A stretch of DNA of 32,000 nt, from NCBI RefSeq assembly GCF_000008465.1, contig NC_006512.1, positions 2,610,001 through 2,642,000 on the forward strand. Reading direction: 5' to 3'. The notes under the pieces were generated by a model that had not been told where the DNA came from, ran no database searches, and worked only from the letters and a program-made list of their open reading frames with translations. Of the stretch, positions 1 through 32,000 are shown in pieces. The position numbers and the translations under genes were made by a program. Position 1 is the first letter of the stretch; every line of letters starts with the position of its first letter. This stretch comes from Idiomarina loihiensis L2TR. GTDB taxonomy: Bacteria > Pseudomonadota > Gammaproteobacteria > Enterobacterales > Alteromonadaceae.

Positions 1-576
1 CGACTCGCCCCTTTTTACCGGCCCTAATAACCTGTCGACCAAATACCTTAACCGGTCCGACTGGGTGATGATCAAGTCCGTATACTCTGTCAGGCTCTCG
101 TCCGGAAGTTGCCGTGCCAGTAACTGCGCAGCGCCGCGTAAACCTCCCAGAGGGTTCTTTATTTCATGCGCCATACCGCGCAATAAGTGCTGGGTAGCGA
201 ATAGCTGATTACGCTGTTGATCTTCCTGATTTATTCGCCGCAACTGGTCTACTTGTTTTAATTCCAGTAGCAAAGCACGTCCAAAAGGTTGCTCTACTGT
301 TTGAATACTGGTTTCCACCCGAATATTGTGCCCGGAATGCAGCGCGAACTGAGCTTCCGCATTCAGCACCGTTTGCTCGCTATTCAGGCACTCCATCAGC
401 GTTTCTGACGCCAGCGAACACTGATAAAAAGCCGCAGTGAAAGGTTCGCCCAACAGGCGTTTTGCACTGTGATCGAGTAAGGATTCAGCAGACGAATTGA
501 CGTAACGGATGGTCAGGCGATCATCGAGGATGAGTATGCCTGTGAGTAGTTGGTTAAGTAGCGCGCTATCGTTCAC
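1..576 (-). CDS. glnL: Nitrogen regulation sensor histidine kinase NtrB/GlnL, N-terminal part (runs off the window at position 1)
   Basis: Manual translation of the minus strand from GTG at 576-574 gives VNDSALLNQLLTGILILDDRLTIRYVNSSAESLL...LLRGMAHEIKNPLGGLRGAAQLL...DRLRYLVDRLLGP. This covers the PAS region and the H-box (HEIKNPL) typical of NtrB. It lies immediately downstream of glnA, as in glnALG operons. The start codon is uncertain: no clear SD, and an in-frame TTG sits at 624. Confidence 0.85.
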   Translation of the reverse strand, partial: MNDSALLNQLLTGILILDDRLTIRYVNSSAESLLDHSAKRLLGEPFTAAFYQCSLASETLMECLNSEQTVLNAEAQFALHSGHNIRVETSIQTVEQPFGRALLLELKQVDQLRRINQEDQQRNQLFATQHLLRGMAHEIKNPLGGLRGAAQLLARQLPDESLTEYTDLIITQSDRLRYLVDRLLGPVKRGES

Positions 577-594
577 GAAGGCAGGATAAATTAC

Positions 595-610
595 GCACCA
601 AGTTGGTGCA
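595..610. promoter_or_regulatory. NtrC-type palindrome CGCACCAAGTTGGTGCA (GCAC-N7-GTGC) between the glnA hairpin and the glnL start
   Basis: Near-perfect match to the NtrC consensus TGCACCA-N3-TGGTGCA. The position corresponds to the NtrC-repressed glnL promoter of enterics. Confidence 0.55.
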
Positions 611-611
611 A

Positions 612-638
612 CCGGGTAAGGCAAGACACCTTACCCGG
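612..638 (-). terminator. Hairpin after the glnA stop (10-bp stem CCGGGTAAGG/CCTTACCCGG, 7-nt loop) with no U-tract; probably a partial terminator or attenuator before glnL
   Basis: Perfect inverted repeat read directly at 612-621/629-638. There is no T-run on the minus strand after it. Confidence 0.45.
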
Positions 639-648
639 CCAGTAACCA

Positions 649-2058
649 TTAAACGCTGTAGTACATATCGAATTCTACCGGGTGGGTAGTCTTCTTCAAT
701 GTCTCTACTTCGTTGTACTTAAGATCGATGTAGGCATCAATCATGTCGTCGTCCATAACGCCGCCTTGCTTAAGGAAGTCGCGGTCTTTATCCAGCGCGT
801 CCAGAGCCATTTCCAGTGAGTGACAAACGGTCGGAATGTCTTTCGCTTCTTCAGGAGGCAGATTGTATAAATCTTTGTCCATGGCATCGCCAGGGTGGAT
901 CTTGTTACGGATACCGTCAAGGCCAGCCATTAACAGCGCAGTAAAGGCCAGGTACGGGTTCGCACTTGGGTCAGGGAAGCGCACTTCAATACGGCGACCT
1001 TTCGCGCTGGAAACCAATGGAATACGGATAGAAGCCGAACGGTTACGGGCGGAATAAGCCAGCATCACCGGTGCTTCAAAACCAGGAACCAGACGCTTGT
1101 ACGAGTTAGTAGAGGCGTTCGCAAAAGCGTTAATGGCACGTGCGTGCTTAATAATACCGCCAATATAGAACAGCGCGGTTTCGCTCAAGCCTGCGTACTG
1201 GTCGCCGGCAAATAAGTTTTCGCCGCCTTTGTTCAGTGACATATGCACGTGCATGCCAGAGCCGTTATCGCCAACCAGTGGCTTCGGCATAAAGGTTGCG
1301 GTCATGCCGTAAGAGTGCGCGACGTTATGCACCACATACTTATAAACCTGCAGTTCATCAGCTTTCTTAGTCAGAGTATTGAAGCGTGTAGCCACTTCGT
1401 TCTGACCTGCTGTTGCTACTTCGTGGTGATGGGCTTCAACAACCATACCCATGTCTTCCATTACTAAGCTCATGGTGCCACGAATGTCGTGCGCTGAGTC
1501 TACCGGAGGTACCGGGAAGTAGCCGCCTTTTACTCCAGGACGGTGAGCCAGGTTACCTTCTGAATATTCACGGCCTGAGTTCCACTTCGCTTCTTCCGCG
1601 TCAATCTTGTAGAACGAACCACTCATGTCTGTGTGGAAACGTACGTCGTTGAACAGGAAGAACTCAGGTTCCGGACCGAAGTAAGCGTCGTCTGCAATGC
1701 CTGATGAGCGCAGGAAATCTTCCGCACGCTTTGCAATTGAACGAGGGTCACGGCTATAGCCCTGCATAGTTTCCGGCTCAAGAATGTCACAACGTACATT
1801 CAATGTGACTTCATCAGTAAAGGGATCAATCACCGCAGACTCGTTGTCTGGCATCAGTACCATGTCTGATTCGTTAATGCCTTTCCAGCCGGAAATAGAT
1901 GAACCATCAAACATTTTACCTTCTTCAAAGAAGTCTTCATCGATTTGCGACACCGGAATAGTGACGTGTTGCTCTTTACCTTTAGTATCGGTAAAGCGTA
2001 AATCGACGAATTTTACGTCGTGTTCTTTGATGGTATCGAAAATCTTATTAGCTGACAT
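649..2058 (-). CDS. glnA: Glutamine synthetase type I
   Basis: 469-aa ORF with strong GlnA similarity throughout ([34 protein letters not shown] adenylylation-loop region). Confidence 0.97.
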
Positions 2059-2100
2059 GTTGTCCTCCGTAGACAGCGTCTAAAAATACAGCTTGAGTAT

Positions 2101-2116
2101 AGCAAAGCCTGTGCCA
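2101..2116 (-). promoter_or_regulatory. Sigma-54 (-24/-12) promoter of glnA (glnAp2-like)
   Basis: The reverse complement of 2101-2116 is TGGCACAGGCTTTGCT, i.e. TGGCAC-N5-TTGC. It lies about 45 nt upstream of the glnA ATG. Confidence 0.7.
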
Positions 2117-2156
2117 ACTGACTTTTTTGTTTATATTCATAAAGTTAGTTCATTTA

Positions 2157-2216
2157 GCACTATAATGCGTAAATTAATACGCACCAGTATAGCGCATAAC
2201 GCACAAAATTGGTGCA
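2157..2216. promoter_or_regulatory. Cluster of three NtrC-like enhancer sites upstream of the glnA sigma-54 promoter
   Basis: GCAC-N7-GTGC-type dyads are GCACAAAATTGGTGCA (2201-2216, good), GCACCAGTATAGCGCA (2181-2196, fair) and GCACTATAATGCG (2157-2169, weak). They sit about 45-115 bp upstream of the -24/-12 element (2101-2116). Confidence 0.6.
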
Positions 2217-2368
2217 AAAGTAACATTCTAAGATAACGTCATAAAAATATAACGAACAAAAAACAATCAGGTCTTTCTTAATCCAACTCAAAAAGGTAGA
2301 ATACGCCGCTATTTTTCACAAAACCCCTTGGACGGGTTTCATTCCCGGACAACTACAGGCAGTTCTTA

Positions 2369-4210
2369 ATGACAATTCAGGTATTTGATATAGAAAAATT
2401 ACGCAACATCGCGATTATCGCGCACGTTGACCATGGTAAAACCACCCTAGTCGACAAGTTGTTGCAACAATCTGGCACTTTAGAAAGCCGTGGCGAAATA
2501 GAAGACCGTATTATGGATTCCAACGATCTTGAAAAAGAACGTGGTATTACTATCCTCGCCAAAAACACCGCGGTTAACTGGCAAGATTACCGCATCAACA
2601 TTCTGGATACTCCGGGACACGCCGATTTCGGTGGCGAAGTTGAACGCGTACTTTCTATGGCAGACTCCGTATTGTTAGTGGTTGATGCCGTTGACGGTCC
2701 TATGCCTCAAACTCGATTTGTCACGCAGAAAGCTTTCTCTCATGGTTTGAACCCTATTCTTGTTATTAACAAAGTTGACCGTCCTGGTGCACGCCCTGAC
2801 TGGGTGATGGATCAGGTATTCGACTTATTTGATAACCTGGGCGCTACTGACGAACAGCTGGACTTTCCGGTAGTTTACGCATCAGCGCTTAACGGCTGGG
2901 CATCATTAGACATAGAAGATCAAGACGGCGACATGACGCCATTGTTCGAAACTATCGTTAGTAAGGTAAGCCATCCCGATGCTGACCCTGAAAGCGACCT
3001 GCAAATGCAGGTGTCACAGCTTGATTACTCGAGCTACTTAGGCGTTATTGGTATTGGTCGCGTTACCCGCGGTAGCGTTAAAGTGAACCAGCAAGTGACT
3101 ATTGTTGGTGCCGACGGCAAAGAACGTAACGGAAAAATTGGTAAAGTCTTTAGCTACCTGGGTCTTGACCGCATTGAAGCGGACAAAGCTGCAGCAGGCG
3201 ACATCTGCGCCATTACCGGTCTGGGCGAGCTAAAAATCTCCGACACCGTGTGTGCAGTTGGTAAAGCTGAAGCTATGAAGCCACTGACCGTTGACGAGCC
3301 AACAGTAACTATGACCTTCCAGGTAAACACCTCACCTTTCGCAGGTAAAGAAGGAAAGTTTGTTACTTCTCGTCAAATTCTTGAACGTTTGCAACAAGAG
3401 TTGGTTCATAACGTAGCTTTACGTGTTGAAGAAACTGACAACCCGGATCGTTTCCGCGTATCTGGCCGTGGTGAGCTTCACTTAGGTGTTCTTATTGAAA
3501 ACATGCGTCGTGAAGGTTTTGAATTAGCCGTTTCTCGTCCAGAAGTTATCATCAAGTACGAAGATGGTAAGAAAATGGAACCTTATGAAACCATGACGGT
3601 TGATATTGAAGAGCAGCATCAAGGTGCGGTTATGGAAAAATTAGGCTTGCGTAAAGCCGAAATGACCAACATGACACCAGACGGTAAAGGTCGCGTTCGC
3701 GTTGATTTTGAAGTACCAAGCCGTGGTTTGATTGGCTTCCAGACAGAATTCATGACACTGACTTCAGGTACTGGCCTTATGTACCATACGTTTGACCACT
3801 ACGGTCCGCACAAAGGCGGAACCATCGGTCAGCGTAGTAACGGTGTACTGATTTCAAATGCTCAGGGTAAAGCTCTGACTTACTCACTGTTTAACCTGCA
3901 GGAGCGCGGTAAGTTATTTGCATCACACGGTGATGAAGTTTATGAAGGCCAGATCATCGGTATTCATAACCGTTCAAACGACCTGACAGTAAACTGCCTG
4001 AAAGGTAAACAGCTGACTAACGTACGCGCTTCTGGTACTGACGAAGCACAGACCTTAAGTACACCAATTCGTTTAACGTTGGAGCAAGCACTGGAATTCA
4101 TCAATGACGATGAACTGGTCGAAGTGACACCTGAGTCTATTCGTATTCGTAAACGCGCACTGACAGAAAACGATCGTAAACGTTTAGGTCGTGAGCCGAA
4201 GAACGGTTAA
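2369..4210 (+). CDS. typA: Ribosome-associated translational GTPase TypA/BipA
   Basis: 613-aa ORF with G-domain motifs [14 protein letters not shown] and NKVD. It is divergent from glnA, as in E. coli. Confidence 0.95.
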
Positions 4211-4230
4211 GATTTGCAGAGCTGTTATAA

Positions 4231-4263
4231 AAAGACGCCCGCTACTTTAGCGGGCGTTTTTTA
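4231..4263. terminator. Bidirectional intrinsic terminator between typA and the hemolysin-III gene
   Basis: The stem is ACGCCCGCT/AGCGGGCGT (4235-4243/4249-4257). It is followed by TTTTTT and preceded by AAAAA. Confidence 0.75.
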
Positions 4264-4285
4264 TAACCAAAATTCAGCTTATCAG

Positions 4286-4954
4286 CTAGTTCGCACTCAG
4301 CAACTCCGGTTGCGGCAATACAAAGTAGAAAATCGAGAAGAAATGGAAGACGCTGCCCGCCAATACAAACAAATGCCAGATGGCATGATGATAAGGCAGA
4401 GATTTCCAGACATAAAAGATAACACCCAGCGTATAAGCTAAACCGCCGGCGACAAGCAACATCAAGCCACCTGCATCCACATTATCAATCATCGGGTTAA
4501 TCGCAATAATCGCCATCCAGCCCATTCCAAGGTAGAGAGTAAGCGACAGCCAGGCAATTCGCTTTTTCAGCGTCAGCTCAAGCACGACACCCACCAAAGC
4601 AATTCCCCAAGCCACGCCCAATAAGGTCCAGCCCCAGGCATCTCTTAAATTGATTAAAGCAAATGGCGTATAAGTACCAGCAATTAAAATGTAAATAGCG
4701 GCATGATCAAGCTGTTGAAACACCGCTTTCATTTTTGGCCAGGGAAACGCATGATAAAGCGTTGAAGCGGTATAAAGCAGAATAAGACTAGCACCGTAGA
4801 TACTCGCAGCAACAACATGCCAACCATCACCGTAAGCCGCCGCCCAAATCAACATGAAAACTAAAGCAACAATACTTAAAACGGCACCAATGCCATGAGT
4901 TAATGCATGAGCCACCTCTTCCTTTACGGTATAGACTTTATGCTGATTGCTCAT
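4286..4954 (-). CDS. Hemolysin III / PAQR-family 7-TM membrane protein (YqfA-like)
   Basis: 222-aa multi-TM ORF with a conserved N-terminal EEVAHALTHGIG, LDHAAIYILIAGTYTP and C-terminal HHAIWHLFVL motifs of the HlyIII family. Confidence 0.9.
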   Translation of the reverse strand: MSNQHKVYTVKEEVAHALTHGIGAVLSIVALVFMLIWAAAYGDGWHVVAASIYGASLILLYTASTLYHAFPWPKMKAVFQQLDHAAIYILIAGTYTPFALINLRDAWGWTLLGVAWGIALVGVVLELTLKKRIAWLSLTLYLGMGWMAIIAINPMIDNVDAGGLMLLVAGGLAYTLGVIFYVWKSLPYHHAIWHLFVLAGSVFHFFSIFYFVLPQPELLSAN

Positions 4955-5235
4955 CCTCGTTCCATTCCCGGCGTCTCATAACCTTTACTGATATTCTTGA
5001 GTGCCCTTATAAACTGGTCATACTGTCTTTCATTGTCGTATTTTAAGTTATATGAGTTATGAAACTGCAGGGTTAGCGTGACACCATGCCCTTCCAAAAA
5101 AACGGTATAACCGTCATGGTCGGTATAAGCTTCTATTCCGTCCAAGTAGTGACGTCCCTGACGAGCTTCGCCATGAGTGTGGATCTTTTCGTACGCATCC
5201 AACATCAGTTTGTTATCAAGTTCGTTTTTCATCAC
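4951..5235 (-). CDS. Uncharacterised 94-aa soluble protein, translationally coupled to the HlyIII gene
   Basis: The ORF's TGA stop (4951-4953) overlaps the downstream ATG (4952-4954) as ATGA. I recognise no family. Confidence 0.55.
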   Translation of the reverse strand: MMKNELDNKLMLDAYEKIHTHGEARQGRHYLDGIEAYTDHDGYTVFLEGHGVTLTLQFHNSYNLKYDNERQYDQFIRALKNISKGYETPGMERG

Positions 5236-5412
5236 ACACCTCAGCGTTTTCTAACTAAATGTATACCCTTATTATTAGGGTCGAATGTCCATTCCACAAC
5301 CGCTTTTACCTATTTGTTTCAAAAACCTTGTATCAGAATATACATACATAGGTGCATGATTAGGCAAAAGCCGCTATAATAATGAACGGATGTTAAGAAA
5401 TAGGAGCCGAAC

Positions 5413-6027
5413 ATGGTTCGACGCACAAAAGAAGACGCAATGGAGACCCGCGCCAAGTTATTAGACGCTGCTGAGGCTTTATTCAGCGAGAATGGTGTGA
5501 CTCAAACGTCGATGATGCAAGTGGCTGAAAAAGCGGGTGTCACTCGCGGTGCTATCTATCACCATTTTGAAAATAAAATGGATCTCATTGAATCGTTAAT
5601 GGGAAGAATTTCTCTTCCGATCGATGAAATGCGGGAACAAATAGCCGAGAGTTTAGAATTCGATGCCTTAGAAGAAGTAAAAGCCCGCTCTAAAGAATTT
5701 TTAGCTCGCGTTCAAAATGAGCCCCAGGTACGTTCTATTGCCAGCATCCTTCTTCACAAGTGCGAGTACATTGACGAAGTAAATCCTATAAAATTACGGC
5801 ATGTTAGCGGTCGTAACGAATGCATTTGTGAAGTCGAAAAGTTGTTTGAATCAGCTATCCAAAAAGGTCAGTTGTCCTCAAAAGCTAGCCCCAGGGTTGC
5901 GGTTATTGGCTTGTTTTCATTAGTGGACGGCCTTATTTATAACTGGCTGCTTGCTCCGGATTACTTTCCTTTAGTGGAGTACGGCAACCAGGCTATCGAT
6001 AGCTATATTAACGGGTTAGCACGCTAA
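5413..6027 (+). CDS. TetR/AcrR-family transcriptional regulator
   Basis: N-terminal HTH reads TRAKLLDAAEALFSENGVTQTSMMQVAEKAGVTRGAIYHHFENK. An SD (AGGAG) lies 7 nt upstream. Confidence 0.9.
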   Translation: MVRRTKEDAMETRAKLLDAAEALFSENGVTQTSMMQVAEKAGVTRGAIYHHFENKMDLIESLMGRISLPIDEMREQIAESLEFDALEEVKARSKEFLARVQNEPQVRSIASILLHKCEYIDEVNPIKLRHVSGRNECICEVEKLFESAIQKGQLSSKASPRVAVIGLFSLVDGLIYNWLLAPDYFPLVEYGNQAIDSYINGLAR

Positions 6028-6524
6028 GGCTCGTTGCTGTCTGCACGTCCGCGGCGCCAGCCATTGTATTTTCGGTGCACGCCGCGGGTCAAAGATTGAA
6101 AAGTATCTTCCAGTAAGTCGACACCAAGCAATACACCAACAATTACCATCGACAACACAATACTAACCCCGTACATACCAAGACCGACTGCAATGCCAAT
6201 TGCCGCCAGGGCCCAGATTGTCGCCGCCGATGTGACACCAACTACAACACCGTCCCGAGCCAACATAACGCCTGCACCAAGAAAGCCAATGCCGGTAATA
6301 ATTTGTCCAATGACGCGGGATGGATCGCCGCCCTGACTGACAACCGAGGAGCCACCAGTTAAAAATAGATAGGTACCTAAGATGATAAGTGCAGCGGTCC
6401 TTATACCAACCGGTTTGCCTCTAACCTGTCGCTCGAGCCCGACAATGGCACCACAGAGCAGGGCAGTGCCGATGCCATTCCATGAGTAAGGACCCAGTTC
6501 CTGAACAACTTGCCAGTCAATCAC
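6024..6524 (-). CDS. MgtC/SapB-family membrane protein
   Basis: 166-aa ORF with the GLERQ..GKP.GIRT signature and 4-5 TM segments. Confidence 0.85.
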   Translation of the reverse strand: MIDWQVVQELGPYSWNGIGTALLCGAIVGLERQVRGKPVGIRTAALIILGTYLFLTGGSSVVSQGGDPSRVIGQIITGIGFLGAGVMLARDGVVVGVTSAATIWALAAIGIAVGLGMYGVSIVLSMVIVGVLLGVDLLEDTFQSLTRGVHRKYNGWRRGRADSNEP

Positions 6525-7042
6525 TAGCTGGCCTCTCCTTGCTCTAAAAATTGCTTAAGAAAACTTTCATCCATTGCCGCAATGCTTTCGTCATTGGCAT
6601 TCGGACAGCAGGCAAACAACGGCGCAGTCCATGCCTTCACATTGCCAAGAATGTCCCGCAAGTGGCTTAGCCCCCGAATGCCCCCTAACCCCCCGGGTGA
6701 AGCAGCAGCCAATAATACCGTTTTACCGGCCCAGGCCTGCGTCTCAACCCGCGACACCCAGTCAATCGCATTTTTTATCAGTGGAGAGACCGACGAATTA
6801 TATTCAGGGCTGACTAAAACCACTTTTGAGGCTGACTGAATCTTTTCAGCCAACTTTTTCATCGACTCGGGAACACCATCTGCGGCCTCTAAGTCGCCAT
6901 GGTAGATCGGCGCGTCCAGCGCATCGGCATCAACGATGTCATGTCGAATGCCATGCTTATCTGCAACTTCAGCCAAACGATGTTTGAGTTTGGCATTAAG
7001 CGAGTCTTTACGACGGCTACCACCAATGAATACAACGGTCAT
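6524..7042 (-). CDS. NAD(P)H-dependent FMN reductase-family oxidoreductase
   Basis: 172-aa flavodoxin-like fold with an N-terminal VFIGGSRRKDSLN phosphate-binding loop and SPEYN motif. Its stop overlaps the MgtC start by 1 nt. Confidence 0.8.
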   Translation of the reverse strand: MTVVFIGGSRRKDSLNAKLKHRLAEVADKHGIRHDIVDADALDAPIYHGDLEAADGVPESMKKLAEKIQSASKVVLVSPEYNSSVSPLIKNAIDWVSRVETQAWAGKTVLLAAASPGGLGGIRGLSHLRDILGNVKAWTAPLFACCPNANDESIAAMDESFLKQFLEQGEAS

Positions 7043-7060
7043 ACGATTACTATCTCCTGA

Positions 7061-7711
7061 TTATTCGGATTGAGAACTCTTCATTGCTTCAATAAAGCGG
7101 TTTGACTCACTTACCGCCGCTTCCATGTCTTTAATTAATGCGGAAATATCATTCTGCAGATTACCAAACTCACCGCGAATAGCATCAATGGCCTTAGCAT
7201 TCAGGTTATGTTTCAGATAAAGCACGTTATCCTGCATTTTATCCAGCACCGGCTGCATCTTATCTGCCGCGCGCTCCATCACCCTCAGCAACTCGGCATA
7301 ACGGCGTTCCGTCTGGCGTAACTGTCGCTCACTTTCGCGACGCATAGTGTCGTTACTGTATTCACCCAGCTCTTCGCTCCATTCGTCGAATAAGTCATTA
7401 GCTACTTCGTCAACTTCGTCGATACGGCTACGAACGCTCTCTGCTGCAGATTTACTGTCTTCGTAATCATCAAGCAGCGCGTTATATTGCTTTTCCAGAT
7501 TACCACCATCAATGTTTAGCATAGCGTCCAGACGCTCTAATGCAGAACGGAACTCTTCCTGAGCATCGGTTTGTGAGTCACGTGCATCATCCACTCTATC
7601 GACTAAAATATCGCGCTTTTCTACGCCAAATTTTTCCATAGTGCCATAGTAAGCACTTTGACATGCTGACAGCATGAAGACCGTTACCAACGGCAATGTC
7701 CATTTTCTCAT
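7061..7711 (-). CDS. DUF2959-like coiled-coil lipoprotein
   Basis: It has a signal peptide with a lipobox (FMLSAC) and a conserved YYGTMEKFGVEKRDILVDRV start. The rest is predicted coiled coil. Confidence 0.75.
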   Translation of the reverse strand: MRKWTLPLVTVFMLSACQSAYYGTMEKFGVEKRDILVDRVDDARDSQTDAQEEFRSALERLDAMLNIDGGNLEKQYNALLDDYEDSKSAAESVRSRIDEVDEVANDLFDEWSEELGEYSNDTMRRESERQLRQTERRYAELLRVMERAADKMQPVLDKMQDNVLYLKHNLNAKAIDAIRGEFGNLQNDISALIKDMEAAVSESNRFIEAMKSSQSE

Positions 7712-7947
7712 TTGTCACCTCGTGCAGCTTTAATAATACGTTCGTCGCGTTTGTCACGGTGATAACCATGCACCGCAATAATGGCGTGAAGAATAGCGAT
7801 AATATAAAGAGCTCCCAGCGCACCAAGCGAGACAATAAAAAGTACTACGCCGACAATAGCGATAACCGCATTAAATATCGCCTGAAAAATTTTACCCGTC
7901 AGTAAAATAGCGACGGGGGGAAGTAAAATAGCTAAAATATACAACAT
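7708..7947 (-). CDS. Small (79 aa) two-TM membrane protein, YqaE/Pmp3 (UPF0057)-like N-terminus
   Basis: It has an ILAILLPPVAILL motif. Its stop overlaps the DUF2959 start as ATGA (7708-7711). Confidence 0.55.
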   Translation of the reverse strand: MLYILAILLPPVAILLTGKIFQAIFNAVIAIVGVVLFIVSLGALGALYIIAILHAIIAVHGYHRDKRDERIIKAARGDK

Positions 7948-8016
7948 TGTGTTCTCCTTGCACTTAACATGCAGCTTACCAATTAAGAGCCATTACTTTA
8001 GAAAAAGCAAACTAAA

Positions 8017-8745
8017 TCAGTAAGGTAAACGACTACCATCCCAATGCCATAACGCTCCGGTATTTTCCGGTTTTAAGTTTTTCACTACAGCCACAATCCG
8101 CTCTGCAGAGAGTTCAGGCGAATACAGTTTGTCGGTGGATATTCGCTCCTGAAAAGGTTCAGACAAACGAGTGTCCGTTGTCCCCGGATGTATTGCCGCC
8201 ACGATCAGGTTTTTATGAGTACGCTTTAACTCTATTGACGCCGTTTTCAACAGCATATTTAACCCGGCCTTGCTTGAGCGGTAGGCGTACCAGCCGCCTA
8301 AATAGTTATCCTCAATACTGCCGACTTTCGCTGACAACTGTACCCAAAAGCGGGTCTTCTTTCTGTCAAGAATTGGCAAAAACGCCTTAAGCGCCAGCAT
8401 GGGTTTCACTGCGTTAACGGAAAATAACTTATTCAAGTTGTCTGCCGTAATATCGGTCAACTTTTTCTCCGGAAAGGTTTCTTCGTCATGCAACATACCT
8501 ATGGTTGAGACGACGCCACTTAACTGTTCACCGTTATTTTTAAACTCACTAACCCAGGCGCCCAGTGCTTTCTCATCGTAGTCTTCTATTCGGCAATAAG
8601 TTACATCTGACGAGTCTGTTTCCGGCACCTCAGGCTGCCGCGACAACGCGAATATCCTCTCATCGGGATATTGCTTGCTTAATTCCAGAGTGATGGCCCG
8701 ACCTAATCCGCCGCCAGCACCTAATACCACCATTGCCATTTGCAC
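8017..8745 (-). CDS. Short-chain dehydrogenase/reductase (C-factor/CsgA-like SDR)
   Basis: It has a GAGGGLG dinucleotide-binding motif and the YRSSK catalytic motif. Confidence 0.85.
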   Translation of the reverse strand: MQMAMVVLGAGGGLGRAITLELSKQYPDERIFALSRQPEVPETDSSDVTYCRIEDYDEKALGAWVSEFKNNGEQLSGVVSTIGMLHDEETFPEKKLTDITADNLNKLFSVNAVKPMLALKAFLPILDRKKTRFWVQLSAKVGSIEDNYLGGWYAYRSSKAGLNMLLKTASIELKRTHKNLIVAAIHPGTTDTRLSEPFQERISTDKLYSPELSAERIVAVVKNLKPENTGALWHWDGSRLPY

Positions 8746-8778
8746 GACTCTCTATCATGATAGTTATTACTTCCCTAC

Positions 8779-9663
8779 GTGAATAAAACTGGATTAGCTC
8801 AATACACCATGAAGCAAATTGAATGGAAATCGTATTTCAACCACACCTTAGGCTTTCTAAAGTACTTTGGGCAAAGGTTTAATAGCGACAATACCAATAT
8901 CACCGCCGGTCACCTGACCTACGTCAGCATGCTGTCGCTGGTACCCCTTCTAGTCGTTATGTTTACGGTTTTCTCAGCATTTCCAATGTTTGATGAGCTG
9001 AAAGAGAATCTTGAGCAGGCACTTTTTGCGAATCTCTTACCCACTTCCGGTGAACAACTGGAAGAATATCTTAACGAGTTTGTGACTAATGCCTCCAAAA
9101 TGACTGCAATTGGCGTCGGTTTCCTGTTTATTGTCGCCATTATGCTCATGTCAGCCATCGATAAAGCATTGAACAGCATATGGCGGGATTCCAGCAGCAG
9201 ACATTGGTTGGTTTCTTTTGCTGTTTACTGGATGCTACTTACCCTAGGTCCGGTGCTTATTGGATCGGGCTTGGCTGCAACCTCTTACTTGATGTCGCTC
9301 AGCCAGTTTGCTGATGAATATGTTTCCGGCATACAAAGCTTTGTCTTGTGGTTCGTACCCATTGTGACCTCCTTTGTATTCTTTGTGCTCATGTATCAGT
9401 TAGTGCCTAACCGTCAGGTTAAATTCCGCTACGCGGCCTTTGGGGCGGTTATTGCCGCGCTTCTGTTCGAGCTGAGTAAACAACTGTTTTCACTGTACAT
9501 TACTTTTTTCCCGACTTATCAGGCCATTTACGGCGCACTGGCAACCATCCCAATTCTTATCGTATGGATATATCTGTCATGGTTAATTGTACTCATTGGT
9601 GCGGTTTTAACCGTCAGTTTAGAGGAGTACCAGTTACAGCAGCCTGAGCCGAAGTCTGATTGA
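8779..9663 (+). CDS. yihY: YihY/BrkB (virulence factor BrkB / former 'RNase BN') family inner-membrane protein
   Basis: It aligns along its length with E. coli YihY ([41 protein letters not shown]). The ORF-track start is GTG at 8779; an ATG at 8809 (MKQIEW) is an equally plausible start. Confidence 0.85.
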
Positions 9664-9718
9664 CCTGCTTTGCATTTTCGCCGACCATAGCCGTTCTGTT
9701 TTTGAAAGGTATGTACTC

Positions 9719-10156
9719 ATGATCGGACTCATTCAGCGCGTTAGCCGTGCCAAAGTCACTGTTGCCGATGAACTGGTCGGTTCTATCGGGCCCGGGCTGT
9801 TAATCTTATTAGGTGTTGAACACAAAGACGACGAAGCCAGTGCTGCCAAATTAGCTCAGCGCATAGCCAATTATCGCGTGTTTAGTGACGTTGAAGACAA
9901 AATGAATAATAGTGTTATCGATGCGCAGGGCGAAGTTTTGGTGGTTTCTCAATTCACCTTAGCGGCCGATACTCGTAAAGGACGGCGTCCCAGCTTTTCT
10001 TCAGCGGCAACGCCCGACCAGGCACAGCATTTGTATCAGGTTTTTTGTGAGCAAATGGCTGCGCAAGGCTTGCCGGTAAAAACCGGGCGCTTTGCAGCAG
10101 ATATGCAGGTTGAGTTGGTCAATGACGGCCCGGTCACATTTGAATTGAAGGTATAA
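9719..10156 (+). CDS. dtd: D-aminoacyl-tRNA deacylase
   Basis: 145-aa ORF reading MIGLIQRVS...SQFTL...GRRPSF...NDGPVT. Confidence 0.95.
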
Positions 10157-10161
10157 CACCT

Positions 10162-11064
10162 ATGTATCGCGTTATTACTCCGGAAACAGACGAACAACTC
10201 GAGCGTTATTACTACCTTCGCTGGCGGGTTCTGCGCGAGCCTTTTCAACGCCCTTTAGGCTCTGAACAAGACGAATACGATCAAGTTGGTCATCACCGAA
10301 TGGTAGTCAATGAAGCAGAGGAACCCGTTGCGGTTGGCCGGCTTCACTTTAACAGCCCGGAAGAAGCTCAAATACGCTTTATGGCGGTTGCTCCTGAATA
10401 CCGGGGGGAAGGGCATGGGGTCGCTATTATCTACGCTCTTGAGCTTGCTGCGCGCAAAGAAGGCGCAACGCATGTGGTGATCAACTCACGCGACAACACC
10501 ATTGGCTTTTATAAAAAGTGTGGTTACGACGTAGCGGAAGAAGCCGATACCGTAAATAACCCCATGGCAGAACACCATTTACGCAAGTCCTTCACTGAGT
10601 ACAACCGCATTATTTATCGGCCTGAGTGGTGTACCGAGCTACAGAAAACCTGGCAGGAAGACATACCTATTTCCGACGCCATGGGCATTAAAATCCATCA
10701 GTATACCGGTCGCGTATTCGAAACCCGCGCGGTACTCTCGCGAAACATTAATGTGCACGGCACCATGTTTGCCGGCAGCATTTACTCACTGGGTACCTTA
10801 ACCTGCTGGGGATTGCTGCATTTACAGCTGTTAGAGCGGGAACTGGAAGGAGCCGTGGTATTAGGCGATGGTAACATTCACTATCACAAGCCAGTTACCC
10901 AGGAACCCCGGGCAATAGCGCGTTTGAGCGACGTTACCGGTGACTTTTCCGCGTTAAAACAAGGAAAAAATGCGCGTTTAACGATTAAGGCTCAGATACT
11001 GGATGAAGAGCAGCCGGTAGCAGAATTTACCGGCCGCTTTGTGGTTCTGGCAAAACGGGACTAG
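10162..11064 (+). CDS. yiiD: GNAT acetyltransferase fused to a YiiD_C hot-dog thioesterase domain (YiiD/FabY-like)
   Basis: The N-terminal half is a GNAT domain (RFMAVAPEYRGEGHG) and the C-terminal half is a thioesterase-like fold. It follows dtd, as in E. coli yihY-dtd-yiiD. Confidence 0.8.
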   Translation: MYRVITPETDEQLERYYYLRWRVLREPFQRPLGSEQDEYDQVGHHRMVVNEAEEPVAVGRLHFNSPEEAQIRFMAVAPEYRGEGHGVAIIYALELAARKEGATHVVINSRDNTIGFYKKCGYDVAEEADTVNNPMAEHHLRKSFTEYNRIIYRPEWCTELQKTWQEDIPISDAMGIKIHQYTGRVFETRAVLSRNINVHGTMFAGSIYSLGTLTCWGLLHLQLLERELEGAVVLGDGNIHYHKPVTQEPRAIARLSDVTGDFSALKQGKNARLTIKAQILDEEQPVAEFTGRFVVLAKRD

Positions 11065-11073
11065 CCCGCAGAA

Positions 11074-12609
11074 TTAAACTTCAGACAAAATATGCGGTAG
11101 TTTCACCACTGCCGCCAGCTCACCATTTTGAATCAGGTCACTAGCCGCTTTAATATCCGGCGCGAAGAAGCGGTCTTCAGCATAGTACGCCACTTGCTCA
11201 CGCAAACAGTTAAACGCCGTTTCAACCGCAGCAGCACCTTTCAACGGGCGACGGAAATCCAGTCCTTGTGCGGCTTCTAACCACTCAATCGCAATAATGT
11301 CACTGACGTTTTTAGCGATATCCGTTAACCGACGCGCCGCAAAGGTTGCCATAGACACATGGTCTTCCTGGTTGGCAGACGTTGGCAGACTGTCCACAGA
11401 CGCCGGATGCGCCAGGGTTTTATTCTCTGACGCCAATGCCGCAGCGGTAACTTGTGCCAGCATAAAGCCCGAGTTAACTCCGCCGTCATTGACCAAAAAC
11501 GCCGGTAACTTGCTTAAATGGCTGTCTATGAGCAGGGCACTACGACGCTCTGACAAGGCACCAATTTCGCTGGCAGCAATGGCCAGAATATCGGCTGCCA
11601 TAGCGACAGGCTCTGCGTGGAAGTTACCACCGGAAATAATGTCCTGCTCTTCGCTGAACACCAGTGGGTTGTCAGTAACTCCGTTGGCTTCGCGCACTAA
11701 AATACCCGAGGCATGCTCAATTTGGTCTAACACCGCACCCATTACCTGAGGCTGACAACGCAGAGAATACGGGTCCTGCACTTTTTCGCAATTCTCGTGG
11801 TCTTTAGCAATTTCAGAACTGTCGGTCAGCACGTGACGAAGCATTTCGGCGGCTTTAATCTGCCCCGGTTGGCCGCGTACTGCGTGAACACGTTCATCAA
11901 ACGGCGCACGCGAGCCCATAGCGGCTTCCACAGAAGTCGCACCCACCACAATGGCGGCATGGAAATTACGCTCAATGCGGAACAGTCCGGCTAGAGCTAA
12001 CGCAGTCGATGCTTGAGTGCCGTTCAGTAAAGCCAGACCTTCTTTCGGTGCCAACTCAAACGGCTCAATACCCGCTATTTTCAGACCTTCCTCAGCGTTT
12101 AGCACCTTTCCGTTGTGACGAACCGTACCTTCACCCACTAATGGCAATACCATGTGCGCTAACGGCGCTAAATCACCGGATGCGCCCACAGACCCTTTTT
12201 CCGGAATGCAGGGGTACACTTCGGCGTTCAATAGCTTGATCAGCGCATCAACCAACACTTGCCGTACGCCAGAAAACCCGCGCGACAGAGAGTTAATTTT
12301 CAGTAGCAGCATTAGACGCACAACGGAGTCTTCCATTAAATCGCCGGTTCCCGCAGCGTGCGATAACACAATACGACGCTGGAGATCAGTCAAGCGCTCA
12401 GGTGGAATACGGGTATTCGCCAGCAGCCCAAAACCGGTATTAATACCGTAAACTACTCGCCCTTGCTCAAGTACATCTGCAACGGTTTTCGCCGAAGTCG
12501 CAATGTTGTCCTTAGCTTCATCAGATAGCTTTAGTGTCTGATGCTGATAAAACCAGTCGCGCAGTTCACTTAACTGCAATTGTCCTGGCTGTAATTCAAA
12601 ATGACTCAT
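11074..12609 (-). CDS. hutH: Histidine ammonia-lyase
   Basis: 511-aa ORF with the MIO-forming motif [12 protein letters not shown]. Confidence 0.95.
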
Positions 12610-12618
12610 GCAACCTCC

Positions 12619-14295
12619 TTACTTCGTATCCAGCATAGGTAAATCAAGCCCTTGTTCACGGGCGCAGTTTTTCGCAATATCGTATCCGGCATCAGCGTGG
12701 CGCATAACGCCCGTACCCGGGTCGTTCCACAGCACCCGGCCTAACCGCTTGTCAGCTTCTTCGGTACCGTCGGCTACAATCACCACACCGGCGTGCTGTG
12801 AGTAACCCATGCCAACGCCACCACCGTGGTGCAGGCTGACCCAGGTCGCGCCGCCTGCTGTATTCAGCAAAGCATTCAGCAGAGGCCAGTCCGATACCGC
12901 GTCAGATCCGTCCTGCATCGCTTCGGTTTCACGGTTAGGGCTGGCAACTGAGCCAGAATCCAAGTGGTCACGGCCGATAACAACCGGCGCTTTCAGCTCG
13001 CCGCTTTTAACCATGTCGTTAAACGCGCGGGCAATGCGGGCCCGGTCTTTAAGGCCAATCCAGCAAATACGTGACGGCAGGCCCTGGAAGCTAATGCGTT
13101 CTTTAGCCATGTCCAGCCAGTTGTGTAAGTGCTCGTTATCCGGAATCAGCTCTTTCACTTTCTCGTCGGTTTTGTAGATGTCTTCCGGGTCACCCGAAAG
13201 CGCAACCCAACGGAATGGGCCAATACCTTCACAGAACAGCGGACGAATATAAGCCGGCACAAAGCCCGGGAAGTCAAAGGCGTTATCAACACCTACGTCT
13301 TTGGCCATCTGGCGAATGTTGTTACCGTAATCCAGTACTGCCGCGCCTTCTTTCTGGAAGTGCAACATAGCGCGCACCTGCACCGCCATAGATTCTTTCG
13401 CAGCATTTACCGTACCAGTGGCATCGCTTTCCTGCTTCGCTTTGTATTCTTCCAGTGTCCAACCCTGTGGCAAATAACCATGCAGAGGGTCGTGGGCTGA
13501 GGTCTGGTCAGTCACTACGTCCGGCGTCACGCCTTGCTGCTGCAATTCCGAATAAACGTCAGCGGCATTACCCAGTAAGCCCACTGAAATGGCTTCGCCT
13601 TTTGCCATCGCATCATTAATCAGTTTTAACGCATCGTCTAAGTTAGTAGCTTTATGGTCCACATAGCCGGTACGCAGGCGAAAATCGATACGTGACTCGT
13701 CACATTCAACAGCCAACATACAAAAACCGGCCATGGTTGCCGCTAATGGCTGAGCTCCACCCATGCCACCAAGGCCACCAGTAAGTACCCACTTACCTTT
13801 TGCGTCACCGTTAAAGTGTTGACGCGAAACCGAACCAAAGGTTTCGTAAGTGCCCTGCACAATGCCTTGTGAACCAATGTAAATCCAGGAGCCTGCGGTC
13901 ATCTGGCCGTACATCATCAGACCTTTTTTATCGAGCTCGTTAAAGTGTTCCCAGTTTGCCCATTCAGGCACCAGGTTAGAGTTTGCAATCAGCACGCGCG
14001 GCGCGTTTTCATGGGTAGGAAATACACCTACCGGCTTACCGGATTGAATCAACAGCGATTCGTCTGGTTTTAAACGCTCTAAGGTTTCAATAATTTTGTC
14101 ATAGCATTCCCAACTGCGCGCTGCACGACCAATGCCGCCGTAAACAACCAGCGCCTGTGGGTGTTCCGCCACTTCATCATCCAGATTGTTCATCAGCATC
14201 CGCTTTGCAGCTTCCACCTGCCAGTTGCAGGTGGTTAGCTCGGTTCCATGAGGGGCGCTAATTTTGCGGCTTTTATCCAAACGGGTGAATGACAT
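12619..14295 (-). CDS. hutU: Urocanate hydratase
   Basis: 558-aa ORF, highly conserved urocanase sequence ([22 protein letters not shown]). Confidence 0.97.
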
Positions 14296-14298
14296 GAC

Positions 14299-15000
14299 TT
14301 ACTCCTTAAAGGTTAAATGGCCGCCTAACTTAAAGCGGGAGCCCGGATGGGTCAGCGTGGCGAAAGTCACCACGCCACCTGAGCTCCAGGTGCGGCGCAA
14401 AATTCTGAGACAAGGTTCGTGACGGTCGATACTTAAGTATTGGCAGAGAGTATTGACCGGCAGAATAGCTTCAATTTGATGACTGGCTTCGGTGAGCGGA
14501 CTAACCACACACAAATATTCGTGCGGGGTTACCTTGCTGTAGTCCTGCTTAAGATAATCGGGAACCAGTTTGGGGTTAACAAAACGTTCTTCCAGCTGCA
14601 CCGGCAAGTCATTTTCATAGTGAGTGATTAGCGAATGAAATACCGGGCTCCCTTCTTCCAGCTCCAGCGCTTCAGCTACCTGAGTCGAGGCGGGTTGTTC
14701 TTTCAGCATATGCACTTTGGCGCGGTAATCGTGGCCACGTGAACGCACTTCATCGGCAATATTGCGAATGGCCATGAACGAGGTTTGCGATTTAATTGGC
14801 GCAACGTAGGTACCAGAGCCCTGAGTCCGAATGACCAGCCCCTCATCGGCCAGTTCCTGTAGCGCGCGTCTTGCCGTCATTCGACTGACAGAAAACTGCG
14901 CCGACAAGGCATTTTCTGAACTGACAGGGTGGTTTTCAGGCCACTCACCGGATTCTATCTTCAGATAAATATGCTGTTTTATCTTTGAGAACTTGTTCAT
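14299..15000 (-). CDS. hutC: Histidine-utilisation repressor, GntR/HutC family
   Basis: It has an N-terminal winged HTH (SENALSAQFSVSRMTARRALQEL) and a UTRA C-domain. It is first in a hutC-hutU-hutH unit with 3- and 9-nt gaps. Confidence 0.9.
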   Translation of the reverse strand: MNKFSKIKQHIYLKIESGEWPENHPVSSENALSAQFSVSRMTARRALQELADEGLVIRTQGSGTYVAPIKSQTSFMAIRNIADEVRSRGHDYRAKVHMLKEQPASTQVAEALELEEGSPVFHSLITHYENDLPVQLEERFVNPKLVPDYLKQDYSKVTPHEYLCVVSPLTEASHQIEAILPVNTLCQYLSIDRHEPCLRILRRTWSSGGVVTFATLTHPGSRFKLGGHLTFKE

Positions 15001-15065
15001 CCCGACCCCAACATGTAAATGACATGATTCGATGTTTTTGAGGCTAAAAGTCTAGTTCAGAATAA

Positions 15066-15077
15066 TTGTATATACAA
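15066..15077. promoter_or_regulatory. Candidate HutC operator, perfect 12-bp palindrome TTGTATATACAA
   Basis: It contains TGTA-N2-TACA, the dyad described for HutC operators in Pseudomonas. It lies in the 123-bp divergent hutC/hutI intergenic region. Confidence 0.6.
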
Positions 15078-15123
15078 GCAGATTTTGCTACTCTTTTATC
15101 AGAACCAACCTTAAAGGACTGTT

Positions 15124-16350
15124 ATGCAACGCATAGAAAATATCAACGCAGCGACAATGACTGATGATAAGGGTTATGGCCTTATCCAGGACGCTACAGT
15201 CATTATTAATAAGGGCAAAATTGAATTTGTGGGTGCCGCTTTTGACGCCCCCGCCACCCCGACTGCAGAAGTCATTGACGGTAACGGTGGTCTGCTGACT
15301 CCCGGGTTAATTGATTGCCACACTCACCTGGTATGGGCCGGATCCCGCGCTAACGAATTCGCGCAACGCCTGCATGGCGCCAGCTATCAGGAAATTGCTG
15401 AGCAGGGCGGCGGTATCAAAAGTACGGTTAAAGCCACCCGCGAGGCCTCCGCAGAAGAGTTACTGACACTGGCGTTAGAGCGCGCAGAAACGCTCATGTC
15501 ACAAGGAGTTACCACCATAGAAGTGAAGTCCGGTTACGGCTTGGATCTGGAAAATGAGCGCAAACAATTAACCGTAGCGCGTCAGTTAGCCGAACAGTTA
15601 CCAGTGAACATTAAAACCACTTTGCTGGCGGCACACGCAGTGCCACCTGAGTTCAAGGATAACGCCGACGGCTATATTGAAGAAATTATTCAAAACATTT
15701 TACCGACGCTGGCTAATGAAGGCCTGGTCGACGCGGTTGATGCCTTTTGTGAAAGTATTGGGTTTAGCCCGGCACAAACCGAAAAAGTATTTAAAACGGC
15801 AAAAGACTTAGAACTGCCAATTAAGCTTCACGCCGAGCAAATCACCAACCAGAAAGGTGCCAAGCTGGCCGCGGATTATCAGGCATTATCGGCTGATCAT
15901 CTTGAGCAATTGGATGAAGAAGGTGTTAAGGCCATGGCCGAAAATGGCACGGTGGCGGTGTTATTGCCCGGCGCATTTTACTTCCTGCGCGACACGCAAA
16001 AACCGCCAGTTGAGTTACTGCGCAAACACGGTGTTCCCATGGCCATTGCCACCGATGCAAACCCGGGTTCATCACCGATTCATAACTTACCGTTAATGCT
16101 GCAAATGGCTGCGACTTTTTTCCACATGACACCGGAAGAGTGTCTGCGGGGCGTTACCGTCAATGCAGCAAAAGCATTAGGCGAAAACCAGCGCGGCGTT
16201 ATTGCAGAAGGCTGTTACGCAGATTTAGCACTATGGAGTTGCAAAGACGCCGCTGAGCTCACGTACCAGTTTGGTGTGAACCCGTTAAAAACCTTATGGT
16301 TTAACGGCGTCGCTCACGACCGTGTAAGTAAGCCGTGGTCAGCTCGCTAA
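15124..16350 (+). CDS. hutI: Imidazolonepropionase
   Basis: 408-aa amidohydrolase with the DCHTHLV metal motif and overall HutI similarity. Confidence 0.95.
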   Translation: MQRIENINAATMTDDKGYGLIQDATVIINKGKIEFVGAAFDAPATPTAEVIDGNGGLLTPGLIDCHTHLVWAGSRANEFAQRLHGASYQEIAEQGGGIKSTVKATREASAEELLTLALERAETLMSQGVTTIEVKSGYGLDLENERKQLTVARQLAEQLPVNIKTTLLAAHAVPPEFKDNADGYIEEIIQNILPTLANEGLVDAVDAFCESIGFSPAQTEKVFKTAKDLELPIKLHAEQITNQKGAKLAADYQALSADHLEQLDEEGVKAMAENGTVAVLLPGAFYFLRDTQKPPVELLRKHGVPMAIATDANPGSSPIHNLPLMLQMAATFFHMTPEECLRGVTVNAAKALGENQRGVIAEGCYADLALWSCKDAAELTYQFGVNPLKTLWFNGVAHDRVSKPWSAR

Positions 16351-17350
16351 GCAACTGTCCGCATATTTTCATGCCTTCGTCGAAGCCGGTACTGCACAAA
16401 GAAGGAGCGGCTTCGGCAAGGTGTAAATAACGCGCTTCGTTCACCTCTGCTAAGCGCTTAACGTACTGAAAACCCTGCCCCAGACTCAAACCAACATAGT
16501 TTACAGCGCTGGCTGGTACGGCATTTAATGCATCAACATCAACTTCAATACCTAGCGGCCTCTGCCAGGACACGGCTTTTGCTACCACTTCGTCCATCAC
16601 CTCAACAAATGGACGCTCATATAAGCGATGCAGGGTATGATAACGCATGCCAGCGTCTTGCAGCTGACGCAGGCTACTGGCAGAGTTTTTGCCCTGATGC
16701 AAACCAACAATATGGTAAAACTCCAGCGCACCTTCCATATAAGCGTAACTAAAGCCATTGCCGGAGTGGCGGCCTTCGCGCGGACGAAAGTCTGCATGAG
16801 GGTCTAAATTGACCGCACCACAAGCTTCCTCTGTCACTTTATGCAAACTCTTCAGCAGCGGATACGCATTATTGTGACCCCCGCCAATAACAATCACCTC
16901 AAAACCCTGCTCGAATAACGGCGTCAGAATTTTCTCGACGCGGGCATCAACCTGCGCGCAAAGTTCACGTAAAGTGGCCAGATCATGGGCGTCTGTAGCA
17001 TCGAGTTCAGCGGCCTTTTCGTTTAAGTCGTCGCAATTAACCGCTCCAACCAACAACAGTTCGTGCGTAGAAAGTAGCCCCGTTTTTTGCAGGTTTAAGA
17101 AGCTTTTCAAAAAAGCCTGCCAACCGTCATCGGCACCGGCGCGACCAAGGTTGGCTCGCACACCGATACTCTCGGGAATACCGACTAATGCTACACGCTG
17201 GCCGTCTTCCCAGGCTGCCGCCAGGCTTTCTTCGTAAGTGCCTTGTTCAGAGAGCCCCCGAATGGCCTGGCCAATTTTCGTTTCCTGTTCACGTACCGTG
17301 ACCCATTTTGCCGGGTCGGTCAGTTCTAAGTAAGAGATGTCACTCATCAT
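16301..17350 (-). CDS. hutG: Formimidoylglutamase (arginase/ureohydrolase family)
   Basis: It has ureohydrolase motifs [16 protein letters not shown] and EVDVDAL, and sits in hut context. Confidence 0.85.
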
Positions 17351-17832
17351 TCAATATCTAATGGTTCCGGAGACAAGATAACGCCAGTAGTATCGATATA
17401 AAGGTGGTCTTCCGGCAAAAAGGTTACGCCACCAAAGTTTACCGGCACATTCAGTTCACCTACGCCTTCGCTAATAGCGCCAACCGGAATAGAAGCAACG
17501 CCCAGAATCCCAATATCCAGCTCTTCCAGCGCGTCAACTTCGCGCACGGCGCCATAACAGACAATGCCTTCCCAGTCGTTATCCATGGCTTGCTCAGCAA
17601 TGGCTGCATCAACCAGAGCGCGGCGCGATGAACCACCACCATCAATCAATAGAATCTTACCACCACCGTCGGCAGCAATGGTTTCCTCAATAAGCCCTTT
17701 ATCTTCGTGGCACTTGATAATAACCAAACTTCCGCCAAAAGAGCTGCGGCCTCCGTAAGACTCAAACATGGGTTCAACCACATCGACCATATCGGGGTAT
17801 AAATCGCAAAGTTCTGAAGTGTTGTATTCCAT
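17347..17832 (-). CDS. rraA: RraA, regulator of RNase E activity (RraA/MenG family)
   Basis: From [23 protein letters not shown] the ORF aligns end to end with E. coli RraA (MKYDTSELCDIY...). I trimmed the ORF-track start (17901) to the homologous ATG at 17832. Confidence 0.9.
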
Positions 17833-17992
17833 GATTGTATTCCTGACGTTGCTATAGCAGTAGCTGGCAGTATACCTGCTATCCGGTGCGGACAAAAGCA
17901 ACCTGATAGCGGCAACGAAACCCTTGAATTATAGGATAAAAACCCGTTTAATCTAACTAACCATAATAATAATAAAGTGAATTGCTATTTTC

Positions 17993-20065
17993 ATGCCCCA
18001 GCTTGACCTCATGACCAGTCTGGCTATAGAGACCTTTGCGCATTCAATACAGGCAGTTTTTCTGCTCGGATTTGCCGCTTTACTGATGTATTACCATAGA
18101 TACTATCAGCGCGATTATCTAGGCTACTGGGCTTTCGCCTGCTGTGCATTTGGTCCCGGAGAAATCATCAGAGCCTTTCTGGCCGGTAGCGCCATGATCG
18201 CGCCTGAGTCTGCGCTTAGCTGGTCCAGTGGTTTACAGGGGGTTGCTTTAACCTGCCAGTACCTCGCCATTTCTTTTATTGCCCTGGGTGCCTCTTGCGC
18301 CGCTTTTAATAAAAAACCACAAAACTACTGGCAATACATAGCTTATGCGGCATCTTTGCTGGGCGGCATTATTTCATACTTTTGGCTGGAACCAACCATC
18401 AGCTACGCTGGTAGCACGCCCAATGCCGGGTTTATGAGGTTTCTGGTCACAGGTTCAGTCTTAGTGGCGGTCAGCTTGTTTATGTGGCGCAAATTAGGGA
18501 GCGGTCTCGGCCCTAAACTGGTATCCGGTGGCTTTTTCAGCATTGGTTTTAAAAACTTTATTGTACTCGGTGCTATTTTCTTCTTGCCCGGCAACGCCAT
18601 TGACTGGATCCTCAGCTTTCAGGCACTGTTCACCGTTATCCTCATTGCAGCTGTCATTGTCGGTATAATTATTTGGCTACTGGAATCTGAACGCAATACT
18701 GCCGTGCGCGCCATTCAAAGAGCCGAGTATCTGCATACCCATGACGCACTGACCGGAGTCTCTAACCGTGATCAGCTAGTCAGTAAAATTCCTTTATTCA
18801 TCGAGTATTGCCGCAGTAATAACCGCCAGTTAACCATTATGCTTATTGGCGTCAGTCGCTTTAAAGTGGTTAACGAAAACATTGGTATTCGCGGTGGTGA
18901 CCAGGTGTTAAAAGAAATTGCCCGACGCCTGCAGAACTTTCGCAAACAGCCCCTGGCGGTATCCCGTATCAGCGGCGATGTCTTTGCTATTGCCTTTGAT
19001 CATTTAAAAAGTCGCAGTCTTATAAAAGATTTAGCTGCAGAACTTCAGGACACACTGAGTAAGCCCATTGAAGTGGGTGAAAAAACGTTGAATATTGCCG
19101 CTGGTATTGGCATTTCCCGCTACCCTCAGCACGGCAGTCGCTCAGAAGTTCTGCTGAACAAAGCAACCATTGCGCTGACTCAGGCAAAGCAGTCACACCA
19201 GCCCAGTGTTACCGTTTATGAGCGGGGCATGGATGAGATGTACTCTTACCTGGTTGATATGGAGCCAATTTTGCGACGCGCGATGCGGGAAAATGAGTTC
19301 ACCCTGTATCTTCAGCCGCAGTTTGATTTTGACCATCAACAGCTTTGCGGCTTTGAAGCCCTGATCCGCTGGCAACATCCTGATCGCGGCCTACTGAGTC
19401 CAGCAGAGTTTCTGCCATATATCGAGCAATTGGGGCTTTCCACCGAACTGGATGACTGGGTGCTGAACCACGCGGCGGCTATCCTTGCCTCCTGGAAACA
19501 AAAGTTTGGTCTCTGCTGGCCCATAGCGGTGAATTTATCCGCGCCGCAATTTCAGCATTTTCAATTAATCGAAAAAATGCAGCAACTACTGGAAGACTAC
19601 AGTATTTCACCTGAATGGCTGGAGCTTGAGATTACCGAAAACGTAGCTATGTCAGATTTACACAACGGCATGAGTGTTATCCAGCGGTTGCGGGAAATGG
19701 GTTTTGGCATTTCTATTGATGACTTTGGTACCGGCCATTCTTCACTGGCTTACCTTCGCTCATTACCTATTAACAAAATTAAAATAGACCGCAGCTTTGT
19801 CAGCGAACTGCAGCAAAATAATAACGATGTCACCATTTTAAAAGCTATGATCCGTTTGTCTCACGGTCTGGGTAAACGCGTTATTGCCGAAGGCATTGAA
19901 ACCGAAGAGCAACAGGACATGTTGCAAAAGCTGGGTTGCGACATGATGCAGGGCTACTTCTATTCACCACCAATGCGTCTGCAATTTGCCGAGCAGTTTA
20001 TTGAACGCCAAATTCAGGGCGACAAAAAGCCGTTGCCACCCGGAGAGTTTGCAACGGCTTTCTAG
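17993..20065 (+). CDS. Membrane-bound signalling protein: ~7-8 TM N-terminal domain, degenerate GGDEF (SGDVF) and intact EAL phosphodiesterase domain
   Basis: The GGDEF position reads RISGDVFAI. The EAL motifs FEALIRW, ELEITE, DDFGTGHSS, KIDRSF, EGIETEEQ and QGYFYSPP are all present. Confidence 0.9.
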   Translation: MPQLDLMTSLAIETFAHSIQAVFLLGFAALLMYYHRYYQRDYLGYWAFACCAFGPGEIIRAFLAGSAMIAPESALSWSSGLQGVALTCQYLAISFIALGASCAAFNKKPQNYWQYIAYAASLLGGIISYFWLEPTISYAGSTPNAGFMRFLVTGSVLVAVSLFMWRKLGSGLGPKLVSGGFFSIGFKNFIVLGAIFFLPGNAIDWILSFQALFTVILIAAVIVGIIIWLLESERNTAVRAIQRAEYLHTHDALTGVSNRDQLVSKIPLFIEYCRSNNRQLTIMLIGVSRFKVVNENIGIRGGDQVLKEIARRLQNFRKQPLAVSRISGDVFAIAFDHLKSRSLIKDLAAELQDTLSKPIEVGEKTLNIAAGIGISRYPQHGSRSEVLLNKATIALTQAKQSHQPSVTVYERGMDEMYSYLVDMEPILRRAMRENEFTLYLQPQFDFDHQQLCGFEALIRWQHPDRGLLSPAEFLPYIEQLGLSTELDDWVLNHAAAILASWKQKFGLCWPIAVNLSAPQFQHFQLIEKMQQLLEDYSISPEWLELEITENVAMSDLHNGMSVIQRLREMGFGISIDDFGTGHSSLAYLRSLPINKIKIDRSFVSELQQNNNDVTILKAMIRLSHGLGKRVIAEGIETEEQQDMLQKLGCDMMQGYFYSPPMRLQFAEQFIERQIQGDKKPLPPGEFATAF

Positions 20066-20091
20066 CTCTACAATTTCTGCAGAGTTTTTTT
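20066..20091 (+). terminator. Probable intrinsic terminator of the GGDEF/EAL gene, overlapping the hslU stop
   Basis: An imperfect stem CTCTACA/TGCAGAG (one mismatch) is followed by TTTTTTT at 20085-20091. Confidence 0.45.
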
Positions 20092-21442
20092 ACAGGATGA
20101 ACCGGCTTAAGTCTTCGTCCTGTGACAGCTCACCGACATGTTCATTCACGTAGTCGGCATCAATAACCAGTTTCTCACCGCTGTGGTCAGTGGCATGGAA
20201 CGAAATTTCTTCCATTAAACGCTCCAGCACCGTATGTAAGCGACGCGCACCAATATTTTCTGTGGTTTCGTTTACATGGAAGGCCACTTCAGCAATGCGC
20301 TGGATACCTTCTTCAGTAAAGCTTACCTCTACGCCTTCAGTGTTCAGCAGAGCATGATACTGAGTGGTCAGCGACGCGCTTGGCTCTGTCAGAATGCGAA
20401 CAAAGTCACCACTAGTCAGTGCTTCCAACTCAACCCGAATAGGCAAACGCCCCTGTAATTCAGGGATAAGGTCTGACGGCTTGCTCATCTGGAATGCACC
20501 AGAAGCAATAAACAGAATATGATCGGTTTTTATCATACCATGCTTGGTATTCACCGTGGTTCCTTCAACCAAAGGCAGTAAATCGCGCTGTACACCTTCG
20601 CGGGAAACGTCTGGCCCGCTGGTATCACCACGCTTACAAATTTTGTCAATTTCATCTAAAAAGACAATGCCGTTCTGCTCAACCGACTCAATAGCGGCTT
20701 CTTTAACGTCGTCAGGATTCAGCAGCTTTGCCGCTTCCTCATCAACCAATTGTTTGTAAGCGTCTTTAATGCGCATTTTGCGCGCCTTGGTCTTATCGCT
20801 GCCCATGTTCTGGAACATGTTCTGCAATTGCGACGTCATTTCTTCCATTCCCGGCGGCGCCATAATTTCAACACCCATTTGCGGCATGGCTAAATCAATT
20901 TCTATTTCTTTGTCGTCCAGCTGGCCTTCACGCAATTTCTTACGGAATACCTGACGCGTGCCACGTTGGTCATCGTTTTCCGGCGTCTCTTCCTGTTGCT
21001 GAGCCCAACCAGAAGAAGACGTCTTAGCTGGTGGCAGCAGTACATCCAGAATACGCTCTTCCGCCGCTTCTTCAGCGCGGTAACGTACCTTCTGCATCAT
21101 TTCTTCGCGCGTTTGTTTCACAGCAACGTCGGTTAAATCCTTAATAATGGATTCAATTTCTTTACCCACATAACCCACTTCTGTGAACTTAGTCGCTTCA
21201 ACTTTAATAAAAGGCGCTCTCGCTAATTTAGCCAGCCGACGGGCAATTTCCGTTTTGCCCACACCGGTAGGACCTATCATTAAGATATTCTTAGGTGTTA
21301 CTTCCTGACGCAGCTCGTCATCCAGCTGCATCCGGCGCCAGCGATTACGCAAAGCAACAGCGACAGCGCGTTTGGCTTTATCCTGACCAATAATATGTCG
21401 GTTTAATTCGTCTACAATTTCTCTTGGGGTCATCTCAGACAT
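20090..21442 (-). CDS. hslU: ATP-dependent protease ATPase subunit HslU
   Basis: From [20 protein letters not shown] the ORF aligns to HslU, with Walker [16 protein letters not shown]. The ORF-track N-terminal extension (to 21538) would overlap hslV, so I trimmed the start to the ATG at 21442, 1 nt after the hslV stop. Confidence 0.95.
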
Positions 21443-21443
21443 C

Positions 21444-22001
21444 TTATTTTTTCCCCTGCTTCGTTTTGTCTTCAGCAATAGACTCTTCTTCTTCAATGGT
21501 CTGGTTGCCGTTGGTATACACGCAAATATCGCCTGCAATGGTCAGTGCTTTTTGCACAATGTCGCGGGCATTTAAGTCAGTATTTTCCAGCAAAGCTCTT
21601 GCTGCCGACTGCGCAAACGGCCCACCGGAGCCAATCGCGATCAAGTCGTTTTCCGGCTGCACGACATCGCCATTACCGGTAATAATTAATGACGTTTCTT
21701 TGTCAGCAACCGCAAGCAATGCCTCCAGTCGGCGCAAAGCACGGTCGGTACGCCAGTCTTTTGCCAGCTCCACAGCCGCACGCATCAGGTTCCCCTGATG
21801 TTGCTCAAGTTTGGATTCAAAACGTTCGAATAGTGTGAAAGCGTCAGCGGTGCCACCGGCAAAACCTGCCAGCACTTTATCGTGGTATAGACGACGCACT
21901 TTGCGCGCGTTGCCTTTCATTACGGTATTACCCAGAGAAACCTGGCCATCACCGCCAATAACAACTTTATCGCCGCGGCGAACAGATACGATAGTAGTCA
22001 A
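21444..22001 (-). CDS. hslV: ATP-dependent protease subunit HslV
   Basis: It begins MTTIVSVRR with the Thr2 nucleophile and contains [23 protein letters not shown]. Confidence 0.95.
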
Positions 22002-22043
22002 ATCAAGACCCTCTTTTTTGTCTTAGTGACATCGATGACAAGT

Positions 22044-22072
22044 ATTTGAGGGTCTATATCGTATTTTTCAAT
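22044..22072 (-). promoter_or_regulatory. Sigma-32 (heat-shock)-like promoter for hslVU
   Basis: The minus strand reads ATTGAAA (22072-22066), N13, CCCTCAAAT (22052-22044). The consensus is CTTGAAA-N13/14-CCCCATNT. It lies about 45 nt upstream of the hslV ATG. Confidence 0.5.
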
Positions 22073-22084
22073 GGTGAATGTCGA

Positions 22085-22651
22085 CTAATCGATATTCCAG
22101 TTCCAGATTGCGCAGCCAAACACCTGATTACGCTGCAATTTATGGCGATCACGTTCGGCATCGCGTTTGGTTTCATAAGGCCCCAGAATGACTCGGTACC
22201 AAAGCCCATTACTGCCTTCAGTCGAGCGCACCTGAGATTCCAGCCCCGCCATCGCAATTTGTGCACGCAACCTTTCGGCGTCCTCCTGCTGACGGAAAGA
22301 GCCACATTGCATGAGTTTCGGTGGACCCACTTCACGTTCCGGCACATCCACTTCTACTTCTTTACTTCTTAACTCTTCAATATAACGCCAGCGCTCAGCC
22401 GATTTTTTCGGCAATAAATCCGCCGGAGGTGGTTGCACCTGCGGCTGTTCAACCTGTTCAGACTTACCACTAATTTGCACCAGAATATAGGTAAAGAAAG
22501 CAATGAGACCAATGGCAACAGCGACCACAAACCAGGGCACCGGTTTTCGCTCAGCAACCGGTTTTGCGCCGCGTTGCTGTTTTTTATTGGTTCCTTTTTT
22601 CTTAGTCGGCTTACGTTTCGGCGACTTTGGCTTACGATTCGCGTAATCCAT
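22085..22651 (-). CDS. ftsN: FtsN-like cell-division protein with a C-terminal SPOR domain
   Basis: It has a basic N-terminus, a single TM (WFVVAVAIGLIAFFTYILV), a Pro/Gln linker and a SPOR domain (LMQCGSFRQQEDAERLRAQIAMAGL...WYRVILGPY). It sits upstream of hslVU, as in E. coli. Confidence 0.75.
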   Translation of the reverse strand: MDYANRKPKSPKRKPTKKKGTNKKQQRGAKPVAERKPVPWFVVAVAIGLIAFFTYILVQISGKSEQVEQPQVQPPPADLLPKKSAERWRYIEELRSKEVEVDVPEREVGPPKLMQCGSFRQQEDAERLRAQIAMAGLESQVRSTEGSNGLWYRVILGPYETKRDAERDRHKLQRNQVFGCAIWNWNID

Positions 22652-22657
22652 AGTGCG

Positions 22658-24400
22658 TTACATTTTCTCCAGAGTTGGAATGCCCAGCAATTCCAGACCT
22701 TGCTTCAGCACATTAGCCGTTAACATCGACAATTTCAGGCGGCTGTTACGAAGCGCTTCGTCTTCCTGGTTCAAAATTGGGCAGGCTTCGTAAAAACTGG
22801 AGAAGCGACCGGCCAAATCAAACAGAAAACCACATAAGAAATGCGGCATCGCTTTATCCTGAACCTGATGCAGTACTTCGTTAAAACGGACCAACTGATT
22901 CGCTAGCGCCAGCTCGCGCTCATCACTCAGAATAATATCTGCGTTACGGTCAAAGGCGGTGTCGCCTAAACGGTCAAAAATACTGTTCACGCGGGTGAAA
23001 GCATAAAGCAGGTAAGGTGCAGTGTTGCCTTCAAAAGTCAGCATGTGGTTCCAGTCGAAAACGTAGTCGCTGGTACGGTTTTTCGATAAGTCCGCGTATT
23101 TAACTGAGCTAATACCCACTACTTCAGCAACTCGTTTCTGCTGCTCTTCGCTAAGGTCGGTAGTTTTTTGCTGCAATAGTTCCAGCGCACGGCGTTCGGC
23201 TTCATCCAGTAAGTCAGCCAGCTTGGTTACGCCGCCGTCACGACTTTTATAAGGTTTACCGTCTTTGCCCATTACTGTACCAAAACCGTAATGGTTCAGC
23301 TGTATATCGCCTTCCACAAAACCGGCTTTGCGCGCCAGCGTAAAAATTTGGTCAAAATGCAGTGCCTGACGGGCATCCACAAAGTACATCAAATGGTCGC
23401 CGCCCAGTTCTTTCTGACGGTACTCAATGGCGGCTAAGTCGGTAGTGGCATAAAGATAACCCCCACCTTTTTTCTGCACAATAATTGGCAGCGGCTCGCC
23501 TTCTTTGCCTTTGTATTCTTCAAGGAACACACATTGTGCCCCCTGATCTTCCGTCAACAGGCCTTTTTCTCGCAGGTGCTCAATAACACCCGGTAACTTG
23601 TCGTTGTAGGCGCTTTCAGCCATCACATCGTCACGAGTCAGTTTAACGCCTAAACGGTCGTAAACGTCCTGACAATGGCTCAATGACACATCAATAAACT
23701 GGTTCCACAGCTTCAGGCAGTATTCGTCGCCCGACTGCAGTTTTACGACTAGCTGACGTGCACGGTCAGCAAACTCTTCGCTTTCGTCAAAACGTTGCTT
23801 GGCGGCTTTATAGAAAGTCTCCAGGTTGCTCAGCTCATATTCAGCAGACTGATTATCCAGCGCTTCCATGTACGCTAAGAGCATGCCGAACTGCGTGCCC
23901 CAGTCGCCCACGTGGTTCTGGCGAATCACTTTGTGCCCTAAAAATTCACACACACGGGACACGGCATCGCCAATAATGGCTGAACGTAAATGGCCTACGT
24001 GCATTTCTTTGGCCAGGTTAGGCGACGAGTAGTCAATAACAATGGTTTTGCTTTCTTCTGCCACATCCACGTTCAGGCTGTCGCTGTTAAGCATTGCGGT
24101 TAGCTGGTCTTTCAGCTGGTCCTGCGAAATGGTGAAGTTAATAAAGCCGGGACCCGCAATGTCCATTTTTGACAGTAAAGAGTTTTCCGGAACCGCGGCA
24201 ACAATGGCTTCTGCCAACTGACGCGGATTCGATTTCGCAGGCTTTGCCAGCATTAATGCCAGGTTTGTCGCAAAGTCACCGTGAGACTTATCGCGGGGTC
24301 GGTCCAACTGAATGTTTACTGAATGATCCGCCGGAATTGTGCCCTGTGCTTTAAGTTGACCAATGGCTTCGGCCAGTAACTGTTCAAGTTGTTCTTTCAT
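22658..24400 (-). CDS. argS: Arginine--tRNA ligase
   Basis: 580-aa class-I aaRS with a HIGH-type motif ([14 protein letters not shown]) and ArgRS similarity along its length. Confidence 0.97.
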
Positions 24401-24492
24401 TAATGCGACTACCTGTATGAAAAATCGAAGAGGAAATTCAAAGCGCTTAGTTTAATCGCTACGCTCGATAAAAAAAACCGCTTAGTTGTTAA

Positions 24493-26703
24493 TCAGCTGA
24501 AGTCTTGTGGATCAATGTCCAGTGACCAGCGCACTTTTTTCAATAACGGCAAGGCGTTAATCTGCGGCAACAAGTGTTCGATAAGCTGAAAACGCAATTT
24601 ACGTGACTGACAATGTAACAGTAATTGATAGCGGTAACGACCAGCTTTACGCTCCATTAAAGCTGGCATCGGCCCCAGTAAAAACGCACCTTCCACCTGC
24701 GGCATTAACTGCTGAATTTGGGTCATAGCCTGTACCACCGAGTCTCTGTCGGTTGCTTCGCCACGGAACAACGCCAAATAAGAGAACGGCGGCAGCTCGC
24801 TTTGCTGGCGTTCGGCTAAAGCCGTCAACGCGAAATGTGAATAACCGTTGTTGAGTAAGTCCTGAATTAAGTCGTGTTCCGGATGATGGGTTTGCAGCAC
24901 CACCTTGCCGGCTTTGTGCTCCCGCCCGGCGCGCCCCGCTACCTGAGTATAAAGCTGGCCTAAACGCTCTGCTGCCCGGAAATCCGCACTGTAAAGCGCA
25001 CCATCAACATCCAACAGCGCCACCAGAGTGACATGGGGAAAGTGATGGCCTTTTGCCAGCATCTGCGTGCCGACCAGCAGCGGATACTCATTGTTGGTGG
25101 CCTTTTGCAGGTAATCATCCAGTTGGCCTTTACGGCGGGTGGAGTCCCGGTCAATGCGCAGCACTCCACGACCCGGAAACATCTCCTTCAGGCTGTGCTC
25201 TAACTGCTCGGTACCCACACCATGTGAAATTAAGTGCGTGGAGCCGCAGGAACCGCACTGCTTAGGTATTCGCTGCTGACTACCGCAATGATGACACTGC
25301 AACTGGTGATGAGCTTTATGTACGGTGTAATAAGCGTCACAACGATGACACTGCGCCAGCCAGCCACATTCATGACACATTAACGCCGGTGCAAAACCGC
25401 GACGGTTAAGAAACAGCAATACCTGATTACCGCGTTCAATTTCTACCTGAATCTGTTCCTGCAACGCTTTGGAAACACCGGCTTTAATGGGCTGCTGCTT
25501 CAGGTCAATAAGCTCGTGTTTAACCATTTGCGCACCACCAGCTCGCTGCCCCAGCTTAAGCCAGTGAAAACGCTTGCTGACCGCGTTATTCAGCGTTTCC
25601 AGCGAGGCCGTTGCACTACCCAGTACCAGCGGAATATTCAGTAAAGACGCCCGTTTAATGGCAATATCCCGAGCGTGGTAGCGAAAGCCGTCCTGTTGCT
25701 TGTAAGACAAGTCATGTTCTTCATCGACCACGATAAGTCCGAGCTTCTGGCAGGGTGTGAACACCGCCGAACGGGTACCGATAATGATTGCCGCATGTCC
25801 GTGCTTCGCGTCCAGCCAGGTATTCAAACGTTCTCTGTCACTCATACCGGAGTGCAGCATGACCACCGGCGCGTCAAAACGCTCTTTAAAGCGCTGTAAA
25901 GTCTGTGGAGTCAGGCCTATTTCCGGTACCAGCACCAACACCTGCTCTCCACGCTCCAGCACCGGTTCCATGGCTTGCAAATACACTTCGGTTTTGCCAC
26001 TACCAGTAACCCCTTCCAGCAACAACGTACTGTGCTTCTGCTGTTGGTTAATGGTCGAAACCGCCACTGCCTGCTCGGTATTTAGTGCATGCCCCTGCTC
26101 TTTTAGCACCGATGACTGCTTTTGCCAGCCCTGATTCTTAGTCGGTGCCTGCTCGCGCACTTCAATCCAGCCTTTATCCTGTAAGGTACGAAGCACGGCT
26201 GAGGTGACGCCTATATCGGTCAAGTCGCTGCGCCTGAGCGGCTGATATTTAAGCGCCGCCAGCACCTGCTGCTGTCTTGCAGCCCCTTTTAAATCATTAA
26301 TGGACTGCGCCCGGCCTAAGTCGGTCAACGCATAAAAAGTTTCGGTCAGATATTCCGGCGCATCGCCTTTGCGCAACAGAACCGGCAGGCTATTAGCGGC
26401 TACATCCCCCAATGAATGATGGTAGTAGTCGGAAGACCAGCGCACCAGCTGCCAGATATCATCCGGCCACAGTCGCTGCTCATCGAGAACCGAAGCAACC
26501 GACTTCAGTTCAAATGTTGGCGGTTCGTCACTGGCTTCGGCAACCACGTAACCCACTAGCTGACGCTGGCCAAAAGGCACGCGCACGCGGACTCCCTGCG
26601 GCAGTGGCTCGGCACTTTTGCACAGATAATCATAGGTTTGTCGAAGAGGTAGCGGCAGTGCGACTTTATAACGTCGTTCGCTACCGGTGCTGGCTTGCTT
26701 CAT
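24493..26703 (-). CDS. priA: Primosomal replication-restart helicase PriA
   Basis: 736-aa ORF with Walker A GVTGSGKTEVY, DEEH and a Cys-rich zinc-binding insert (CHECGW..CHRCD..CHHCG..CGSCG). Confidence 0.95.
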   Translation of the reverse strand: MKQASTGSERRYKVALPLPLRQTYDYLCKSAEPLPQGVRVRVPFGQRQLVGYVVAEASDEPPTFELKSVASVLDEQRLWPDDIWQLVRWSSDYYHHSLGDVAANSLPVLLRKGDAPEYLTETFYALTDLGRAQSINDLKGAARQQQVLAALKYQPLRRSDLTDIGVTSAVLRTLQDKGWIEVREQAPTKNQGWQKQSSVLKEQGHALNTEQAVAVSTINQQQKHSTLLLEGVTGSGKTEVYLQAMEPVLERGEQVLVLVPEIGLTPQTLQRFKERFDAPVVMLHSGMSDRERLNTWLDAKHGHAAIIIGTRSAVFTPCQKLGLIVVDEEHDLSYKQQDGFRYHARDIAIKRASLLNIPLVLGSATASLETLNNAVSKRFHWLKLGQRAGGAQMVKHELIDLKQQPIKAGVSKALQEQIQVEIERGNQVLLFLNRRGFAPALMCHECGWLAQCHRCDAYYTVHKAHHQLQCHHCGSQQRIPKQCGSCGSTHLISHGVGTEQLEHSLKEMFPGRGVLRIDRDSTRRKGQLDDYLQKATNNEYPLLVGTQMLAKGHHFPHVTLVALLDVDGALYSADFRAAERLGQLYTQVAGRAGREHKAGKVVLQTHHPEHDLIQDLLNNGYSHFALTALAERQQSELPPFSYLALFRGEATDRDSVVQAMTQIQQLMPQVEGAFLLGPMPALMERKAGRYRYQLLLHCQSRKLRFQLIEHLLPQINALPLLKKVRWSLDIDPQDFS

Positions 26704-26870
26704 GGCTCTATTCTGGAACGCTACCGCGCAGAATACAAGGCAGCAGATTCTACTTGATCACAGGCTCAGGATCACATAAAATGCGCGGCTCTTAATTCAT
26801 TGATGTTTTTTTGCGCATGGTGTTCGGCTTTGGATCGAATGGCGATGCGGCCCATAACTGAGGTAACCCC

Positions 26871-27089
26871 ATGAAACAAGGTATTCATCCTAAGTACGAG
26901 ACTTTAAAAGTCAGCTGTTCTTGCGGTCACACGTTCGAAACGCGTTCAACCCGCTCAGAAGATCTTCACCTGGACGTCTGTTCAGAGTGCCACCCGTTCT
27001 ACACTGGTAAGCAACGTGTAATGGACACTGGTGGTCGTGTTGATAAATTTAAGAAGCGTTTTGGTGCTCTGGGCAAGAAAGACTCCTAA
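26871..27089 (+). CDS. rpmE: 50S ribosomal protein L31 (zinc-binding type A)
   Basis: 72-aa ORF starting MKQGIHPKY, with the CxC...CxxC motif (CSCGH...[12 protein letters not shown]). Confidence 0.97.
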
Positions 27090-27132
27090 GAAAACCTATA
27101 GAAAACGCTGCTTAATAGCAGATCTTAAGAGA

Positions 27133-27158
27133 AAGGCGCTAAACAGCGCCTTTTTTTG
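27133..27158 (+). terminator. Intrinsic terminator of rpmE
   Basis: The stem is AGGCGCT/AGCGCCT with loop AAAC, followed by TTTTTTT. Confidence 0.8.
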
Positions 27159-27330
27159 TGCCCGCTTGCCTAAACCTCCTATTGTTAACGAAAAGTTAAC
27201 TGGTGTACTTTTGAACACTCATTAAATTTAGTTCTCGTCATTCGGCATAAAGACGGAGGTAAGATTTGTTTCTTAGCATAAAAGCGATAGACTGACTGGC
27301 ATTCTGATAACCAGACTCAGGTATCACCGC

Positions 27331-28575
27331 ATGACAGATTTTCGCCAACAGGCACTGGATTACCACGAATACCCGACCCCGGGTAAAATTTCGGTTGAAC
27401 TCACCACTCCCGCAGAAACCAGCAAAGATTTAGCTTTGGCCTACAGTCCGGGCGTCGCAGAGCCGGTTAGGGAAATTGCTCAGGACCCGGACGCGGCTTA
27501 CCGTTATACGGCCAAAGGCAATATGGTTGCGGTTATTACTAACGGAACTGCCATTCTTGGCTTAGGAAACCTGGGACCGCTGGCATCAAAACCGGTCATG
27601 GAAGGTAAAGCTCTTCTATTTAAACGCTTCGCCGGACTCGACTCTATTGATATTGAAGTGAATCATCGTACTACTCAGGACTTTATCAATACCGTTGCTA
27701 ACATTGCCGATACCTTTGGTGGTATTAACTTAGAAGACATTAAAGCCCCTGAGTGCTTTGAAATTGAACAAGCCTTAATAGAGCGCTGCAATGTACCGGT
27801 ATTCCATGATGATCAGCACGGTACTGCCATTGTGACGGCCGCCGGTATGCTGAATGCGTTAGAAATTCAGGGTAAAAACCTGGCAGAATCTCGCATTGTT
27901 TGCCTTGGTGCCGGTGCTGCCGCCATTGCCTGTATGGAGCTTTTAATTAAATGTGGCGCACAACGCGAGCACATTTATATGCTCGACTCAAAAGGCGTTA
28001 TTCACACCCGTCGCGATGACTTAAACGAATACAAACAGCTGTTTGCCAACAATACTGACAAACGTACGCTAAAAGACGTTATTGAAGGTGCCGATATCTT
28101 TGTTGGGGTTTCAGGACCAAACTTACTCAGCGCAGAAGAGCTAAAACTTATGGCACCTAACCCGGTTCTGTTTGCCTGCTCTAACCCAGACCCGGAGATT
28201 AAGCCGGAAACCGCTATGGCCGCACGTGATGACCTGATTATGGGCACCGGACGCTCAGACTACCCGAACCAGGTGAACAACGTTTTATGCTTCCCGTTTA
28301 TGTTCCGCGGTGCATTAGATGTGCGTGCTACTGCGATTAACGACGAAATGAAAGTTGCAGCAGTGGAAGCTATTCGTCAGCTGGCGAAAGAGCCAGTGCC
28401 GGAATCGGTATTGAAAGCGGCCGGTGTCAAAGAATTAACCTTCGGCCGTGATTATATTATTCCTAAGCCAATTGACCCGCGCTTGTGTCCACGCGTATCG
28501 CGCGCCGTTGCCGAAGCCGCGGTGAAGTCCGGCGCAGCTAAAATCGATTTACCAAAAAATTATATGCAGGATTAA
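27331..28575 (+). CDS. NAD(P)-dependent malic enzyme, short form (no C-terminal phosphotransacetylase-like domain)
   Basis: 414-aa ORF with [33 protein letters not shown] and GAGAAAIA motifs of MaeB-type malic enzymes. Confidence 0.9.
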
Positions 28576-28596
28576 TCACGTAGCCTGACATTTATG

Positions 28597-28812
28597 TCAG
28601 GTGAGGTGCCATTCCTGACGTGAACGTCATATATGGTCCCCTCCCGTTTTGCAACGGCAACTCGTGGTAAATGTCGGGGCGCTCGCATATATACGGCCTG
28701 TTTATGGTGCGCGCTTTGCGCACCTGGCCTGGATGAACTCCGCACGACAACTGGCTTATCAGGCTAACGTACTTTATGTACGGACGTTCAACAGTCTCAG
28801 TTGTCGTCGGTT
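28597..28812 (-). ncRNA. Candidate recombinase-associated guide RNA (bridge RNA / seekRNA-like) encoded in the 3' arm of the IS
   Basis: An extended -10 promoter lies just upstream. The region contains consecutive stem/internal-loop/hairpin modules (28744-28807; 28695-28729), hairpins at 28644-28657 and 28616-28629, and segments identical to the insertion site in unpaired positions. The only ORF here is a TTG-start 70-aa ORF on the opposite strand. Structure was judged by eye only, and the ends are approximate. Confidence 0.45.
28633..28645. repeat. Subterminal inverted repeat copy 1, ATGGTCCCCTCCC (inside the 3' arm, 36 nt from the element end)
   Basis: It is the perfect reverse complement of 29993-30005. 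Confidence 0.9.
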
Positions 28813-28818
28813 TACCCT

Positions 28819-28845
28819 ATTTTACCATCCTGTTGACGTTTGCAA
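28819..28845 (-). promoter_or_regulatory. Candidate sigma-70 extended -10 promoter inside the IS 3' arm
   Basis: The minus strand reads TTGCAA (28845-28840), 15 nt, TGGTAAAAT (28827-19; TGn + TAAAAT). The predicted start near 28812 is just 5' of the first long stem. Confidence 0.35.
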
Positions 28846-28891
28846 CTCCCGGAAGGAATGAACCTTCGCTGTGCTCTTTTACTGAATGCTG

Positions 28892-29923
28892 TTAAGCAGC
28901 AGTCATCCGGTAATCTTCTTTATTCTTTAACATCGCCCAGATTATCCGGGCGTGCTTGTTAGCCAGTGCCACCGCTGCAACGTTGTTGCCTCTGCGTTTA
29001 GCGACATCCTGTGCCCAGAGGCTCAGCCTGTCGTGGCGCTGTTGTGCCACCCGCAGTGCCGAGCGGGCGCCATGCACCAGCAGTGTCCTGAGTTTGGTGT
29101 TCCCTTTTTTGGTAATACCGCCTAAACGGTCTTTACCGCCACTGCTGTTTTGCCGTGGTACCAGTCCCAGGTATTCCGACAGGTTGCGGCCGCGTTTAAA
29201 TTCACTCACATCACCTATCAGTGCCAGCAGCGAGGTCGCTGTTATCGGTCCGATACCCGGCAGGGTCATCAGCCGCTGACTGTCTTCATTCCTTTCGGCC
29301 TGTGTCGCTAAGTGCTTATCCAGCGCTTTAACTTCTTCATCCACCGCTCGCAGCATCTGATAGAGCCGGTTGATGAGGTCCCGTGACTGAAGCGTCAGCG
29401 CATTGCTGTCGTCTTCCAGTACCTCCGGTACTCTCTGTAATATCGTACCGACTCGCTTCGGTAAAAGAATGCCGTATTCGGCCAGTTGCCCCCGCAACCT
29501 ATTCGAGAACTGCGTTCTCGTCTGCACGAAGCCTTCCCGCTGATTGACCATCAATGCTAAGTCCTGCTGCTCAATGCTTTTCAGCCTGACCGTCTGACGG
29601 TTGGGTCGTGATGCCGCCTCGGCTATTGCCCGGGCGTCATTCGCATCGTTCTTCTCACCCTGCAGGTACGCTTTGACGAAACGCGGTGGCAACGCCACCG
29701 TTTTATAACCCAGCTTTTCACATTCGCGGCGCCAGTAATGACTCATGCCGCAGGACTCAACCGCTACTTCACAGTCATCCGTACGGCTCAGCGTCGCCAG
29801 CTTCGCTAACACTTTATTGCTGCGCAGTTTTTTATTAAAAACTTCCTGCTCATTTTCATCCAGCGCCAAAACCTGAATAAAATCCTTTGCCAAATCCAGG
29901 GCAATTCTGTTTACAATAGCCAT
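28892..29923 (-). CDS. IS110-family transposase/recombinase (N-terminal DEDD RuvC-like domain plus C-terminal Tnp domain)
   Basis: 343-aa ORF. DEDD-type motifs are IALDLAKD, VAVESCG and KNDANDARAIAEA. The C-terminal domain has LPGIGPITATSLLALIGD (HhH) and VPRQNSSGGKDRLGGITKKGN with the conserved Ser. An SD (GGAGAGG) lies 5 nt upstream of the ATG. Confidence 0.95.
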   Translation of the reverse strand: MAIVNRIALDLAKDFIQVLALDENEQEVFNKKLRSNKVLAKLATLSRTDDCEVAVESCGMSHYWRRECEKLGYKTVALPPRFVKAYLQGEKNDANDARAIAEAASRPNRQTVRLKSIEQQDLALMVNQREGFVQTRTQFSNRLRGQLAEYGILLPKRVGTILQRVPEVLEDDSNALTLQSRDLINRLYQMLRAVDEEVKALDKHLATQAERNEDSQRLMTLPGIGPITATSLLALIGDVSEFKRGRNLSEYLGLVPRQNSSGGKDRLGGITKKGNTKLRTLLVHGARSALRVAQQRHDRLSLWAQDVAKRRGNNVAAVALANKHARIIWAMLKNKEDYRMTAA

Positions 29924-29992
29924 TGGTCCTCTCCACTCCGTTCTATAGAATCTTCGAAACTCTATATTGGCACATTGCGATGCCGCTTAGGA

Positions 29993-30005
29993 GGGAGGGG
30001 ACCAT
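29993..30005. repeat. Subterminal inverted repeat copy 2, GGGAGGGGACCAT (4 nt from the 5'-arm end of the element)
   Basis: It is the perfect reverse complement of 28633-28645. Confidence 0.9.
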
Positions 30006-30033
30006 CTCATCAGGCTACGGCCACACGCACTGT

Positions 30034-30357
30034 TTAATCGTCCAACTCTTCATCGGTTGGAATAGGTAATCCCCGGGCTTCCAGCTCTTCGCGCACAGCT
30101 TTGGGGATTTTATTCGGGTTGGATTTTTGCAAGTCTTCATCTTCCGGCAGCGGCTGACCGGTAAAAGCGTGTAAAAACGCCTCACACAATAGTTCGCTGT
30201 TGGTAGCATGGCGCAGATTATTAATTTGGCGACGGGTTCGTTCATCGGTCAGTACTTTTAACACGCGCGTGGGTATTGAGACCGTAACTTTTTTCACCTG
30301 CTGACTCTTACGACCGTGTTCAGCATAAGGGTAAATATATTCGCCGTTCCATTTCAT
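30034..30357 (-). CDS. metJ: Methionine repressor MetJ
   Basis: From [29 protein letters not shown]...[26 protein letters not shown] the ORF is near-identical in pattern to E. coli MetJ. I trimmed the ORF-track TTG start (30429) to the homologous ATG at 30357. Confidence 0.93.
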
Positions 30358-30434
30358 TGTTATTGTCCCGCTATATAACAAAACCACATAAGTTATAATG
30401 AATTGTACCCGAATGAACGACCCCGTCAAATTTT

Positions 30435-30450
30435 ATCCGTCTAGATGGCT
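30435..30450. promoter_or_regulatory. Two tandem MetJ boxes (ATCCGTCT AGATGGCT; 6/8 each to AGACGTCT) in the metJ/metL divergent region
   Basis: Read directly. A weaker third box (AAAAGTTG, 4/8) follows in register. Confidence 0.4.
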
Positions 30451-30531
30451 AAAAGTTGCTGACATTTGCCTGACAATATTTTAGCCTTAGTAGCAGTTAC
30501 CTAATTCAAGCGAGTAGTTAAGGAAGGCGGA

Positions 30532-32000
30532 ATGACAACAACTCAGCTCACAGAAGAGCAAAAGCAAGCCGTTGCCGACAGCGTTCAGGTGCATAAGTTT
30601 GGCGGCAGCAGTCTTGCTGATGCGTTCTGCTATCGCCGCGTTGCCCGAATTGTCACCGAGTACGCTGGTGCCAGCGACTTAGTCGTTGTTTCGGCAGCCG
30701 GAGATACAACCAACCGCATTCTTGCCATTATTAATGCTAAGGCGCAGCCAGGCGACACCGCCAGCATTCTGCTCGATCAATTAGAGAGTTTTCAGCAAGG
30801 GCTGATCACCGAATTATTAAGCGGTAATTTGCAGCAGCAACTTCTGCAACAGTCGCAACAAGACTTCGCTCGCTGGCGTCGTTGGTTAGCCTGCGACGAA
30901 ACCATTAGCCATAACGCAGAGTTACTCTCGTACGGCGAGCTCTGGTCTGCCCGTTTGTTATCAGCTTTACTGCAAAAGCAGGGTACCCGCGCCGACCACA
31001 TTGATGCCCGCGACTTTTTACTCGCCGCAGATGCTCCTGAACCCGTTATTCAGGTAGAACACTCGCGTGAAAAACTATTACAAAGAGTGGCTCCTCACTC
31101 GGGCACCCGCTTTATTGTTACCGGCTTTATTGCCCGCGGTTTACACGGCGAAAGTTTAACTCTGGGGCGTAACGGCAGTGACTATTCAGCAACCTTAGTA
31201 GGCAGTCTGCTGGATACACGTCAGGTTACTATCTGGAAAGACGTGGCCGGCGTTTACTCGGCAGACCCGCGCAAAGTTGAGCGCGTAGTCAGCTTACCCA
31301 CACTTGACTGGACCGAAGCCGAAGAACTGGCGCGTCTTGGCAGCCCGGTTCTGCACCCAAGAACCTTTCAGCCGGTCGACCGCCAGCGCATGGTCATTTC
31401 CGTTCGTTCCAGTTTAAAAGTAGAAAATCAGCAAACGCGTATTGGTCAGTTCCAAAATACCCAGCCCCGCGGAAAAGTCTTCACTTCGCTGTCTGAGGTG
31501 GTGTTGTTTAAGGTTGAACTGCACGACAAAGCCTTAGTAAAACGTCTGGATGAACTGGAATTAGAGCCACTGGTCAGCTGGACCGAGCCGGAAAATCATC
31601 AGCAGTATCTGGTGTTTCATCAAAACCACTTAGACTACCTGACCGGCTGGTTGGACAGTCTGGGCGCCGGTGACGCCATTACTCAAATTCGCGGCTATTC
31701 CATGCTGGCCATTGTCGGTAACCGCATTCAGGAAACCGACCAGTTCTCGACCTTTAAACTGCAACTTTCCGAACAAAAAGTGCGGCGCTTTGCCCTGACA
31801 CAAAATGGTGACTCTGCTGTTGCAATTCTGGAGCAGAAGCTTGATAACCGCTTGCTCAATCGTCTGCACAGTCAATTATTTAATTATCGTCGCAGCCTGG
31901 GCGTGCTGGTTATTGGTCGCGGCAACATTGGTACGGCCTGGCTGGAACTGTTCCGACAGCAGCGCGACCGCATTAACCAAGTGATGGACGTTCGGGTTAT
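30532..32000 (+). CDS. metL: Bifunctional aspartokinase II / homoserine dehydrogenase II, N-terminal ~489 aa (runs off the window)
   Basis: Manual translation from the ATG at 30532 (SD AAGGAAGG upstream) gives MTTTQLTEEQKQAVADSVQVHKFGGSSLADAFCYRRVARIV...VVVSAAGDTTN...ELWSARLLSALL...GRNGSDYSAT...VAGVYSADPRKV. This is collinear with E. coli MetL. The frame is open to the window end and is not in the ORF track because it lacks a stop. Confidence 0.93.
   Translation, partial: MTTTQLTEEQKQAVADSVQVHKFGGSSLADAFCYRRVARIVTEYAGASDLVVVSAAGDTTNRILAIINAKAQPGDTASILLDQLESFQQGLITELLSGNLQQQLLQQSQQDFARWRRWLACDETISHNAELLSYGELWSARLLSALLQKQGTRADHIDARDFLLAADAPEPVIQVEHSREKLLQRVAPHSGTRFIVTGFIARGLHGESLTLGRNGSDYSATLVGSLLDTRQVTIWKDVAGVYSADPRKVERVVSLPTLDWTEAEELARLGSPVLHPRTFQPVDRQRMVISVRSSLKVENQQTRIGQFQNTQPRGKVFTSLSEVVLFKVELHDKALVKRLDELELEPLVSWTEPENHQQYLVFHQNHLDYLTGWLDSLGAGDAITQIRGYSMLAIVGNRIQETDQFSTFKLQLSEQKVRRFALTQNGDSAVAILEQKLDNRLLNRLHSQLFNYRRSLGVLVIGRGNIGTAWLELFRQQRDRINQVMDVRV

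What the first reader, a model, noticed from the sequence alone, without database searches (positions are those of the whole stretch)
28597..28891. Long structured non-coding arm 3' of an IS110-family recombinase: candidate programmable guide RNA (bridge RNA / seekRNA type)
**Seen in sequence:**
- The recombinase gene (28892-29923, minus strand) leaves 86 nt of non-coding DNA on its 5' side and 295 nt on its 3' side.
- The 3' arm has no credible ORF.
- Read on the recombinase strand, it starts with an extended -10 promoter (TGGTAAAAT, 28827-28819).
- Directly after that comes (i) a perfect 10-bp stem (28798-28807 / 28744-28753). It encloses a large asymmetric internal loop capped by an imperfect hairpin (28766-28788).
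- Next is (ii) a GGCC/GGCC clamp (28726-28729 / 28695-28698). It encloses a 7-nt/1-nt internal loop and a 7-bp GC-rich hairpin (28706-28712 / 28718-28724).
- Then come (iii) a CCGTT/AACGG hairpin (28644-28657) and (iv) a TGACG/CGTCA hairpin (28616-28629).

**Established knowledge:** IS110-family DEDD recombinases use an element-encoded structured RNA of about 150-250 nt. Its two internal loops base-pair with the target and with the element's own ends. In IS1111-type members this RNA lies downstream of the recombinase gene.

**Inference:** This arm encodes such an RNA, with module (i) as the target-binding loop. If so, it is a self-contained RNA-guided DNA recombination system sitting in an otherwise housekeeping region.
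Basis: partly seen in the sequence, partly recalled or inferred. Interest (0 to 1): 0.85.

Follow-up and report, generated by a model that had tools for sequence, protein, structure and literature searches.

The report
IS1111-type insertion sequence guide RNA
The non-coding stretch after this transposase gene encodes the guide ("bridge" or "seek") RNA of an IS1111-type insertion sequence sitting in a repeat of the Idiomarina loihiensis chromosome; this is a clear but ordinary new example of a system first described in 2024.

Summary
Window 28630-30010 (minus strand) is a 1381-bp IS1111-group insertion sequence. It has a 343-aa DEDD recombinase, perfect 13-bp subterminal inverted repeats and a 262-nt 3' non-coding arm. 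It lies in a REP palindrome between metJ and a malic-enzyme gene of Idiomarina loihiensis, and sister strains show the empty site.

The arm (about 28628-28829) folds into a conserved structure with heavy compensatory variation. A covariance model built from it finds a full-length match 3' of the recombinase gene in most of about 80 distant IS1111 elements. It also matches IS4321 and ISEc11, whose seekRNA was validated experimentally.

Four single-stranded segments match the left target flank, the right target flank, the IS right end and the IS left end. Each co-varies with its DNA partner across relatives (0 of 5000 permutations).

- Hairpin (iv) and the last 33 nt lie outside the element; they are the REP target.
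- Hairpin (iii) carries the -35 box of the promoter formed when the element circularises.
- The "extended -10" is one strand of a covarying RNA stem, not a supported promoter.
- The donor-binding bases flank the GGCC clamp rather than lying in its internal loop.

Verdict: real, a new member of a known kind, moderate interest.

The parts
28630..30010 (-). Complete IS1111-type insertion sequence, 1381 bp. The shared core dinucleotide TG lies just outside each end, at 30011-30012 and 28628-28629.
   Evidence: Empty site in sister strains L126 and L129 reads GGCCGTAGCC-TG-ACGTTCACGTCAGG. Copies at other sites share exactly these ends.
28892..29923 (-). DEDD recombinase/transposase gene, 343 aa.
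   Evidence: PF01548 (8e-20) and PF02371 (1.8e-26). D10, E56, D93, D96 and the G253-P256-S261-G262 motif are invariant in alignment A1. 40% identical to TnpPa11.
29993..30005 (-). Left subterminal inverted repeat ATGGTCCCCTCCC. The left extension ATGAG (30006-30010) precedes it.
   Evidence: 13 nt, 100% complementary to 28633-28645. Conserved in all copies.
28633..28645 (-). Right subterminal inverted repeat GGGAGGGGACCAT. The 3-nt right extension ATA (28630-28632) follows it.
28628..28829 (-). Bridge/seekRNA region as delimited by covariance model R1. The last 2 nt are the core and the last ~35 nt are the IS right end.
   Evidence: R1 gives 239 bits here and it is the only hit in the window. 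R1 finds full-length homologues 3' of tnp in most of ~80 distant IS1111 loci, and in IS4321 and ISEc11.
28821..28827 (-). Outer stem, 5' strand UGGUAAA.
   Evidence: RNAalifold consensus. Helices 1-3 are 73-89% paired, with 3-20 double changes per pair.
28798..28807 (-). Stem P1, 5' strand ACGACAACUG. It pairs with 28744-28753 and closes the target-binding loop.
   Evidence: Perfect 10 bp. Helix 6 is 90% paired, with 24-44 double changes per pair in seven of its eight pairs (the eighth: 11 double changes, 52 unpaired).
28783..28790 (-). Right target guide, UGAACGUC, on the 5' strand of the target-binding loop. It is complementary to the top strand G+ACGTTCA of the target (28621-28628).
   Evidence: Sequence. 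It changes with the right flank in relatives. Permutation test 0/5000.
28759..28766 (-). Left target guide, UAGCCUGA, on the 3' strand of the target-binding loop. It is identical to the target top strand TAGCC-TG-A, so it pairs with the bottom strand. The next bases, UAAG, resemble the IS left end (ATGAG).
   Evidence: The guide reads GCCUG / GGUCG / GCUUG / ACUUG in step with the left flank in Idiomarina copies. 0/5000.
28769..28781 (-). Apical hairpin of the target arm, GUAC-AUAAA-GUAC.
   Evidence: Helix 10 is 88% paired, with 41-47 double changes at two pairs.
28732..28737 (-). Donor guide for the IS left end, UUCAUC. It is complementary to the top strand G+ATGAG (30006-30011), with 5 Watson-Crick pairs and 1 G-U pair.
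   Evidence: Sequence. Family-wide co-variation with the left extension: ATGGG/CCCAU, ATGGA/UCCAU, ATGAA/UUCAU (0/5000).
28695..28729 (-). Clamp arm: GGCC/GGCC stem enclosing the hairpin GGUGCGC/GCGCACC.
   Evidence: Helix 12 is 100% paired (CG to AU in 25 sequences). Helix 13 is 93% paired, with 24-38 double changes per pair in four of its five pairs (the fifth: 5).
28686..28692 (-). Donor guide for the IS right end, AUAUAUG. It is identical to the right-end top strand ATATA+TG (28628-28634).
   Evidence: The variable positions match the right end in 66/66, 66/66 and 62/66 family members. UG becomes CG together with the junction core in L006, L009 and L015.
28649..28654 (-). TTGCAA, the -35 hexamer of the promoter created when the ends are joined in the circular form (TTGCAA-17 nt-TATGAT).
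   Evidence: the window junction scores 4/6 + 5/6 with a 17-nt spacer. 48 of 57 family members give a sigma-70-like junction promoter.
28574..28629 (-). Host REP pair, which is the target and not part of the element.
   Evidence: The uninterrupted REP pair is seen in L123, L126, L128, L129 and L132; it is absent in L124, L125, L127 and L131.

Best explanation
Window 28630-30010 (minus strand) is an intact IS1111-group insertion sequence of Idiomarina loihiensis. Its 3' non-coding arm encodes a bridge RNA / long seekRNA of about 200 nt that programmes its DEDD recombinase.

**RNA architecture (shown by covariation).** The RNA forms a three-way junction with three elements:
- An outer stem.
- A target-binding arm: stem P1, a large internal loop and an apical hairpin.
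- A GGCC-clamped hairpin arm.

**Guide segments (shown by sequence and co-variation).**
- The 5' strand of the target loop (UGAACGUC) is complementary to the top strand of the right half of the target, GACGTTCA.
- The 3' strand of the target loop (UAGCCUGA) pairs with the bottom strand of the left half, TAGCC-TG-A.
- The two strands flanking the clamp arm match the element's own ends. UUCAUC matches the left end G-ATGAG, and AUAUAUG matches the right end ATATA-TG.
- All the guides meet at the shared core TG.

**Mechanism (inferred from ISEc11, ISPa11 and IS621 experiments, not shown here).**
1. The RNA is cut out of a tnp read-through transcript. That transcript would be driven by the junction promoter TTGCAA-17-TATGAT formed in the excised circle. 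In the integrated copy it may instead come from read-through of metJ, whose stop codon lies 23 nt upstream on the same strand.
2. The RNA binds the recombinase.
3. It aligns the circle junction with a REP of sequence GTAGCC-TG-ACGTTCA.
4. It directs strand exchange at the core, inserting the element in one orientation without a duplication.
For: **Family features**
- DEDD and PF02371 domains.
- 13-bp subterminal repeats.
- 7-nt (TG+ATGAG) left and 3-nt right extensions, with no duplication against empty sites.
- A long 3' arm.

**RNA structure**
- Fold z = -3.9.
- 11 pairs have compensatory changes among 16 close relatives aligned with MAFFT.
- On 80 family members, 82.6% of cells are paired and the covariation score is 0.466. 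The score is at most 0.061 for slid partners, and 0 of 500 shuffles reach the observed value.
- Many G-U pairs make the signal strand-specific.

**Homology to validated seekRNA regions**
- Model R1 hits the 3' arm of ISEc11 (42 bits, E = 3.5e-12) and of IS4321 (63 bits).
- In the ISEc11 match, the columns I call target guides hold GUGAAAAUA and CAGUAUUUU. These are the two matches to the published ISEc11 target GTGAAAATACTG (PMC11187229).

**Guide-DNA co-variation**
- Idiomarina variants with 83-100% identical recombinases carry different guides that match their own flanks.
- The core switches from TG to CG at once in both loops and both junctions in L006, L009 and L015.
- Family-wide permutation tests for all four guides give 0/5000.

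**Order of the matches**
- The top-strand match lies 5' of the bottom-strand match, as reported for IS1111 seekRNAs.

**Mobility**
- The insertion is present in some I. loihiensis strains and absent in others.
- The same element occurs at other REP sites.
Against: - There is no transcript, binding or transposition data for this element.
- No Rfam family matched, so the homology rests on a model built here.
- The alignment used for the large covariation count was fitted to that model. The MAFFT-only alignment agrees.
- The stem that would close the donor loop (GUUC/GAGC) is poorly supported, at 53% paired. The donor strands therefore lie in a multi-loop whose geometry is uncertain.
- The left-end donor guide is short: 6 nt including one G-U pair.
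- The first core base is not covered by either 5'-strand guide.
Confidence: 0.9

Rival explanations
1. Same guide RNA, but made as an independent small transcript from an internal extended -10 promoter (TGGTAAAAT, 28819-28827) starting near 28812.
For: - The string TGnTAAAAT is present.
- A TTGCAA hexamer lies 15 nt upstream (read directly).
- Some IS110-family elements have their own sRNA promoters (PMC12288879).
Against: - The promoter scan found no site in 28500-30150 on either strand. The 15-nt spacer lies outside the usual 16-18 nt.
- The motif loses the critical final T in the 83%-identity clade (TGGTAAACA) and becomes TGGCAAGAC in the wider family.
- The same bases form the 5' strand of an outer stem that covaries (helices 1-3). 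A start at 28812 would remove that strand.
- For ISEc11 no internal promoter was found, and the RNA is thought to be processed from the junction-promoter transcript (PMC11187229).
Confidence: 0.12
2. The conserved 3' arm acts only as DNA. It would provide recombinase-binding sites at the right end plus the -35 box of the junction promoter, with no functional RNA.
For: - The last ~35 nt do carry DNA-level signals: the subterminal repeat and the -35 hexamer.
- Hairpin (iii) is only 68% paired.
Against: - DNA-binding sites do not explain stems whose sequence is completely replaced while pairing is kept. P1 is one example: ACGACAACUG/CAGUUGUCGU in the window against GCGUUUACA/UGUAAACGC in L033.
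- They do not explain the many G-U pairs.
- They do not explain loop strands that track the host flank.
- In ISEc11 the homologous region works in trans as RNA (PMC11187229).
Confidence: 0.03
3. The arm is a regulatory 3' UTR of the recombinase mRNA, such as a terminator, stability element or antisense target, and its similarity to the flanks arises because the element carries fragments of the REP it inserts into.
For: - The element sits in a REP, and the REP is palindromic, so short matches could be captured sequence.
- A conserved hairpin follows the stop codon (28852-28867).
Against: - No terminator-like site lies in the arm.
- The matches are in register with the insertion point and cover both strands of the target and both IS ends.
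- They change in concert with flank, ends and core in dozens of lineages whose targets are not REPs of this type.
Confidence: 0.03

Closest known systems
ISEc11 and its seekRNA (IS1111 group; Siddiquee et al. 2024, PMC11187229)
   Same: - Recombinase of about 340 aa, subterminal inverted repeats, 7-nt left and 3-nt right extensions, and no duplication.
- A 3' arm that matches the same covariance model over its full length.
- The top-strand match lies 5' of the bottom-strand match in a stem-closed loop.
- A junction promoter forms on circularisation.
   Different: - The window recombinase was not compared with TnpEc11; the closest measured reference is TnpPa11, at 40% identity.
- The target differs: an Idiomarina REP, GTAGCCTGACGTTCA, against GTGAAAATACTG.
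- Nothing has been tested experimentally here.
ISPa11 (IS1111 group, REP-targeting, seekRNA co-purified with its transposase; PMC11187229; also analysed by Durrant et al. 2024)
   Same: - It inserts at a fixed position in a host REP palindrome.
- Its recombinase is 40% identical to the window protein over the full length.
- A 67%-identical ISPa11 relative (L139) matches model R1 at 56 bits.
   Different: - Different host and different REP sequence.
- ISPa11 DNA itself was not available in the collections I could search, so only a relative was tested.
IS621 bridge RNA (IS110 group; Durrant et al. 2024, PMC11208160; Hiraizumi et al. 2024, PMC11208158)
   Same: - One RNA carries separate target-binding and donor-binding guides that meet at a shared core dinucleotide.
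- It works with a DEDD recombinase and a circular intermediate.
- The target is a REP.
   Different: - The RNA lies 3' of the gene rather than 5'.
- The order of top-strand and bottom-strand guides is reversed.
- The element has long (13-bp) subterminal repeats.
- The donor-binding bases sit in a multi-loop flanking a clamp arm rather than in a simple internal loop. Durrant et al. noted this for many IS1111 members.
IS4321 / IS5075 (founding IS1111-group elements with subterminal repeats; Partridge & Hall 2003)
   Same: - Same end architecture.
- The 3' arm matches model R1 over its full length at 62.8 bits.
   Different: - They target the terminal repeats of Tn21-family transposons on plasmids.
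- Recombinase identity is 35%.

Membership tests
IS1111 group of the IS110 family | DEDD (RuvC-like) N-terminal domain plus PF02371 C-terminal domain; protein of 330-350 aa | tested here: met
   PF01548 at 8e-20 and PF02371 at 1.8e-26; 343 aa.
IS1111 group of the IS110 family | GL-P----S(t)G motif in the C-terminal domain | tested here: met
   GLVPRQNSSG at residues 253-262 (translation). G253, P256, S261 and G262 are invariant in A1. The motif definition comes from PMC11187229.
IS1111 group of the IS110 family | Subterminal inverted repeats of 7-17 bp | tested here: met
   13 bp, 100% complementary, at 28633-28645 / 29993-30005.
IS1111 group of the IS110 family | Ends extend 7 nt (left) and 3 nt (right) beyond the repeats; insertion without target duplication | tested here: met
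   The occupied site reads GTAGCC-TGATGAG[IR...IR]ATA-TGACG. The empty site reads GTAGCC-TGACG.
IS1111 group of the IS110 family | The longer non-coding region lies downstream of the recombinase gene | tested here: met
   262 nt on the 3' side against 87 nt on the 5' side, within the ends defined.
seekRNA / bridge RNA of IS1111 elements | Sequence-and-structure homology to an RNA region shown experimentally to be required (ISEc11 non-coding region) | tested here: met
   Model R1, built from this element and close relatives, hits L138:1793-1995. That is ISEc11 bases 1242-1444, overlapping the essential 1170-1374 region and the complementing 1127-1397 fragment. Score 42.4 bits, E = 3.5e-12.
seekRNA / bridge RNA of IS1111 elements | A 5' segment complementary to the target top strand and a 3' segment complementary to the bottom strand, overlapping in the target at the insertion point | tested here: met
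   UGAACGUC pairs with GACGTTCA, and UAGCCUGA equals TAGCCTGA. They overlap at GA at the insertion point. The order matches.
seekRNA / bridge RNA of IS1111 elements | Guide bases change together with the target in related elements (natural reprogramming) | tested here: met
   Idiomarina variants. Family permutation tests give 0/5000 for both target guides.
seekRNA / bridge RNA of IS1111 elements | Donor-binding bases matching both element ends and the core | tested here: met
   AUAUAUG equals the right end plus core. Its variable positions agree in 62-66 of 66 members. UUCAUC is complementary to G+ATGAG, and it co-varies with the left extension at 0/5000.
seekRNA / bridge RNA of IS1111 elements | Conserved secondary structure supported by compensatory changes | tested here: met
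seekRNA / bridge RNA of IS1111 elements | The RNA is made, binds the recombinase, and is required for excision and insertion | not testable with these tools
   No expression or biochemical data are available. This needs RNA-seq, co-purification and plasmid assays.
seekRNA / bridge RNA of IS1111 elements | Match to a curated RNA family model | tested here: inconclusive
   Nothing relevant in Rfam 15 at the gathering threshold or at E <= 10. I could not establish whether Rfam holds a model for IS1111-type bridge RNAs.

The most novel reading that the evidence does not exclude
A single RNA architecture of about 200 nt, a three-way junction, may serve essentially the whole IS1111 group, from Idiomarina to ISEc11 and IS4321. 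All four guide strands would then be readable from sequence.

The Idiomarina elements would form a natural reprogramming series. Their recombinases are 83-100% identical, they have at least four different left-target guides, and they show a simultaneous TG-to-CG core switch in both loops.

In most family members the second 'core' base is A at the left junction but G at the right junction and in the guides. That A completes the -10 box (TAYAAT) of the junction promoter. This would mean the effective core is a single base, or that a G-T wobble is tolerated at that position. Either would be a mechanistic difference from IS621.
Probability: 0.35. Interest if true: 0.5.

Novelty: new member of a known kind. 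Interest (0 to 1): 0.35.

Why it matters
RNA-guided DEDD recombinases are being developed as tools that insert DNA without double-strand breaks. This element adds a compact, apparently active example: a 343-aa protein with an RNA of about 200 nt.

Its target and donor guides can be read directly. Close natural variants are already retargeted to different REP sequences and to a different core, which gives a ready-made set for testing the programmability rules of the less-studied IS1111 branch.

For genome annotation, it shows that the 'intergenic' 262 nt after such transposase genes should be annotated as a functional RNA. It also shows that the adjacent hairpin belongs to the host REP.

It does not reveal a new kind of system.

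Tried and rejected
- **Rfam.** A scan of the window at gathering thresholds, and of 28400-30200 at E <= 10, gave only the L31 leader and noise.
- **Close DNA relatives.** Megablast against E. coli genomes found nothing. blastn against plasmids gave only short recombinase fragments. The element is not in those collections.
- **Internal promoter.** The consensus scan found none in the linear copy.
- **Small ORFs in the arm.** The 52-70 aa ORFs listed run across the IS end into host DNA or lie on the opposite strand, so I rejected them as genes.
- **Second subterminal-repeat-like match.** The match at window 23393-23405 (ATGGTCGCCGCCC, 2 mismatches) has no partner and no R1 hit, so I treated it as chance.
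- **Further target sites.** A search of the window for more copies of the 14-nt target found only the adjacent partner REP and chance-level matches.
- **ISfinder name.** No Idiomarina entry appears in the supplements of the two 2024 papers. Whether the element has an ISfinder name remains unknown.
- **ISPa11 DNA.** It was not in the plasmid collection, so only a 67%-identical relative could be tested.
Full report
**What is in the sequence**

The ORF at 28892-29923 (minus strand, 343 aa) carries both Pfam domains of IS110-family recombinases: PF01548 at 8e-20 and PF02371 at 1.8e-26. The 262 nt after the stop codon fold to -88.3 kcal/mol. Shuffles average -69.3 ± 4.8, giving z = -3.9, and none of 200 shuffles folds as well. 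Rfam 15 has nothing relevant here, either at gathering thresholds or at E <= 10.

**Host and exact limits of the element**

The neighbouring proteins L31, a 414-aa malic enzyme and MetJ are identical to Idiomarina loihiensis proteins AAV83294, AAV83295 and AAV83297. Looking up the MetJ protein returned ten related chromosomes.
- One of them, I. loihiensis GSL 199 (L130), has the same insertion.
- L126 and L129 have the uninterrupted site...GGCCGTAGCC-TG-ACGTTCACGTCAGGAATGG....
- The window reads GTAGCC-TG-[ATGAG...1381 bp...CCATATA]-TG-ACGTTCACG.

The element is therefore 28630-30010, with TG present at both junctions and no other duplication. Perfect 13-bp inverted repeats lie 5 nt (7 nt counting the shared TG) inside the left end and 3 nt inside the right end: 29993-30005 and 28633-28645. 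The target is one arm of a REP-like palindrome (GTAGCCTGACGTTCACGTCAGG) that forms an inverted pair with a second REP at 28574-28596. Some strains carry zero, one or two such REP-pair units at this spot.

Two consequences follow.

**Relatives**
- The identical recombinase occurs on other short contigs with a different left flank (L001).
- Proteins 81-88% identical occur in several Idiomarina genomes and marine metagenomes at many different sites.
- All of these copies share the same ends and lie in REP-like palindromes.
- A protein-profile scan of metagenome contigs added 80 loci, 79 of them with recombinases only 40-50% identical.

**Conserved RNA structure**

Sixteen distinct 3' arms were aligned with MAFFT (A2). 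They give an RNAalifold consensus of 49 pairs, 11 of which have compensatory double changes. The structure has these elements:
- An outer stem, UGGUAAA...GGG paired with CCC...UUUACCA.
- A large internal loop, closed distally by a 2-bp CU/AG helix and capped by a hairpin.
- A GGCC/GGCC clamp carrying a GC-rich hairpin.

I built covariance model R1 from A2. R1 found one hit in the window (28628-28829, minus strand, 239 bits). It found matches 3' of the recombinase gene in all but three of the 80 metagenome loci, full-length in nearly all, with E between 1e-67 and 4e-3.

Pair counts on the resulting 80-sequence alignment:

| Measure | Result |
|---|---|
| Cells paired | 82.6% (64.3% for shuffles) |
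| Covariation score | 0.466 (at most 0.061 when partners are slid by 1-3 columns) |
| Shuffles reaching the observed value | 0 of 500 |
| P1 | 90% paired, 24-44 double changes per pair in seven of its eight pairs |
| GGCC clamp | 100% paired |
| Clamp-arm hairpin | 93% paired |
| Apical hairpin of the target arm | 88% paired |
| CU/AG helix | 96% paired, UA and CG in 40 and 35 sequences |
| Outer stem | 73-89% paired |

That alignment is fitted to the model, which inflates pairing. However, the MAFFT-only result and the wholesale replacement of stem sequences seen by eye say the same. Frequent G-U pairs make the signal specific to the recombinase strand.

Two helices are weak. GUUC/GAGC, which would close a donor loop, is 53% paired.

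**Link to validated RNAs**

R1 matches the 3' arm of several known elements:
- IS4321: 62.8 bits.
- An ISPa11 relative: 56.5 bits.
- ISEc11: L138:1793-1995, 42.4 bits, E = 3.5e-12.

In L138, ISEc11 spans 552-1994 and is flanked by GTGAA | AATACTG, the published target. The R1 hit therefore falls in the non-coding region whose deletion abolishes circle formation and which works in trans as RNA (PMC11187229).

In that alignment, the columns corresponding to the window's loop strands hold CAGUAUUUU and GUGAAAAUA. [quoted passage not shown] My assignment of the target guides thus coincides with the experimentally mapped ones. The order, top-strand match 5' of bottom-strand match, is the one reported for IS1111-type seekRNAs.

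**Guides in the window**

| Guide | RNA bases (window coordinates) | DNA partner |
|---|---|---|
| Right target guide | UGAACGUC (28783-28790) | Complement of G+ACGTTCA, immediately right of the insertion point |
| Left target guide | UAGCCUGA (28759-28766) | Equals TAGCC-TG-A on the left; continues UAAG, resembling the IS left end ATGAG |
| Right-end donor guide | AUAUAUG (28686-28692), flanking the clamp arm | Equals the right end ATATA+TG |
| Left-end donor guide | UUCAUC (28732-28737), flanking the clamp arm | Complementary to G+ATGAG of the left end (one G-U pair) |

Durrant et al. noted that in many IS1111 members the donor-binding bases sit in a multi-loop rather than a simple internal loop. 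That matches the picture here.

**Co-variation of guides with DNA**

Among Idiomarina copies, the left-guide bases read GCCUG, GGUCG, GCUUG or ACUUG where the left flank reads GCCTG, GGTCG, GCTTG or ACTTG. Two one-base exceptions occur, in L011 and L013.

The right guide also tracks its flank:
- UUGAACGUC with GACGTTCA.
- GUGAAUGUC with GACATTCA.
- CAAGGCGC with GCGCCTT.
- GAUAGCCUC with GATGCTAT.

In L006, L009 and L015 the core is CG at both junctions, and both loops carry CG instead of UG.

Across the wider family, each guide matches its own flank or end better than permuted ones:

| Guide | Observed | Permuted (mean ± sd) | Permutations reaching observed |
|---|---|---|---|
| Left target guide (longest exact match) | 5.24 | 2.63 ± 0.12 | 0/5000 |
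| Right target guide (longest exact match) | 4.97 | 2.71 ± 0.11 | 0/5000 |
| Right-end donor guide (matches out of 7) | 6.86 | 5.66 ± 0.09 | 0/5000 |
| Left-end donor guide (longest exact match) | 5.35 | 4.51 ± 0.14 | 0/5000 |

For the right-end donor guide, the variable positions agree in 66/66, 66/66 and 62/66 sequences.

**How the RNA is made**

No sigma-70-like site exists in the linear copy. I therefore consider an RNA start at about 28812 unlikely.

Joining the right end to the left end creates TTGCAA-17 nt-TATGAT. The same construction gives a sigma-70-like promoter in 48 of 57 family members, with -10 boxes that are mostly TACAAT or TATAAT. This is the junction promoter described for ISEc11.

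By analogy with ISEc11, the RNA would be processed from a read-through transcript of the recombinase gene. This is inferred, not shown. In the integrated copy, metJ ends 23 nt upstream on the same strand, so read-through from metJ is a possible source. That too is inference.

**Verdict**

The system is of a kind described in 2024 (PMC11187229, PMC11208160). Durrant et al. predicted bridge RNAs in 93% of catalogued IS1111 elements. This is a new member of a known kind, useful mainly as a well-resolved example with natural retargeted variants.

Noticed in passing
window 28649-28654 plus the 28630/30010 junction: Joining the IS right end to its left end creates a sigma-70-like promoter, TTGCAA-17 nt-TATGAT. 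The same holds for 48 of 57 related elements. The -10 box spans the junction.
   Followed up: yes
L033-L122, left and right junctions: In most distant family members the second base of the 'core' is A at the left junction (YA-ATGGR) but G at the right junction and in the RNA guides (YG). The A completes the -10 box (TAYAAT) of the junction promoter. In the window both junctions read TG.
   Followed up: partly
window 28574-28629 and loci L123-L132: The metJ / malic-enzyme intergenic region is polymorphic for REP-pair units. Some strains have none (the two genes overlap by 4 nt), others one (76 nt) or two (160 nt). The REP pair itself therefore looks mobile or unstable.
   Followed up: partly
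window 28852-28867 (minus strand): A conserved hairpin, GAAGG-UUCAUU-CCUUC, lies 24 nt after the recombinase stop codon and upstream of the modelled RNA. Relatives show loop and stem variation (for example GAAGGUCUGUCGACCUUC in L004). It may be a processing or stability element.
   Followed up: no
window 28849-28862 and 29285-29298: The post-stop hairpin region is 93% complementary over 14 nt to a segment inside the recombinase gene. This may be chance or a long-range mRNA interaction.
   Followed up: no
window 30034-30357 (minus strand): metJ ends 23 nt upstream of the IS left end on the same strand. The insertion splits the REP that follows metJ, so read-through from metJ could drive the recombinase and the RNA in the integrated copy.
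   Followed up: no
L019 (Idiomarina piscisalsi) and L008: L019 has CG at the right junction, while both RNA loops and the left junction have TG, so the core is mismatched at one junction. L008 has a 1-nt deletion in the left-end donor guide (UUCAU-CAGG).
   Followed up: no
window 26814-26864 (plus strand): An Rfam L31-Gammaproteobacteria ribosomal-protein leader (54.8 bits) lies upstream of rpmE. This is an expected housekeeping element.
   Followed up: no
window 23393-23405 (plus strand): ATGGTCGCCGCCC resembles the subterminal repeat with 2 mismatches. It has no partner repeat and no RNA-model hit, so I judged it chance.
   Followed up: partly
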